From an uncultured virus (IMG/VR IMGVR_UViG_3300009151_004315) (lineage: Duplodnaviria > Heunggongvirae > Uroviricota > Caudoviricetes), in IMG/VR virus record IMGVR_UViG_3300009151_004315, positions 1 through 64,000 of that record: a stretch of DNA of 64,000 nt; one strand, given 5' to 3'. Under the pieces are notes generated by a model that had not been told where the DNA came from, did not search any database, and saw nothing but the letters and a program-made list of their open reading frames with translations. Of the stretch, positions 1 through 64,000 are shown piece by piece; position 1 is the first letter of the stretch; each line of letters starts with the position of its first letter. The translations under genes and the position numbers were made by a program.

Positions 1-2919
1 ACCATTTCCTATGTTGCCATTCCAATATAATTGTGCAAATCTGGTGTTCCCACCGGCATTCAAACTTGCGACATTACTAGAGTCCGAAATAGTGGCATCA
101 TTTGGTAATGTTAAGTTACCATCTCCGCCAAATGTCCAAACACCACCTTGAGTATTAGTATTAACATCCCAAGACTGTATATAAACATTGCCGTCCCAAC
201 TTGTCATTACATTAGATTGCTCGTCTTTACCTAATATAAGATTTGCACTTGCGCTAGCAACAAGGTGAATGTCTGGACCAGATGATATGAAGATATCTAA
301 ATATGAACCAGCGTTAGCAGGATCTGGTTGTAAGTTTAAGTTACCTGTGCCAATGATATTAATGTCATTGAATGTGATATTACCTGTGTTAGCATTGCCA
401 CCACCGCCATATGGACTACCATTAGCGTAATTGATACTTGATGTATTACTTGGTAATGTTAGATTGCCGTCACCGCCAAATGTCCAAGCATTACCGTTTG
501 AAATAATAGATGAATTGTTTGCTATGGTTCCAATATAAAGTGCTTCAGCAAGTGTACCTGAATTTGCAACTTGTAGCAACAACTCTGTGCCCGGAATTAA
601 AGTTAGTGGATCAGTACTTGGTGTAAAGTTACCAGTGTAAACTGCTGTACCAACAACATAACGCATATTTGTTATTAAACCAACGTACTGCGAATTTATA
701 CTTTCAGTACCTGTTGTACCATCTACTGTTGGGCTACCGATGCTTAGGAAATAACCGTTTGCAGGATCGTAAGCAATATCATCTGGTATGGAAACAGAAT
801 TAAATGCTACACCGTCCTGATAGATAGTTACTGTACCTGATGAACGAACTACAGCAATATGTTGCCAAACGTTTAATGTATTATTCCAACCAGAGAAGGG
901 ATTATAACCAGATTGTGTCTGTATTGCTATATTGTTAGAGCCACCTTCAAATAACCCCACTAACAAACTATTAATGTTACCACAGCAAATACCAAGACTG
1001 AATGGTCTTGGATATCCATGACCATCGCTAGTTACATATTGATACCATTCAATGGTAAAGTCACCTGTGCCAGGAGCAAATCTTGCTTCATTGGGTACTA
1101 CTAAGAAATGATTTAATTCGTCACCTGCGAATTCTAAACTACCACCACTACTTAATGGAGAAGCACTATTATAGGCAACGTTGCCTATATTGTTCATTGT
1201 GACAGATATATTTCCTGTAGTACTAGAATAAGGTAATGTTAGGTTACCATCTGTGCCAAATGCCCATTGATTGCTGTTAGTTCTGTCACTGACAACAAAA
1301 TTATTATCACCATTTCCAAGAATACCAAAATCCCATTGTTGGGTAGCATTGGATTGATCTTGCACTGACAAGTAAGCACTGCGTGGTGTGTTATAAAAAA
1401 CGTTGTCTGCATATCCAGTTATTTGAATAGCGGGCCCAGCAACAATTCCAAAGTCAGTGCTTTCTACTCTAGGTGCAAGTATTTGCATGTAAGGTGAGTA
1501 ATCAACCCGTTGTTGATATGCGTTAGTTCCATTCAATGTTGGCATTCCATTGCTGTCAAACTGTAGTGTACTATAGGTATCTCCGGGTGTGCCGCCTTGA
1601 TTAGAGAAATTTCCTTGCCAGTTGAACTGTGCTGCACCAGAACTTCCAGCCGGAGTACCTAATGGTACTTGTGTACCGTTGGCATAGTTAACAGCAAATG
1701 TATTAGCAGGTAATGTTAAGTTACCATCAGCATCAAATGTCCATGTATGTGAGTTAGCACTATAATTTGTACCAATATATGCATTGCTAGCATCTACCCA
1801 CATCCAAGTGTTTTCGGGGTTACCACTGTTTGGACCAATTGTGATACCAGTATAATTTAACTCACCGGTACCAGGTACACCCCGTAGAGTTGATCCATTG
1901 ATAATACTTTGATCGGGGAGATGAAGAACACCGTTTGTATCTAAGTTTAAGGTATAGTGTTGAGTAGGTTGAGTAAGATTTGTACTGTACAAGTTACTTG
2001 TACTGACTTGATTGTTGCTGTTAAGTACAAAACCATTGCCCAAAGCCATAATACCCGGTGTTGAGTTATTTGCAATGGGAACATTTTCACCTAATTGTAC
2101 AGGATCACCGTTAGCATAATTGACAGCAAATGTATTGCTTGGCAATGTTAAATTACCACTAGCACTAAAATTCCATGTCTGTACATTTTGACTATTGCCA
2201 ATATTACCTGCTAATAAAGTGATATCGCCATATGTATTATATAATGATACTGCGTTACCGTCACCTTGTATAGGAATACTCATCCCTGCAGTTTGACCAT
2301 TACCTAAATCTGAATTGTTTACAACAACACCGCCGTTAGAATAAATGACATTGTTATCAAATCCTATGTTACCTAGACCAGGGCCACTTGAGACATTAGA
2401 CCAAACTAATGCTCCTGAACCATTAGTACTTAACACTTGTCCATTTGTACCACCTTCAATGTGAACATTGGAAACATCACCTAAATTAGTAGCACCTATT
2501 ACATTTAAATTGCCTGCACTTAAATCACCATCATATGATGTTAAAAAGTCTGCAACATTACTATTACCATATGAATTATTATTTGTAACTTTGTAATTGT
2601 TAATTGTTTGATTGACAGCACTAACAGAAATTTGTTTTTCAGTATTATATACTGTTACAATGTCATTGGAATCATTATTATTTGAAGATACAATAAACAG
2701 TTCAGTACCTGAACTAGCTTGTGTAGCTTGATTGTATGTTGTTGTATCTCCGGACGTTTTGGGAGCAATACCCCTAGTTACCGTACCACCAGTACTTGTT
2801 GCTGTACCATTAGCAGAAACTGTAGGGGGAGATGTTCTTGCTACTGAAGGTGTTTGATTTTCAAATGATTTTGCTAGTGCCGGATCAGCAGGTCCAACTA
2901 GTTTTGGTGATGTAGCCAT
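1..2919 (-). CDS. Long tail-fibre/adhesin-like protein with internal LamG (concanavalin A-like) domain; 3' end runs off the window
   Basis: Absent from the ORF track because it is open at the edge. ATG at 2919 follows AAGGA and a CTAAATA late-type motif; the frame checked at both ends is open to position 1. Gly/Asn/Thr-rich with repeated WxFxxDGNLTLP motifs and LamG-type motifs GTGDFTIEWYQY and WQHIAVVRSSGTVTIY. Confidence 0.75.
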   Translation of the reverse strand, partial: MATSPKLVGPADPALAKSFENQTPSVARTSPPTVSANGTATSTGGTVTRGIAPKTSGDTTTYNQATQASSGTELFIVSSNNNDSNDIVTVYNTEKQISVSAVNQTINNYKVTNNNSYGNSNVADFLTSYDGDLSAGNLNVIGATNLGDVSNVHIEGGTNGQVLSTNGSGALVWSNVSSGPGLGNIGFDNNVIYSNGGVVVNNSDLGNGQTAGMSIPIQGDGNAVSLYNTYGDITLLAGNIGNSQNVQTWNFSASGNLTLPSNTFAVNYANGDPVQLGENVPIANNSTPGIMALGNGFVLNSNNQVSTSNLYSTNLTQPTQHYTLNLDTNGVLHLPDQSIINGSTLRGVPGTGELNYTGITIGPNSGNPENTWMWVDASNAYIGTNYSANSHTWTFDADGNLTLPANTFAVNYANGTQVPLGTPAGSSGAAQFNWQGNFSNQGGTPGDTYSTLQFDSNGMPTLNGTNAYQQRVDYSPYMQILAPRVESTDFGIVAGPAIQITGYADNVFYNTPRSAYLSVQDQSNATQQWDFGILGNGDNNFVVSDRTNSNQWAFGTDGNLTLPYSSTTGNISVTMNNIGNVAYNSASPLSSGGSLEFAGDELNHFLVVPNEARFAPGTGDFTIEWYQYVTSDGHGYPRPFSLGICCGNINSLLVGLFEGGSNNIAIQTQSGYNPFSGWNNTLNVWQHIAVVRSSGTVTIYQDGVAFNSVSIPDDIAYDPANGYFLSIGSPTVDGTTGTESINSQYVGLITNMRYVVGTAVYTGNFTPSTDPLTLIPGTELLLQVANSGTLAEALYIGTIANNSSIISNGNAWTFGGDGNLTLPSNTSSINYANGSPYGGGGNANTGNITFNDINIIGTGNLNLQPDPANAGSYLDIFISSGPDIHLVASASANLILGKDEQSNVMTSWDGNVYIQSWDVNTNTQGGVWTFGGDGNLTLPNDATISDSSNVASLNAGGNTRFAQLYWNGNIGNG

Positions 2920-2998
2920 TGAAGGGTCCTTTGTTATTATAGTAGTATTTAGTCTAACTATAATAAAGTTAGTCTGCTAATACTATAATAAAGACGGT

Positions 2999-4771
2999 TT
3001 ATGCGAACACTGTGCCGTTATTTCCTATGCAGAACCATTTGCTATTTACATATTGTAGTGTACATGCACTACCCACAACACTGAAAGTCATTGTGCCAGC
3101 GCCACCCCATCCTGGATTGGTAACTGTAATAACCATATCCCCACCGTAGCCGTTCATCATAAATGTTTTAATTTGACCCGGTGCACCGGCAGCGAGTGTA
3201 GCGGTTTCAGCGGCTACTGTTGTAAAATAACTAGCTGTAACTAATAGATTTGCGGCTGCGGCATTTGCTAAATCTTCACCGCTGTTTAATAATAATATAC
3301 CTGTAGTATTTAAATTACCACCGGTGATGTTACCAGTAGCAGTAATTACACCTGTACCAATGTTACCAACATTAGCATTACCTGATACACTTAAACTAGT
3401 TAATGTACCTGTACTTGTTATATTTGATTGTGCGGCTGTTGTTAATGAACCGGCTACTGTTGTAAACACACCTGCTGTTGCACCAATATTACCCACAGAT
3501 ATATTACCTGTAGTTGTAATTGTGTTACTTCCATAACTATTTAAAAATGTAGCAACTTGACTATTACCATACGCACCTGTAATATTACCGGCATTGATAT
3601 TAGTTAACCCAGCACCGTTACCAACAAATACACCACTAGTGGATGTAATGTTACCAGTAGCAACAATTAATCCACCGGTACCAATGTTACCTACGTTTGC
3701 ATTACCAGTTACACTTAAACTGGTTAGTGTACCAACTGACGTTATATTAGCTTGAGCCGCTGTAGTTAATAAACCTGCAATATTGGTAGCACTTAGTGTA
3801 TTGGTAGTTGTGTTAAATGTTAAATTAGCACTAGCACCAAAATCATTTGCACTGTTAAATTGAATCTGTGTATTGGATCCTGCAGGTTGTTGCATATCTA
3901 ATGGCGTACCATTAGCATAATAATAATTATTAGTTTTGATTCCACCAACAACTGCATTGCCTGTAGTGATTAAATTACCACCAGTAATATTACCTGTTAC
4001 TGATACAGTATTTGCTAAATCAACTGTTATAACACCAGACGATGTAATAGTTCCGCCCGTAACTGTTAATGTATTACTTGTAATTGTAATTCCAGTAACA
4101 GTACCGCCTGATGCTGTAGTAGAAACAGTAACGTTGCCGTTACTACCGCTGACACTTATACCTGTACCGGCTGCAATTCTAGTAACACCCGTATTGGTAA
4201 CAGTAATAGAACCTGCACTGGTAATTGGACTATTGGTAACTAATATACCAGATCCAGGAGTAATACCTACACTTGTAACAGTTCCGGCAACTGTATTATT
4301 CGACACAGTAGTTACTCTACCGTATGAATCTAATGTAACTGTGGGGTTAGTATAAGTACCAGGAGTGATTCCAGTTGCAGTAAGATTAAGAACAATATTA
4401 CCTGCGCTTAATATAGGACTATTACTAACTGTTAATGTGCTAGAAGAAACACCTACACTGCTTACTCCGCCCCCATTTCCACCACCGGTTGCAGTAATTA
4501 ATATATTACCATTTGAACCAGTTAAGTTAATACTGCTATCACCTGCAGTTAAACTTAGTACACCGGTATTGGTAATAGTTATTGTATTAGTATTTGAATT
4601 GGTATTTGCGTCAATACCAGCATTGCCAATAAATGTGTTGTACGGGCTGGCACATGCAAATAATGTTGCAAAATTGTCTACTGTTTTATTGAATGCGGTG
4701 TATAATGAATCGCTGTTAGCGGATTCGTTTTGCAATCCCACCGCTATTATTTGTTGTCCGGAAATTGCCAT
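2999..4771 (-). CDS. Tail fibre / virion structural protein
   Basis: 590 aa, Gly/Thr/Asn/Ser-rich. Carries phage-fibre-type repeats GTYTNPTVTLDSYGRVT, AGSNTQIQFN and AAQxNITSVGTLTSLSVxGNANVGN (twice). ATAAATA motif and SD upstream. Confidence 0.75.
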   Translation of the reverse strand: MAISGQQIIAVGLQNESANSDSLYTAFNKTVDNFATLFACASPYNTFIGNAGIDANTNSNTNTITITNTGVLSLTAGDSSINLTGSNGNILITATGGGNGGGVSSVGVSSSTLTVSNSPILSAGNIVLNLTATGITPGTYTNPTVTLDSYGRVTTVSNNTVAGTVTSVGITPGSGILVTNSPITSAGSITVTNTGVTRIAAGTGISVSGSNGNVTVSTTASGGTVTGITITSNTLTVTGGTITSSGVITVDLANTVSVTGNITGGNLITTGNAVVGGIKTNNYYYANGTPLDMQQPAGSNTQIQFNSANDFGASANLTFNTTTNTLSATNIAGLLTTAAQANITSVGTLTSLSVTGNANVGNIGTGGLIVATGNITSTSGVFVGNGAGLTNINAGNITGAYGNSQVATFLNSYGSNTITTTGNISVGNIGATAGVFTTVAGSLTTAAQSNITSTGTLTSLSVSGNANVGNIGTGVITATGNITGGNLNTTGILLLNSGEDLANAAAANLLVTASYFTTVAAETATLAAGAPGQIKTFMMNGYGGDMVITVTNPGWGGAGTMTFSVVGSACTLQYVNSKWFCIGNNGTVFA

Positions 4772-4795
4772 TTTTTAATCCTTATTGTGTATTTA

Positions 4796-5122
4796 TCAAT
4801 TAGGACTAAAGGAACTCCCGCAACCACAGGTTGTTGCCGCATTTGGGTTAGATATTTTAAACTGTGATCCAGATAAATCTTCAACATAATCAATATTTGC
4901 ATTAGTTAAATATTGTGCGGAAATACTATCAACTAGTACGCTCATTGAGCCAGCTGGTATTTCAAAATCATCTTCGTTCTGTTCTTCATCAATAGTGAAA
5001 CCATATTGCATTCCACTACATCCACCACCTTGAACAAATACACGTATTTTAGCTTTAGGATTGTTCTCCTCAGCTAAGATATCGGATATTTTTGTTGTTG
5101 CGTTTTCAGTTATTGTTATCAT
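4796..5122 (-). CDS. erpA: A-type Fe-S cluster carrier (ErpA/IscA, HesB family)
   Basis: GGGCSGMQY and C-terminal TTCGCGSSF motifs. Confidence 0.9.
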
Positions 5123-5185
5123 GTAGATATTTATGCGTTTTCACAAAAAACATAAATAAATTATAAGGAGTAAAGTCTAACTATT

Positions 5186-5956
5186 ATGGATAAAAAGTAT
5201 AAATTTAGGGGTGAAAGAATTTCTGAAGCCAAAAGAATGAAACAATCAGAATTTTTAGACAGAGCCATTGCAGTGCATGGAAGTATATATGATTATTCTA
5301 ACTCATTTTATGTGAATGCACATACCAAAATAAAAATTGGTTGTTCATACCACGGAATATTTGAACAACGTCCGCACGATCATGTTAAGGGTAAAAATGG
5401 ATGTCCGGCATGCGGTACAATTAATAGAAGAAAAAACCATTCAAAACAAGCATTTGATAAATTTTTAATATTGGCAAAAAAAATACATCAAAACAAATAT
5501 CAATACATTACTGAATCATATACCGGAATAAAAGATTTGATGGAAATAGTTTGTCCAATACATGGCGTATTTAAACAAAGTGCGGATGTTCATAAAAGAG
5601 GAAATGGTTGCCAAAGATGTGGCTCTGGTCCTATTTCAAATATGTCACGCCGGTGGCTTGATTCTTTGAATGTAATAGATCGAGAATACTGGATAATAAT
5701 TAATGGAAAAAGATATAAAGTGGATGGGTATGATATTAATTCAAATACTATTTACGAATTTTTAGGTGATTATTGGCATGGAAATCCAAAAGTACATCAT
5801 CCGGAAAAAATTAATTCTCATAATAAACATACCTTTAAGGAACTTTATGAAGGTACTATTCTAAGATTAGAAACTTTTAAAAAAGCAGGATATAATTTAA
5901 TTTTTGTATGGGAGAATGATTATTTAAACCCGCCTAACAATTCTTCCCTTGGATAA
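5186..5956 (+). CDS. Free-standing putative homing endonuclease: two DUF723-like Zn-ribbon repeats plus Vsr/PD-(D/E)XK-like nuclease domain
   Basis: Two CxxHG...CxxC repeats; VDGY...[12 protein letters not shown] nuclease motif. Opposite strand to its neighbours, with its own ATAAATA and SD. Confidence 0.7.
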
Positions 5957-6139
5957 ATCATACGGTGAAAATTCTATTGAAACTGTATCACCTAATAGAA
6001 TTTTAATGTCGTGCTGTCGCATTTTACCCGAAATATAACCAGTGACTGTGGATCCACTATTTAATTTAACTCTAAAAACAGCATTAGGTAATACGTCTAT
6101 TACCTTGCCATCTATTCTAATACCTTCTTCTTTTGCCAT
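5924..6139 (-). CDS. infA: Translation initiation factor IF-1
   Basis: MAKEEGI...[10 protein letters not shown]...ISGKMR...[21 protein letters not shown] is the canonical IF-1 pattern. Confidence 0.95.
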
Positions 6140-6140
6140 T

Positions 6141-6533
6141 CTACCTTCTCATTTTTGATATATCAATCGCTTCTTCTCTACTAAATACCGGAACTGCATT
6201 ACTTTTATGTAATGTAGAAATCCCAACAATGGCATTGCCTGTATATTGTGGAATATCTTTTGTGCGAACAGCACCTGAGTGACCTGTGTCACGGCTGGCA
6301 ATACGTACAGCCTCACGACCTGCAGGTGCGGACAATGTATATTGTAATGGCTCAGCCGCTAGTGCCCGTTTACGCTTTTTGTCATCAGCGTCAACTTCCC
6401 ATTTTTTCTGTAGTTCTTTCCAGTCAGCTTCAAGTTGCCTAGCTTTTTGTGCCTCTGCGCTATTGCGAAACTTAACTTTACCTTTGCGTTTGCCGCCAGT
6501 ACTGAGCCAGGGGCCTTCTAAGTGCATGGTCAT
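6141..6533 (-). CDS. Hypothetical phage protein
   Basis: 130 aa basic ORF directly downstream of a sigma70 promoter and abutting infA. Confidence 0.7.
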
Positions 6534-6565
6534 AATGTGTATGTCATAGTTATTAAACAGTTTCT

Positions 6566-6594
6566 ATTATAGCAGAGTATCTATTATTTGTCAA
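6566..6594 (-). promoter_or_regulatory. Consensus sigma70 promoter
   Basis: TTGACA-17 nt-TATAAT on the minus strand. Confidence 0.8.
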
Positions 6595-6597
6595 ATT

Positions 6598-7074
6598 TTA
6601 CTTCTTTAGTATTGACCAAACCTTCTCTTTTTCAATGATTTCTTGTTCTAATTCTTTATAGCGTTTGCCCAATTCTTTTAACTCATCCCACTTATCTTCT
6701 AGTTTAGGATTTGGGTGAAGAATTGCTAATCGTTCTTCAATCTTATCTAACATGTCAGTAAGGCTTTTGCCCTTGATAGTTACATCACCTTCAAAATCAG
6801 CATCACCTTTAACACTAAGTGTGCTTCCCTGTAAATCAGGATCAGCTAATGATATATTAGACCAACTGCCACCTGTTGTATTTGTAGTATATACTTGCCC
6901 AGAACTGCCGCTATTTACTCCCCAATATATACCACTTGAACCGGTTGAAGTGCCGGATATATTACTAACAGTATATGTAGGTGAACTACTCGAACCGGTT
7001 AAGGTAATCGTATCTATGGAGTCGCTAGACATTATTGCGCTAGCCATCATTGTATCATTACTAGGAATTGTCAT
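6598..7074 (-). CDS. Hypothetical protein (Ser/Thr-rich N-terminus, coiled-coil C-terminus)
   Basis: ORF track; coupled to the upstream ORF by an ATGA overlap. Confidence 0.65.
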   Translation of the reverse strand: MTIPSNDTMMASAIMSSDSIDTITLTGSSSSPTYTVSNISGTSTGSSGIYWGVNSGSSGQVYTTNTTGGSWSNISLADPDLQGSTLSVKGDADFEGDVTIKGKSLTDMLDKIEERLAILHPNPKLEDKWDELKELGKRYKELEQEIIEKEKVWSILKK

Positions 7075-7256
7075 AGTTTTTTAAGTATAATTCTGCCTTT
7101 ATCATCAATTGAAAAGTCAATATCATCTCCCTCTTTCCAACCCAATTGTTTTAATAAACTTGGTGGAATAGGTATAAGCATGTCGCCAGTGTCTGGATCT
7201 TCTTGTGTGATAACTTCATAGCTATCATAACTCTGTGCTGGATTTTTTTTAGGCAT
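7071..7256 (-). CDS. AbrB/MazE/SpoVT-like swapped-hairpin DNA-binding protein
   Basis: LIPIPPSLLKQLGWKEGDDIDF...GRIILKK pattern. Confidence 0.7.
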   Translation of the reverse strand: MPKKNPAQSYDSYEVITQEDPDTGDMLIPIPPSLLKQLGWKEGDDIDFSIDDKGRIILKKL

Positions 7257-7259
7257 ATA

Positions 7260-7820
7260 TTACTTATTCTGTAGATAGGGTCTGTAAATCTTTTCTAATT
7301 CATTAATGGTATGTTGCGTATTGCCATCTTCATGTTTAACTGCAATACCACCTGCGTTACTCCAAAGATTCAAATACTTACCATAGTCATCTACCAATAC
7401 ATTTGGCTCACCATTACTCAATGCGTATTTGTGTTTATGTTGTGTAAAGATAGCATCACGTGTAGCACTAGGATTGTGTTCATCTAACCAGTCTTTTTTA
7501 GCCTCTACACTGGCTTTGGCATATGGTCCACGTAATGGTGCACTTAATACTGTATACGGAATGTTATTTTGATTTAACCATTGTACTACTTTGTTTCCAC
7601 CTTCTAGAGGTTTAAGTTCTCTAAAAAACTTATATACTTCTTCAGGGCTACTCGTAGCTAACTCATTGATTGATGTTTCAGTATCAGGAATCTCTTTGTA
7701 ATTACCAACATTATGTTTTGCCGCCCAAGCTCCAAAAAAGTCAGCCTGTACTCCATCCATATCTAAGTATAGATGTGGCATTTTTTTGTTTGTATCTTCC
7801 ATCAATTCATTAAGTTTCAT
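7260..7820 (-). CDS. HAD-family 5'(3')-deoxyribonucleotidase (NT5C-like)
   Basis: YLDMDGV, LSAP, KKDWL and VLVDD HAD motifs. Confidence 0.8.
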   Translation of the reverse strand: MKLNELMEDTNKKMPHLYLDMDGVQADFFGAWAAKHNVGNYKEIPDTETSINELATSSPEEVYKFFRELKPLEGGNKVVQWLNQNNIPYTVLSAPLRGPYAKASVEAKKDWLDEHNPSATRDAIFTQHKHKYALSNGEPNVLVDDYGKYLNLWSNAGGIAVKHEDGNTQHTINELEKIYRPYLQNK

Positions 7821-7827
7821 TTAGTTA

Positions 7828-8364
7828 TTATATCACAAATGGTAGAATAAGCCAAATGCCTTGGGTCAATAGTATTGTTCCAAAAATACTAACACCAATG
7901 CTTCCCCAAAACATACGCTTACTCACAGCCAGTATACTAGCGGAAAGTAATACAATAGCTAACTGAAATGCCATACCAGCAAATGTTAACCATGGTGTAT
8001 GTTTTTTGGCATCATCACGTTCACTTTCAATCTGTAATGCTTTAGCCATTAATTCTTTCTTACCTTCACCTTTAGCAGGGTCACTTTCATAGCGGTCAAT
8101 TTTAGCTTGTAATTGTTCTCTACGCTTTGAGTCTTTAGCATCTTCTAATTGCCCTTCAGCAATACTTTGCTTGATACTTTTAGCTTGATAAAAGTTCCAA
8201 GTGTCATTTGCTTTGATAGTATTGGTTAGTATCTTGCTACTATATCCATTGGCTACATATGTTGTTACTGCTAATAATAATGCTATGACAGTAATGACCC
8301 ATCCTGCTCTATCTTTGATTTGTGCCTCACGTTCACTGCGTGACAGTGGTTTTACTTCTACCAT
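7828..8364 (-). CDS. Membrane protein, DUF4337-like
   Basis: One N-terminal and two C-terminal hydrophobic helices; ANDTWNFYQAKSIKQ motif. Confidence 0.65.
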   Translation of the reverse strand: MVEVKPLSRSEREAQIKDRAGWVITVIALLLAVTTYVANGYSSKILTNTIKANDTWNFYQAKSIKQSIAEGQLEDAKDSKRREQLQAKIDRYESDPAKGEGKKELMAKALQIESERDDAKKHTPWLTFAGMAFQLAIVLLSASILAVSKRMFWGSIGVSIFGTILLTQGIWLILPFVI

Positions 8365-8390
8365 TTTATTTCCTTTTGAATATTTATAGT

Positions 8391-9143
8391 TTATGGGTGC
8401 AAGGTGCTATAGGTAACTGCACCAGCGTTTGTAACTGTGAGAGCATTATTACTCGTATCAGTTATATAAGTACCAGCAGATGCAACTGCTAACAATAATT
8501 GAGTTGAAGTGCCTGTGATTGTCGCACTAGGTGAACCGTTGATATTGGCGCTTTGTGTAGCAGTTAGAGGCGTAGTTGACGGTGTAAAGTTTGAAGTATA
8601 AACTGCCAGCCCCTTAACAATTCTCATGCTGGTCATGTAACCATTGAATGGGTTATTGTTTTGATTGGCACTCCATCCAATTTCTAAACTTCTATTGGTG
8701 TTGGAATTATACACACTGGTAGAAGTCAATACCGAGATGCCACCCACATACACTGTGACTGTGCCACTGGCCCTAACCAAAGCAACATGTTGCCATATTC
8801 CTGCTGTGACAACTCCATCGGAACTACCAGGGTATGCACTGCCACTATAATAATTGAGTTTGCCATTATTGTTGAGATCAAGATTGTCACTATTGGATCC
8901 AAACCACCATAATCTTTGACTTACAGTGACTGACGTAGGATTTATCCAAGTTTCTACGGTATAATCACCGGTGCCAAAAGCAAATGCAGACCCTGCTGTA
9001 ACAGAAGAAATTACTAATTCATTATTGGCACCTGCGTTAGTTCCATTAAAAAATAAACTGCCGGTAAATGAAGAAATACTATCAGTAGTTAATGAAATGC
9101 CTGGTCCAATGTTAATTCCTCCACCAATTTGTATTCCTGCCAT
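8391..9143 (-). CDS. LamG/concanavalin A-like domain virion protein
   Basis: FGTGDYTVETWI, WQHVALVRASGTVTVYVGG and FNGYMTSMRIVKGLAVYTSNFTP motifs. Confidence 0.75.
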   Translation of the reverse strand: MAGIQIGGGINIGPGISLTTDSISSFTGSLFFNGTNAGANNELVISSVTAGSAFAFGTGDYTVETWINPTSVTVSQRLWWFGSNSDNLDLNNNGKLNYYSGSAYPGSSDGVVTAGIWQHVALVRASGTVTVYVGGISVLTSTSVYNSNTNRSLEIGWSANQNNNPFNGYMTSMRIVKGLAVYTSNFTPSTTPLTATQSANINGSPSATITGTSTQLLLAVASAGTYITDTSNNALTVTNAGAVTYSTLHP

Positions 9144-9229
9144 TTTATTTCCTTTGTTATGACTTATGCTATTTGATTAAACTTAATCAATTAAATATAT
9201 ATTTATACACAATCAAAAGGAGCATACCA

Positions 9230-9391
9230 ATGAGTTGGTTCAAGCACAAACCCAGAACAAAAACACCCCCAAAATTACATGTATATCATACAAGTCCTAT
9301 AGCAGAAAAACTATTAAAAGAGACAAAACTTGAAGTCACTGGTGTAAAAGCCAAGTTAGCAGAAGTAGAGAAAAAGAAAAATGAACGGTAG
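9230..9391 (+). CDS. Small basic hypothetical protein
   Basis: AGGAG SD before ATG at 9230 (MSWFKHKP...). Confidence 0.55.
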   Translation: MSWFKHKPRTKTPPKLHVYHTSPIAEKLLKETKLEVTGVKAKLAEVEKKKNER

Positions 9392-9554
9392 AGAACTACA
9401 ACAAATGTATCAACAATGGTGTCAAGGAAATGATGATTACAATTTTCGTTGGTTAGATTTTGTTGAGATGGCCGCAAGACAGTTTCAGCAACCTGAAAGT
9501 GAAGTCATTAGAGAGTTACAGAAACATTATTGGTTTGTAAAAAACAATAAGTAG
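9381..9554 (+). CDS. Small hypothetical protein (57 aa)
   Basis: Read manually: MNGRELQQMYQQWCQGNDDYNFRWLDFVEMAARQF...; overlaps the previous ORF. Confidence 0.5.
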   Translation: MNGRELQQMYQQWCQGNDDYNFRWLDFVEMAARQFQQPESEVIRELQKHYWFVKNNK

Positions 9555-9593
9555 ATTTATTGATAAATACTACTATATTATAGGATTAACATT

Positions 9594-10499
9594 ATGGAAT
9601 TCAGTGGAATGACAATAAGTGGTGGGGTTTCTATTGTGCCTCCCCCTCCCTCAAATAAGGCTATATTTGGTTATGGTTATCCCACCTATTCAATAACTAA
9701 CTTAGTATCAATCACAGGTGTAGTTGCTACTAATACAACTGGTGTTGGTACCGGTAGACATGGTTTAGCAGCCGCAACTTATGGTACTGATAAAGCTATA
9801 TTTGGTTATGGTAATGACACTAATATCAGGCTATCAATGACCAATCTTGTATCAAATACAGGTGTAGTTGCTACAGATACAACAGGTGTTGGTACTGCTA
9901 GAAATAATTTAGCAGCCACAGGTTATGGCACTGATAAAGCTATTTTTGGTTATGGATATATTGGCTCAGCTACATCAATAACTAATCTAGTAAGTAATGC
10001 AGGTGTAGTAGCAACTGATACTGCAGGTGTTGGCACTGCTAGGTACGCAAGAGCAGCCACAACTTATGGCAGTTCTGGACAAGCTATATTTGGATATGGT
10101 AATGGTCCTGTATCAGTAACCAATCTAGTATCAAGTACAGGTATAGTAGCTACTGATACAACCGGTGTTGGTACCGCTAGATCCGACCTTGCTGCCGCAG
10201 GGTATGGTACCGATAAAGCTATTTTTGGATATGGCGCCACTAGCAGTAATACTGCAATAACTAATCTAGTAAGTAACACCGGCGTAGTCGCAACTGACAC
10301 AACAGGTGTAGGCACTGCTAGGAGTAGTCTAGCAGCCGCGGGGTATAGTAGTGATAAAGCTATTTTTGGATATGGTGATAATTCAGGTGCTTTATCAATG
10401 ACCAATCTAGTAAGTAATACCGGTGTTGTTGCTACTGATACTGCAGGTGTCGGTACTGCTAGATTGGCGTTAGCAGCCGCAAGTTACGGCCTCAGTTAA
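9594..10499 (+). CDS. Six-repeat Kelch-like beta-propeller protein (putative adhesin)
   Basis: Six repeats of about 45-50 aa: KAIFGYG-(variable)-SxTNLVSNTGVVATDTxGVGTAR-xx-LAAAGYG. Confidence 0.75.
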   Translation: MEFSGMTISGGVSIVPPPPSNKAIFGYGYPTYSITNLVSITGVVATNTTGVGTGRHGLAAATYGTDKAIFGYGNDTNIRLSMTNLVSNTGVVATDTTGVGTARNNLAATGYGTDKAIFGYGYIGSATSITNLVSNAGVVATDTAGVGTARYARAATTYGSSGQAIFGYGNGPVSVTNLVSSTGIVATDTTGVGTARSDLAAAGYGTDKAIFGYGATSSNTAITNLVSNTGVVATDTTGVGTARSSLAAAGYSSDKAIFGYGDNSGALSMTNLVSNTGVVATDTAGVGTARLALAAASYGLS

Positions 10500-10556
10500 A
10501 AATACAATTAACTTATTAGAGTTAGAGATAAATACATTATCATAAAGGAGAATATA

Positions 10557-10772
10557 ATGATAGACTTAGAAAACATGCCTGCTCCAACACAAGAGCAAAT
10601 CGCAGAAGCAAGAGAAAACGCATTCAATGCAGAGCATCCAGCATCATGGACATGGAATGAAGAAGCAACTTCATATGTTGCTCCAGTAAGTGTTCCAAAT
10701 GATGGCTATCCTTATTTATGGGATGAAGCTACAACTAATTGGACACCATTTCCAGATTATCCTAGAGAGTAA
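10557..10772 (+). CDS. Small Trp/Pro-rich acidic protein, possibly fibre-associated
   Basis: PASWTWNEEAT...PYLWDEATTNW duplicated motif; own ATAAATA and SD. Confidence 0.6.
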   Translation: MIDLENMPAPTQEQIAEARENAFNAEHPASWTWNEEATSYVAPVSVPNDGYPYLWDEATTNWTPFPDYPRE

Positions 10773-10778
10773 TCTTTA

Positions 10779-11726
10779 ATGCAATTCAGTGGAATGACAA
10801 TATCGGGTGGGATAACGGTAGTTTATATCCCTCCTCCCTCAAACAAGGCTATATTTGGATACGGCGTCAATAATGCCGATAGTATGGTTTCAATTACAAA
10901 CCTAGTATCAAACACTGGTGTTGTTGCGACTGATACTGCAGGTGTCGGTACTGGTAGGCGAAACCTAGGCGGTGCAGGTTATGGTACTGATAAAGCTATC
11001 TTTGGATATGGGCAAACTAGTAGTTTATTATTCTCACTGACCAATCTTGTAAGTAATACAGGAGTAGTTGCCACAGATACAGCAGGTGTTGGTACTGCTA
11101 GAAGTAATCTTGCGGCTGCTGGGTATGGTGGTGATAAAGCTATATTTGGATATGGGGCAAATCTCAATCAAGATGTGATGTATTCATTAACTAATTTGGT
11201 ATCAAACACTGGTGTAGTTGCTACAGATACTACAGGCGTTGGTACTAGTAGATTCCAACTGGCAGCCGCAGGTTATGGTACTGATAAAGCTATCTTTGGA
11301 TATGGGTACAATAGTAGTTTTACTCCACTTTCAATTACTAACCTAATAAGTAATACCGGTGTAGTTGGTAATGATGTTACTGGTGTTGGAACTGCTAGAA
11401 CTGCACTAGCGGCTACTGGATATGGCACTGATAAAGCTATTTTTGGATACGGATACGCAGGAGGCGTTCAATCAATAACTAACCTAGTATCAAATACAGG
11501 CGTAGTGGCCAGTAATACAACAGGTGTAGGTACTGCTAGATATAACCTTGCGGCCGCAGGTTATGGTGTTGATACTGCTATTTTTGGATATGGAGTTGGT
11601 CCTGCAAGTCCACCGTATCTATCAATGACCAACCTAGTATCAAACACAGGGATAGTCGCAACAGATACCACAGGTGTAGGTACTGCTAGATACGGATTGG
11701 CAGCCGCTAGTTACGGGTTATCATAA
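10779..11726 (+). CDS. Six-repeat Kelch-like beta-propeller protein, paralog 2
   Basis: Six copies of the same repeat as 9594..10499. Confidence 0.75.
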   Translation: MQFSGMTISGGITVVYIPPPSNKAIFGYGVNNADSMVSITNLVSNTGVVATDTAGVGTGRRNLGGAGYGTDKAIFGYGQTSSLLFSLTNLVSNTGVVATDTAGVGTARSNLAAAGYGGDKAIFGYGANLNQDVMYSLTNLVSNTGVVATDTTGVGTSRFQLAAAGYGTDKAIFGYGYNSSFTPLSITNLISNTGVVGNDVTGVGTARTALAATGYGTDKAIFGYGYAGGVQSITNLVSNTGVVASNTTGVGTARYNLAAAGYGVDTAIFGYGVGPASPPYLSMTNLVSNTGIVATDTTGVGTARYGLAAASYGLS

Positions 11727-11795
11727 ACCCTAAAAATTTTTACTCACACAAATTAGCTAATAAATATCTCTATACACAACCTATAGAGAGAAAAA

Positions 11796-12464
11796 ATGGC
11801 ATCAAATCTAAATTCAGAATTTAACTACCGTTACCAGGTGATCGGTTCAACACCCTGGGAAAAAATCAAAACACTTCAAGGCTTCTATGTAGGTCGCAAA
11901 CGAGCGGCCGTACTAGAAGAAGTGGCTGAATTAAAATATCAAGCTAAACTTGAAGAACTAAAACATCTAAAAACAGTTCCAGCACTACCGCATATTATGC
12001 TTAATCTACAAGCAGAAATCATTGAGTTGGAATCACACTTGGATGACCAAAAACATGCTTTCGAACTTAATCGCAAAGAGATTAAAATATTAGAAAAATA
12101 CATGGCTGAACTTTATGCTGAAGTTGAACCAACAAGACTTAAGCATCCAGATGGTACACCGTATACCGATGATGAGATGTTTGAAGCTAATGCTAACTAT
12201 GAATTCACAGTCACAGTTGGTCGTGAGATTCAATCGGAAATCATTGCAATGGGTAGACCTAGTCCAGCTAAACTACTCAATGCTATGAGTAATCCACAAA
12301 CATTAAATTCATTAATGCAAATTGGTCTTGTACCACAAGGTACTATATTACTAGAGCAGAAAGATATTATGTTAGAATTAACTAATCAATCAACTACAAC
12401 AGTAATGGATGCACCAAAAGAATTAGAAAGTAACACTTCTAAGAAGAAAACAAAGAAAAAGTAA
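11796..12464 (+). CDS. Coiled-coil hypothetical protein
   Basis: 222 aa helical, Glu/Leu-rich; ATAAATA upstream. Confidence 0.7.
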   Translation: MASNLNSEFNYRYQVIGSTPWEKIKTLQGFYVGRKRAAVLEEVAELKYQAKLEELKHLKTVPALPHIMLNLQAEIIELESHLDDQKHAFELNRKEIKILEKYMAELYAEVEPTRLKHPDGTPYTDDEMFEANANYEFTVTVGREIQSEIIAMGRPSPAKLLNAMSNPQTLNSLMQIGLVPQGTILLEQKDIMLELTNQSTTTVMDAPKELESNTSKKKTKKK

Positions 12465-12481
12465 TAGTATAATACTTACAG

Positions 12482-12509
12482 AAAAGAGGCTCACTATGAG
12501 CCTTTTTTT
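12482..12509 (+). terminator. Intrinsic terminator
   Basis: AGGCTCA-CTA-TGAGCCT hairpin followed by a T-tract. Confidence 0.75.
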
Positions 12510-12536
12510 GATAAATAAGTTGAAGGAAGATATATT

Positions 12537-12908
12537 ATGTCAATAACGATAACAGGTGGTTTTACATTGGCTGGTGGTGGATGGACTGTTGCTCCCGCAC
12601 CACCTACAGGTAATAAAGCTATCTTTGGATACGGTAGCAATGGATCTAATGTGTCAATGACTAACCTAGTAAGTAATGCAGGTATTGTTGCTGCTGACAC
12701 TACTGGAGTAGGTACTGCTAGACGTTATCTAGCAGCCGCAGGTTATGGTACTGATAAAGCTATATTTGGTTATGGAACTATTGCTGGTAATCTTGGGGAT
12801 ACCTATTCACTAACTAACCTAGTATCAAACACGGGTGTAGTAGCTACAAATACTGCTGGTGTAGGTACTGCCAGATACAGCCCTTCGGCTGCAGCCTACA
12901 GCTCATAA
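12537..12908 (+). CDS. Two-repeat version of the beta-propeller protein
   Basis: Two copies of the same repeat; intact start, SD, late-type promoter and stop. Confidence 0.7.
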   Translation: MSITITGGFTLAGGGWTVAPAPPTGNKAIFGYGSNGSNVSMTNLVSNAGIVAADTTGVGTARRYLAAAGYGTDKAIFGYGTIAGNLGDTYSLTNLVSNTGVVATNTAGVGTARYSPSAAAYSS

Positions 12909-12982
12909 CCTAACAAACCAAAGGGTAAATCAAACTAGCATTTACCTACACATTCTGTTATAATCAAACGAATAGGATAAAA

Positions 12983-13297
12983 ATGAAATATCTACTACTC
13001 GCCGTATCCTTAGGAATAACAAACATCTCCTATTCGCAAAAACTAGAACAAACAATAAAAGCTGAATTACCTTGTTATGATACAACAGAACTCTTTAAAA
13101 GTCTTAGAGAGAAATTCAAAGAACTACCTTTACTAACAGGCAAAGCAGATGATGAAGCAAACTCAACAATGAGTCTTTGGTTGAATCCTGTTGATAACAA
13201 TTGGACAATAATCGCAACTAAGAAAGAACTAAGTTGTGTTGTTGGAGCTGGAACTGATATGAAAATTATCTCAACCAGAAAAGGAACAAATGTATGA
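12983..13297 (+). CDS. Exported hypothetical protein
   Basis: N-terminal signal-peptide-like segment; two Cys. Confidence 0.6.
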   Translation: MKYLLLAVSLGITNISYSQKLEQTIKAELPCYDTTELFKSLREKFKELPLLTGKADDEANSTMSLWLNPVDNNWTIIATKKELSCVVGAGTDMKIISTRKGTNV

Positions 13298-14031
13298 TTA
13301 AAAAACTGTTAGTAATATTAACACTGGTAACAAGTTCTGTATATGCTGACCAAACATTAACAGCACAAGCTTGGCTAGTAGCCGATCACAATGGAAAAAT
13401 ACTTGAAGGTTCCAACACAACAGAAATTCGTAGTATAGCAAGTATCACTAAACTAATGACTTCAATGGTTGTACTAGATGCAGGACAATCACTCACAGAA
13501 ATCATTCCAAAAAAATTATACAACAAGCAACTAACCAGAGAAACACTAATTGATTTGGCAATTGTAAAATCAGACAACAATGCTGCCAAACTATTATGTG
13601 ATTACTATCCGGGAGGATATGACAGTTGTATCATAGCAATGAATAACAAAGCACATTCATTACAAATGAATCAATCAACATTTACTGATCCAACTGGCAG
13701 GATGCATACAAATGTAAGTACTGCGGAAGATTTGATTAAGTTAGTATTTGCGGCAAGTACATACCCACTCATAGTTCAAGCAAGTAATATGGATGCAGTA
13801 CGTTGGAACGTCAATAAGAAGAAAAATGTTGAGTTAAGAAACACTAACACTTTAGTAGGACATGGTTATAAATTCCTAGTCAGTAAGACAGGATTTATCA
13901 ACAAAGCAGGTGGATGTATCGTTATGATGATTGATACTGTATATGGTATCAGAACAGTTGTATTGTTAGGAAGTAAAAATACAAAGACCCGTATCCCTGA
14001 AGCACAGATGCTATCGCAGGTTATTCGATAA
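13294..14031 (+). CDS. D-alanyl-D-alanine carboxy/endopeptidase, peptidase S11 (PBP5/PBP7-like)
   Basis: Signal peptide; SxxK (ASITK), SxN (SDN) and KTG motifs. Confidence 0.9.
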   Translation: MIKKLLVILTLVTSSVYADQTLTAQAWLVADHNGKILEGSNTTEIRSIASITKLMTSMVVLDAGQSLTEIIPKKLYNKQLTRETLIDLAIVKSDNNAAKLLCDYYPGGYDSCIIAMNNKAHSLQMNQSTFTDPTGRMHTNVSTAEDLIKLVFAASTYPLIVQASNMDAVRWNVNKKKNVELRNTNTLVGHGYKFLVSKTGFINKAGGCIVMMIDTVYGIRTVVLLGSKNTKTRIPEAQMLSQVIR

Positions 14032-14290
14032 TCTTTTTGTATTGACTAGCATCACGCTTTGGGATGTAATCAACTCCGGGTACAGGACTGAAATCTCTCA
14101 CAAGTTCTTGCTTCATCTCATCACCATACTTCAATGTAATATAGCTGAATGACTGTTCATGCTTATCATTCATACCAATAATTAAATATTGATACCAACG
14201 GAATCTTTCATCAATTATTTTTTTGACAATGGTATCATTGAGTATATCATCAAAGTTATTGTTTTCACGGTAAAAGGTATAGTATTTCAT
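14021..14290 (-). CDS. Hypothetical protein
   Basis: ORF track; start taken at MKYYTF, coupled to the upstream ORF. Confidence 0.55.
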   Translation of the reverse strand: MKYYTFYRENNNFDDILNDTIVKKIIDERFRWYQYLIIGMNDKHEQSFSYITLKYGDEMKQELVRDFSPVPGVDYIPKRDASQYKKIIE

Positions 14291-14487
14291 TTTTTCCAAA
14301 GTATAAAGTTTATGTAATCGGATTCAGTTTCAAAATAGAAATCATATAATCCACCATCACGTCCAGCTGGTACTACACAATCATAGCCCCAATCATTAAC
14401 ACAGTTTCGCTGACACCAATCGATGACGGGTTTTAGTTCCCCATAACCAATTGTGATTCTAGTCTTGTATTGAGTATTTGGTGACAT
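14287..14487 (-). CDS. Small hypothetical protein (WC...FxFxxExDyxxFxLxW family)
   Basis: Shares this motif with 54644..54895. Confidence 0.55.
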   Translation of the reverse strand: MSPNTQYKTRITIGYGELKPVIDWCQRNCVNDWGYDCVVPAGRDGGLYDFYFETESDYINFILWKK

Positions 14488-14959
14488 TCACACCGCCTTG
14501 TTCTAAAAATTCTAATCCTCTACTATCTCTATATGCATCACGATAATAAATCTGTTTGATACCAGATTGATATATAGCTTTTGCACAATGGATACAAGGA
14601 GCATGTGTCACAAATAATGTAGCACCATCACTAGATTCAGTACTTGCGGACACTTTTGAAATTACATTCATTTCTGCGTGGAGTACCTCATCCTTAGTAA
14701 CTAGTCGATATCTACGATTACTTTCTACAGTAATATCATATTCTTCAAATGGATATAGTTGTCCGTCCCAATTATCACCGGGCATGTATTCTTTATATTC
14801 ACATTCGTTAGTCCATCCAGTTGGCATACCATTGTATCCTGTACCTAGAATTTTGTTACCTTTAACAATAACAGCACCGACATTTAATCTAATAGCACTA
14901 CTTAACTTACTAGTTAGTTCAGCTATATCCATGTAATAATTTATAAATTTTTGTTTCAT
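14459..14959 (-). CDS. dCMP deaminase
   Basis: VGAVIV...GYNG, HAE and PCIHC zinc motifs. Confidence 0.9.
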
Positions 14960-15285
14960 TCAATAATTTCAATGCGTTTGTTTGGTATACCATCATATTC
15001 ACTTGCATCAGGTAATGGTGATTTCTTTTTAGTAATGACTGACCATTTATTACTAAGTCGTACATTAACATCGAACCAATATTGATTTTCAACTGGATCT
15101 TTAATATCTTCCTGTGCTACAATAGCATTGACCGGACATTCAGGGATGCATACTGCACAATCAATGCACTCATCAGGATTAATTACAAGGAAGTTAGGTC
15201 CTTCATAAAAACAATCTACTGGGCAAACATCAACACAGTCTGTGTGTTTACATTTGATACAATTCTCTGTAACTAAGTGTGTCAT
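14956..15285 (-). CDS. fdxA: 7Fe ferredoxin (FdxA type)
   Basis: [18 protein letters not shown]...[12 protein letters not shown]. Confidence 0.92.
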
Positions 15286-15515
15286 TCTAAATACTGTTCC
15301 TCTATTAATTCTCTTGCTAAATCTTCATCAAATAAACATTTTAATACTGTGTCGTTGATATCAAATTTTTTACAAAAAGCTTTTCCAAATTTCACACCTC
15401 TGATATGTTCGAAAATATACTCTTTGCAAAAGATTTCATAATCAGTTTTACTTATTTTGTATTTAGGTGAATTCAAATTCTCTAACGTGTTAATCATACT
15501 GCTAAAACAATTCAT
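15282..15515 (-). CDS. Hypothetical protein
   Basis: ORF track, start shortened to avoid overlapping the upstream gene. Confidence 0.5.
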
Positions 15516-15516
15516 C

Positions 15517-16056
15517 TTAATCCCACAAACTTCTATAATACTTACCAAACAATTCGAGTCCTTCTTGAATTCGATCTTCATGTAGTTGATGCCCTTCACT
15601 ATCATACCAATGTTTATCAGGGTTTTTATCAACCATTTTATATGTTGATTCTACTTTACCTGTTATAGGGTTGGGGAATGTTTTATCACTTTTAACCCAA
15701 TCATACTCACTAGTACCATGATGATATTTGTTACTATAATCATCTACTGTAAGTTGTTGGAAACTCCAAATCATTTTATCTAGTATTTCATCCCACTTTT
15801 TTGATGCTATCTCCCAAGCTTCATCATGTGTTTCTTTATAGAAATCAAAACTCTGCTGATCCACATAATCTTCACCACCTACATTTTCTACTATTCCACC
15901 TGGCACGCCATTCTTTGAAGCTTTAAGCTGTAGTAATCCTGGGTAAATGATATGAGCAAGAGTGTGGTCAAAACTCCATGTATCAAACTTATCAATTTGT
16001 ATATCAATTTTTCTTCTATTGCCCTTTTTAGGAAAGGGCCCAATTTTAACTTTCAT
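15517..16056 (-). CDS. Hypothetical phage protein
   Basis: DTWSFDHTLAHII...WDEILDKMIWSF...GLELFGKYYRSLWD pattern seen in T4-like phage proteins. Confidence 0.7.
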   Translation of the reverse strand: MKVKIGPFPKKGNRRKIDIQIDKFDTWSFDHTLAHIIYPGLLQLKASKNGVPGGIVENVGGEDYVDQQSFDFYKETHDEAWEIASKKWDEILDKMIWSFQQLTVDDYSNKYHHGTSEYDWVKSDKTFPNPITGKVESTYKMVDKNPDKHWYDSEGHQLHEDRIQEGLELFGKYYRSLWD

Positions 16057-16402
16057 TTTTTTCCTTAACACTACCATCAACAAATACTAACATTTCTTTA
16101 TTATGTTCTACTATGGCGTATTGTATGTTCTTATATTTTTGTGCCAATTTTGCCAACTCACCTAATGTTTTACCCTGACATATAAACGTATTTTTTTCAT
16201 ATTCATATAGATACATTATATCATTATTATATTCAACAAACAGTTTATCAATAGTTGGCTTAGCTTCTTCATCTAAATCAATAAGAATACCTTGCAATTT
16301 AGCTTCCTTATAAATCAAATGACGTATACGATATGCAAATATCGACTCACCTACATAAAAGCCAATAGCAAACACGACCAACAGTATAATAATTTCGAAC
16401 AT
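16046..16402 (-). CDS. Hypothetical membrane-anchored protein
   Basis: N-terminal hydrophobic helix. Confidence 0.55.
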   Translation of the reverse strand: MFEIIILLVVFAIGFYVGESIFAYRIRHLIYKEAKLQGILIDLDEEAKPTIDKLFVEYNNDIMYLYEYEKNTFICQGKTLGELAKLAQKYKNIQYAIVEHNKEMLVFVDGSVKEKNES

Positions 16403-16405
16403 AGC

Positions 16406-16687
16406 TTATTTAGTAATAGTTAGATTAGACCATTGTTTCAGTTTTTTAAACTTTGCTTTTTTGGCTTCTTTAAGACCCTGTGTAGTGACACCTACCTTAT
16501 TATCAATAAGTAACTCAATCATTGCTTGCAAGTCTCCTATTTCTTTTTGTAATCGTTCCATATTAGTAACGTTCATGCCTTCCATCATTTGGTCTGGACC
16601 AAATCTAAAACATTTGCTAACCTCTACAATAACCTCAGCACATTCTTCTTGTAGAATGGTTAGTATTTCTTTTGTGTCATCATTCAT
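16406..16687 (-). CDS. MazG-like NTP pyrophosphohydrolase
   Basis: LQEECAEV...KEIGDL EExxE/ExxD pattern. Confidence 0.75.
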   Translation of the reverse strand: MNDDTKEILTILQEECAEVIVEVSKCFRFGPDQMMEGMNVTNMERLQKEIGDLQAMIELLIDNKVGVTTQGLKEAKKAKFKKLKQWSNLTITK

Positions 16688-16688
16688 A

Positions 16689-16850
16689 TTAAACTCCTAA
16701 CTTATCGGTTATATATAAAAAAACAATTGCAAAATTAACTGCAAACACAATTCCGTCCATGTAATACATCCATTTTGGATTAAGTGTGTAATCTTTGGTA
16801 GCAAGTAAACGACCAAAAAATAACACAACACCTATATTTATTAATATCAT
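16689..16850 (-). CDS. Small membrane protein (53 aa)
   Basis: Read manually: MILINIGVVLFFGRLL...; two hydrophobic stretches; ATGA-coupled. Confidence 0.45.
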   Translation of the reverse strand: MILINIGVVLFFGRLLATKDYTLNPKWMYYMDGIVFAVNFAIVFLYITDKLGV

Positions 16851-17362
16851 TTTTCTTTCCTAGTTGCTTTACTCATAACATATTTTTCGTGATAGGGTTT
16901 CCAATCAGTTAAGTAATGTTCGCTTTTAACCCAACGATCTCGTCCTGTTCTTGTTTTAGTCAAGAAACCCCATTCACGTTGTTGAGGTCCCATAAAAAAC
17001 AATGTAGTAGCAGTAGTACCTTCTTCTAATTCAAGCCAATGATACTCACCTGCACTACGCTTGATGATACTACCAGGACCACGCCATGTTTGAAATTCAG
17101 TAATCATTTTACCATCATTGTCAAACACTGGGGTATGCTCCCAATAACCACCACTCAATATAATTGTCATATAAGCCCAAGGATGATCGTGCATGATTGG
17201 ATCATCACTGCGTACAATTTTATGTAGTGTGACATTGAATGGGAACCAAGTACGGTCTTTGAGAAATAAGTAGTATCGATGCATGTAATCTAGACCTGTT
17301 CTACGGTCGGGAATCAAACGATAACGACCTAATTTATTCATAATTTTGTGAAATAAACTCAT
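16847..17362 (-). CDS. Cupin-fold hypothetical protein
   Basis: LHKI...HDHPW...GGYWE...YHWLEL. Confidence 0.65.
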   Translation of the reverse strand: MSLFHKIMNKLGRYRLIPDRRTGLDYMHRYYLFLKDRTWFPFNVTLHKIVRSDDPIMHDHPWAYMTIILSGGYWEHTPVFDNDGKMITEFQTWRGPGSIIKRSAGEYHWLELEEGTTATTLFFMGPQQREWGFLTKTRTGRDRWVKSEHYLTDWKPYHEKYVMSKATRKEK

Positions 17363-17429
17363 TGGAAACTCCTATTGCGATGTATCATTATAGCATACTA
17401 TTGAATTAAATGCAAGATATAGATGTGGT

Positions 17430-17454
17430 AAAAGGGTGACGAATCACCCTTTTT
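17430..17454 (-). terminator. Intrinsic terminator, possibly bidirectional
   Basis: AAAAGGGTGA-CGAA-TCACCCTTTT perfect inverted repeat (UUCG loop on the minus strand). Confidence 0.75.
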
Positions 17455-17474
17455 GTTTTATCTCAATACAGAGA

Positions 17475-17735
17475 TTAAACTAGACCAAGTGCCATTGCAC
17501 GATAGCCTGCGGCTACCACTGCACGTGCTGGTGTACCCAAACGATACTTAGTGAATGTCTCACCACGCTTGTTTGTACGCTTGTTAGCGTAAACAGCAAA
17601 ACCACCGCGGATGCGAAGGTCGCTTACGGTTGCTGTTGGATTAGCAATACCGAATCGTGCGGTGATTTGCTTTGCAGTGAGTTCTTCACCGTTCTTTAGT
17701 GCCTCGAGTAAGGCTGTTTGCTTAGTTACGTTCAT
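17475..17735 (-). CDS. Winged-helix/HTH DNA-binding protein
   Basis: LTAKQITARFGIANPTATVSDLR; SD AAGGA before ATG at 17735. Confidence 0.65.
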   Translation of the reverse strand: MNVTKQTALLEALKNGEELTAKQITARFGIANPTATVSDLRIRGGFAVYANKRTNKRGETFTKYRLGTPARAVVAAGYRAMALGLV

Positions 17736-17831
17736 TTTATTTTCCTTAAAAATTTCGTTGTTCTCACAACGTGTATAGATTATACGATATATTCTACTAT
17801 CGTACAAGATATTCTGGACACCTTGTTTCAT

Positions 17832-18674
17832 TTAGATGTCCAAAAACTTTAACTCAAACACATCGGCTTGAGGATCATGGCCCTTATAACCACGAGGATT
17901 ACATACCACTCTGGTTGAGCCAATAGTATAATCAAATGGATCATGCATATGACCATGAGTCCATAATACAATCTCTGGATGATCCATAATAAATTCATCT
18001 AAGTCACTGCGATAACCACCATTCATGTGTGTCTCGTATTGATATCTAGGATGTGTACTCTTTGCAGAAGGACCGTGATGGCCTACAAACACAACCTTCT
18101 TATCCTTCATGTCGGGCAATACTGCTTTGAGATAACTCATTGTTTGATGATGACGTTTTATTGTACTATCAGGATGCAATCTAGCAAACTCATGTTCATC
18201 GTTGCGAATAACACGATAATCATTCATCATGCCATTCAATGTCAATATGGTTAATCTATCGTTTCTATTACAGTCAGTCCATAGTGTAGCACCAATAAAG
18301 GACACTTCATTGATAACCTTGATATCACGTTCTAAAAAGTAAATATTTGGATATCTGTCACATTCAGTGCGTAGATGGTCTAAACTTTGGTTCCATCTGC
18401 CGTGATAGAATTCATGGTTACCCGCAACATAAACAACATGAGGAAACTCGTTACTTACTCTATTTAAAAAAGCACGGAACTTTTGTGCGGTTTTTTGTCG
18501 TTTACTCAATTCAGCATATGGAGCATACGGATTTGTTACAGTAGGAGGATGACTATGTAAATCTGCCGCCAACATAATATCACCCGATAATATAAGGACC
18601 TCAGCACCTTCTGTATTTTTGAGGTTAATATCTTCAAATTCTAAATGCAGGTCACTACATAATGCTATTTTCAT
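17832..18674 (-). CDS. Calcineurin-like metallophosphoesterase
   Basis: SDLH, GDI, GNHE, HH and HGHMH motifs intact. Confidence 0.9.
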   Translation of the reverse strand: MKIALCSDLHLEFEDINLKNTEGAEVLILSGDIMLAADLHSHPPTVTNPYAPYAELSKRQKTAQKFRAFLNRVSNEFPHVVYVAGNHEFYHGRWNQSLDHLRTECDRYPNIYFLERDIKVINEVSFIGATLWTDCNRNDRLTILTLNGMMNDYRVIRNDEHEFARLHPDSTIKRHHQTMSYLKAVLPDMKDKKVVFVGHHGPSAKSTHPRYQYETHMNGGYRSDLDEFIMDHPEIVLWTHGHMHDPFDYTIGSTRVVCNPRGYKGHDPQADVFELKFLDI

Positions 18675-18679
18675 TTTAT

Positions 18680-18922
18680 TTAACTATGTTTCAAAACAAA
18701 GAATACCTCATCTGTATTGATTTGTATTCTACTCAAAGAACCTTTTTTATCCAATATATATTCAATATCGTAATTGTATTTGTTCTTTAGTAAATTTTTT
18801 ACTAGGGGTCTAAACTCTCCCTGAATATACCTAGTATCTTTTGTTGCTTCTCCAATTAAATTACAAACAGCAATTGCAACATTTCCGTGTTTCCAAGGAT
18901 CAGTCATGTCAATGTCAATCAT
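18680..18922 (-). CDS. Hypothetical protein
   Basis: ORF track. Confidence 0.5.
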   Translation of the reverse strand: MIDIDMTDPWKHGNVAIAVCNLIGEATKDTRYIQGEFRPLVKNLLKNKYNYDIEYILDKKGSLSRIQINTDEVFFVLKHS

Positions 18923-19248
18923 ACTAACTCCGCAATATGTTTACATGTACCACGATACATGTAGCCGGGGCATGTACATGTTTTGTCTTCGGTATCGATG
19001 GAATAGACATTACCTTTACTACCGGACACTTTAACGATTGTACTCTTTTCCTTAACTGCCTTGAAAGGATTGGGTTTTACTGTAGTAAACTTACGACCAC
19101 GCTTGTCAATTGTGATCGGGGTTTTGAAATAGACAGGAGTAGTAGAACCAACCTTGATGTATGCAACCATTTTGGTTCCATCAAGTAAGTATGTGTGATT
19201 AGCAAGGTTGCTATCATTCCAAACAGTTGTTTCTACTACTGCTTCCAT
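18919..19248 (-). CDS. SWIM zinc-finger protein
   Basis: CTCPGYMYRGTCKH. Confidence 0.75.
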   Translation of the reverse strand: MEAVVETTVWNDSNLANHTYLLDGTKMVAYIKVGSTTPVYFKTPITIDKRGRKFTTVKPNPFKAVKEKSTIVKVSGSKGNVYSIDTEDKTCTCPGYMYRGTCKHIAELV

Positions 19249-19249
19249 A

Positions 19250-19720
19250 TTAAGCTACCTCTAATTCTGCTTCTTTGGCAATTGCCTCTGTCAACAACTT
19301 AAAGTCTCCACCATGATCGGATACGAACCAAGTAGCAACACCATCGATGTTTCGCAAAAGATAATCGTATTCTTCTTCTTGACCATCAACTAAAAAATGT
19401 AGATAATCGTTATAGTATGTTGCATCGGATTGGCCTTCACCACGATCACGACCATAGAATGTACACATGTCACGATACAGGTTAACGTATTCATCCTGTG
19501 TCATGTTTGCTTCAAACATACTGAAGGGATGTTTTGTACCAATTGTTGGGTGCAAGCTAGACAAGCTACCGAGGTCGATCAAATCACGCAAGATAAAGGG
19601 ATTAGAATAATACTCTTGCAACATTTTACCGTTGTGAGACAAGTAACCATCCCAGTGACAATACACTTGACCGATAGTACCATCTGCAAATTCGAGAGCG
19701 ATTGTTGAACGTGTAGCCAT
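19250..19720 (-). CDS. Hypothetical phage protein
   Basis: MATRSTIA...VYCHWDGY motif of a common phage family. Confidence 0.7.
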   Translation of the reverse strand: MATRSTIALEFADGTIGQVYCHWDGYLSHNGKMLQEYYSNPFILRDLIDLGSLSSLHPTIGTKHPFSMFEANMTQDEYVNLYRDMCTFYGRDRGEGQSDATYYNDYLHFLVDGQEEEYDYLLRNIDGVATWFVSDHGGDFKLLTEAIAKEAELEVA

Positions 19721-19735
19721 TTTGTTTATCCTATA

Positions 19736-19981
19736 TTAGAAAAAAATTACTTCTGTGGTAACAACAACTGTTAAGTCTGTTCTGGAAGTTTGATATGATG
19801 ACATATGCCCGGGGGTACCGTATACGTTCATGTATGAAGATTGGTGCTTTGCACGATTTTCTGTTGACAGTGATTTGACAATCTCAGGTACCTGAGATTT
19901 AATGTCAACACCATCAACCCATTTGTAAACTTCCCAACGATTGTCAGTCTTGCTAAGACCATAAGTGAAAAAATTGCTCAT
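19736..19981 (-). CDS. Early cassette gene, hypothetical
   Basis: AGGAG SD directly downstream of the promoter repeat at 20016-20044. Confidence 0.65.
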   Translation of the reverse strand: MSNFFTYGLSKTDNRWEVYKWVDGVDIKSQVPEIVKSLSTENRAKHQSSYMNVYGTPGHMSSYQTSRTDLTVVVTTEVIFF

Positions 19982-20047
19982 TTATTTCTCCTGTTGTTTA
20001 ACTGTTTAAGATTCTATTATATACTCAAATCCATTTATTGTCAAATT

Positions 20048-20320
20048 TTACACCAAGTCAACTTGGACTTGTTTACCACGGATTGTATGACCTAGGCCTG
20101 TAGGAACTTCCTCATTTTTACGTTTTGCTTCATAACGCAAATAAGACAATTTAATTAGTGCATCCCAGCAAGTAGCACGGGCGTTTACCGTAGCAAACAT
20201 TTCCGTCATTTGCTGGACCGTCATATACATACCGATATCGTTTTCGGATCCGTCACCCTTGAAAATTACACGGAATTTTTGTGAGTTATTAAATCCGTCA
20301 ATGATAGTTTTTGTACGCAT
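20048..20320 (-). CDS. Early cassette gene, hypothetical
   Basis: Between two promoter repeats; AAGGA SD. Confidence 0.65.
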   Translation of the reverse strand: MRTKTIIDGFNNSQKFRVIFKGDGSENDIGMYMTVQQMTEMFATVNARATCWDALIKLSYLRYEAKRKNEEVPTGLGHTIRGKQVQVDLV

Positions 20321-20336
20321 TTTCTAGTCCTTTTCT

Positions 20337-20558
20337 TTATTGTCTAGATTCTATTGTAACAGAAACACCATTTATTGTCAAGTTTTGGTCAAGTTTAAAG
20401 TCCTCAAAATCTATCTCATTTTCCACATCGGAGATAACATTGCTAAGGTTGATGGACATGTCAAAAGCCTCGTCCGCATCACCAAATATTTCCTCAATGA
20501 GATCCTGAGCCTCGTTGAGCAAACTCAACAATTCCTGGAGGTTTTCAAATTTAGTCAT
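20337..20558 (-). CDS. Acidic small protein that reads through a promoter repeat
   Basis: Very Asp/Glu-rich; its C-terminal NLTINGVSVTIES is the translated promoter repeat. Confidence 0.55.
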   Translation of the reverse strand: MTKFENLQELLSLLNEAQDLIEEIFGDADEAFDMSINLSNVISDVENEIDFEDFKLDQNLTINGVSVTIESRQ

Positions 20559-20571
20559 TTAGTATTACCTT

Positions 20572-20793
20572 TTAGATATAGAATTCAGTATCAAAATTCA
20601 AAGCGGTATAGACACATTCACGGACTTCTGTATCCATTGCTTCACCGAACAATTCATAGTCGCTGTCGGCCAAGTCACGCAAATTTTGATAGACAACGGG
20701 CCAAGTGCTTTTCTGCATTTTGTGGAATTCAATAATATCGGCAATTTGTTTGTTACCGTTTTCGCTAAACATTCCGTATGATACTGTAGTCAT
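20572..20793 (-). CDS. Early cassette gene, hypothetical
   Basis: Downstream of the repeat at 20827-20855. Confidence 0.65.
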   Translation of the reverse strand: MTTVSYGMFSENGNKQIADIIEFHKMQKSTWPVVYQNLRDLADSDYELFGEAMDTEVRECVYTALNFDTEFYI

Positions 20794-20859
20794 TTCTAAG
20801 TCCTTTTCTTTACTGTCTAAGATTCTATTATATACCCAAACCCATTTATTGTCAAATTT

Positions 20860-21120
20860 TTACATTGACCAATAAGTCTCTGTTGCAGGATTACAACAGT
20901 GTGGGGTGTCGGCATCAATTTCTATTTCCTTACCGGACATGAGATTTTTAACTGTTTTCTTGGGGAAAACGAATCCAGGGTTAAGAACCTTGAAAGCTTC
21001 CAAAGTCTTAGCAGTTTGTGCTAACGGGTTAGTTTCAATGAATTTAATCATTGACAGAAAAGTCATACCCAAAAATTCTGCGTCTTTTTGAATAACTTTG
21101 ATTGCTGTAACTTGTTTCAT
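20860..21120 (-). CDS. Early cassette gene, hypothetical
   Basis: Downstream of the repeat at 21152-21180; ends in TPHCCNPATETYWSM. Confidence 0.65.
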   Translation of the reverse strand: MKQVTAIKVIQKDAEFLGMTFLSMIKFIETNPLAQTAKTLEAFKVLNPGFVFPKKTVKNLMSGKEIEIDADTPHCCNPATETYWSM

Positions 21121-21184
21121 TTGTGTCCTTTAGTTGACTGTCTAAGATTCTATTATATACCCAAAACCATTTATTGTCAACCTT

Positions 21185-21475
21185 TTATCGTTTGTCGCAA
21201 TACTCAAAAAGTATCCATTTTGCACGATTGAGGGCTTGACGGGCATCTTCGGCTCGCATATAGTCAATTTCACCATATTCGGTGTTAATCATCTCTTGGG
21301 CATCACTCATCAAACTAGCGGCCATCATTGCAGGACCCGAATGACGAAAAGTAATACTTTGTTCTACAGCCTCACGCATTTGGGCTTCTGTGCAACCATA
21401 CATGCGGATCTCACGTTTTTCTTGCATATCACGGTTAACAGCATTGACGATAGAAGAACGAAAATCAACTGTCAT
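21185..21475 (-). CDS. Early cassette gene, hypothetical
   Basis: Downstream of the repeat at 21508-21536; AGGAG SD. Confidence 0.65.
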   Translation of the reverse strand: MTVDFRSSIVNAVNRDMQEKREIRMYGCTEAQMREAVEQSITFRHSGPAMMAASLMSDAQEMINTEYGEIDYMRAEDARQALNRAKWILFEYCDKR

Positions 21476-21550
21476 AAAAACTCCTTTAATTAACTTACTA
21501 AGACTCTATTATATACCCAAAACTATTTATTGTCAAATTTTGGTAACCGT

Positions 21551-21572
21551 AAAAAAGCCCCGTTTCCAGGGC
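21551..21572 (-). terminator. Intrinsic terminator after clpP, upstream of cassette array 1
   Basis: GCCCUG-GAAA-CGGGGC followed by U6. Confidence 0.8.
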
Positions 21573-21587
21573 AAAACGTAATATTTT

Positions 21588-22175
21588 TTATTCTCGTTTT
21601 TCGATAATTTTATCAATCAATCCATAGTCTAATGCTTGTTTGGCTGACATAAAGTTATCACGTTCCATATCAAGTGTAAGTTGTTCAAACGTTTTACCTG
21701 CACTGTTATGTTTGACATATATTTCAGTAAGGTTCTTTTTCATTGCTAGAATTTCTTCTACTTGAATCAACATATCAGTTGCCTGACCACGTGCGCCACC
21801 ACTAGGTTGATGAATCATATGTCGTGCATTTGGCAACATAAAACGTTTGTCTTTGGCACCTGCTGTTGCCAATAGACTGCCCATACTACAAGCCTGACCC
21901 ATAACGATTGTTTGCACATCAGGTTTGATGAATTGCATACAATCATAGATGGCCATACCAGCAGTTACGCTACCACCTGGACTATTGATATACATTGAGA
22001 TATCTTTCTCACCCTCTGATTCTAAAAATAATAGCTGGGCAACGATTAGATTTGCCATTTGGTCGTGTACTTCACCTTCAAGCAAAATAACACGGTCACG
22101 CAATAGACGGCTGTAGATATCGTAACTACGCTCGCCTTTAGCGGTTTGTTCAATAACGATTGGGACTAGACTCAT
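21588..22175 (-). CDS. clpP: ATP-dependent Clp protease proteolytic subunit
   Basis: [28 protein letters not shown] (Ser), IHQP (His), ERDNF (Asp). Confidence 0.97.
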
Positions 22176-22203
22176 AAACTTCCTTTATAAAAATATTTCT
22201 ATT

Positions 22204-22232
22204 ATTATAACAAGAGTTTATGCTGTTGTCAA
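22204..22232 (-). promoter_or_regulatory. Consensus sigma70 promoter of clpP
   Basis: TTGACA-17 nt-TATAAT. Confidence 0.75.
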
Positions 22233-22245
22233 ATGTTTTTGGTAA

Positions 22246-23813
22246 TTAACGTGTCTTACGTTTTTTACGACCTGCACCACCCGTATCAGTATCAACGGGT
22301 TCAATTGTTCTAGGTTCTTTCCTACGTTTTGGATCAACAATATCAGCCGCCGCAACAGTTACGTCATCGCCGTATTCATCAGATTGAACTACATCACCTG
22401 TAGCACCATCTGGACCTGGATCTTCATAGTCTTGTGCATTTCTACCCAATTTGAAACTGAACCCTGCACTACTTGGTTGTTTTGCACTAGATTTGTTTTC
22501 TAATGTAACAACACCTTCTAGCTTAGATGGCCATTGGGTTGCAAAGGTCAATTCACCGTTAGCATGATAATCAGTGTATTGTTGAATGAAGTTCATTTCC
22601 AAAACTTGTAAGATAGTATCAGCAAACTCAGGTATTGCATTATCTTCATTCACCGCACGTGATATTGTTTTCTTAATTAGATATACTAATTTACCACCTT
22701 CTGTAGCAACCTCACTATTAACAGTTGCAAGTAAAGGTTGATATGATGCTGGTAATCTAGAGCCATTGTTTATACTATCAATACTTTGTTGTAATACTTT
22801 AGGTGATGTGGTTTCAATGGTAAAAACTTATGCCATACTTTAGGAATGCTATTCGGATTTACTTTGAATAAAAAATCCATAATCTTAAATGCTTGAACGA
22901 TAGTACTTGGCCCGGTTTCGTCTTTTCCTGCCTGACACAACTCAATAAGTTTAACTGCGTTTTTTAGTTTACCATTACGCTTGATATCATCACTAACCTT
23001 TAAGCCTGATACAGCAGGAGCCGCTCCTCCTCCGGTGCCTTTACTTGAAATGTTTAAGCTATGACTTGTTCCTGGATTAGTAATAGTAGCATAACTATCA
23101 GCAATATTATTGTTAGCCGCACTCGGAAAGTTTAATACTAGTGAACCCATATCACCGCCTAGCCATTCTAGGAATTGACGTTTTCTAGGGAAGCGAGTAC
23201 GGTCATATAATAATGCTAGTACACCTAAGTATTCACCGGCATAATCAACAATGGCCTTACGTTCTTTTTCTTTTTCTTTTGTTACGTAGTTTTCAGGTAG
23301 TTGAACATATTCACCTGACACAATATAAGTAGCAAGTTGTTGTACTACTTGTCCGTAATCTGTACTAGCTAATACTTGATTGTTCTCAATAGTATCGTAT
23401 AAGTCTGATGCTGGGATATTTCTATCTGTGATTTTAATCAATGATGGTTTTAATAAAACAGATTCTTTTGTACTACCACCAAATTCTTCATTCTTAGCTA
23501 ACTGTGCCATTGGGATTTCTCTACCATCTTTGGTTATAATAGTAATCTTTTCACCGATAAAATCACCTGAATCTTTAAGTTGAGTTAACCGATTTACTTC
23601 GCTAGCTTTGATATAAATATCTTCACCGGTATAGTTATCAACAAATGGTTTATTAGTTTTTATTTTATTGATTAACAAATTCCATCTTTCAGGTTTTTTA
23701 TTAATCTGTGTTGGAGTTAAACCGTTAGCAAACAAAGTAGAAGGAGCGTTAGGATCCTTCTTTTTAGCTTCATCCATAGCTAAGTTTTCAAGTAATGTTA
23801 ATAAATCACGCAT
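22246..23813 (-). pseudogene. Single gene of about 520 aa split by a -1 frameshift near 22770-22827 (putative virion protein)
   Basis: The frame of 22246..22653 stays open upstream to 22827, overlapping the end of 22770..23813, and has no convincing start of its own. Confidence 0.65.
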
Positions 23814-23874
23814 AATGAGTATTTATGCTTTTAAACAGATTTTGATATTTAAACCATTGCCTAATAGGCAAGTG

Positions 23875-25014
23875 TTAACTCAACATGAGGTTAGCCTCAC
23901 GGCTAACATAATTGTCATAGTCTTTTGCAAGTAATAACACCGTATCATGTGGTGTGTTAATATTCCTTGCTACACGGGCTCTAACATACTTGCTTACATT
24001 TTTTGCAAGTAACATCAATGTTTCAGGTGGAGTGCTTCGATTTGATGCTACATTCATTTGAACATCTACGACTGGGTCTTTTGCAAGTAACATCAATGTT
24101 TTAGGTGGGGTGCTTGGATTTGATGCTACTAACTCTCTAACATCTATATCCTTATCTTTTGCTAGCAACATCAATTGTTCGGATGGAACTTCTTCCCGAT
24201 CGGCAATTAATTTTTTTGTTTTTAATGGCATTTTAGATACATCAATTTTAGAGAAGTCGTAATGTGCTCTAATAGCTGATTGTGTATCCAAATAACTGCT
24301 ACTACGTAGACGATAGTTGCCTTCAGGACTATTAGAATTTGCAAACTTACAAAATTTATCAACTACTTCTCTAAAGCCAGCTACATTAGTTCCGTACGCA
24401 TTATCTGGAAAAAGTACCATATGATTTTTGTAATAATATGGCTTTATCAATATTCGAGCCAATGGGTTATCAATATTTTTATCATTTTCTCTAATCAAGT
24501 ATGCAATGATTGCTCCGTTTTTAATGTCTGCTGGTATATATTTATTATTAACAGTCGGACCGTCATCTAAATCCATACATGAAACCCAACCACGGTCTGT
24601 ACTCATACCTGCAATATCAATCGGATCTCTTGAAAACACCACCTCAAGTGGAGAAGCCTGCCGTGTCGCGGCCCTAATTGGGTCATTTGCAAATTTATTT
24701 AATAACTTTTTATCCTTGATTAATTTTCCAATTTTTATTTTTTTACTTGGATCACTAGATTTTTTTGCCAATCCATGCTTATAGTCATCAATTTCATACC
24801 CAAGATTAGAAATTGCATTTTGTAGTTCTTTTTGAGTGGATGAAATTTCTTTACCTGAATCGGAAGATTGTACTTCTAGAGGTGCATAAATCCGAGATTT
24901 TCCATTAAACACATTATCGTGTATATTAGCATCGTACTCTGACCCTAAATCTTTGTATAATTTTGCAATTTGTTCAGGTGTTAGTGCTTCAATTAAAAAT
25001 TCTGTGGCTCTCAT
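23875..25014 (-). CDS. Hypothetical protein with C-terminal LRV/HEAT-like repeats
   Basis: About four 26-aa repeats, LMLLAKDxxxxVRxxVAxNxSTPPxT; 78-nt DNA periodicity near 24000-24130. Confidence 0.75.
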   Translation of the reverse strand: MRATEFLIEALTPEQIAKLYKDLGSEYDANIHDNVFNGKSRIYAPLEVQSSDSGKEISSTQKELQNAISNLGYEIDDYKHGLAKKSSDPSKKIKIGKLIKDKKLLNKFANDPIRAATRQASPLEVVFSRDPIDIAGMSTDRGWVSCMDLDDGPTVNNKYIPADIKNGAIIAYLIRENDKNIDNPLARILIKPYYYKNHMVLFPDNAYGTNVAGFREVVDKFCKFANSNSPEGNYRLRSSSYLDTQSAIRAHYDFSKIDVSKMPLKTKKLIADREEVPSEQLMLLAKDKDIDVRELVASNPSTPPKTLMLLAKDPVVDVQMNVASNRSTPPETLMLLAKNVSKYVRARVARNINTPHDTVLLLAKDYDNYVSREANLMLS

Positions 25015-25022
25015 ATTAGTAC

Positions 25023-25514
25023 TTATGCTTTAAACAAATCCTGGTGCTTAAACCACTTGCGCTTACTGTGAGCACCTTTTAATGAAATTCTATGTTTCTT
25101 TAATTTATCTCGGAATACAAAGAAGCTAGGACCATGACTCATTAGAGGTTGTTTACCTCGTTGAAGTCTTTCCATTCCTTGAATATCCCATTGATATTGA
25201 TGGCACATTTCGTGTGCTAATACTGTGATAAGCCACTGCTTACAGTACCACTTGTCCATCACTCTTATTTTACAGTAGCTCTTAGTCCTACTAGGCATTT
25301 CTAATGAACCGTAACACATGCCCCAATATTTTCTACAACGTGGCATAACTTCAATCTCAGGCATTATTAGCTTGTTATTAAATATTGTTTTATTCAGCAT
25401 CCTATAAAGTGATATAACTTCATCACGGTTGGTTCTATAACAAAGACGTTTTTGATATGTGATTGGTGGCAATTCCTCACGCATAAGGTCGATAATAGAA
25501 GTTTTTTTGAACAT
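25023..25514 (-). CDS. SprT-like zinc metalloprotease
   Basis: LNKTIFNNKL...VLAHEMCH...SHGPSF. Confidence 0.8.
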   Translation of the reverse strand: MFKKTSIIDLMREELPPITYQKRLCYRTNRDEVISLYRMLNKTIFNNKLIMPEIEVMPRCRKYWGMCYGSLEMPSRTKSYCKIRVMDKWYCKQWLITVLAHEMCHQYQWDIQGMERLQRGKQPLMSHGPSFFVFRDKLKKHRISLKGAHSKRKWFKHQDLFKA

Positions 25515-25613
25515 AATGTATTTATGATACTATTTAAATACGAATAATACACATATTACGGAAAAAATATATAACTTCTCTATCCGATTAAATATATGTT
25601 TAGGAGAAATCAA

Positions 25614-25934
25614 ATGGAAATTATTATAGGATTGGTCATTTTGGCCGGAGTAGCTTGGTTCTTTTTCATGCGTAATGATAAGAAATCAGATGAGGTAGTC
25701 ACATCTGCTACAGATAACGTCACTGCCCCGTACAAAGTACCAGAACCATCCGCTACTACACCAATACCGTTGGTCGCAGAAGTTATCCCAGCTGGTACGG
25801 AAGCTACAATGGCTGCACCAACTAAAGCTAAAGCACCAGCAAAGCCAAAGGCGCCGGCTAAGCCAAAAGCAACAACTGCTAAAGTTTCGGCAAAAGCTAA
25901 AGCACCTGCAAAGCCAAAAGCACCAAAAGCTTAA
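25614..25934 (+). CDS. Membrane-anchored protein with Lys/Ala/Pro-rich (histone H1-like) tail
   Basis: N-terminal TM helix; KAPAKP repeats; AGGAG SD. Confidence 0.65.
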   Translation: MEIIIGLVILAGVAWFFFMRNDKKSDEVVTSATDNVTAPYKVPEPSATTPIPLVAEVIPAGTEATMAAPTKAKAPAKPKAPAKPKATTAKVSAKAKAPAKPKAPKA

Positions 25935-26635
25935 TGAATATAGGGTTTGATGTTATTAGCGACCTTAATCTGGCCGCTGAAGATAGCTTTGATTGGGAAG
26001 ATAAGGCAACAAGCCTATACCTAATTATAGCAGGAAATATAAGCAATGATTTGCGAGTAATACATCAAACACTGGTTCATCTATCAAAATTTTATCAGGG
26101 TATCTTTTATATGCCCGGATCGTTAGAACACGATTCAATGCACCTTATAAAAAACAGATACAGAGAAATAGTAGAACTCTGTAGACCATTGAAAAAAGTA
26201 GCATGTCTATATAGATATGTAGTTATCATCAATGGTGTTGCCGTTCTAGGAGCAAATGGATGGTACGGTAATAAAAATGATTTGACCGACTCTTTAGAGA
26301 AGCTACATCTACATTCACAGCAAGTAGAAGATGTAACTTATCTGGGTGCTAGTTTAGAAAGACTTCAACTACATCTGGACGTTAAGAAAATAATTGTAGT
26401 TACACATAGTTCCCCTAGTCCCGAGTTGTTCTTTAAAGAAAATCCACCCGATCTTGATGTTCAAATTCCAATGATGCAAGTATTAGGAAATGATTCAGAA
26501 AATAAAGTAGTTACTTGGGTTTATGGTAGCTACAACAAAAATGTTGAAACTACTATCAATAACATAAATTATGTAAACAATTCATGTTATGATAAAAATC
26601 CTTATTGGCCTAAAAGAATTGATGTAGAAGTTTAA
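25934..26635 (+). CDS. Metallophosphoesterase-fold protein with degenerate metal ligands
   Basis: SDLNL, AGNI, GSLEH and VYGSY occupy the positions of SDLH, GD, GNHE and GHxH. Confidence 0.6.
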   Translation: MNIGFDVISDLNLAAEDSFDWEDKATSLYLIIAGNISNDLRVIHQTLVHLSKFYQGIFYMPGSLEHDSMHLIKNRYREIVELCRPLKKVACLYRYVVIINGVAVLGANGWYGNKNDLTDSLEKLHLHSQQVEDVTYLGASLERLQLHLDVKKIIVVTHSSPSPELFFKENPPDLDVQIPMMQVLGNDSENKVVTWVYGSYNKNVETTINNINYVNNSCYDKNPYWPKRIDVEV

Positions 26636-26940
26636 TTAACATCAGCTTCAACTTTAACCTGTAGAGGGAATCCCTGACTACGTGCATCAAGTGTAACTTC
26701 AATCCCGCGCTGTTCTGCAATCTCATATGGTAATACAGCAACTATAGCACTACCCTGTTGATGAATATTTTCAGTTAGTGATGTAGCAGTATCTTGATTA
26801 TAATTAAAATACCCGATTAAACTGTTAACCACAAAATTCATACTGGTAACTTCATCGTTCATATAAATGACTCTATAGAGTGGTGGTTCAGCAAGATTTA
26901 TGTTTGGGCTGATTTTAATTTTAATATCTGTTTTGGACAT
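26632..26940 (-). CDS. clpS: N-degron adaptor ClpS
   Basis: PPLYRVIYMNDEVTSMNFVV...IHQQGSAIV...YEIAE...GFPL. Confidence 0.88.
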   Translation of the reverse strand: MSKTDIKIKISPNINLAEPPLYRVIYMNDEVTSMNFVVNSLIGYFNYNQDTATSLTENIHQQGSAIVAVLPYEIAEQRGIEVTLDARSQGFPLQVKVEADVN

Positions 26941-27004
26941 AGTGTTAAGTTAGTTATATGTGCGAGTGTTACCCCGCACATTTATTTATATAAAATTTAT
27001 TATA

Positions 27005-27454
27005 TTACTTAGTGTAATTTATTGCAATAGATTTCGGCTTCTTTTCTTCAGGAACTTTACGTTCTAAAAAGATAGAAAGAATTCCATTCTTTACTTCAGC
27101 ATGTATAACCTCCACATGTTCAGCTAATGGGAATGTCTGTGTGAAATCTCTACTGCTTAGTCCTCGATGTAAATATTCATAATTAATTACTTCTTCACGT
27201 ACCCTAGATCCAGATACAATTAGTGCATTGTTATCTAATTTAACATCTAATTCATCTTCACCAAACCCGGCTACTGCAATTTCAATGGTTACAGTTTCCT
27301 CACCTGTTTTAATTACATTGTGTGGTGGATAATTAGTATTAGTTTGTCCAGCTGTTAAACGCATTAGTTCGTCTAACATAGAATCAAATCCGATTCCAAA
27401 TTTGTGTATAGATGGAATATCTATAGCACGAAGGGTTAAAGTTTTTGTTGTCAT
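27005..27454 (-). CDS. Small heat-shock protein (Hsp20/IbpA family)
   Basis: IGFD, NYPPHNV, IAVAGF, YLHRGLSSRDF and NGILSI motifs. Confidence 0.93.
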   Translation of the reverse strand: MTTKTLTLRAIDIPSIHKFGIGFDSMLDELMRLTAGQTNTNYPPHNVIKTGEETVTIEIAVAGFGEDELDVKLDNNALIVSGSRVREEVINYEYLHRGLSSRDFTQTFPLAEHVEVIHAEVKNGILSIFLERKVPEEKKPKSIAINYTK

Positions 27455-27512
27455 GTTTTTCTCCTATTAAGCAAGTTTATGACTATCGGGCCCGCAGAAT
27501 GCGGCACCCGAT
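27455..27512 (-). promoter_or_regulatory. ROSE-like RNA thermometer in the hsp20 5' UTR
   Basis: 5' hairpin AUCGGGUGCCGCA-UUC-UGCGGGCCCGAU, then CUUGCU-UAAU-AGGAG pairing the SD with a bulged G. Confidence 0.65.
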
Positions 27513-27524
27513 TTTTTATCTAAT

Positions 27525-29420
27525 TTAATTAGATTCTTTTACTTCCGCATCAACTACATTGTCATTAGCATTCTTTGCTTCTGTAGCTTCTTTGGCTTTT
27601 TGTTCCTCATCATATTTGATTTTTGTGATGGGACTAATTGCTTCGTATAAGTCTTTGATTTTGTTTTCAATTTCTTCTACGTCTGTTCCAGCTAATGCAA
27701 CTTCCAATGCATCAATGCTATTAGATGCTTTTTCTTTTTCTTCTGCTGTAACACTATCTCCGTGCTTCTCGTAGTCTTTACGGAAACTGTTCAATGTTGA
27801 TTCGCCGTTATTTTTTGCTTGAATAAATTTAACTTGTTTGGCATCAGATTCAGCATTTGCTTCAGCATCATTAACCATTTGTTGAATTTCTCTTTCAGTT
27901 AGTCCTGAATCAGATTTGATAGTAATCTTATTCTCTTTGCCTGTACCTTTATCTTTGGCACTTACATTAAGAATACCATTTGCATCAATATCTAACGTGA
28001 CTTCAATTTGAGGAACACCACGCATTGATGGAGGAATGCCCTCTAAATTAAATTCACCTAATATCTTATTGTATGTAAACAAATCACGTTCACCTTGTGC
28101 AACCTTAATAGTTACTGCAGGTTGATTGTCTTCCGCTGTACTAAACACTTGACTATGCTTAGTTGGGATAGTTGTATTCTTCTTAATCAATTTAGTGAAT
28201 ACACCGCCACTTGTTTCAATACCCAAACTCAGTGGTGTCACATCCAATAACAATACGTCAGTGCGTTCACCGGCTAATACACTACCTTGAAGTGCCGCAC
28301 CTGCCGCCACTGCTTCATCAGGATTAACATCTTTGCGTGGTGCCTGACCAAACAACTTCTCAACTGTTTCTTGTACTTTGGGCATACGTGTCATACCACC
28401 AACAAGAATAACCTCATCAATGTCAGCAATTTTAACACCGGCATCTTGTATAGCTTGTTGACATGGTTTGATACTACGTTGAATCAATTCATCAACTAAC
28501 AATTCTAATTTAGCACGACTTAATTTAACATTTAAGTGTTTAGGTCCACTAACATCGGCTGTGATATATGGCAAGTTAACATCTGTTTGAGCACTACTAC
28601 TTAACTCAATCTTTGCTTTCTCAGCCGCATCTTTCATCCGTTGCAATGCCAATACATCTTTGGTTAAGTCAATACCGTTGTCTTTCTTAAACTCATCAAC
28701 TAAGAAGTCCATGATACGTTGGTCAAAGTCTTCGCCACCTAAGAACGTATCACCATTTGTTGATAATACTTCAATTTGTGTTTCACCATCAACATCTGCT
28801 AATTCAATAATACTTACATCAAATGTACCACCACCTAAGTCATAAACAGCAATCTTACGGTCCGTTTTATCTTTTTTATCTACACCATATGCTAGTGCAG
28901 CCGCAGTAGGTTCGTTGATAATACGCAATACTTCTAGTCCTGCAATACGTCCTGCGTCTTTAGTTGCTTGACGTTGGCTATCATTGAAGTAAGCTGGAAC
29001 TGTAATAACTGCTTGAGTAACTGTTGTACCCAAATAGTCTTCAGCAGTCTTTTTCATCTTACGTAATACTTCAGCACTGATTTGCGGTGGTGCTAATTTT
29101 TGCCCATTAGACTCAACCCATGCATCGCCATTGTCTGCCTTAATGATTTTGTATGGCATCAAGTCAATATCTTTTTGAACCGCTTGTTCTGTGAACTTAC
29201 GACCAATCAATCGCTTGGCAGCATAGATTGTATTCTTTGGGTTTGTAACTGATTGACGTTTGGCACTTGCACCTACTAATATCTCATCATTGGCATAGGC
29301 AACGATTGAGGGTGTAGTTCTTGCACCTTCACTGTTTTCAATTATTTTGGGGATTCCGTTTTCAATAACGGCTACGCAGGAATTTGTGGTTCCGAGGTCT
29401 ATTCCAATTACTTTGCTCAT
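27525..29420 (-). CDS. dnaK: Chaperone DnaK (Hsp70)
   Basis: [30 protein letters not shown] and [11 protein letters not shown]. True start at 29420, after AGGAG. Confidence 0.98.
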
Positions 29421-29487
29421 TTTTTCTCCTTTATAAAGCAAGATTCTAATTTCAGACCCGATAATCGGCATCTGAGTACATATTTAT
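29421..29487 (-). promoter_or_regulatory. ATAAATA promoter plus ROSE-like thermometer in the dnaK 5' UTR
   Basis: ATAAATA at 29481-29487; hairpin UCAGAUGCCGA-UUA-UCGGGUCUGA; then UCUUGCUU-UAUA-AAGGAGA. Confidence 0.6.
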
Positions 29488-29518
29488 CATATTGATAATA
29501 CGTAAAAAATTCTATTAT

Positions 29519-29734
29519 TTAAAAGTCTTTCTTAGGAAGACTTTGGTCTCTTAAAAATTTCTGCCACCTACGTTTAGCTTGACTTTTTGCTAGTTTACGT
29601 TTGATAGTAGGTTTTACGAATTCTTGACGGTCACGTACCTCTTGTAAGGTGCCGTAGTCTGCGATAACTTTTTTAAATTTCCGCAATGCTTTGTCTACGT
29701 TTCCATCCTGAACTAAAACTTTCCTACCTCTCAT
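29519..29734 (-). CDS. rpsU: 30S ribosomal protein bS21
   Basis: VDKALRKFKK...EVRDRQEFVKPTIKRK...AKRR. Confidence 0.88.
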   Translation of the reverse strand: MRGRKVLVQDGNVDKALRKFKKVIADYGTLQEVRDRQEFVKPTIKRKLAKSQAKRRWQKFLRDQSLPKKDF

Positions 29735-30933
29735 ACTATAACTGTTGGCTCCAAAATTTGTTTTCTATCTATATTTATGTTTAGTACATTATTATCACGG
29801 TACTTTTTAGTGTAGAACATGTGAGGCATCAATACACGCTCAATTTCAGTATGCAATCCACGTGCCCCTGTCTTAAGTGACAATGTATTCTCTGCTAATT
29901 GGTCTAGTGCATCTACCGTAAAGCTTAAATCAATGTTGTCCAAGCTTAACAAGTACTTGTATTGGTCAATATAGTTATTTTTGATTCCGGTCAATACTGT
30001 GATTAACTCATCTTTTGTCAAATCTTCCACATTGACTGTTGTAGTAAAACGACCAATGAACTCGGGAATCATACCAAATTTAACTAAGTCATCTGGACTA
30101 ACATTACTTAAATTACCATCAGTGTTGGCGTTTTTAATTTGAGCGCCAAATCCAATACTTGTACCGTTTTCACGATTGCTAACAATACCCTTTAATCCAA
30201 CAAATGCACCGCCAGCAATGAATAAGATATTCTTAGTATTGATTTCAATCATATCTCCACCGGGATGTTTACGTCCACCACCAGCTGGAATACGACAAAC
30301 AGTACCTTCAACCAGTTTAAGTAATGCTTGTTGAACACCTTCACCTGACACATCACGTGTGATATTAGCACTTTCACCTTTACGGGCAATCTTGTCAATC
30401 TCGTCAATGAATACAATGCCACGCTCGGCTAGTTTAACGTCACCACCTGCGGCATTGAGTAGCATACTAATCATTGATTCAACATCATCACCTACATAAC
30501 CTGCTTCTGTAATACTTGTTGCATCTGCTACGATGAAGGGCACTTTAAGATATTTTGCTACTGTTTTAGCAAGTAAGGTTTTACCTGAACCAGTTGGTCC
30601 TACTAGTAATACATTACCTTTAGAAATCTCTAAGTCTTTAGGTGGTTTGTTGATACGTTTATAGTGATTAGCAATAGCCACACTTAATACTTTTTTAGCA
30701 TTGTGTTGACCAACTACATGAGTATCAAGGAAATCTTTAATAGACTCTGGATCATATGATACTGCATCTTCTATTACAAATTCGTTCTTGGATTCATCGT
30801 CTACCATTAATGTATTGCATAATTCTACGCAATCACTACAGATAGCTACTTCTTCACTTACAATCAATTTTTTTACATTGTCTTTGTGGTTATCACAAAA
30901 GGAACAACGGTTGAGTTTATTTTCTGTTGACAT
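29731..30933 (-). CDS. clpX: ATP-dependent Clp protease ATPase subunit ClpX
   Basis: CSFC...CSDC zinc-binding domain, [33 protein letters not shown] and the IGF loop. Confidence 0.97.
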
Positions 30934-30970
30934 ATTAATACTTATCTACAATTTATTGTTTAAATGATTT

Positions 30971-31939
30971 TTATGGACAACTACTGTCATCTACTACTGA
31001 CAACTCAATATTGTGAATATATTTTATTGCCTCTTCCATATTGGTTAGTCTTAATTCTATTAAGTTTTTTTCTGTTTGATTTCCGTATACTACTAGTGTA
31101 GAACCCAAATCATAAAAAGCTGGCTTCTTACCTACAACAGAATCTGGCACATAACATTGCTTAAACGTTATAGTATTCTTAAAATCTTTAATAGTTAACA
31201 AAATGTTAGGTTTATTTCTTTGCATTTTATCTCTAATAGTCGATGTAATAATCATATCGTTAAACTTATATTGATTTTTACTACCAATAACCCAATCTTT
31301 AGGATCCTTTGCCATTACAGTAACATTGCTCGGGCTGGGTGTTAACAATCCATTACTGCCATCCTCTAATATCTTCAATGCTTCATTAAATGAAACAATG
31401 TAGTTATAGTTCCATTTCAATTCTAATGGAATTTCAATGATACCATTGCGATAGCTATCCACTTTAAATTGATGAACCCCTTGAGTAACAGTAAATGCTT
31501 TTTTGGGATAGTCATTTAATACTTGGTTTAACAATCTATCTGCGTTAGCTTTTACTTGTAGAAATGTTTTATATTGGTTAGAGTGTTTATCAGTATCAAA
31601 GTTTTTAACTTCTTTACCCACTCCTAATATTCTATCGGATAACTTACTACTGGCTACTTGAACATCAACAATAACTTGAATATGATTTCCCAATTTAAAT
31701 GTGTTAATGATTTTGTAATCAGTTACATAACCGGCACTATAAACTAAAATTTCATCTTTAACTAGTTTATAGTTGACAGATTCACGTTCTGTGGTTACGA
31801 CTGAGCCAGCAACAATCTCAATCGCTGTTCTAAAAGCATTTAGTTTAGCTTCCTCGAACGTAGATCCTTGACCACTAACCTGCAATGCGTTAGCAAAAGG
31901 TGCTACCAGACATAATAACACTAATAATAGTCTTTTCAT
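30971..31939 (-). CDS. Exported protein (FlgT-N/LPP20-like N-terminal domain)
   Basis: Signal peptide; GQGSTFEEAKLNAFRTAIE motif. Confidence 0.55.
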   Translation of the reverse strand: MKRLLLVLLCLVAPFANALQVSGQGSTFEEAKLNAFRTAIEIVAGSVVTTERESVNYKLVKDEILVYSAGYVTDYKIINTFKLGNHIQVIVDVQVASSKLSDRILGVGKEVKNFDTDKHSNQYKTFLQVKANADRLLNQVLNDYPKKAFTVTQGVHQFKVDSYRNGIIEIPLELKWNYNYIVSFNEALKILEDGSNGLLTPSPSNVTVMAKDPKDWVIGSKNQYKFNDMIITSTIRDKMQRNKPNILLTIKDFKNTITFKQCYVPDSVVGKKPAFYDLGSTLVVYGNQTEKNLIELRLTNMEEAIKYIHNIELSVVDDSSCP

Positions 31940-32607
31940 TATTGACCAAAGCGTTTACGCATATACATTGCGGCACGTTCAGTATCATGGTCCCAACGAA
32001 TAACTGCCTTAACAGTTTGTCTATCTACGATTTCAGCATCTTTAAGTAATGCACCACGTAGTTTACCTTCAGCATTGTTACGAATGCTTTCACTCAGTGT
32101 ACGAACAACCTCGTTATTGTTTTCACGTACAGCAAAGTTTGTGTCTTTGCTTGCATCTTGGTCACTCATTTCAACTGCTTCATCGGCACTGATACGATTT
32201 TTAATACGATCCTGAGCCTTCTCTACATTCTTTGTAACAGTATTAGAAAAGTTGTTTGAACTAACACCCTCATTCATAAAACGAATTAGTCTTGCCTTCG
32301 CATCCATCTCTGCGGCAATAAATGCACGTTCACGTAATGCTTCACTATTGCCAAAACTATTTGCATAGCCGGTAACTTCAATAGATTGGATTTCACCCTT
32401 GACACACAATGCATCAGTAACACCAAACATACCTGTGCCAAATGCACAAGACCATTCAATCTTGATACCCTGTCGTTTAAAACTAGAGGTAAGTTTTTGT
32501 GTATTAATTGCAGTAATGGGCGCAGATTCTACACTTGCTTTTTTACTGGTTGACGAACATCCAGCTAGCACCAATGCTACTGAAATTGCTACTAGTTTGA
32601 GTTTCAT
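31939..32607 (-). CDS. Lipoprotein (LPP20-like)
   Basis: LAGC lipobox after a signal peptide starting at 32607. Confidence 0.65.
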   Translation of the reverse strand: MKLKLVAISVALVLAGCSSTSKKASVESAPITAINTQKLTSSFKRQGIKIEWSCAFGTGMFGVTDALCVKGEIQSIEVTGYANSFGNSEALRERAFIAAEMDAKARLIRFMNEGVSSNNFSNTVTKNVEKAQDRIKNRISADEAVEMSDQDASKDTNFAVRENNNEVVRTLSESIRNNAEGKLRGALLKDAEIVDRQTVKAVIRWDHDTERAAMYMRKRFGQ

Positions 32608-32637
32608 ATATACTCCGATTTTGTTAAAGATGTGTTT

Positions 32638-32666
32638 ATTATACACTACTTTTAACTAAACGTCAA
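32638..32666 (-). promoter_or_regulatory. sigma70 promoter
   Basis: TTGACG-17 nt-TATAAT. Confidence 0.65.
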
Positions 32667-34198
32667 CTATTTTGGTTACCCTTTTGAATTTTAATGTAAT
32701 CTTCAATTTGGTAACGCTCATTGTCTGACAACAATTCTGGGTCATACTCGCCCTTTGCAATCATATCAATAAGGTAATCAATGTATTTGGTATTGTACAA
32801 GTATGTATTGCTAGAAGTTTTGGCAATTTCAATCCAATTTTGTCCATCAAATTTGTAAACTTTATTGGGTAATACATCTACACGGGTGAACACATCACCT
32901 TTATCCGAGGAATCAGGAAACTTTGGTCCAAACCCACTGGTAATCTGTTTACCCGAATCTACTGAGATTTTTAAGAATTCCGGATGCATACTGAATAATG
33001 CTTCTTTTTGCATATGTTTACCTTCGTATGCAACATATCCGCCTGGTAATTCTTTAAACGGTAAATCCTGTTTTACCAACATAGTGTGATCCTCATCTGC
33101 TGTGAGTTCAACATCAGGTTCTTTTGTAGCAACCATTGGCTTAGTATCAAAATGAACGAATGGTTTATTCAAATATGGATGTTGTTTTAGTATTGATTCT
33201 TCTTCAAAAGGACCATCACTAACGTCACATAATTTATTTGGGCAAAATAGACCGATGCCAGTAGCATTTATCAATTCAGTACCACACATATAACAGTTGA
33301 TTGGTTCATTAACCGATTCTTTAATCTGTACAATTTGGCCATCTGTTAATGGCCCATCATCAGGTTCATATGCTGGTTCTGTGACAGTGGGAGTTGATAC
33401 TGGTTCAGTCCCTAGAGGGCTGTCACCCTCCTCATCCCATTCTTTACTTGCATTGGCAGCTAATACTAAAGCAATAGCTAAAGGATCAAATACAATAACA
33501 AGTAAAATAATAACCCAACGCACTGATGCCTCTAACATATTGGTATCAGCGTTGTCACCATATATCAACGCGGCAATGTATTTTATCGGACCGACTTCTG
33601 CCTCAACCTTGCGTACCTCGGAAGCAATAGGGGCTCGTTCTTCATTAAGTATTGTAATTTTTTTCTGTTCGGCTTCAATCTCAGCAAGGAGACGCCCACG
33701 TTCCTTTTGTTGACCCCTACGTACAGCCACGGCCTTATCTGCACCCGTTTCTGTTGTACTTCGACCCATAATTTGGTCCACTGCCTCATCCATTTGTTTG
33801 AGAGCTTTGCGATTAACATCTATATTTTCCTTTGATATTTTAATCTTCTCATCGTATAATGCAATCTTAGATTGTACATCACCTGAGGTAACACCTTGTT
33901 CCATGTGTGCTTTGCTTAAGAAGCCAAAGATACCCATGCTTGTTAATAGTGCAAGTGCAATAACAGCAGGTACAAGATATAGTTTAAGTAAGAAGCCGGC
34001 ACGATTCCAATACTTACGTAGCCAAACAGTTGTGGTAATCTTACCTATTTCAAGGATACCGCCCATGATGATAACAGGAACAACCGCACCTGCAAAGATG
34101 GCGGTTAATCCAATGATACTATACCAGGCTGCGACTGAGCTAAGTGCAAGAGCAACCAATAGTGTAAGATTTGAGAATGATAGAAATTTTAAGCGCAT
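32663..34198 (-). CDS. Multi-pass membrane protein with coiled coil
   Basis: Three N-terminal TM segments, GIFGFLSKAH, coiled coil, VGPIKYIA, VIVFDPLA and a CxxC...CxxxxC insert. Confidence 0.75.
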   Translation of the reverse strand: MRLKFLSFSNLTLLVALALSSVAAWYSIIGLTAIFAGAVVPVIIMGGILEIGKITTTVWLRKYWNRAGFLLKLYLVPAVIALALLTSMGIFGFLSKAHMEQGVTSGDVQSKIALYDEKIKISKENIDVNRKALKQMDEAVDQIMGRSTTETGADKAVAVRRGQQKERGRLLAEIEAEQKKITILNEERAPIASEVRKVEAEVGPIKYIAALIYGDNADTNMLEASVRWVIILLVIVFDPLAIALVLAANASKEWDEEGDSPLGTEPVSTPTVTEPAYEPDDGPLTDGQIVQIKESVNEPINCYMCGTELINATGIGLFCPNKLCDVSDGPFEEESILKQHPYLNKPFVHFDTKPMVATKEPDVELTADEDHTMLVKQDLPFKELPGGYVAYEGKHMQKEALFSMHPEFLKISVDSGKQITSGFGPKFPDSSDKGDVFTRVDVLPNKVYKFDGQNWIEIAKTSSNTYLYNTKYIDYLIDMIAKGEYDPELLSDNERYQIEDYIKIQKGNQNS

Positions 34199-34205
34199 CT
34201 AATAT

Positions 34206-34412
34206 TTAGTCTTTAAATAGGTAGCCATAAGTGTTGATAAATTCCTCTACTCCCATTACATATCTGACAGGTATACCAGGTCCTGTTTTAGTCATATAAG
34301 TGACCCAGTATATCCCTTCATCACGTAATTTAATTTGTGTGACAGTGATTGTAGCACCATCTTCAAATACAAAAGATTTACCAACTAGCTTTTCTAGTTC
34401 TGGTGGAATCAT
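34206..34412 (-). CDS. Hypothetical protein
   Basis: ORF track. Confidence 0.55.
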   Translation of the reverse strand: MIPPELEKLVGKSFVFEDGATITVTQIKLRDEGIYWVTYMTKTGPGIPVRYVMGVEEFINTYGYLFKD

Positions 34413-35734
34413 TTTGCATTATGATACACATCAAACTGTGACCACTGACCTCGCCAGTTTTCATGTTCACTATCCATACCTTCATCACCAAGTTCTTCAC
34501 CATCATATACTAATCGTGTGACTACGCTTGTGCCTTGAATATCCCAGTTGAATACTTTCAGTTTCTTAGGTTCAAATGCACCTTCAATACTTGTTTGAAT
34601 ACAACTGCCCTTACCACCTTGTGTCCACATCAACCAGTAACCTTTACCTAGATGTTCTGGATAGAGTTCTTCTACTTCTTCTGATGCTTCCCAACGGCTA
34701 TCTTCTTCTCCGTGTGCGTCACTAAAGAATGATTCAATGTCGCCGTCATAGATTGTCTCGCCTGCACTATTTTCAATGGTCATACGGGTATCGTCTTGGT
34801 CAAAGCCCCAGAATGAATGTTTACCTTGATACTCATAATAAGGCAAATCAAATCGTGCCGCCTTAGGAGTTTTGTTCTCATCGTAGTCATAATTCTCGTT
34901 AAGTGCATCACTCAAGTCATCTTCGTGATCCTCATTACTCCAGTAATCATATTGTTGTTTCTTAATCTTATGTACGCCAATCTCACGTGTACGACCCCAG
35001 ATACGAATTGTATATGTATCTTCAGGATAAATTTCTTTTAATGAATCATCATCCTCAACTACAATATTTTCAAAGGGCCATTCAGCAGTTTCTACGAAAT
35101 TACTATCTGGAGTGGGCCATTGTGTAGTAGGAGTATCCACTATTAATTTTTCAAACTCCAGTTTGAGTTCTTCTAATCCTGCTTCTAACTCAGCAGTATC
35201 TACATGTTCTTCTTCCTCTTCATCAAGGGCTTCTTTAGCCCAACGTGCTTCACGTTCTGCTTTTTCTTGTTCTTCTTTAACACCGGCTTCTGTTAATACG
35301 AGATTGCTATCACACATTGGACAAATCTTAACAGCCTCATCTAATTGTTTGCCACCTTTATATACCCAAGACATTTCAGCATCATAACTTTGACCAACCC
35401 ATTTACAATTACTACATTTGTGCGTGGGTTTTGGTGGCTCGGGTTCAACATGCCAACTAGATTTGTCACCTAATTCATATGTAACTTCGTAACCACCTTT
35501 GCGGTCAGTCCAACAGTCATCATATTGAAATTCCCATTCAATGTCAACATCATTTTCGTTGGCATCGTCAAGCACTTCTTCATAATCAATTTCACCTGCC
35601 TCGAGGTCTGCGAGTTTTTGTGCAATCTCATCTTCATCTAAGTCAGGATAGATTTCACTTAATAGTGCTTCATCAATTTCAATAGCATATTGTCTATCGT
35701 GTTGATGCCATTCATGTTTTACGACTGTTACCAT
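34409..35734 (-). CDS. Highly acidic multi-domain hypothetical protein with a Zn ribbon
   Basis: Asp/Glu-rich; CSNC...CPMC. Confidence 0.7.
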   Translation of the reverse strand: MVTVVKHEWHQHDRQYAIEIDEALLSEIYPDLDEDEIAQKLADLEAGEIDYEEVLDDANENDVDIEWEFQYDDCWTDRKGGYEVTYELGDKSSWHVEPEPPKPTHKCSNCKWVGQSYDAEMSWVYKGGKQLDEAVKICPMCDSNLVLTEAGVKEEQEKAEREARWAKEALDEEEEEHVDTAELEAGLEELKLEFEKLIVDTPTTQWPTPDSNFVETAEWPFENIVVEDDDSLKEIYPEDTYTIRIWGRTREIGVHKIKKQQYDYWSNEDHEDDLSDALNENYDYDENKTPKAARFDLPYYEYQGKHSFWGFDQDDTRMTIENSAGETIYDGDIESFFSDAHGEEDSRWEASEEVEELYPEHLGKGYWLMWTQGGKGSCIQTSIEGAFEPKKLKVFNWDIQGTSVVTRLVYDGEELGDEGMDSEHENWRGQWSQFDVYHNAK

Positions 35735-35861
35735 TTTGTGCCTCCTTAGCGTTCTGGTAAATTTTCTTTAATATATCTACTATTGGACGAACTATCCATC
35801 CACCCCAAACTATACCACAAATAAAATAAATCCATTCATTGAAAGTCATAATGTCATTGTA

Positions 35862-37196
35862 TCACTTATCGTCACGGAAACGAACAAATCTGGGGAAACG
35901 CAAACTATATGTACCATCTTGGTTCTGTGTAATTACATCACATAAGACTTCACAAGTGCGACCAATGACCAAATTACGGTTAGTGTAATAATCATCTCTA
36001 TCAACATCACTAAAGCCACTACCCACATTGACTGTAATTTCTTTCCCGTCGTCAACTCCATGACAAACCAGTGCTCCAAGTCTTCCCAAGTTTCTACCAG
36101 TACCTTCTTCAACACCTACGACCTCCAAATCTACAGTTAATGTTGGCTTCCATTTCATCCAATCAGTGCTACGTTTACAGATATATGGAGCTTCTAATTC
36201 TTTAATCATAATGCCTTCAAACCCTGCATTGACATTGTCCTTAGCATAACGCATCAATTGATCCTTACCTGCGGCTGTATCTAAGTCAACCATGATGTGT
36301 GGTAATAGTTCAACATTGGGCATAGTGTCAACCACGTGCCGAATGTGTTCAAGGATATCGATACGTTTACGCAGTTGACTATTCCAATGTCCTTCACGGA
36401 AATCACTCAATGGAATAATATCAAAGATATTAAACACACTGTCATCAGCCTGCACGTTGTCTTTTCTACGTGCTTGTCGCATCAGTTCTTGGAATGTATT
36501 ACCGATCACTTCACCGTCTAATACGAACCCGTTAATCAATGCGTTCTGATGTCCTCTAGCAATTTTAATCCAGTTCTCACGCACCTGTTCTTCAATGTGA
36601 CCAAAGTTGTCAAACTGTTTGCCGTTACGACTGAAACAGATAGTAGTCACATCACCAAAGTCACTTGGGATAACCATTAGTAACACACGAACACCATCAA
36701 GCTTTGGCTCAAGACGTTTAACACCTTTCATCTCAGGACGACCCTCGCTATTAGTTGCTAGTTGACAACCAAAGATTGGGATCTCGTAATCAGTTTTTTT
36801 ACAGATTTTATTAACTGTCTTATCGCTGATACCTGCACGTAAGTCTCTACGCAATACAGGTGCTAAGAATGTATTCCATTCACTACTATCAAAACGCTCT
36901 GCCATTTCCTGAATAGCATCACGTGCGGCATGACCTGTCAATCTACGTTGGCTAAGTTGTAACATCAATTCATTAAACTCTTCCCAGGGATTTTCTGCAT
37001 CACTAATACCTACTGTGTCTGGTACTTGGCGAACACCAAACGTAACGTAAGGATTGTAACACGCTTTTACAAAAGACAAGAAATTGATAGCGTTTGTACT
37101 ACCTAGGACACTTGCCTCTAATGCTCGTTTGATAACGTCTTCCTTGTGTAGGCGACTATCTGATTCGTTTAGTTTATTAATCCAACTTGCACTCAT
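35862..37196 (-). CDS. ATP-dependent DNA ligase
   Basis: EPKLDGVR (KxDG), SRNGK, LDGE, EGIMIK, WMKWK, VGSGF and SLRFPRF. Confidence 0.95.
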   Translation of the reverse strand: MSASWINKLNESDSRLHKEDVIKRALEASVLGSTNAINFLSFVKACYNPYVTFGVRQVPDTVGISDAENPWEEFNELMLQLSQRRLTGHAARDAIQEMAERFDSSEWNTFLAPVLRRDLRAGISDKTVNKICKKTDYEIPIFGCQLATNSEGRPEMKGVKRLEPKLDGVRVLLMVIPSDFGDVTTICFSRNGKQFDNFGHIEEQVRENWIKIARGHQNALINGFVLDGEVIGNTFQELMRQARRKDNVQADDSVFNIFDIIPLSDFREGHWNSQLRKRIDILEHIRHVVDTMPNVELLPHIMVDLDTAAGKDQLMRYAKDNVNAGFEGIMIKELEAPYICKRSTDWMKWKPTLTVDLEVVGVEEGTGRNLGRLGALVCHGVDDGKEITVNVGSGFSDVDRDDYYTNRNLVIGRTCEVLCDVITQNQDGTYSLRFPRFVRFRDDK

Positions 37197-37342
37197 TTTT
37201 CACTCCATTCACAGGTACAGTATTGAAACTCATGTCGGGTTTCATCTATAGGTAGATAATCAAACTCAGGGCAATAGTGTGCCTTCTCACCAGTCAATAT
37301 CTTACCGTGTATTTGTAAGCAATCTTTTTCAAACTCGGTCAT
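37193..37342 (-). CDS. Small Cys/His-rich protein (49 aa)
   Basis: Read manually: MTEFEKDC...AHYCPEFDYLPIDE...CTC; ATGA-coupled at both ends. Confidence 0.5.
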   Translation of the reverse strand: MTEFEKDCLQIHGKILTGEKAHYCPEFDYLPIDETRHEFQYCTCEWSEK

Positions 37343-37626
37343 TCTGTAACTCCAAAATGTTGTTTAATCAAATTCGAAGCAAGGAATGGTTCCGCAGTAT
37401 CAGCAATCTCGGCGCATTTAAGAACAATCAACTCAGCGAACTTTTCATATACTGTGTCGTCGGGCATTGTTACATATTTTACGCCCGCCTGTTCAAGTAG
37501 TTCTCTAATTCGTTCGTTCTTTTTAAGTTTTAGTTTAGGAGCATACGGACCTCTACTACAAACGTGTGCAACATCAAAGTCTGGGTAAGTGCCTGCACAA
37601 TGCTGGCAAACAAATCGCTTATTCAT
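37339..37626 (-). CDS. Small protein, EKFAELIV-x-x-C family
   Basis: NERIRELLEQAG...EKFAELIVLKCAEIAD...IKQHFGV. Confidence 0.6.
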   Translation of the reverse strand: MNKRFVCQHCAGTYPDFDVAHVCSRGPYAPKLKLKKNERIRELLEQAGVKYVTMPDDTVYEKFAELIVLKCAEIADTAEPFLASNLIKQHFGVTE

Positions 37627-37629
37627 ATA

Positions 37630-38115
37630 TTATCCTGAGAATGGCCACGCTGTCGTTGCGACAAAAGGTGGACGGGGTTTAAGTTCTATTGTTTCAATAG
37701 TCTCATTATACACGTCCTCGTCAATTTTGTCAACAGTAAACGGACCCAAAATAGTAATAGTATCCTCTTCAACTTCCCAATTATGTTCACCATCATAGAG
37801 CCAACCTGCACCACCGTCTGCCCAAAGTTGTTCAATTTCTTCTTTTTCTTCTTCGGTGAAACTGTCATCAAACTCAAAATCTACTGCACAAAGGTCCTCA
37901 AGTTCACAGCCCCAACCAATAGTAGGATCGACACAATGGTATCTGTCATCACTAAAGGGTAGTTCATCTTCATCTTCTACAAATCCTTGACCCCAACGAT
38001 ATAGTTCAGTAACACTCCAACCACGGATATTACCTTGTTCATCTTTGCTGTAAACATCATAGTATGCCTCAACGGATTTTTTATCTTGTGGTTTAATTCT
38101 GTATAGTATATTCAT
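37630..38115 (-). CDS. Acidic hypothetical protein
   Basis: AGGAG SD before ATG at 38115. Confidence 0.65.
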   Translation of the reverse strand: MNILYRIKPQDKKSVEAYYDVYSKDEQGNIRGWSVTELYRWGQGFVEDEDELPFSDDRYHCVDPTIGWGCELEDLCAVDFEFDDSFTEEEKEEIEQLWADGGAGWLYDGEHNWEVEEDTITILGPFTVDKIDEDVYNETIETIELKPRPPFVATTAWPFSG

Positions 38116-38533
38116 TATATTCTCCTTGTAAAAGCATATCAATATGCGCTGTTAAATTATCTACATCCAAACCATGTGCCAGATAACCTTCATATAAACA
38201 GTTATCATAACCCACACTTGGTGCAATTTCTGGACCTTTACTATTCATAATATAAGCCATAGCAACTGAACCATCAAGTAATACTACATCAATCTTATTA
38301 TAATAATAAGGATAACCTTCTAATCTATCTAATGATTTTTCACACTCAGGTGTAATCTCCCACAATACACCTTCCATTGCACTACCGGGAACAAGGTCAA
38401 TATCGGCGTGGTGTCTAAACTTTAACTCAAAGTTAGGCAATACACAACGACCGAGACTAACCGCTTTTGGACAACGATTATTCATCTCGGCAATATTTGT
38501 ATTCATACCATATGCAAAATAATATCTGTTCAT
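38093..38533 (-). CDS. Gamma-glutamylcyclotransferase (AIG2/GGCT-like)
   Basis: YYFAYGMN...GVLWEI...LDRLEGYP. Confidence 0.85.
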   Translation of the reverse strand: MNRYYFAYGMNTNIAEMNNRCPKAVSLGRCVLPNFELKFRHHADIDLVPGSAMEGVLWEITPECEKSLDRLEGYPYYYNKIDVVLLDGSVAMAYIMNSKGPEIAPSVGYDNCLYEGYLAHGLDVDNLTAHIDMLLQGEYNEYTIQN

Positions 38534-38961
38534 TACCAGCTACTGTTATAAAATACTTTCAATCCTAAGAACACTTCTGCCTTAGCGTTATTTACAAACT
38601 CAAGGTCTTGTTCATAGTAATGACTGTCAGCGGGATTACCAAAGAAGAAACCTTGTGTATCTGGAAGTTGACTATGCCGAATCGCTCGTTCAAGTTCATC
38701 CAAATCATCCCAAGTTAGTTCAAGTTCAATGCCATTGAATGTAGCATCACTATTACCTGTACCGGGCATACCCTTGCTTCGCCAAAGACGTTCCATCCAA
38801 CCATGCAAGTTAGGATGTTTACGCCAATAAGCAATTTCGTATGGCTTAGTAACAGTTGTACTTACAAATTCATTAACTGTTTTATCAAACTCGGCAGTTT
38901 CATAATAATCATTGTATTGCCCTTTCTTGTTGGCAACATATGCATACATATCTAGTCCCAT
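38533..38961 (-). CDS. Hypothetical phage protein
   Basis: MGLDMY...AYWRKHPNLHGWM...GFFFG...YNSSW family pattern. Confidence 0.7.
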   Translation of the reverse strand: MGLDMYAYVANKKGQYNDYYETAEFDKTVNEFVSTTVTKPYEIAYWRKHPNLHGWMERLWRSKGMPGTGNSDATFNGIELELTWDDLDELERAIRHSQLPDTQGFFFGNPADSHYYEQDLEFVNNAKAEVFLGLKVFYNSSW

Positions 38962-38990
38962 AATCTCCTCCACCTTTTTACGTTTATATT

Positions 38991-39119
38991 TCACTTTGTT
39001 TGTTCAATAGTCACTTCTTTAACCTTGTCTATGCTTTTATCAGCCATCTTAGCAATACCACTAAAGCCAACTGTTGAGACAACGATACCAAGAACAAAGC
39101 CTACTAATAAATTTATCAT
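38991..39119 (-). CDS. Small membrane protein
   Basis: MINLLVGFVLGIVVSTVGFSGIAK. Confidence 0.5.
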   Translation of the reverse strand: MINLLVGFVLGIVVSTVGFSGIAKMADKSIDKVKEVTIEQTK

Positions 39120-39121
39120 TT

Positions 39122-39355
39122 TCAAATCTCCGGAAATTCTAATTTTTGCCAATCTTCGGCATACTCTGTTTTTAACACAGTTGCCGCATCTGTATAGCCA
39201 TGATTGACTAATGTTTGAATACACTTTTCTACAATCAAACTAGCAAAAGCATCAGGATCAAAATCATATGTATATGTAGAACGATTACCTTCACCGTCTA
39301 CTTCAACATAACCTTTGGCTTCTTTAAAAAGTTTTTCGATATCTTTATTCATCAT
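39122..39355 (-). CDS. Small protein, FAxLIV-x-x-C family
   Basis: DAFASLIVEKC. Confidence 0.6.
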   Translation of the reverse strand: MMNKDIEKLFKEAKGYVEVDGEGNRSTYTYDFDPDAFASLIVEKCIQTLVNHGYTDAATVLKTEYAEDWQKLEFPEI

Positions 39356-39551
39356 TCAACTCCACCATTCCAAAATGTATAAGTAAATCTCTACCCAATA
39401 ACGGACCATGTTCCCATGCACTACATGCATAACGATTACATTCCTGAACAATCAACTCGGCAAACTTTTCCATATTATTCGGCAATCCAATTTCCAAAAA
39501 GTCTTTTGAGTAACCAGCCTGTTCAGCAAATTCTTTAAATAGAATGTTCAT
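39345..39551 (-). CDS. Small protein, EKFAELIV-x-x-C family
   Basis: EQAG...EKFAELIVQEC...HFG. Confidence 0.6.
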   Translation of the reverse strand: MNILFKEFAEQAGYSKDFLEIGLPNNMEKFAELIVQECNRYACSAWEHGPLLGRDLLIHFGMVELNDE

Positions 39552-40288
39552 ACAATAACCTTCACACGATTAAGTTGGGTACTATTGTCTCTATAACCTT
39601 TAACAGTACCATAAATGTCATACATCTTTCCTACGTCTAATTCACTCTTGTAAGCAAAGAATACAACTTGGTCATCACTAGTGATACCAGTAATAAAATT
39701 TACATTGTAAGTTTGCGAATATGCCGATCTTAATACTTCAACACTCGTTGATATTTTATTACCAACTTGACCAATAAAACCACCAGTAGAAAAGTTAATA
39801 CGCTGGTCTACTGTTTGACGTTTTACACCACGCTCATAGCAACTTGGCAAACTTGCAATTACTGCCAAATCATAAGTACCAGTGATAACCTCACGATTGG
39901 CAATCAACATAGCATTGTTATCAAACTCACTTAGTTGTTTACCTTGTAGTATTTTGAAAGTAAATGCCTGATAGAAAGCACGAACCTTTTTACCCTGTTC
40001 ACGGTCTTCGTCAGTAATCAATGTAGTATCAACCAACAAACTTTCAACAATCTGACGATTGGATAGTTTGTTTTGGCTCTTGTCGTCCTCGGTCAATACA
40101 CTCAGTTTAACATACGCACCATTTGTACGTTGTGCCTGACAGGCCGCGGCCCATACATCATCGGCATTAAGATTCAACACAACTTTTTTAGTGTTAGACC
40201 TTGCACGATATGGAGTAGTGTCATCAGCATGACCCATGCGTTGGATCTGACGACTAGTCATATTTGATACGTTAGCAAATCCGTACAT
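39548..40288 (-). CDS. Hypothetical protein with probable C-terminal OB fold
   Basis: FIGQVGNKI...GTVKGYRDNSTQLNRVK. Confidence 0.6.
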   Translation of the reverse strand: MYGFANVSNMTSRQIQRMGHADDTTPYRARSNTKKVVLNLNADDVWAAACQAQRTNGAYVKLSVLTEDDKSQNKLSNRQIVESLLVDTTLITDEDREQGKKVRAFYQAFTFKILQGKQLSEFDNNAMLIANREVITGTYDLAVIASLPSCYERGVKRQTVDQRINFSTGGFIGQVGNKISTSVEVLRSAYSQTYNVNFITGITSDDQVVFFAYKSELDVGKMYDIYGTVKGYRDNSTQLNRVKVIV

Positions 40289-40298
40289 AATTGTCTCC

Positions 40299-40556
40299 TT
40301 AAACGAATTCGTAAAACTTAACAGATGGGTCTAACTTTTGCAATTCTTTAGCCGCCATTGTCAATTCCTTGTAGCGTTTCTGAACCAGACTACGGGGCAG
40401 TTCACCATCACAAGTCAAATTCTCGGGACTCAAATCACTATCGATTGAATCGGCAATCTTTTGACGGTCAGTAGCATTGTCTAATGTAAGTTCTTTGGCA
40501 CCAAAGATTGTAGCGTAAGCGTTCTTGCGAACCAGATATGTTTTTAATGCTGACAT
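40299..40556 (-). CDS. Early cassette gene, hypothetical
   Basis: LSPENLTCDGE motif; downstream of a promoter repeat. Confidence 0.7.
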   Translation of the reverse strand: MSALKTYLVRKNAYATIFGAKELTLDNATDRQKIADSIDSDLSPENLTCDGELPRSLVQKRYKELTMAAKELQKLDPSVKFYEFV

Positions 40557-40623
40557 TTTTAACTCCTGTTGTTTAACTGTTTAAGATTCTATTATATACC
40601 CAAAACCATTTATCGTCAACCTT

Positions 40624-40848
40624 TTAGCCACGAATTTCAAATGCAAATTCAGTGCCGGATCTAGTGACATAAATCTTACGGCCATAGACCGTGATATAAC
40701 CCCACTCACCGTCTTGGTAAATGTCGTGCGGGTCCTTTTCAATAGTGACATTACGGACTATTTCACAGAAACCATTGCGCCATGTAGGCAGTTTCTGCTT
40801 AAAATACTTATCGTTGTCACGTTGAACAATGAAGATTTTTGATTTCAT
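40624..40848 (-). CDS. Early cassette gene, probably leaderless
   Basis: ATG 6 nt after TATAAT (MKSKIFIVQR). Confidence 0.6.
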   Translation of the reverse strand: MKSKIFIVQRDNDKYFKQKLPTWRNGFCEIVRNVTIEKDPHDIYQDGEWGYITVYGRKIYVTRSGTEFAFEIRG

Positions 40849-40879
40849 AAATGTATTATACACCCAAATCCATTTATTG

Positions 40880-41146
40880 TCAAATTTTGTATGAGCAATA
40901 ACCACGGATTTTGCTTTGCTTATTGGTAAAACTCTCATTGAATTTTACTTCATAACCCTTGGATTTAAGAGCCGTCATCAGTGTTGACAGGTCACAGTCT
41001 TCCTCAAGGAAAGCATTAGTACCATTTTGGTAACTGTAAGGGGTGATTTTATCAGCGATACCAAGACTGACCAACTTAGCTTTGGGGAAGCGAGCCCAGG
41101 CGTGTCCGGGGTCACCAAATACTTTGATAGAGATTTTCTTTGTCAT
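40880..41146 (-). CDS. Early cassette gene, hypothetical
   Basis: DPGHAW...FLEEDCD motif; its stop codon is the TGA inside the next TTGACA. Confidence 0.7.
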   Translation of the reverse strand: MTKKISIKVFGDPGHAWARFPKAKLVSLGIADKITPYSYQNGTNAFLEEDCDLSTLMTALKSKGYEVKFNESFTNKQSKIRGYCSYKI

Positions 41147-41217
41147 TTCATAGTCCTTTATTTAACTGTCTAAGACTCTATTATAGCACAGTGTCCATTT
41201 AATGTCAAATTTTAGGT

Positions 41218-41241
41218 AAAAAAAGCCCCAAAAACAGGGGC
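41218..41241 (-). terminator. Intrinsic terminator upstream of cassette array 2
   Basis: GCCCC-7 nt-GGGGC followed by U7. Confidence 0.75.
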
Positions 41242-41261
41242 ATTTTTATGAACTAAAAGTA

Positions 41262-41531
41262 TTACTTTTTAGTAGTACCTTGGTTTACAAAACCGTACAT
41301 CTTTTCAGCAGTTTCAAGGATCTTGTCTAGACCAGGAAACTCTGGCATGTTTACTTTGTTAACAATTTGTCCGGTCTTCTCATCACGTTCGGCACTGACT
41401 TCCCAGCCCATGTATTTGGCATGATACTCTTGACCTACTAAGTCTTTAGCCATTGATAAAATATCGGTACGAATTTCGTAGCCATTTTTATTGAATTTAA
41501 CTTCTGGTAGTTTTGGTGTGTAGTCTGTCAT
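41262..41531 (-). CDS. Hypothetical phage protein
   Basis: NGYEIRTDILSMAKD...ILETAEKMYGFV. Confidence 0.7.
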   Translation of the reverse strand: MTDYTPKLPEVKFNKNGYEIRTDILSMAKDLVGQEYHAKYMGWEVSAERDEKTGQIVNKVNMPEFPGLDKILETAEKMYGFVNQGTTKK

Positions 41532-41554
41532 TTTATTTCCTTAAAAAGTGTGTG

Positions 41555-41831
41555 TTAATTGTAGTTTGTTTTGACTGGAATGTCAACGGGTTTTGGTAAT
41601 GTACCATGATTAACCCACTCCCAGTCTTCGTCAGTCATAGGTTGCCATTGATTCATATCCAACCTTTAAATTCATTGTCAATGATTGGATGTACTTCCCA
41701 ACCTTCATTAGCCCATTTGAATAGCATGATTAGGTCGTTGATACATCTCATTTTACTTTGCCCGCTTTGTATACTTTAAAGTCTCGGACTGTTTGTACTA
41801 TTGATAATAGTAGTTGTTTGATTTTGTTCAT
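41555..41831 (-). other. Three ATGA-coupled micro-ORFs (41748..41831, 27 aa; 41653..41751, 32 aa; 41555..41656, 33 aa)
   Basis: Read manually; each start overlaps the previous stop. Confidence 0.55.
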
Positions 41832-42022
41832 AGATACCTCTGTTGTGATTTTCTTTCAAATTCATTAGTCAACCGTTCAATATCACCAATATCCTTGGGA
41901 TTTTTACTATTGATATATTGCTCCAATTGACTACCATATGATTGGTTAGATAGCAATCCCAATAAAGGAATTGCTATGCCAATCACAGTCATTGTAATGA
42001 TTGTGAGTAATACTGATATCAT
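41828..42022 (-). CDS. Small membrane protein with DUF3563-like C-terminus
   Basis: TM helix followed by LEQYINSKNPKDIGDIERLTNEFER. Confidence 0.5.
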   Translation of the reverse strand: MISVLLTIITMTVIGIAIPLLGLLSNQSYGSQLEQYINSKNPKDIGDIERLTNEFERKSQQRYL

Positions 42023-42023
42023 A

Positions 42024-42293
42024 TTACTTAGATTTTTTTGTATTGAAAGCAGGAACCATTGCTTTGAATTGGTCACTCATTTCTGTGTAGAAATCTTTGC
42101 TTGTGAAAATCATACCCATAGCCATCATAGATTGCATTCCTGCATCTGCGGCTTGTTTTGTATATTTTGATTGTGCATCAACAAATGTAATCATTGCTGA
42201 TTTGATGCCGTCGTGTTGAACTGTTTGTTCTACGAATTTCTTTTTAAAGTCTGAAACGCCGTCAATAAAGGCGTAAGTTGCTGTGTTAAACAT
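42024..42293 (-). CDS. Small helical protein, phasin-like
   Basis: Amphipathic helical pattern; AGGAG SD. Confidence 0.45.
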   Translation of the reverse strand: MFNTATYAFIDGVSDFKKKFVEQTVQHDGIKSAMITFVDAQSKYTKQAADAGMQSMMAMGMIFTSKDFYTEMSDQFKAMVPAFNTKKSK

Positions 42294-42575
42294 TTTATAT
42301 CTCCTATGTGTGTGTTTAAAATTGAGTTTTTATGAAGAACTCGTAACTTCATATATATTTATGCCTAGTCATATATTTCTCTATATTTCGACATAGCCAT
42401 TTCTCTAGCCAGAAACAATCTTAATTGTACATAATCACTTAATTCCTCATCGTCATGTAAAGACGTTTCAATCTTTAATATGATACGACGGGAATTAACT
42501 AATATGTCCTCATCATCAATTAGAACCTGATTTGGATCAAGTCCCCAAGTCCTAATTGCTATGAGTCTATATGGA

Positions 42576-42845
42576 TTACTTCTTAGGAGCTTCGGCTTTT
42601 TTATCTTCGGCTTTTGCTGGGGCTGGACTAGCAGGCTTTGCGTCACTTTTAGTGTCTGCCTTGGGAGCATCCTTTTTCTTAGCTAATTTCATTTCAGCTT
42701 TTGGAGCTTCTGTTTTAGCAGGTGCAGCCGGTGCTACTGCTGCCGGAGTAGTAGTTGCTGGGGCTGTAGTTGCTTTTGCTGGCTCAGCGGCAAAAGCTGT
42801 TGCTACTGATAATGTTGTGATTAGGGCGATTGCTAATGTTTTCAT
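42576..42845 (-). CDS. Secreted Ala/Lys/Pro-rich low-complexity protein
   Basis: Signal peptide ending AFA; AKP-rich tail. Confidence 0.7.
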   Translation of the reverse strand: MKTLAIALITTLSVATAFAAEPAKATTAPATTTPAAVAPAAPAKTEAPKAEMKLAKKKDAPKADTKSDAKPASPAPAKAEDKKAEAPKK

Positions 42846-42936
42846 TTTAAGTTTCCTTTAAGTTAATGAAGTAGATTTATGTGTCTACATATATATAACG
42901 CAGTAGCTATTGATTCCGTTGACATAAATACATATT

Positions 42937-43428
42937 ATGTTATATATATCTTATCAAGGAATCTACGATGGCCAAGACTATGAAAGTGCCAATACTCCCA
43001 AACAAATAAACAAAGCATTGGGTAAAGGCTATAGTTGTTTAATAGACGTTTGGAGAGTAGACAACAAATTGTATGTAGGAAATGGTCAACCGTTAATTGA
43101 AGTAACCGAGAAATATATACAGGGTAATAGATTTTGGATTAATGCTGTAAACACTGATATGCAAGATTGGATAGCTACACAATCAAGTACATTGTATCCA
43201 AACTACTTTAATTTTGCGGCAAGTACCCCGCCCCCACCATATGCTACTGCTAGTAATGGGAAACTGATTACTCCCGGAACTGTACCTATCAATAGTAATA
43301 GTGTTATGTTTTTACCAGAGATAAACGACCGTAGCTTATATACTATGGTTAAGGTAAAAAGCTACGGAATATGTAGCGGATTTTTAACCCTTATTAAACG
43401 TATGCGTAATGAAGGTGTTTGGTATTAA
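42937..43428 (+). CDS. GDPD/PLC-like phosphodiesterase-fold protein, degenerate
   Basis: ISYQG...ANT...ALGKGYSCLIDVW aligns by eye with IAHRG...ENT...A..G...ExDV. Confidence 0.5.
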   Translation: MLYISYQGIYDGQDYESANTPKQINKALGKGYSCLIDVWRVDNKLYVGNGQPLIEVTEKYIQGNRFWINAVNTDMQDWIATQSSTLYPNYFNFAASTPPPPYATASNGKLITPGTVPINSNSVMFLPEINDRSLYTMVKVKSYGICSGFLTLIKRMRNEGVWY

Positions 43429-43589
43429 CCACCACGCCCAGTACGTCTAACTACGCTAGCACCACCAAATCCTTTGCTAGGTTTGGGTGATTTTTGTTCT
43501 GTTTTCTTTCCATTAATCATTGGTGCATTTTTCTTTTTAGCTTCATTGGCTAAATTAATGAATGGATTTGGGTTTTTCTTTTCTGTCAT
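43425..43589 (-). CDS. Small basic protein (54 aa)
   Basis: Read manually: MTEKKKPNPFINLANEAKKK...RRTGRGG. Confidence 0.55.
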   Translation of the reverse strand: MTEKKNPNPFINLANEAKKKNAPMINGKKTEQKSPKPSKGFGGASVVRRTGRGG

Positions 43590-43990
43590 TTTCTTACCTT
43601 TATTGAATCTAAGTAACTTACTATATCACCATATAGTTCAATCATCATAGCAATTTTGCTATCATATAATCTTATGTATGGTTTCTTTTTCTTACCTTCA
43701 ATCTTATTTACACCCAAGTAGAAGGGGCATTTGATTTTTTTATTAATCTCCATAACATAAGCATGTTCACTAGTTCCCTCTCTAAGTTTAAAATCAGATT
43801 GATAATATTCAATCTCTGCCATTCTAAAAATGAAATCTCCATATTCTGTTAGTCGTAATCCATCTTGTCTACCACTGATCCATATACGCATCATTAAATT
43901 ATCCGCAGTGGAATCAATGCTTTTATTAGCAGGTAGTTCGGCCAATACGGCTTCGGTTATAATTTGTTTGATTGACTTACGATTAGTCAT
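43586..43990 (-). CDS. Hypothetical phage protein
   Basis: GLRLTEYG motif. Confidence 0.65.
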   Translation of the reverse strand: MTNRKSIKQIITEAVLAELPANKSIDSTADNLMMRIWISGRQDGLRLTEYGDFIFRMAEIEYYQSDFKLREGTSEHAYVMEINKKIKCPFYLGVNKIEGKKKKPYIRLYDSKIAMMIELYGDIVSYLDSIKVRK

Positions 43991-44276
43991 CTGGATAAAC
44001 TTTTTGGCCGTTGTTCATAAAAACGACACTAAATTTATCAGTTTTGAATTGTGCGTTTAATTTACGACACAGGTTCCTAGCGTGACCAGGATTGCTGAAG
44101 CTAGTTTTTTTATATTTTGGAGTTGCATCCGGATCTTGATAATGTTGGCTTTTTAAATTGATAGGTTGGTTATCATAGAAGACAGCCCAAATTCCTGCAG
44201 CCTCAACAATTTGATCGCACTTGTATGTATTCTTATCTACGATTTCTAACAAAATCTTTGGTTGTGTCCTAGACAT
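43983..44276 (-). CDS. Hypothetical phage protein
   Basis: PKYKKTSFSNPGHARNL. Confidence 0.7.
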   Translation of the reverse strand: MSRTQPKILLEIVDKNTYKCDQIVEAAGIWAVFYDNQPINLKSQHYQDPDATPKYKKTSFSNPGHARNLCRKLNAQFKTDKFSVVFMNNGQKVYPDD

Positions 44277-44470
44277 TAAAATCTACCGCCGTTAATTTCT
44301 AGTTGAATAACATTATCATCGGTTGCTTTTTTGGTATTAAGTAACTCATAATTTTCTGCTATTAACTTAGCTATCTCATCACGCAATGTTCTAGCCTCAT
44401 CTATGGGCAAAACTAAATTAGTCCCCTTAGTGGCTGAAACCTTGTCAATGAAACGCTTTATAATAATCAT
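44276..44470 (-). CDS. Hypothetical protein
   Basis: ORF track; ATAAATA 4 nt upstream. Confidence 0.6.
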   Translation of the reverse strand: MIIIKRFIDKVSATKGTNLVLPIDEARTLRDEIAKLIAENYELLNTKKATDDNVIQLEINGGRF

Positions 44471-44934
44471 ACATTATTTATCAAGGCCTCAGCTTCTTCT
44501 TCAGTTTTAAACGGACCTTGATACTGATAACGCTGGATAAAGATGTATTTAGGGCAAAAAATTGATTTTTCTTCACTACCTTGCTTAAATGTGTACCATC
44601 CTGCGGCATGATAGCACTTACTTTTGGGAGTTTTAGTAAACAAATGTAATTTGCGTTTGATATCTAATACTGAATTATATACCTTATTTGTTGTGGGATA
44701 TTCATTGAATGGTACTTCTTTCTTATCACTACTAAATTTACTGAAGGTTAGAAATTCAATATTTGCTATTTTTTTAATAGTTTTTGTATTTTTGTAATGT
44801 GTTTTATTTCCGTTAAGTTTTACCTCAAATCCAGATCCATCAGCAAGTACATTGCCGACTTTCTCTGTACCATCAGTAACAATCCAGAATTGATTTTTAA
44901 CTACAGGTTTTGCAATTAATGTTTTATTAGTCAT
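44467..44934 (-). CDS. Hypothetical phage protein
   Basis: FCPKYIFIQRYQYQGPFKT. Confidence 0.7.
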   Translation of the reverse strand: MTNKTLIAKPVVKNQFWIVTDGTEKVGNVLADGSGFEVKLNGNKTHYKNTKTIKKIANIEFLTFSKFSSDKKEVPFNEYPTTNKVYNSVLDIKRKLHLFTKTPKSKCYHAAGWYTFKQGSEEKSIFCPKYIFIQRYQYQGPFKTEEEAEALINNV

Positions 44935-45209
44935 TTTTTTCTTTTCTTTGTTTCAGGTTCATCGTCAAAATTTGTTAATCGTGTGACACCCTTATGCGTA
45001 CATATTAACACATTTGTATATCTATTGTCAACCTTTAAAGGTAAATCTAAATGAATATGTAATTCAGGACCTCGAACTTCACTAATTACAGTATCATTGC
45101 CCACACTACCTATCCAACGTATTTTACCATACATCCCGGTCACTCTAGCCATAAATTCATATTTAGGCTTATATCTATGTTGTTCGAAATATTCAGCTAG
45201 ACTTGCCAT
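44931..45209 (-). CDS. Hypothetical protein
   Basis: ORF track. Confidence 0.6.
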   Translation of the reverse strand: MASLAEYFEQHRYKPKYEFMARVTGMYGKIRWIGSVGNDTVISEVRGPELHIHLDLPLKVDNRYTNVLICTHKGVTRLTNFDDEPETKKRKK

Positions 45210-45393
45210 TTTTTAATTCCATAACAGGTGCAATATTATTATCAAAAATCTGAGCCATTGTCTTATACAATCCTTTACGCTCGTCCGGCGTCATTCCTGC
45301 TACCCAGGGAGGACCATTTGGATCTTTATCTAATCCATAATCATGTCGATATGTATAACACATATCAGTAATGACTTCTTCCCGTGATTTCAT
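45193..45393 (-). CDS. Hypothetical protein
   Basis: ORF track. Confidence 0.6.
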   Translation of the reverse strand: MKSREEVITDMCYTYRHDYGLDKDPNGPPWVAGMTPDERKGLYKTMAQIFDNNIAPVMELKNGKSS

Positions 45394-45590
45394 TATAGTT
45401 GAAACTTTTTCAAGTACTCTTTAGCCAAATTATAATCTTCTACAACTGGCTCATCTAACATTTTTCTGTATTCAATAATGATTTCCATAGCATAGGCCTG
45501 ATCCTCATCTTCTAATGAGTACCACCACTCTTGTAATTCTTCCGGTGTTTTGTTTAAAATATATTGTAAGTTGTTGTAATCTCTACTCAT
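45393..45590 (-). CDS. Hypothetical protein
   Basis: ORF track; SD present. Confidence 0.6.
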   Translation of the reverse strand: MSRDYNNLQYILNKTPEELQEWWYSLEDEDQAYAMEIIIEYRKMLDEPVVEDYNLAKEYLKKFQL

Positions 45591-45599
45591 ATTATTCTC

Positions 45600-45794
45600 C
45601 TAGTTTTCCCAAGTTTCAAATCCAAAATGTTTTTTAATCAAATCATTAGCCTTGTACGGTTCTGCATTATCAGCAATATCAGCACATTCCTTGACAATCA
45701 ACTCGGCTAACTTTCCTACATTGTCAACATTCATCCATTTGCCACTAACGTCGGTTCCCACTTGTGTAATCAATTCTTTAATTCGTTCACTCAT
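45600..45794 (-). CDS. Small protein, EKFAELIV-x-x-C family
   Basis: ERIKEL...KLAELIVKECADIAD...IKKHFG. Confidence 0.6.
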   Translation of the reverse strand: MSERIKELITQVGTDVSGKWMNVDNVGKLAELIVKECADIADNAEPYKANDLIKKHFGFETWEN

Positions 45795-46792
45795 ACTAAA
45801 CTTCCCTTATATGGACTGTTCAACCATTTCGAATATATTTCCGCTTGTGCGCTAATTTTTTGTAAATCATACTTGCCACAGAATTTTAGAAAGTGTAGAC
45901 CCACTTGAGGAATAGTCTCAACTCGGACACTTTCACGAATACGTTGATCCACAGCATCTTTAATTTCTTGGGGCTGTGCAGTCAAGTCAATGAGGGTTTT
46001 GTTGCGCTCAAATGCATCTTTAACTCGCACCTCAACATTATTGTGATCGACAAAACGTTGCAACATAAAATTATTATAATTAAAGCCCATTTTATTTCGA
46101 TCCTCAAATGCTTCACGAATACCAACTTTATTCTTAGTGCCTTTTTCTCTGGCCCCGGGGTACGCCGCAAATACGTTGTCGCTTGAATCACCTCTGACCA
46201 ATTTTTTAAATAATCCGTACTCGGGATCTTCTAAGAGTTTTGGTTCTTTAGTTTTCTTATCAATGACTGGTTTACCATTTTCTTTGAGATATCCATTAGT
46301 AGTTACAAGTTCATTGCCTACGCCATTATATCTAGAAACTTTGTCTGTAATGAGTTGGTCGTAATCCGTGTCTGTGGAAATTATGTAGTGCCGATCTGAT
46401 GGATGCAATGCGATGAAGCGGGCAATCATGTCATCTGCCTCAGCACGTTCGTGTCGCAGGACACTTACGTTGGTCTTGGATTGAATGTATTCTGTAAATT
46501 TTGAATACGTGTCCCAAAACATTTTTGATTCTTCAGCCTCTTCCTCAGTAATAGACATAGCATCTACTACACGATTTTTTTTATATGGAGCATATAAATC
46601 TTTGCGAAAGCTACGGCCTTCGAGACAGAAAACGCAGTGGTCAATTCCAAAACGTTTTACTGCTTGATTCACACTTGCTAGTGTAAGGTGCAAGGCCATG
46701 CCTATCTTCTCTTCCAAGGTACTAGAACGTGATGCCACGTGTCTAGCACGGAAGAAAGTATTTGCAGTATCGATGAGAGCGTATTTTGTCAT
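45791..46792 (-). CDS. 5'-3' exonuclease / T4 RNase H-like flap endonuclease
   Basis: LIDTAN, SFRK...YKKNR, EADD, STDTD and GDSSDN motifs. Confidence 0.9.
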   Translation of the reverse strand: MTKYALIDTANTFFRARHVASRSSTLEEKIGMALHLTLASVNQAVKRFGIDHCVFCLEGRSFRKDLYAPYKKNRVVDAMSITEEEAEESKMFWDTYSKFTEYIQSKTNVSVLRHERAEADDMIARFIALHPSDRHYIISTDTDYDQLITDKVSRYNGVGNELVTTNGYLKENGKPVIDKKTKEPKLLEDPEYGLFKKLVRGDSSDNVFAAYPGAREKGTKNKVGIREAFEDRNKMGFNYNNFMLQRFVDHNNVEVRVKDAFERNKTLIDLTAQPQEIKDAVDQRIRESVRVETIPQVGLHFLKFCGKYDLQKISAQAEIYSKWLNSPYKGSLV

Positions 46793-46798
46793 GTGTCT

Positions 46799-46827
46799 AT
46801 TATATACTACTATTTAGATGTTGTCAA
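46799..46827 (-). promoter_or_regulatory. sigma70 promoter ending 6 nt before the ATG
   Basis: TTGACA-17 nt-TATAAT-agacac-ATG. Confidence 0.75.
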
Positions 46828-46830
46828 GAT

Positions 46831-47262
46831 TTAAAACCCTTCAAGATACTTTTCTGGGTGCTTTAATGCGGTCTTCATAAAATCTTTAAGATTTGGTGTC
46901 TCTCTGGTTAATGGTAAATGTTTCTTTTTAACAATGAAGATACCAGGAATACGTGCGATTTTAGAACGATAATATTCTTCTAAAATATCCACTGTAATTC
47001 CAGTGTCCTTTATGCTAATGTATTCTGTGCGGTTGTAACCATTGAATTTAGAAAAGTGTTTTTTGAAGTAAGCTTTTCCATCTTCTTCTAGAGTACGAAT
47101 CTTACCCTCAAGCCCGGGCCGTGCGATACATGCAAAGTGAATGATAACTTGATTACCTCCTTTTGAATATCCACCGATACGAGAACCAAAATCCTCTGTA
47201 ATCCCGGGCTTTGAGTACAATTCTTTACCCTGCACTTCAGCAATGTAAAGTCCCTGTGTCAT
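46831..47262 (-). CDS. GIY-YIG/T5orf172-like protein
   Basis: GLYI...KPGIT...SRI...LEE...RTEY pattern. Confidence 0.45.
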   Translation of the reverse strand: MTQGLYIAEVQGKELYSKPGITEDFGSRIGGYSKGGNQVIIHFACIARPGLEGKIRTLEEDGKAYFKKHFSKFNGYNRTEYISIKDTGITVDILEEYYRSKIARIPGIFIVKKKHLPLTRETPNLKDFMKTALKHPEKYLEGF

Positions 47263-48563
47263 TATCCCACCAAATCTTGTGTTTCTTGGGGTAATGCATC
47301 AAACAATGTATAATCATTATCATCGTAGTCTTCCAAGAATGTCCTAGATATATTCTTAAATGTACCACCGTGTTTGTAATATATTTGCAATAACAGTGCT
47401 AAAGATGCATCAGCAGGTGTACTTGGTATCTTCTCATCTGGATTAGATTCCTTGTGCCAAGTTCTGAACGTGCCTTCAGCAAGTCGACGGAACTCTGCCG
47501 GAGAACCTGAAATGTTACGAATGATATTACCTAATGACATTACAAATTCTTTAATATCTTTTGATTTCAAAGACTTGTTACCTTTGATTTTATTACGCAA
47601 GTTAATCATAGGAATAACTTCAATAGAGTCAACACTCCGATAGTCCCAATTCCACTGATGAATTTGACACCACCAGTGTACTTCTTCGTCTGTCAAGTCT
47701 TTTAACAAGTCAACACGAACAAACGCACCCGGCAAATCTTTATTGTCATCATCTTCTTCATGTACCGGGACAATGCCATATGATTCCATGATAATCTGTT
47801 TAGCAAATGCTTCTTCGTATAATTCCTTAGTAACAGTATTTGGATTGTCTTGTCGCTTACACAAAACATAGTTCTTCCATTTATCAAAGTAAACCAGTCT
47901 ACGCTTGTCCTCGCCGTTAATACCCAAGAAGTGTTCACGTGCAAAAGTAAAATTGTGAAACTCAATCACTTGACATTTGATTTCAACATCAAGCCAATTG
48001 TCAGCAGAAATACCATCATCAGCAAAGTGACCCCATTTAGACAATACACCATATGATACTGCGGTATGTTGACCGTCAATGATGTAGTAATGATATTTGT
48101 TTTTAACTTTGATTTTAAGAATGTTAACGTATTGCACTTTCTTGGGATCAAAGTTCTCTACGATTTTCTTAATGTGACCATGAATTAATGGACGTTGAAC
48201 AGCAAGTGCGCTCAACAACTCACGCAATGGTATTGCTTCATAGTACGGTAAATTCTTGTAAGAAACTACCTTCTTACTTGTATTACGTTTTGCAATACCT
48301 GAAAGTTTATCATTCATAAATCCTTCAACCAATGCTTCAACAGTTTTAGCATCATGTTCATTGGGCTTCTTATCTAAAACGTTTACAGCACGTTCAGATG
48401 GGCTAATTGTATGGATATCTGCATCATCAAATGCAAACAAATCAATCGGTGTAGTGAGAATAGCCTTCATAAGTGCCTTTTTTACTTTCTTTGCGCTAGG
48501 TTTTCTTACTGGATCTTCTTTCGAAAGTTTTGCAGATTGTGTTTTTTTAGCTATAGTTACCAT
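47262..48563 (-). CDS. ParB-N/DGQHR-like domain protein
   Basis: VQRPL...YYIIDGQHT...FLGIN. Confidence 0.6.
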   Translation of the reverse strand: MVTIAKKTQSAKLSKEDPVRKPSAKKVKKALMKAILTTPIDLFAFDDADIHTISPSERAVNVLDKKPNEHDAKTVEALVEGFMNDKLSGIAKRNTSKKVVSYKNLPYYEAIPLRELLSALAVQRPLIHGHIKKIVENFDPKKVQYVNILKIKVKNKYHYYIIDGQHTAVSYGVLSKWGHFADDGISADNWLDVEIKCQVIEFHNFTFAREHFLGINGEDKRRLVYFDKWKNYVLCKRQDNPNTVTKELYEEAFAKQIIMESYGIVPVHEEDDDNKDLPGAFVRVDLLKDLTDEEVHWWCQIHQWNWDYRSVDSIEVIPMINLRNKIKGNKSLKSKDIKEFVMSLGNIIRNISGSPAEFRRLAEGTFRTWHKESNPDEKIPSTPADASLALLLQIYYKHGGTFKNISRTFLEDYDDNDYTLFDALPQETQDLVG

Positions 48564-48597
48564 GAAAAATTCCTATGAGTCAAGTTGATAAGTCTCT

Positions 48598-48626
48598 ATT
48601 ATAGACCCAAACGGATTAATTGTCAA
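48598..48626 (-). promoter_or_regulatory. Copy of the sigma70 promoter repeat
   Basis: TTGACAATTAATCCGTTTGGGTCTATAATAGAG. Confidence 0.75.
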
Positions 48627-49684
48627 GTTTTATCTAATTTGTATCCGGTTACAATAAGCCCATATTGTGAAAATTCACGGTAAAATGCATCGATATCATT
48701 ACCATAATATAGGAAACATTGTCCTCGGGTATTTACACTACTTTTTTTACCATCTACTGCAATAAAACTAATTCTATGGTCAGTGAAGCAAAGAGCATTA
48801 GCTGTATCTGCTAGTTTTTTAAACCAACCTGTGTCGGTTGAATTGTTACACAAAATGATAGCTTGTTCAAAATTAGATTTTTCTAGCTCGGTCAAAAACT
48901 TATTTACTGCTACTTTCATAAGAGGACCATATGGTGGATTTAACCATACTGATTTGGCATTCCAATCCTTTGAACACCCATCATCTTTTTCTGTGAATAT
49001 TCTTGAGGCTTTTACAGTTTCGTTTGCTTTGACACTACTAAACGGGTCCAAATCAATAGTTCCACCAAATACGTTACGTGCAGAATTTGTGTATTTTTCA
49101 GGTGTGTACCAGCTATCGCTGTCTCTATCTTTAGTATATGCTACGGGTGAAGAACCTACATATGCAATATTAACTTTTTTAGTGACCTTTTTCATTTGAT
49201 TATTTATCACTTGGTCAATTTTAGTACAAGTACCTTCATAATCAAGCGCAACAAATTTGTTGTTTTTTATGCGAGAGGCTTCTAAATTTATTGCTTCTAT
49301 AATAAGTTTCCCTCGCTTTTCTTTCCAATGCTTACCCATAGTTGCACACAAGTATTCTTGAAATATGCTTTTATTAGCATGAAATAATACACCAAGCATT
49401 TTTTCATCAACACTACCCGGTACCTCTTGTGTTTTCACTTCAATCCCTAATAAGGGAACAGTACCTTTAAACAAACCAAAATCGATTCTTCCAGGAGCAC
49501 CAAACCAATTAGTATATGGATATTGTTTAACTGCAACGATTTTATCTTTTGGAATTATAGAATTTTGAAATGCACTATATGATTCATAAATTGTAATTCC
49601 GCTTTTTATTAAATGAGCGGCAACTAATGAATCCCCTGCTTTACCTGAATCCTGTGCCAATGTGCCCTGACTGTGTTTAATCAT
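48623..49684 (-). CDS. Fusion of a PD-(D/E)XK nuclease domain and a phage-type DNA N6-adenine methyltransferase
   Basis: N-terminal GRIDF...IEVKTQ...GSVDEK; C-terminal WYTP, DLDPFS and VWLNPPYG. Confidence 0.75.
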   Translation of the reverse strand: MIKHSQGTLAQDSGKAGDSLVAAHLIKSGITIYESYSAFQNSIIPKDKIVAVKQYPYTNWFGAPGRIDFGLFKGTVPLLGIEVKTQEVPGSVDEKMLGVLFHANKSIFQEYLCATMGKHWKEKRGKLIIEAINLEASRIKNNKFVALDYEGTCTKIDQVINNQMKKVTKKVNIAYVGSSPVAYTKDRDSDSWYTPEKYTNSARNVFGGTIDLDPFSSVKANETVKASRIFTEKDDGCSKDWNAKSVWLNPPYGPLMKVAVNKFLTELEKSNFEQAIILCNNSTDTGWFKKLADTANALCFTDHRISFIAVDGKKSSVNTRGQCFLYYGNDIDAFYREFSQYGLIVTGYKLDKT

Positions 49685-49714
49685 TACTTGTGTCCTATAA
49701 TATTTTTGAATAAA

Positions 49715-50134
49715 TTAACTAACCTCAGTACGGCCTTCGCCTAAGTTTTTAGTGCGTACCATTCGTAAGTCACGGTTCGTTGGATCGGCCTGTTGTTGTT
49801 CATAGACCTCGAGTGCAATATTTCTACAAATTGTTTGAAACCAACGATCTACTAACACGTTATCTGTATCAGTATCTTTTTGTTTATAACCTGCACGAAT
49901 TAAATTTACAATAAACTTCTCATTCCAGTCAAGTTCAAATGCACCATTGTTAACATCATTGGGGTCAAGCTCCAAACTTAGAATGTTAATATACGGCTCA
50001 CCTGCTGCCGTTGCTTTTTCTTTAGCAGTAAGTTCAGGTACTACTGGTGCAATTTTCTTTTCCTTAACTTTTTTAGGTTCGGGTTCAGATTTAACTTCTG
50101 GCTTTTTAAATAAATTCTTTATTTTTTCAAACAT
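49715..50134 (-). CDS. Hypothetical phage protein
   Basis: GAFELDWN...VDRWFQTICRNI. Confidence 0.7.
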   Translation of the reverse strand: MFEKIKNLFKKPEVKSEPEPKKVKEKKIAPVVPELTAKEKATAAGEPYINILSLELDPNDVNNGAFELDWNEKFIVNLIRAGYKQKDTDTDNVLVDRWFQTICRNIALEVYEQQQADPTNRDLRMVRTKNLGEGRTEVS

Positions 50135-51144
50135 TTGTATCTCTCTAGTAATTTAAAGCTGGCTAAGTTTTTAGCTTTGCTTTCGCACATCATATCAAAA
50201 TTATCAATGAATGTCAATGCCCAATCGTTCACCGCTTCGTTCCAATAGTAATCACTATGTGCCCTAAGCTTCTGTTTACTGTATCCCGCTTCAATCAACG
50301 CACCATGAGAGGGTAATTGTGATCCGGAATGTCCGACAAGTACATCTTCACGGCTGACGGAGTAATGTAGAGTAGGCCTAACACCACGCCAGCTATCAAT
50401 AACCATTTTAACACGGTCGTCAGTAGGTTGAATATATTCACCTTCCCTAATCCAATTATGGTGAATGTCCATGACCGTAGGTACGAGGTCAGATAATGAT
50501 AAGCAGTCTGTAAGTCCATGTGTGTATTCCTCATTTTCTAGTGTTAGTGTGTTTCTTGCTTCGGGGCTGAGTCTTCCGTAGACTTCTCTGATTCCTTGGG
50601 GACCTCTTCGTCCTGAGATGTGGACGTTGGTTTTAAAGTCCTGAAACTGTTTGCCGAAACCCATCCATCGAACCATGTCTGCATGATACTCAAACTCCTC
50701 TATACTCTTATTTACTACCTCATCACGGTCACTTGCTAAAACTACAAACTGATCCGGATGAAATGATAACCGAACATCATTAGCTCTAGCTGTTTCACCG
50801 ATAGGTGCAAACCATCGTTGTAAACTATTTTGTACATCGGTTGATTGCCAAAATTCTTTGTAGCCATCCATAGTATAAAAACTAAGCATATCACTAGTAA
50901 GACGAACCATACGCAATTCGGGTTCTAATGTGGCAACACGCTTAACAAGTGCGTGAGTATTCATAATATTGCGTTTAGCAACATCCATAATCTTTTCTTC
51001 TACTACATTACGGTTATTACGCTTTGCCCACGCTTGTGTAGTACCACCTGTGTTAAGACCCTCGGCTGAAACAAGCTCACCTTTGTGATTGATTTCCGCC
51101 CATTTACAAGCAAAGCCGATGCGTTTGATAGATTGATTTGTCAA
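50119..51144 (-). CDS. uvsE: UV-damage endonuclease (UvdE/UvsE)
   Basis: RIGFAC, RLSFHPDQF, LENEE, DIHH, LHYS and RAHSDY. Confidence 0.9.
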   Translation of the reverse strand: MTNQSIKRIGFACKWAEINHKGELVSAEGLNTGGTTQAWAKRNNRNVVEEKIMDVAKRNIMNTHALVKRVATLEPELRMVRLTSDMLSFYTMDGYKEFWQSTDVQNSLQRWFAPIGETARANDVRLSFHPDQFVVLASDRDEVVNKSIEEFEYHADMVRWMGFGKQFQDFKTNVHISGRRGPQGIREVYGRLSPEARNTLTLENEEYTHGLTDCLSLSDLVPTVMDIHHNWIREGEYIQPTDDRVKMVIDSWRGVRPTLHYSVSREDVLVGHSGSQLPSHGALIEAGYSKQKLRAHSDYYWNEAVNDWALTFIDNFDMMCESKAKNLASFKLLERYKCLKK

Positions 51145-51224
51145 AGTAATAGTCCAAAGTGATAAATAATAAGATACAGTGTAACATATTTACGCAATAA
51201 AGTCAACTATTTACGGATACCACT

Positions 51225-52100
51225 ATGAGAATTAACGAATTTATAACAGAGTCTAGTAAGATTTGCCCACAATGTGGAATGAGAGGTTGCACGTGCAAAC
51301 CTGGAAAATGTAATTGCAAACCAAAGCCTGGTTATCCAAAACAGGTTGATGAAGCCGCTAATCCAGCACAACAAGCCGCTATAGCTATTGCTATGAAAAA
51401 AGCTGGTAAAAAGCCAAAAAATATGCATGAAGAAGATGAGGGTATGTTTGGTAGATCCAAAAACGATAAACGATATTTAGATAAATTTGATCCAACTGAA
51501 GTTATGAATATCAGTGATGATCCTAGTAAGGCACATAAAACAACGGGCAAGGGTTCATTAAGAACATCTAAGAAAGATTTAGAATTTGCATTTGGACCAC
51601 CCGGAGAAGATGATACATGGGTTTTAGAATTTAAGAATGGTTTAATTGCCACTATATACCCACAATCTAACAGTGGTGGCATGGATTGGATCATAGGTGG
51701 TAATCATACAAACACTGAAGATTTTGTACATATGGCTTATTCAGCCGCACTTGATGAAAAACTTGAAGAGGATTGGAACAAGGTCAACCAGAAAGACAAA
51801 ACATCTGGTATGAGCCGTAAGGCAGTAAAAGCATATCGTAGAGAAAATCCAGGTAGCAAATTACAAACAGCAGTTACTACTAAACCTAGTAAATTAAAGC
51901 CTGGATCAAAAGCTGCCAAACGCCGTAAGAGTTTTTGTGCTAGAATGAGTGGTAACAAAGGTCCTATGAAAAAGCCTAATGGTAAACCTACTCCCAAAGC
52001 ATTAGCACTACGTAGATGGAATTGTGAGAGTGTAGAGCAAATGGAAGAATTGGTAATGTTAGCAGAACAATTTATCCGCAATCACAAGACTAAACTTTAA
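51225..52100 (+). CDS. Putative head-packaged modular protein (DUF6321-like C-terminus)
   Basis: MRINEFITE N-terminus; RRENPGSKL...RRKSFCARM...ALRRWNC. Confidence 0.65.
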   Translation: MRINEFITESSKICPQCGMRGCTCKPGKCNCKPKPGYPKQVDEAANPAQQAAIAIAMKKAGKKPKNMHEEDEGMFGRSKNDKRYLDKFDPTEVMNISDDPSKAHKTTGKGSLRTSKKDLEFAFGPPGEDDTWVLEFKNGLIATIYPQSNSGGMDWIIGGNHTNTEDFVHMAYSAALDEKLEEDWNKVNQKDKTSGMSRKAVKAYRRENPGSKLQTAVTTKPSKLKPGSKAAKRRKSFCARMSGNKGPMKKPNGKPTPKALALRRWNCESVEQMEELVMLAEQFIRNHKTKL

Positions 52101-52917
52101 GTAGTTCTTCTAAAGTATATAAGTTCTTCATATAGGGTGATACATTTTCTAGTACACTACTAGCAATGTCGCCCTTCCTTCTTGGGCCGTATTTCACGTT
52201 GAAGCTAACATCATTGACTTTTTGAAACTCATCAACAATCTCACTAACAGTATATCCTACTCCGTGACCTAAACATTCTACACTATTGCTAGGTTTCTCA
52301 ATAGCTTGTTTTAATGAATCACATATCTCATTTACGTGTACATAGTCACGTACACAAGTACCATCAGGTGATACATCATAATCATTACCAAAAATTGTAA
52401 ACTCTTTTGATTGCATGGCCATTATTAAATTATACATTAATCCATCGGGGTTAGTGGGAGCAAAGCCTTCGCTTCCAATAACATTATAAAATCTAAAGAT
52501 TGTATATGGGGTTGCTCGATGGGTTGTACAATATTCTCTTACCACATCTTCTGCCGCACGTTTGCTGATACCATAAGCACTACAACAATCTTGTGCGGCA
52601 CCGGTGCTTGCAAAGATAAAGTTCTTTGTCTTAATCTTATTCAATACATTCATTGTACCATTCAAGTTAGTTATATAATATTGAATAGGTTTCTGCTCAC
52701 TTTCACCCACATTAACTAACGCGGCCAAATGAATAACACAATCAAACTCATCTTCTAAACTAAAAGGTCGATTGATATCACAATGATAGAATGTATGCGG
52801 CGACTCTTGTGGTTCTACTTTATCTAAACCATACACTTGATATTCACCCTTCAATATCTTAGTAAGATGTGAACCAATGTAACCGCTATTACCTGTTATT
52901 AAAACTTTTTTTACCAC
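52090..52917 (-). CDS. galE: NAD-dependent epimerase, UDP-glucose 4-epimerase-like
   Basis: ITGNSGYIGSH, HLAA...VGES, YGISK, FRFYNV and DGTCVRDYVHV. Confidence 0.85.
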   Translation of the reverse strand: MVKKVLITGNSGYIGSHLTKILKGEYQVYGLDKVEPQESPHTFYHCDINRPFSLEDEFDCVIHLAALVNVGESEQKPIQYYITNLNGTMNVLNKIKTKNFIFASTGAAQDCCSAYGISKRAAEDVVREYCTTHRATPYTIFRFYNVIGSEGFAPTNPDGLMYNLIMAMQSKEFTIFGNDYDVSPDGTCVRDYVHVNEICDSLKQAIEKPSNSVECLGHGVGYTVSEIVDEFQKVNDVSFNVKYGPRRKGDIASSVLENVSPYMKNLYTLEELLKV

Positions 52918-54242
52918 TGAAATAATTCCTCACTAGTTTCTAATGCTGGTTCAAAGATCGGATCTTTGGTTAAATATGTGTCATTGTCTGTATAGATAAC
53001 TCTAAATTTATGTTTGTTAGTCAACACACTGCGAACATCATCAATACAAATTACATTACGTCCTAAATTCTTAATGAAGTCAGTATGTGTAATAGTTGTT
53101 TCATTGCAAATTTTGGCTGTATTAGTGTTAGATTTTTTACTATCAAACTCATTAAAACAATTATTCCACTTATGAAACACAGTAGCTTCTTGTTCTTGTG
53201 CATGTTGTAATGATCCTAAGTTATACCATCTTTCTGCTTTTTCAAAAATATCATATAACTCTTTTGCTTTACTTGCCATGTCTTTCTTTGTGCATTTGTA
53301 AAAGAAATTATCATTGAAGTTTTTAGTCCAGCGTTGATTTTCTAATACCAGTGTGGGCAATTGAATATGTTGTTCATAGAAAGCCATACCATAACTCTCA
53401 ACAACACTAGGATTAAACGCAATACGACTAGACTTAATAAAATCTACTTTCTCTTGTCCAACAATACTAGCACGAACATCATACATGACTCCTAGTTTAG
53501 ACAATCTATCTTCAAACTTCTTTACACCATTAGGACTAGTCATAACCTTAACCGGTAGTTTAGTCTGCTCAATCAATTCAATAAACAACTCAGGATTCTT
53601 ACCTTCTTCCCATCGACCAACAAACAGTATCCCCTCACGTTCACCTGTGTACACAGTTAATAAGTCTGGTTCAGTAATAGGTATAGGAAGATGATAGGAT
53701 GATTCATTTAAATGTAGTTGATTGAATTTACTTTGAGTTCCTATATCAATGTTTGTTGTGCTTAATTGTTGGCGCATCATCACATTGGTGTTGTGTAAGA
53801 ATGGATTCTTAGTGTCTTTGAATATCTGGCTTTCTAAGTGAGTGTAGGCAATGATTTGAATACAATCCTCAAGACCCATAGTACTAGCTACTTGCACAGT
53901 TTCATATGTATTACATACAAACGCATCGTATAAGTTATTCTCTAACGCTTTGATAATACTATTACGGAAATTAGCCATGCGTTCATAACAGAATGTATCA
54001 CCATACATAAAGATGTTGCTATGCTCAGTATAACGTAATGAATCAGCAGGCGATATGATATTAGCCGGAATAGATTTGATAAACTCATTATCTTGCGGTT
54101 CTTTGTCAGTAATGATATCAACTTTAACATTATGACTATCCATTAACTCACAAAAACTTTTTGTAAATTGTCCTATGCCACCATGTGGTATTAATGTTTG
54201 ATAGCTTACTAAAAAGCCAATTCGTTTATCGTATGTTCTCAT
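52911..54242 (-). CDS. GT-B glycosyltransferase (GT4-like)
   Basis: PHGGIG, LFVGRWEEGKNP and PSVVESYGMAFYE (ExxxxxxxE). Confidence 0.8.
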   Translation of the reverse strand: MRTYDKRIGFLVSYQTLIPHGGIGQFTKSFCELMDSHNVKVDIITDKEPQDNEFIKSIPANIISPADSLRYTEHSNIFMYGDTFCYERMANFRNSIIKALENNLYDAFVCNTYETVQVASTMGLEDCIQIIAYTHLESQIFKDTKNPFLHNTNVMMRQQLSTTNIDIGTQSKFNQLHLNESSYHLPIPITEPDLLTVYTGEREGILFVGRWEEGKNPELFIELIEQTKLPVKVMTSPNGVKKFEDRLSKLGVMYDVRASIVGQEKVDFIKSSRIAFNPSVVESYGMAFYEQHIQLPTLVLENQRWTKNFNDNFFYKCTKKDMASKAKELYDIFEKAERWYNLGSLQHAQEQEATVFHKWNNCFNEFDSKKSNTNTAKICNETTITHTDFIKNLGRNVICIDDVRSVLTNKHKFRVIYTDNDTYLTKDPIFEPALETSEELFQW

Positions 54243-54412
54243 TTATCTTCTATAGTAGGTACATCTTGCCATTCAGTATATTCACGCTTTTTAGTAAAAC
54301 TACCTTGAATAGTAGTTGTACTATAATCAGTTACTTCAATTTGTGTTCTATATTGTAACACTTTTTCAGGTCCGTCCCAACCGCTTCGGACAAGATATCT
54401 TAATTCATACAT
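54239..54412 (-). CDS. Small hypothetical protein (57 aa)
   Basis: Read manually: MYELRYLVR...KVLQYR...EWQDVP. Confidence 0.55.
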   Translation of the reverse strand: MYELRYLVRSGWDGPEKVLQYRTQIEVTDYSTTTIQGSFTKKREYTEWQDVPTIEDK

Positions 54413-54416
54413 ATAT

Positions 54417-54653
54417 TTACCTTTTTAACAACCACATAATATGGGCATTTTTATCGTGCCAACTGTGTTCTAAACTAATTTCACTTGGTCCAGCATAGAT
54501 ACTGGTTAGTCTATAAGCCCACTTTAACCAAATACATTTACCTGACAAATCACAAGTTTCAGGCAACCATGCAAACTTTAAATCTGCACCCAAGTATTTG
54601 TTACGATAGGAGTCATTGATACCCATACTATCTAGTGGCATAACTATCTCCAT
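54417..54653 (-). CDS. Hypothetical protein
   Basis: KFAWLP..C..SGK.IWLK.AY. Confidence 0.55.
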   Translation of the reverse strand: MEIVMPLDSMGINDSYRNKYLGADLKFAWLPETCDLSGKCIWLKWAYRLTSIYAGPSEISLEHSWHDKNAHIMWLLKR

Positions 54654-54895
54654 CGTAACATAAAATGAATATAATCTTTCTCATCTGTGAATTTGAACGT
54701 AGTTTCAAATCCATCATCTTGTGTATCTTTATATTCATACGTCCACCTAGATTTTGTTCTACCAGGACCAAAAGTATCAACACACCAATCTAATGGATTA
54801 TTTTTATCTCTTATAGAACCGTCTGGTCCCATATAGTGTTTCCAATAATCCCAAGATAATAAAGCAATGTGTTGATATTTTTTCATGTGCCCCAC
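54644..54895 (-). CDS. Small hypothetical protein (FxFxxExDyxxFxLxW family)
   Basis: Paralogous motif with 14287..14487. Confidence 0.55.
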   Translation of the reverse strand: MGHMKKYQHIALLSWDYWKHYMGPDGSIRDKNNPLDWCVDTFGPGRTKSRWTYEYKDTQDDGFETTFKFTDEKDYIHFMLRWR

Positions 54896-55731
54896 TCGTT
54901 TTTGAAAAGAGGTACTTGAAGTCTATCACTGTACCGATAACCACGATTCATTGCTTCAATAGCAACATTCTTAGCATTTAAGTTATACAATGATTCTACA
55001 CCACCGCAAGGCATGAAGTATACAGGGCCTCTGAATCCACCATTACGAAATTCTAGTACAGCTTTGTCTGCTTCAATTGCATCTTCACTAGTAGCAATAA
55101 CAAACTTAAGATACACAAAGCCAATACTTTCATATTGACGAATGATGTTAGGACAAATTGCTTCACTCCACTTCTCGCCACTGATACTTAGTTTAGGACT
55201 AACACTAAATGTTAATGCATTCTTTTCTCTGTTAATCTTCCATTGTTGTAGATAGATTGATAGGTCTTGACTTAGTTCTTGTGTACCATTAGTTTCAAAA
55301 GTAATCTCTTTGAGACCTCTCATTTTTTCGTTTGAAAGTAATTCTGGATATGCTCTTTGCCATCCAAGAAGAGGTTCACCACCAGTGATAACAAGGTGCT
55401 CATCCATCCAGCGACCGTGAGGAAGGATAGTAAGAATAGAGTCAACAATAGAAACGGTACTGAGCATAGGACTAAGATGCTTAAATCTAGAGTCCCACGA
55501 GGCGTAGGAATCGCAACCTGTACTGACAAGCGGTAAGGATTTATAATCTGTATAATCTTGTGCTTTAATCGCAATAACATCTCTTTCACTACTCAATTCT
55601 CCTTTATTCATGCCGAAGCCACCACACGTAAAATTGCATCCATATGTTCTAAGGAAAATACTTGGTACTCCGATATATCGGCCTTCTCCTTGTATACTAT
55701 AAAAAAGTTCACTTACTTTTATGCTTGTCAT
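54883..55731 (-). CDS. queE: 7-carboxy-7-deazaguanine synthase (radical SAM)
   Basis: ELFYSIQGEG, FLRTYGCNFTC...CD, ITGGEP, ETNGT and VSPK. Confidence 0.92.
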   Translation of the reverse strand: MTSIKVSELFYSIQGEGRYIGVPSIFLRTYGCNFTCGGFGMNKGELSSERDVIAIKAQDYTDYKSLPLVSTGCDSYASWDSRFKHLSPMLSTVSIVDSILTILPHGRWMDEHLVITGGEPLLGWQRAYPELLSNEKMRGLKEITFETNGTQELSQDLSIYLQQWKINREKNALTFSVSPKLSISGEKWSEAICPNIIRQYESIGFVYLKFVIATSEDAIEADKAVLEFRNGGFRGPVYFMPCGGVESLYNLNAKNVAIEAMNRGYRYSDRLQVPLFKNEWGT

Positions 55732-56272
55732 TAATATGTTCTTTCAAATCATTCATTGATATATAGAGTTTTTCACAAATGAAGCCCTCTTTCTTTCGTT
55801 TACTATCGGATAAGCACCATCCCCTAATAGTTGTCTCATGTACATCGTAATATTTAGCCGCATGCCCCATTGAAGGGAATATACCATCAGGCGTAGTCAC
55901 CATCATTTTCCAATTAGGTCTATCATTGTGAATTATACGTTCAATTGAATCTAAAACTGCAGGTACCTTATAGTCTCTTTTTAAGTATTCTACTGCATTT
56001 AACAGATTTTGTAAATCATCTTGGAACTTCCCGAGAGCCATATTACAGTTGGTGCAAAGTAAACCTCTTACTTTTTTTGTAACATGACAATGATCCACTG
56101 CTAAATCCCTATTACATATATCAAGTTTATTACAAATCGCACAGCCATGATTTTGTTCTACCAACATTGCTTCGTACTGGTCGGCATTAATTCCAAAATC
56201 TTTCATCAAATCTGACCTTTTTCGGCGTTTGTTAGTTCGTTCTTTACTATTGAGTGTTTTTTGCTTAATCAT
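55709..56272 (-). mobile_element. Endonuclease VII-family (His-Me finger) putative homing endonuclease
   Basis: QNHGCAIC...LAVDHCH...VRGLLCTNCNMALG; probable DNA-binding C-terminus; own TATAAATA and AGGAG. Confidence 0.85.
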
Positions 56273-56319
56273 TATTATCTCCTTATATGTATTTATACAA
56301 GGTGACGGTAGAGTAAGAT

Positions 56320-56373
56320 TTAACCCTCTCCTTGGATGCTATAAAATAATTCTGATACTTTTAAATGATTCAT
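56320..56373 (-). pseudogene. Orphan queE 5' fragment MNHLKVSELFYSIQGEG*
   Basis: 13 consecutive residues identical to the start of 54883..55731; ATGA-coupled to the upstream gene. Confidence 0.9.
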
Positions 56374-56588
56374 TTGATTTTTAAATTGTAATTTTTTAAA
56401 ATAACTTCAGCGTATGTACCGCCACCTTGTTTATAAACACCATTAACTTGCTTTGCACAATCCCTGATTAATAGTTCAGCAAACTTTTCAATACTTTCTT
56501 CATCATCAGTTTGACCTGCGACAGATGCTCGTTTGAGCGCCCAGTCAAAACCTGCTTCTTTTGCCAGGTCTTCTATTTTTTTATTCAT
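56370..56588 (-). CDS. Small protein, EKFAEL-x-x-x-x-C family
   Basis: KIEDLAKEAG...EKFAELLIRDC. Confidence 0.6.
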   Translation of the reverse strand: MNKKIEDLAKEAGFDWALKRASVAGQTDDEESIEKFAELLIRDCAKQVNGVYKQGGGTYAEVILKNYNLKIK

Positions 56589-56591
56589 ATA

Positions 56592-56783
56592 TTACCAATG
56601 ATGTAAAGTGTTTGCTATGATGAAACAACATGTTATCACATGTAGCACCACCCAGAAAGTTTTTAGGAACAATGCGATTTTTGCTTCACCTAATGTAAGA
56701 ATAGGTACATCAGGCCTGTCATCATCGGTATTACCCATTAGATGACCGGTTGCTCTTGCCCATATTTTTTCTAAGCTATTCAT
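56592..56783 (-). CDS. Small membrane protein
   Basis: IWARATG...TM helix...HHW. Confidence 0.6.
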   Translation of the reverse strand: MNSLEKIWARATGHLMGNTDDDRPDVPILTLGEAKIALFLKTFWVVLHVITCCFIIANTLHHW

Positions 56784-57199
56784 TAAGCTACCTCGTCTTT
56801 ATTGTTGTTAGGATATTTTGCACTAGTATATCTAATAACTAATACGCTTATTGCGATAACAAATGTAGAGCCGGCTACAGCTAACATTTCAATAACATTG
56901 ATTGGCTGATGACTCATTATATCTACCATATGCCGTGTCAGTGCTGTTATTGCAATGTATAGCAGGAACCTGACAGGCATATGATTGGTCTTGAAATAAA
57001 TGCCCACCATTGCACCTATTTCCAAATAGATAAACATTAATAACAAGTCACCGACTGTTGCGTGATGTTTTTGAAACATTTCAGCGAAGGTCCAACCGGC
57101 AGCCCATACTGTTGCGGCACCGATACCAAACAATGCAAGCCTATGAAATATGTCTACTAAGGTATGTCCTACCTTATCTACCATTTCTGTTTTCAACAT
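56783..57199 (-). CDS. Phosphate-starvation-inducible PsiE-family membrane protein
   Basis: DLLLMFIYLEIGAMVGIYFKTNHMPVRFLLYIAITALTR. Confidence 0.85.
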   Translation of the reverse strand: MLKTEMVDKVGHTLVDIFHRLALFGIGAATVWAAGWTFAEMFQKHHATVGDLLLMFIYLEIGAMVGIYFKTNHMPVRFLLYIAITALTRHMVDIMSHQPINVIEMLAVAGSTFVIAISVLVIRYTSAKYPNNNKDEVA

Positions 57200-57681
57200 T
57201 ATTCAAACTCTCTATCTTCACGATGACCGCCACGTCCTGCCATGTTGCTATCAGTCTCACGTACCTCTACTCTACAGCACCATACACGTTTAGCTTCTTC
57301 GCTACCACAGTTGGGTAAGAAGATTGTGTTGATGTATTCATATAAAAAGTCAGCAATACCTTCACAACCAGTGCGTTCTACTTCTGTGATCTTTGCTAGT
57401 TTCAATCTACCTAGTTCTAATAGATGTTCACGCATTGGGTCATCTTGTGCGACTAATAATGTATGGTCAAACCATTCTTCTAGTTTATCTTTGAGTGGGC
57501 GTAGTCCACCAAAATCAGTTACCCAGTTACGGGCATCCAATGTATCAGCTTCAAACTCAAAGTGAAAACTCATAGCATAGCCATGAATTAAATTACAATG
57601 ACTGTCAGCACGCCATTGACGATATGCGACAGGACCTATTTGTCTGTATGTCTTTGTTGAAAAGAATTTTTTGTTTGCCAT
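57199..57681 (-). CDS. queD: 6-carboxytetrahydropterin synthase (QueD/PTPS)
   Basis: SHCNLIHGY, WVTDFG, FDHT and VRETDSN. Confidence 0.88.
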   Translation of the reverse strand: MANKKFFSTKTYRQIGPVAYRQWRADSHCNLIHGYAMSFHFEFEADTLDARNWVTDFGGLRPLKDKLEEWFDHTLLVAQDDPMREHLLELGRLKLAKITEVERTGCEGIADFLYEYINTIFLPNCGSEEAKRVWCCRVEVRETDSNMAGRGGHREDREFE

Positions 57682-57750
57682 GTTTTCTCCTATGTTGTAT
57701 TATAGCATAGGCGGCAGAGTTTGTAAAGCGGGAGTGACGCCAAGACCGCT
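57682..57750 (-). promoter_or_regulatory. Structured GC-rich queD leader (preQ1-I-like pseudoknot candidate) overlapping a TTTACA-17-TATAAT promoter
   Basis: Stem AGCGG/CCGCT, A-rich tail, and SD-occluding hairpin CCTATG/CATAGG. Confidence 0.45.
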
Positions 57751-58461
57751 ACTTTTATTTAACAAAAAACCCATAACCTCTTCTTTATTAAGAATTAAAT
57801 TAAATGGATCAGTTTTAATAGATTTTTCTCCTAAATATTTGAATTTTGTATTGTAGATTTTTTCCATGTCTGAATAGATAGATTCATATTTTACTTTTTT
57901 ATATTCAATATTGTGTAATATTATAGACAAATTCTTTTCCCATAATAGGTGACTATTATAAATTTCAGTTAATCCATTATTCAGACGATTAATATCAATT
58001 GTTGCAGGTTCATTGATTTCACTATTGATTCCAAATACGTTTTTTAGGTTGTTAGCATATGAGCGGGCAATCATAAAACTTAACAATTGTTCTTTAATAT
58101 CTCTTGTCAATGTGATAAATTCAAAACCTATATTTTTTAACTCTATTATTATTTTAGATAATGTTTCCTTATCATAATGATCCATCAAAAAAATTCTTAC
58201 AGTTAATGATTGGTTTATATTTGTATTTTTTAATAAATTAAGTCGTTCTTCAAATCCTTCAAATATTTTAAAGTTTGAAGGAATGCTAGCAAAATTCTTT
58301 AATCTTATATTATTGTCATCATCAGTCACATATTCACTGCGATTCCAATTTTCAAAATACTCGCCCAATTGAAAGCTTGATTTTATTTCTCCGGATAATT
58401 TTTCACACAATTGACTACCTGTTCTGGGTAAACAAATAATACATGTTCTGTTGCCGTTCAT
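57700..58461 (-). CDS. Sulfotransferase-like P-loop protein
   Basis: LPRTGS PAPS-binding-type loop, GEYF, LTRD...QLLS and VKYE. Confidence 0.6.
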   Translation of the reverse strand: MNGNRTCIICLPRTGSQLCEKLSGEIKSSFQLGEYFENWNRSEYVTDDDNNIRLKNFASIPSNFKIFEGFEERLNLLKNTNINQSLTVRIFLMDHYDKETLSKIIIELKNIGFEFITLTRDIKEQLLSFMIARSYANNLKNVFGINSEINEPATIDINRLNNGLTEIYNSHLLWEKNLSIILHNIEYKKVKYESIYSDMEKIYNTKFKYLGEKSIKTDPFNLILNKEEVMGFLLNKSSGLGVTPALQTLPPML

Positions 58462-59252
58462 TTTAATCCTAAATTTTTCCTAATTTTAGTTGCACTGATA
58501 TTATGTGTAGCATCATCAAATATTTCTTGCTCAATCTTATAACCAACATCACGACCGTATGTAATATTCACAATGTTTGGTACAATTTGAATTTCGTATT
58601 GACCTTGATATAACATATCTAAGTCACGTTTAATAAAACTTTTAACTTGTTCGATGGCAAATGGATTACTTCCTTGCCAACCTTGACAGTCACGTATTTG
58701 TATAACTACTTGCCCAGTCTTAGCAATAGCCCGTTCAAACAACTTACGATGTCCTTCATGCCATGGTTGCCAACGACCTAGCATCTGTACTGTTTCTTTC
58801 TGCTAATCAAACACTGGTCTGCGTCTATTATCTAATATGTGTGCGGCAATAAACTCACCCCACTTTTCACCTTTTTGTTCAGTAATTCTAAAGTCATATA
58901 CTTCTGGTGGGATAAATGCTTTGTTAGTATCGTCAAATCTACCTTTATCAATAGTATCAACCCATACAGTCCAATCTGCTTTAAAGTTATTACGCATTTC
59001 AACTAATGGTGCAACAAAGTCACATATAACATAATCACATTCAATCATATTATCTGCTAGTTCACGCATACGTAAACTTTGACGAACACGACCTTCTGTG
59101 CTAAAGTCCCAATCGTTATACTTTTTTCGTACATCGTCAGCATTTAGCCAACCTACTTTTTTCTTATCCGCTTGTAGGTGCTCTACAATATGTTGTGCTA
59201 TATAAGTTTTACCTGCGCCAGGCAGGCCCATTACTAATATTCTTTTAGGCAT
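58458..59252 (-). pseudogene. Adenylylsulfate-kinase-like / cytidylyltransferase-like fusion interrupted by one in-frame TAG (58803-58805)
   Basis: GLPGAGKT and LNADDVR (CysC-like) are in frame with LGRWQPWHEGH (HxGH); junction reads PVFD*QKETVQM. Confidence 0.8.
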
Positions 59253-59712
59253 TTTTGTTTTTCTCCGCTTCTGCTACACGTTTGCGTAGACTTGAACTGC
59301 TAAAACTATGGTCACGTTTGTTAAATATAACCTGTACACCACGGCCTGCACCCTCATTACGTCCGGTAAAATTCTTATCCTCATACTCTGTACCCAAAAT
59401 ACGAACATCTAACGGTAGAATCAATAACAAGTCAATTAAGTCTTGTTCAGTTTGATATACCACTACTTCATCAACATAGCGACAAGCCGCAAGTTGAATC
59501 TGTCGTTCTACAATACTTTGAATAGGTTTATTCTTAGTATCAGGTCTATCAATGGTTGGATCGGTTTGTAGCCCACAAATCAAGTAATCACAATGATTTT
59601 TTGCTTCACTTAACATAGCAACGTGACCTGCATGAAGCATATCAAATGTGCTAAAAGTAATACCAATCTTTTTACCCTGTGCTTTTAATTCTTTAATATG
59701 ATTGAAAATCAT
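59245..59712 (-). CDS. Glycerol-3-phosphate cytidylyltransferase-like (TagD family)
   Basis: FSTFDMLHAGH, KNKP and RDHSFSSSSLR. Confidence 0.85.
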   Translation of the reverse strand: MIFNHIKELKAQGKKIGITFSTFDMLHAGHVAMLSEAKNHCDYLICGLQTDPTIDRPDTKNKPIQSIVERQIQLAACRYVDEVVVYQTEQDLIDLLLILPLDVRILGTEYEDKNFTGRNEGAGRGVQVIFNKRDHSFSSSSLRKRVAEAEKNKNA

Positions 59713-59954
59713 TTTGAAAGTGTTCTCCACATTTTAGTTTGTTCATGTTCTTTTAAGAATTCATCCTCACCCGTAAATGTAGGTGCATCATTCATAATCT
59801 CATCCAATAACCATTTCAATTTATGTAAATCTTTTTTGATTTCAAATGTAGTAAATCCATCGTTATACGGACTGTGAAGTTCTACACCTGCAATGTAGAT
59901 TTGATGATGTACACTATTATAATCCATTGGTTTTTTAAATCCCATTATTTGCAA
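59709..59954 (-). CDS. Hypothetical protein
   Basis: ORF track. Confidence 0.6.
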
Positions 59955-60625
59955 CCTTTATTTGCAATCTGCAAAAACTCTTGTCTTGCGGCTGGATCTG
60001 TTTTGAATCCACCACCTAGACGGCAGGTAGTTGTACTTGAACCAGTATCTTCTACACCTCGGGCCGCAACACAATAATGCCTGGCATCAATCATTACAGC
60101 TACATCTTCTGTTTCTAGTATATAACATAGTGAATGAAAAATTTGTTCAGTTAATCGTTCTTGTATTTGCGGGCGCTTACTGAAATATTCTACTATACGG
60201 TTGATTTTACTAAGGCCTAGTACCTTATCCTTTGGTACATAAGCAACGGTAGCCAAACCCGCAATAGTAATAAAATGATGTTCACATGAACTTTGTACAT
60301 TGACATTGCGTTCAACAACCATTTCATTATATTTCATTTTATTTTCTACAGTAGTACATTTTGGAAATGCTTCATAATCTAGTCCGTAGAAAATTTCATT
60401 TACATACATCTTAGCAACACGCTTGGGTGTCTCAATTAGACTATCATCAGATAAATCTAAACCAAGATATTGCATAATAATAGTGAAGTGTTCTTCAATA
60501 CGATCAATCTTATCTTTTCTGTCTAAGTTGTTTGGCAATGTAGGAGTCTCAACTCCCATTTTGACTAAGTGCTGATGCACTTGTTGACCCAACTCTGGAT
60601 CTGTTTTTGTTTTATTATAACTCAT
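59945..60625 (-). CDS. folE: GTP cyclohydrolase I
   Basis: [29 protein letters not shown] and HYCVAARG; start at 60625. Confidence 0.95.
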
Positions 60626-60691
60626 AGATAACCTTCCTTTGTGATGGTTTTGTTTTGATATTGTGTTACCATTGTGTAACACAAGTATTTA

Positions 60692-60904
60692 TCACTTTGT
60701 TTTAGCAACTGATTTTTTTGATTTAGCCTTAACTGCAGGCTTCATATTAGCTAATTCTACACTAGCACAAGCTTCACGCACCTCATTAACTAATGCGTCC
60801 CAATCCCATTTTAATTCAGTACGACCATCAGGAAAAGTAGTCACAGTTAAGTGACTACCTTTAACTACTGTTGGTTCTGCAGGTTGAATTTTCTTGCGAG
60901 CCAT
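60692..60904 (-). CDS. Hypothetical protein
   Basis: ORF track. Confidence 0.55.
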   Translation of the reverse strand: MARKKIQPAEPTVVKGSHLTVTTFPDGRTELKWDWDALVNEVREACASVELANMKPAVKAKSKKSVAKTK

Positions 60905-60906
60905 GG

Positions 60907-61101
60907 TTAAGCCTTAGCTTTTGCTTCTGCTCTTGCGGCTTTTTCTGCTGTAATTTCATTACGGCGAGCCTTAACTGCTTTAGCTAGTTCTGCTAATGCT
61001 TTACGTGCCCTAGTACCGGCGGCTGCATTACCCTTGTTAAATTTATCGTTCTCAGCATTGTATGCTTCTAAACTATTTTCAATATCATTTTGTGCGCTCA
61101 T
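60907..61101 (-). CDS. Histone H1-like nucleoid protein (Hc1 family)
   Basis: KFNKGNAAAGTRARKAL...RNEI; AGGAG SD before ATG at 61101. Confidence 0.75.
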   Translation of the reverse strand: MSAQNDIENSLEAYNAENDKFNKGNAAAGTRARKALAELAKAVKARRNEITAEKAARAEAKAKA

Positions 61102-61111
61102 AATTTTCTCC

Positions 61112-62311
61112 TTAATATTTTGCTTCACGGGTGTGTTTGCGATAATCACTATCCATACGCAACCATTGTTGTCCGTTACCTTCTAGGATATCACAAATTC
61201 TATCGATTGTACTGTCAGTCCAATCACTAATCTTTCCTTGATTTACATGCGGTTGATGTAACATATTATATAACTTAATTGTTGCATCTTCAACACTCCA
61301 GGGCGTATACAGTCTTGTATAGTCATTCGCAAATGTTTCTGGGAAACTGCGATATGCCGGATACAATACATTGCAACCCAAACTATCTGCTTCACTGACT
61401 GTGTTACTCACCCAGTCTTGTAATGCACAATTAAACAATACTCTTGTATCATTTAATAACTCATAGTATGCGTTCTTATCTAGGTCTTGATATACTTTTA
61501 ATAGTCCACGATTTTGCATATCTTGTGTACGTTTCATGTAACTATCGTTATTGCTTTTTAGTTTACTACCGCTGAACACACAGAATTCTACACCACGATA
61601 TACACCATGACGATCCTTCTCACCGTACCGGTTATAGAATTCTTCAATCACATCCATGTAGAAGTCAGGTTGCTTTTCTTGATCCCATCTAGCACTAAAT
61701 GCAATACGCATTGTACGTTCATTGAATGGCTTGATGACATTATTTACACGGCTACGAACTTCTTCTTTGCCAAATGCTAAGCCTGAGATATTGTAGATCG
61801 GTGCCTTCCAACCCGCAATCTTCATATGCATTACCATTTCTTCATTACTAGCAAGTACACCATCAACGAATGAATCAACCATCTTTTCATAGTGACCCAT
61901 GAACTCACTCATGCCCCATACATGTACGAAATCATCCGGATCGATTGACTGAGCAAGACAACGGACAAATATACGAGGACGGAGATTAATAGGAACTTGC
62001 TTAAGTATATAAGGAAGACTTTCAATGCCCGGCTGAAACATATCTTCAAAGTATACAATATCTTCATAACTACACTCACCTTTTTTCATCATCTTTACTA
62101 GATTCATTAATTGACTCATACCAAAGTATGTACGTCCATGAGCATCTAATACTTGTCCGGTAACAATAGCTTGGTCATCACTTAATGTTTCGCCGGGAAC
62201 GATAACATAGTTAATGCCTCTACGTTTGAATACACGTTCATTCCAGTCTTGTAACTGTAGTGTGTATCTTGCTTTGTAAGGCTCTAGGCCCATATAAAAT
62301 AACTTATGCAT
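61112..62311 (-). CDS. GT-B glycosyltransferase
   Basis: FSARWDQEKQP, ALQDWVSNTVSEA and LYPAYRSFPE. Confidence 0.75.
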   Translation of the reverse strand: MHKLFYMGLEPYKARYTLQLQDWNERVFKRRGINYVIVPGETLSDDQAIVTGQVLDAHGRTYFGMSQLMNLVKMMKKGECSYEDIVYFEDMFQPGIESLPYILKQVPINLRPRIFVRCLAQSIDPDDFVHVWGMSEFMGHYEKMVDSFVDGVLASNEEMVMHMKIAGWKAPIYNISGLAFGKEEVRSRVNNVIKPFNERTMRIAFSARWDQEKQPDFYMDVIEEFYNRYGEKDRHGVYRGVEFCVFSGSKLKSNNDSYMKRTQDMQNRGLLKVYQDLDKNAYYELLNDTRVLFNCALQDWVSNTVSEADSLGCNVLYPAYRSFPETFANDYTRLYTPWSVEDATIKLYNMLHQPHVNQGKISDWTDSTIDRICDILEGNGQQWLRMDSDYRKHTREAKY

Positions 62312-63062
62312 TTTCTCTTTCTATATCTAGTTCATCACATTCTTCACCATACTGTATTTCTACAATACGACATGGTGTATCATATGGATTACTTAGTTGA
62401 TGCCAATCACCTTGTGAAATTTTTACTTGACCAAACGTTGACAATTCAATTGGAAGTAAACTGTAACCACTTGACAATTTTGTATATAGTATACACTTAC
62501 CTTCTGTAACATGCCAAAATTCACTTCGTTTAAAATGCCGTTGCATACTTAAACTTTGACCCGGCTCTACTGTTAGTTCTTTTACTTTACATCCACTTAC
62601 ATCATGTAGTATACGATAGTATCCCCACTGACGCAATGTTTTAGGTTGTTTCCATTCACGTAGTATCCAACTACTACTGTTCTTTTTGTCATCCCCACCC
62701 ACACCAAATACAAATTCTACATCATCAAATATCATTTCGGGAATGTTATCTTTAGTTCTATCTCCCCCATTAGCAAATATAATATTTGTTTTTGGGTACA
62801 TTTCTTTGACTTTGCGAATGGCATCAATGGCGGTATCATCACTATCATCAAACTCTATTACTTTATGCACTTGATGTAAATTTTCAATGATTATTTTACG
62901 TTCTTGAATAGGCATAAAAGGTTGACCTTTTTTACGGGTCAACCATGCGTCACTATTAACTCCTACTATCAGTAAGAAACCTAAATGCTTAGCGGAATTG
63001 AAATATTCAATATGGCCACTATGCAAGGGGTCAAAGCCCCCAGTGACTAACACTATCTTCAT
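62304..63062 (-). CDS. Cytidylyltransferase fused to a cupin (mannose-6-phosphate isomerase type II C-terminal-like) domain
   Basis: TGGFDPLHSGH, FANGGDR and KKNSSS; RQWG...LSMQRH..RSEFW...VEIQYG. Confidence 0.85.
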   Translation of the reverse strand: MKIVLVTGGFDPLHSGHIEYFNSAKHLGFLLIVGVNSDAWLTRKKGQPFMPIQERKIIIENLHQVHKVIEFDDSDDTAIDAIRKVKEMYPKTNIIFANGGDRTKDNIPEMIFDDVEFVFGVGGDDKKNSSSWILREWKQPKTLRQWGYYRILHDVSGCKVKELTVEPGQSLSMQRHFKRSEFWHVTEGKCILYTKLSSGYSLLPIELSTFGQVKISQGDWHQLSNPYDTPCRIVEIQYGEECDELDIERENA

Positions 63063-63265
63063 GGACGCATATCCTCTTGCCATTGATCCTTAGCCCATTT
63101 GCCGGCAATTTGTTTTTGATGTTGACGGTATGCGAAACTCCGCATGTCATACAATGATGTTTCATCAAACTTGTACCCAAAGTCCTGACAGAATTCAAGG
63201 TACTTTTCAAGATCCTCAAAAATCTGATTGATACGTGGGTTAGGTTGATATTGTTGTTTTGCCAT
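63059..63265 (-). CDS. Hypothetical protein
   Basis: ORF track; SD present. Confidence 0.6.
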   Translation of the reverse strand: MAKQQYQPNPRINQIFEDLEKYLEFCQDFGYKFDETSLYDMRSFAYRQHQKQIAGKWAKDQWQEDMRP

Positions 63266-63276
63266 TTTTAATTCCT

Positions 63277-63732
63277 TTAAATAGCGAGTTGTTGATAAGG
63301 TTTGTTTGTGTTATAGACAATAGTAGCCCCGTTCTCATTATCTTCTGATACTTGAATAGCAATATTACGATCTGGATATCGAGTTGCAATGACTTCATAG
63401 AGGTCATCACTAATCATTTCACAACTTTTGTAATCCAACGCAAGAATGCCTTGAGAATATTGATTCTCTAACCATCTTTTAAACTGAATAAACTCAATAT
63501 CACGGTCGTTGTGAAATACTTCAATAGACACTTCAAAGTGAAAGATGTGTCTATGTGGAGTAGCTAAAAAGCTAACATCATACTCATCACCTGTTGCCAA
63601 GTTAGGGTCTGTTGCCGCCGCTGGGTATTTATGAATACCTTCTTTTTGAAAACGCACAAAAATTGTACGTAATGCATGTTGTTTGATACGTACACGTTTC
63701 TCGGTCAATGCCTGTATATGTTGTTCTTGCAT
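63277..63732 (-). CDS. Divergent QueD-like T-fold protein
   Basis: EGIH, HRHIFHF, DRDIEF, SCEM and VSEDNENG parallel the QueD HGH/DF/TxE/VxE layout. Confidence 0.55.
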   Translation of the reverse strand: MQEQHIQALTEKRVRIKQHALRTIFVRFQKEGIHKYPAAATDPNLATGDEYDVSFLATPHRHIFHFEVSIEVFHNDRDIEFIQFKRWLENQYSQGILALDYKSCEMISDDLYEVIATRYPDRNIAIQVSEDNENGATIVYNTNKPYQQLAI

Positions 63733-63733
63733 A

Positions 63734-64000
63734 TTATTCTCCTAGTACTTTTGAAATTTCATCATCACTATCTTCAATAGCTTCTTCAACTTCCGGTTCA
63801 CTATCAGTTACGTCAAACAATTGGTCAAACATTGTCATAGCATTCATTGCTTTCTTGCCACTTAAACCCTGACTACCTGACTTCATCTGCATCCAGAAGC
63901 TACTATGTGATTCTATCATATCTAGGCTCTTTTGTCTATCTTTTTGTGCAAATATCTTATCAACAATTTCACCAAAATGCTCATCATCAAACTTGCTCAT
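63734..64000 (-). CDS. C-terminal end of a gene that probably starts beyond the window
   Basis: Frame is open to the window edge; acidic tail. Identity cannot be determined from this fragment. Confidence 0.5.
   Translation of the reverse strand: MSKFDDEHFGEIVDKIFAQKDRQKSLDMIESHSSFWMQMKSGSQGLSGKKAMNAMTMFDQLFDVTDSEPEVEEAIEDSDDEISKVLGE

Follow-up and report, generated by a model that had tools for sequence, protein, structure and literature searches.

Replacement of one end of a gene by a homing element has been described in yeasts and in fungal mitochondria. In the account of Coughlan et al. (2020; PMC7282813), the WHO elements of Torulaspora and Lachancea yeasts home into FBA1, fragments of which start or stop at one position that is taken as the cut site, and the gene end in use is regarded as the resistant allele brought by the element. 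In their model the fragment serves as a second homology arm; they also describe the decay of fragments and nuclease genes after insertion and the evolution of the host gene as a chimera, and for WHO6 report experimental demonstration of both cleavage and resistance (PMC7282813). The mORF gene hybrids of fungal mitochondria, described for atp6 of Allomyces macrogynus and for atp6, atp9, cox2 and nad3 of Glomus (Beaudet et al., 2013; PMC3630166), follow a comparable course, in which an endonuclease ORF arrives with a foreign gene terminus and the native terminus is left behind as a duplicate. The Glomus duplicate is given there as 91% identical to close relatives, whereas the two copies within one genome share 63.5% identity and encode nearly the same protein (PMC3630166). 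Among phages, T4-like free-standing homing endonuclease genes (HEGs) are described as moving by intronless homing (SegB, PMC2330249; MobE, PMC2790892; reviewed in PMC2988022), and F-CphI of cyanophage S-PM2 is described as a homing endonuclease with an Endo VII catalytic motif, the psbA target of which lies beside an intron site (PMC6083498). Our search of the literature found no phage report of a terminus-replacing homing layout.

We analyzed a 64,000-nt stretch of DNA from an uncultured virus (hereafter, the window), in which an Endo VII/HNH nuclease gene separates a short stranded queE start from a full-length queE gene. This arrangement is probably the product of a homing endonuclease cassette that has the first 50 bases of the phage queE gene as its target and spreads by replacing the start of the gene. 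All features of the locus lie on the minus strand. The stranded start, or stub (56373..56320), runs from ATG AAT CAT to GGA GAG GGT TAA, with codons 1-17 at 56323..56373 followed by the TAA, and reads MNHLKVSELFYSIQGEG and a stop. Its ATG overlaps the TGA of up72, an upstream ORF of 72 aa (56370..56588) to which no family was assigned, as ATGA. The same overlap joins up72 to the native queE start in relatives that have no HNH gene, and the junction ...AAAATCAAATGA between the up72 stop and the queE start is common to the window and seven empty-site loci. The Endo VII/HNH gene (56272..55709) is an intact ORF of 187 aa. It is followed by the full-length queE-like radical SAM gene (55731..54883; 282 aa), which starts MTSIKVSELFYSIQGEGRY and overlaps the 3' end of the HNH gene by 23 bases, in which the HNH gene has its final 7 codons and its stop. 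The 13 residues KVSELFYSIQGEG are identical in the stranded and in-use starts, which differ there by six synonymous codon changes (tca/agt, tta/ctt, agc/agt, atc/ata, gag/gaa, ggt/ggc). An earlier note on this DNA had described an ATGA-coupled, native-like fragment, a queE restart overlapping the end of the endonuclease and a 13-residue duplicate with six of 13 codons recoded; our rereading of the minus strand confirms each of these observations, down to the six codon pairs. The stranded copy is identical at 48 of 51 bases to the native queE start of the HNH-less loci L044 and L012, and at 36 of 51 to the in-use copy of the window, 640 bases downstream. Because of this native identity, and because the same layout occurs in many independent loci, the match between the two starts is not due to chance.

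The cassette as a whole (55650..56322) measures 673 bases, is inserted after queE base 51 (17 codons in), and contains in order a stop codon, a TATAAATA box, a ribosome site, the HNH gene and an 82-base replacement queE start. Its left end (56273..56322), which is common to the HNH-bearing loci and conserved as ...TACCGTCACCTTGTATAAATACATATAAGGAG, provides the TAA that closes the stranded start, the promoter-like TATAAATA box (56297..56290) and the ribosome site AAGGAG (56284..56279) upstream of the HNH gene. In the replacement start (55650..55731), bases 1-51 duplicate the stranded start in other codons, and bases 52-82 substitute the native sequence, changing M20 to I and V25 to I. Of 20 HNH-bearing loci, 18 have the TATAAATA box and the other two have CATAAATA; this conservation suggests a candidate promoter. 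The box is not enriched in the 64,000-nt window (5 sites versus 9.8 expected), and scans for sigma-70-type promoters and terminators returned no more than chance. RNA runs contained no more than 0.05 of the words sampled.

Since introns are a frequent home of phage nucleases of this type, and since introns and inteins, like this insert, occupy conserved motifs, one might suppose a group I/II intron or an intein that is removed by splicing. This explanation we regard as close to negligible. A search of Rfam over 55300..56700 with E up to 1 found no intron family and no other credible RNA, the insert has only 50 non-coding bases, a stop codon ends the stranded start, and the nuclease gene is provided with a ribosome site and start of its own. 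Splicing would moreover be unnecessary, since the cassette supplies a putative transcription signal, a start codon and a complete second copy of the conserved N-terminus.

The nuclease matches PF02945 of Pfam at residues 23-98, in its N-terminal part (E 6.6e-22), and the endonuclease VII families of PHROGs (2e-33); a PDB sequence search retrieved Hpy99I at 8.4e-6, over the nuclease core only. Its C-terminal 88 residues gave only a sub-threshold Pfam match to HTH_17 (E 0.025). The 20 HNH homologues are all open (179-191 aa), and CAIC, VDHxH, RGLLCTNCN and DRPNWKM are invariant in 20/20, in a set that was found with patterns from conserved HNH motifs and is therefore biased toward intact genes; a TPxGxFPS motif is also conserved. 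Judged by these motifs, the catalytic and zinc-binding sites of the nuclease domain are intact at all 20 loci. Searches against isolate phages gave no match for the region by megablast and no close relative of the protein by tblastn, the best being 41% identical over 82% of its length. The queE protein matches phrog_2076 ('QueE-like radical SAM domain', 1.6e-51) over residues 3-281 and is 35-45% identical to annotated phage QueE, and its neighbours in the window include queD and folE. The NCBIfam QueE equivalogs match it at 41-51 bits, against cut-offs of 200-300, and the product is best called QueE-like.

The comparison set consisted of 168 fetched loci and four public runs. Among 61 loci found with queE, the HNH gene was present in 4 (L001 and L002, identical to the window, L020 and L054) and absent from 51; the remaining 6 were cut. 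The earlier note had predicted insert-free queE alleles that begin with an MNHLKV-type sequence, and such alleles exist, beginning MNHLKV or MSHLKV: the queE start of insert-free L057 matches the stranded start at 17/17 residues, and in L044-46 up72 is ATGA-coupled to native queE with no HNH gene between them. An empty site was also recovered in run X10, where a contig joins 56323 to 55649, skipping exactly the 673 bases 55650..56322 and carrying in their place 31 other letters that on the gene strand encode native codons 18-27 (R-Y-M-G-V-P-S-V-F-L). Joints of the same kind were found in X5 (55656/56323) and, a second time, in X10 (55647/56330), a run that has an HNH-bearing contig as well; where contigs align to the stub, the alignment breaks off at 56323 or 56330. 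We excluded joints listed as 'between: not known' with a short side of less than 30 letters, as well as the one joint so listed that had a longer side, in X6 (55575 to 56323). The depth of the HNH region relative to its flanks was left out as evidence, since contig depths sum different organisms. The proposal of the same note that a non-splicing homing element has replaced the queE 5' end is supported by these empty sites, by the native type of the stub, by the lack of an intron signature and by the 50 non-coding bases.

Both boundaries of the cassette can be read from the mosaic structure of queE and from the contigs that bridge empty sites. Bases 1-90 of the window queE are 93-97% identical to the HNH-linked alleles L054 and L020, and its start is 65-73% identical to native alleles. 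From about base 100 the identity to L054 and L020 is 63-77%, and that to HNH-less alleles, of which L006 and L003 are the closest, is 88-100%. The window queE is of the element type at 21 of 22 informative sites between bases 5 and 73, and of the native type from base 89. The replacement 5' end that had been proposed could thus be mapped: the informative sites place its right breakpoint at queE base 73-89, and the bridging contigs place it at base 82/83. By these identities, the full-length queE is chimeric, its start having come with the cassette and its body from the resident gene. Element-type patches (bases 36-73) also occur in the HNH-less alleles L032, L040, L049/51 and the L023 group. 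Codon 15 is GGA in 17/20 HNH-linked alleles compared to 5/29 native alleles, and codon 20 is ATG in 6/20 compared to 27/29.

The cassette recurs on different sequence backgrounds. Each of the 18 further HNH homologues from metagenomes (59-89% identity) is found directly upstream of queE, the start of which it overlaps by 14-35 bases, and the HNH family (59-100% identity) occupies one spot wherever the downstream side was readable. At the 20 HNH-bearing loci examined, fresh and decayed stubs are both found: the stub is intact in 11 (about 17 codons, directly before the promoter box), a decayed or deleted remnant ending at the same junction in 8, and unclear in 1. A duplicated motif flanking the nuclease gene, the pattern to be looked for if the earlier proposal held, is thus present in most members of the family. 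This layout could also be ascribed to a passenger nuclease gene caught up in a random tandem duplication or rearrangement, or to an assembly artefact, given that metagenomic contigs can be chimeric and that the queD-queE interval is highly variable. We find such an origin very improbable: the layout is identical in separate assemblies and runs, some 20 diverged loci share the same junction, and contigs of run X4 are identical to the window across both junctions.

The spelling of the stubs follows that of native alleles. In the 12 intact stubs compared, native-type sequence stops at queE base 46-51. The window stub (L001) shares 43/46 bases with L044-46, compared to 33/46 with its own in-use copy; for the stubs of L001, L020, L082, L085, L086 and L087 together the native match is 43-46/46 and the match to the own in-use copy 29-34/46, and the other six intact stubs reach 37-41/46, with no close native allele in the sample. 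In a second clade, where 1 of 80 related loci carries the HNH gene, the stub of L087 and L089 is identical to native L091 and L123 at 46/46 bases and divergent after base 46, and the 30 bases upstream of it are also identical to L091. The outer stub of L020 is identical to native L018 at 46/46 bases and is separated from the HNH gene by a six-gene cassette. Pairwise identity of the HNH gene over 17 loci correlated with that of the queE body (rho 0.48) and of the queE start (rho 0.41), a comparison that did not separate horizontal from vertical descent; the nuclease tracks the body about as well as the start, and vertical inheritance could account for much of the association. Only in the lineages of the window, L020 and L087 is horizontal movement demonstrated.

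The stub might alternatively be an incidental scar of imprecise repair beside an ordinary free-standing intergenic HEG, located upstream of queE as the T4 seg and mob genes are located beside their targets and moving by intronless homing via long flanking homology. The 8/20 cassettes that lack most of the stub and still have an intact nuclease would fit such an origin, as would the six-gene cassette between the outer stub and the HNH gene of L020, which looks imprecise. We nevertheless consider it unlikely, since the junction at base 46-51 recurs in at least three lineages beside locally matching stubs (43-46/46) and 11/20 stubs are intact. In addition, the genes upstream of HNH vary by locus (up72, up63, queD, an oxidoreductase-like gene and other small genes), so that long left-hand homology is often absent. 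The short or deleted stubs do indicate that a long stub is unneeded for persistence of the cassette, and it may be unneeded for homing.

The pN/pS of intact stubs (0.12-0.18, 66 pairs) is close to that of in-use copies (0.16-0.20), with the protein kept and synonymous sites differing, which indicates that the stubs were coding until recently. The low ratio would also be expected if the stranded start were kept for a function of its own, as an upstream-coupled translated leader or as a nuclease-binding operator beside the promoter of the nuclease, and the window stub is indeed open and ATGA-coupled, with some 25 bases between its end and the conserved TATAAATA box. Recent capture explains the low pN/pS equally well, however, and a retained function, which we judge quite improbable, fits poorly with the decay of stubs by deletion in 8/20 loci and with a stub spelling that tracks the local native alleles and not some conserved sequence carried by the element.

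Taken as a gene-start replacement, the locus resembles the WHO elements as they are described, in that queE stubs end at one position and match native alleles, and the in-use end is foreign. It differs in that WHO elements act on the 3' end of a nuclear gene and in meiosis, and the queE cassette on a 5' end in a phage host; the WHO nuclease is given as an intein-derived LAGLIDADG/zinc-finger protein, whereas here an Endo VII/HNH ORF overlaps the replacement segment. Cleavage and resistance are reported from experiment for WHO6; for the queE cassette they are predictions. Tandem arrays of old nuclease genes, of the kind described for WHO, were not seen at the queE loci. As in the published mORF cases, a foreign gene terminus comes with an endonuclease ORF and the native terminus stays as a duplicate matching relatives, but those cases, as described, involve a replaced C-terminus, a LAGLIDADG or GIY-YIG nuclease, an ORF often in frame with the host gene, and an organelle genome. 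Since the queE cassette swaps the 5' end by means of an HNH/Endo VII nuclease, it shares the WHO/mORF design and is not a member of those families; because it replaces the 5' end, it must also bring a transcription signal, a ribosome site and a start codon. T4-like HEGs are similar in that the nuclease gene adjoins its target, break repair co-converts the flanks and sequence differences protect the host copy; they sit between intact genes, whereas the queE cassette inserts inside a coding sequence with a replacement start. SegF and SegG are further T4-like free-standing homing endonucleases, and such HEGs are not known to leave a duplicated gene end. F-CphI is likewise a phage homing endonuclease on the Endo VII/HNH fold, a likeness drawn from its description, although its Endo VII-like motif is reported to be C-terminal and that of the queE-linked HNH protein is N-terminal (residues 23-98). 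The design is thus not new in kind: it is the WHO/mORF plan mirrored to the 5' end, in a phage gene.

We propose the following homing cycle. During mixed infection, the nuclease would cut a naive queE near base 46-51, and the cassette-bearing genome would serve as template for repair of the break. The right end would pair with the queE body and the left end with the donor's own queE-start stub upstream of the nuclease gene, the stub acting as a homology arm. The cassette would then be copied in, the recipient's own start would become the new stub, and queE would be rebuilt as a chimera that the nuclease presumably no longer cuts, with expression driven by the putative promoter. Part of the recoding is forced by the overlapping HNH reading frame, and the recoding may be no more than the mark of a deeply diverged donor lineage, with no selection for resistance involved.

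A broader reading seems to us plausible, if not quite probable: that phages carry an as yet undescribed class of start-swapping homing elements, in which a nuclease gene is overlap-fused to the replacement 5' end of its target, and the stranded native start is a working left homology arm for precise insertion inside coding sequence, and possibly also an operator beside the element's promoter. Elements of this class would have accompanied queE across a large clade of freshwater jumbo phages, and would drive chimeric start evolution of conserved phage genes generally.

If the proposed cycle holds, neither an intron nor an intein is required for a selfish nuclease gene to settle within an essential and highly conserved coding motif of a phage, and homing elements would have more ways of remaining harmless than were known before. 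The natural snapshots collected here (empty sites, fresh insertions, decaying stubs, and nuclease-free alleles with the element's spelling) would amount to an unusually complete life cycle, and a precise prediction follows, namely a cut site at queE base 46-51 and resistant versus sensitive alleles. The queE-linked nuclease, the natural target of which is known, can be regarded as a candidate sequence-specific enzyme. In phage genomes, stubs and chimeric starts of this kind confuse both gene calling and gene trees.

Every feature of the queE arrangement lies on the minus strand of the window, which is a piece of a 78-kb viral record. The TGA of a 72-aa ORF (56588..56370) shares bases with the ATG that opens a 17-codon frame, MNHLKVSELFYSIQGEG (56373..56323), confirming the ATGA coupling reported in the earlier note. 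This stranded queE start, or stub, is closed by a TAA (56322..56320) and separated by 50 bases from a 187-aa nuclease ORF (56272..55709; Pfam Endonuclease_7, 6.6e-22), which also matches endonuclease VII PHROGs. A TATAAATA box (56297..56290) lies between the two, and a ribosome site AAGGAG (56284..56279) precedes the nuclease ORF. The last 23 bases of that ORF overlap the start of a 282-aa queE-like ORF (55731..54883) with the N-terminus MTSIKVSELFYSIQGEGRY, the in-use copy. The 282-aa ORF has a full-length match to the PHROG profile 'QueE-like radical SAM domain' (1.6e-51), shares 35-45% identity with annotated phage QueE, and scores under the NCBIfam equivalog cut-offs. A recount across the 13 residues shared by stub and in-use copy returned exactly the six synonymous codon differences listed before.

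The neighbours of queE include queD (57681..57199) and a GTP cyclohydrolase gene (60625..59945). Near these deazaguanine genes (58458..59712 and 62304..63083) are several cytidylyltransferase-like or heptose kinase-adenylyltransferase-like genes and a kinase, which could be part of a DNA or sugar modification pathway. The window also holds a second nuclease gene (5186..5956, plus strand, 256 aa; PHROG 'HNH endonuclease'/'endonuclease', 1e-22 to 1e-23), on the strand opposite to most window genes.

A queE search of viral contigs yielded 61 loci, of which four carry the nuclease gene upstream of queE (L001 and L002, both identical to the window, L020 and L054), 51 lack it, and six are cut. Seven nuclease-less loci share the window's small upstream gene, coupled there through an ATGA overlap to a native queE that begins MSHLKV or MNHLKV, as had been predicted for insert-free alleles; the junction of the two genes, ...AAAATCAAATGA, is the same as in the window. 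The native queE of L057 agrees with the stranded start at 17/17 residues. At the DNA level, the window stub and the native start in L044/L012 agree at 48/51 bases, versus only 36/51 for the stub and its own in-use copy 640 bases downstream. No second copy of the queE start was found among 125 nuclease-less loci. The stretch between queD and queE (window 56370..57199; loci L003-L061) is a variable slot with none, one or several small genes, including up63, up72, paralogues with a FAELI..EC motif and a PsiE-family membrane protein; the left flank of queE is therefore often unlike between co-occurring phages.

To delimit the insert, we compared nuclease-bearing loci, native alleles and contigs from public sequencing runs. 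The sequence common to nuclease-bearing loci begins ...GGT/TAAAT..., right after the stranded start. On the right, the window queE is 93-97% identical to nuclease-linked L054/L020 in bases 1-90, against 65-73% for native alleles; beyond about base 100 the figures are 63-77% for L020/L054 and 88-100% for nuclease-less L006/L003/L019. At informative sites, the window is element-type at 21/22 in queE bases 5-73 and native-type from base 89. One contig, from run X10, leaves out the 673 bases between 56323 and 55649 and carries at the joint 31 other letters that represent native codons 18-27 on the gene's strand (R-Y-M-G-V-P-S-V-F-L), which puts the end of the recoded tract, whose mapping the earlier note had proposed, at base 82. 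Similar contigs bridging the empty site were seen in X5 (55656/56323) and once more in X10 (55647/56330); since X10 additionally contains a nuclease-bearing contig, both forms are present in one run. Contigs of run X4 are identical to the window over both junctions. Together, the left, right and contig boundaries define the insert as 56322..55650, made up of 591 bases (stop codon, signals and nuclease gene) and an 82-base replacement start, of which bases 1-51 duplicate the stranded start and the last 31 displace native sequence, with the substitutions M20I and V25I. The final two codons of the stub (in the second clade GTT CAT, GTT CGT and similar) are element-type, unlike the native gene, which puts the left crossover, in the usual case, immediately ahead of codon 16. 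Comparison of these sequences thus shows, across different backgrounds, a 673-base cassette positioned after queE base 51 (base 46 for the second clade). Splicing of an intron, an alternative origin for such a split start, was rejected: a search of 55300..56700 at E up to 1 gave no intron family match, only 50 bases of the insert are non-coding, and a stop codon follows the stub.

Searches with the nuclease protein added two viral loci (L066/67), and 20 metagenomic loci of 59-100% identity. In 18/18 new metagenomic loci, the nuclease ORF directly precedes queE, the two overlapping by 14-35 bases at the queE start. The stub-nuclease-queE layout is what this nuclease family normally shows. We surveyed 20 loci for duplicated starts flanking the nuclease gene, as the earlier note had suggested, by inspecting the 110-base stretch that precedes the conserved box (TATAAATA in 18/20 loci, CATAAATA in 2/20). 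An intact stub of about 17 codons was present in 11 (the window, L073, L076, L077, L078 and L082-L087). Shortened or internally deleted remnants ending at the same junction were present in eight: seven codons in L054, the first five codons plus the junction in L071, L079 and L081, and only about four codons in L020, L066, L072 and L074. L080 was placed in neither group. The nuclease ORF is open in 20/20 loci (179-191 aa), and the alignment of the 20 ORFs has 55 invariant columns, including CAIC, VDHxH, RGLLCTNCN and DRPNWKM.

L020 has an additional intact outer stub 2.2 kb upstream, with six small genes between it and the nuclease gene. In this part of L020 (805..2480), the outer stub, MSHLKVSELFYSIQGEV followed by a stop codon, is joined at GAGG/TATGAACGAACGA to the start of a cassette of six small paralogous genes, which lies upstream of the second, 4-codon remnant and the nuclease gene; the arrangement looks like a second, imprecise insertion event. 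In L066 (2700..2745), an upstream 389-aa FAD-oxidoreductase-like ORF has the C-terminus ...AKQISELV, which its homologues in L076/L083 do not share. The resemblance of these last codons to queE codons 6-9 (ISEL) may reflect another very short outer remnant, or chance.

The stubs are native queE starts, recently captured. The 12 intact stubs are all distinct in DNA, yet K[IV][SA]ELFYS[IV]QG is kept, and their variable sites number 5, 2 and 11 by codon position. Their pN/pS (0.12-0.18, 66 pairs) is much like that of the in-use copies (0.16-0.20). Every stub matches its own in-use copy at only 29-34/46 bases. Among the 125 nuclease-less loci, 46/46 matches were found for the L020 outer stub (L018) and the L087 stub (L091, L123); the best native matches were 44/46 for L085 and L086, 43/46 for the window and L082, and 37-41/46 for the remaining six stubs, which have no close native allele in this set. 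In the second clade, 80 loci related to the L087 queE, the nuclease occurs in L089 only, with the same sequence as L087. Stub bases 1-46 and 30 bases upstream are identical to native L091, and identity stops after GGT G. Compared with near-isogenic, nuclease-less L090, the L087/L089 in-use start matches at 20/30 in both the first and the second 30-base window and at 28-30/30 per window further into queE.

Nuclease-linked starts consistently differ from native ones around the junction, which hints at the target. In counts whose rows are not phylogenetically independent, codon 7 is TCA in 0/20 nuclease-linked starts, 25/29 native starts and 3/12 stubs; codon 13 is ATA in 14/20, 5/29 and 4/12; codon 15 is GGA in 17/20, 5/29 and 2/12; and codon 20, not applicable to stubs, is ATG in 6/20 and 27/29. 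Part of the respelling is forced, because the nuclease stop TGA spans in-use codons 7-8 (AGT GAA). The nuclease-less L032, L040, L049/L051 and L023 group carry element-type patches around bases 36-73 only, and L115 has a whole element-type start as in L087, with the nuclease absent. These are candidate 'immune' empty sites, of the kind expected either from co-conversion without nuclease gain or from nuclease loss when the two copies recombine.

Sigma-70-type signals were at chance level only. The TATAAATA box, a putative T4-type late promoter, is not enriched in the window (5 sites vs 9.8 expected); 4/5 sites are on the strand with 49/58 long ORFs, and at least three on this main coding strand precede a start codon, one before a baseplate-wedge-like gene. 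The other coding-strand boxes are at 8381, 9200 and 26983 (minus strand). Two of them, at 8381 and 9200, are found 27-70 bases ahead of start codons with AAAGGAAAT ribosome sites, the latter upstream of the baseplate-wedge-like gene (8391..9143); that at 26983 is about 50 bases ahead of an ATG, where AAAGGAAAT is absent. Such placement would fit a late promoter of the T4 type in this phage.

The observation of a duplicate queE start is confirmed, and its interpretation as a non-splicing homing element carrying a replacement start is supported. The sequences show an intact nuclease, empty sites, and stubs both fresh and decayed. In the proposed mechanism, the nuclease would cut native queE near base 46-51, and repair would copy the cassette from a donor, with pairing by way of the donor stub at the left end of the recipient and by way of the queE body at the right. 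The recipient's own start would turn into the new stub, the respelled start would withstand cutting, and the TATAAATA box would drive the nuclease gene and, via the overlap, queE.

Yeast WHO elements have the same design and proposed repair steps: the unit is a nuclease gene plus a resistance-conferring gene end, and the duplicated FBA1 3' fragment is the second homology arm (PMC7282813). The mORF 'gene hybrids' of fungal mitochondria, in which a native C-terminus stands beside an inserted one, share this design (PMC3630166). The queE cassette differs from both in that the replaced end is the 5' end, the host is a phage, the nuclease is of the Endo VII/HNH type, and the replacement segment overlaps the nuclease gene. 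Replacement at the 5' end obliges the element to bring its own expression signals and start codon. The 'intronless homing' of T4 seg/mob genes has the co-conversion logic in common with the cassette; it is not known to involve a duplicated gene end. A phage description of the stub-nuclease-queE layout was not found in the open-access literature, the scope of our search. The value of the queE cassette is that it offers a natural series of unusual completeness and that its target site and resistance are predicted sharply and testably.
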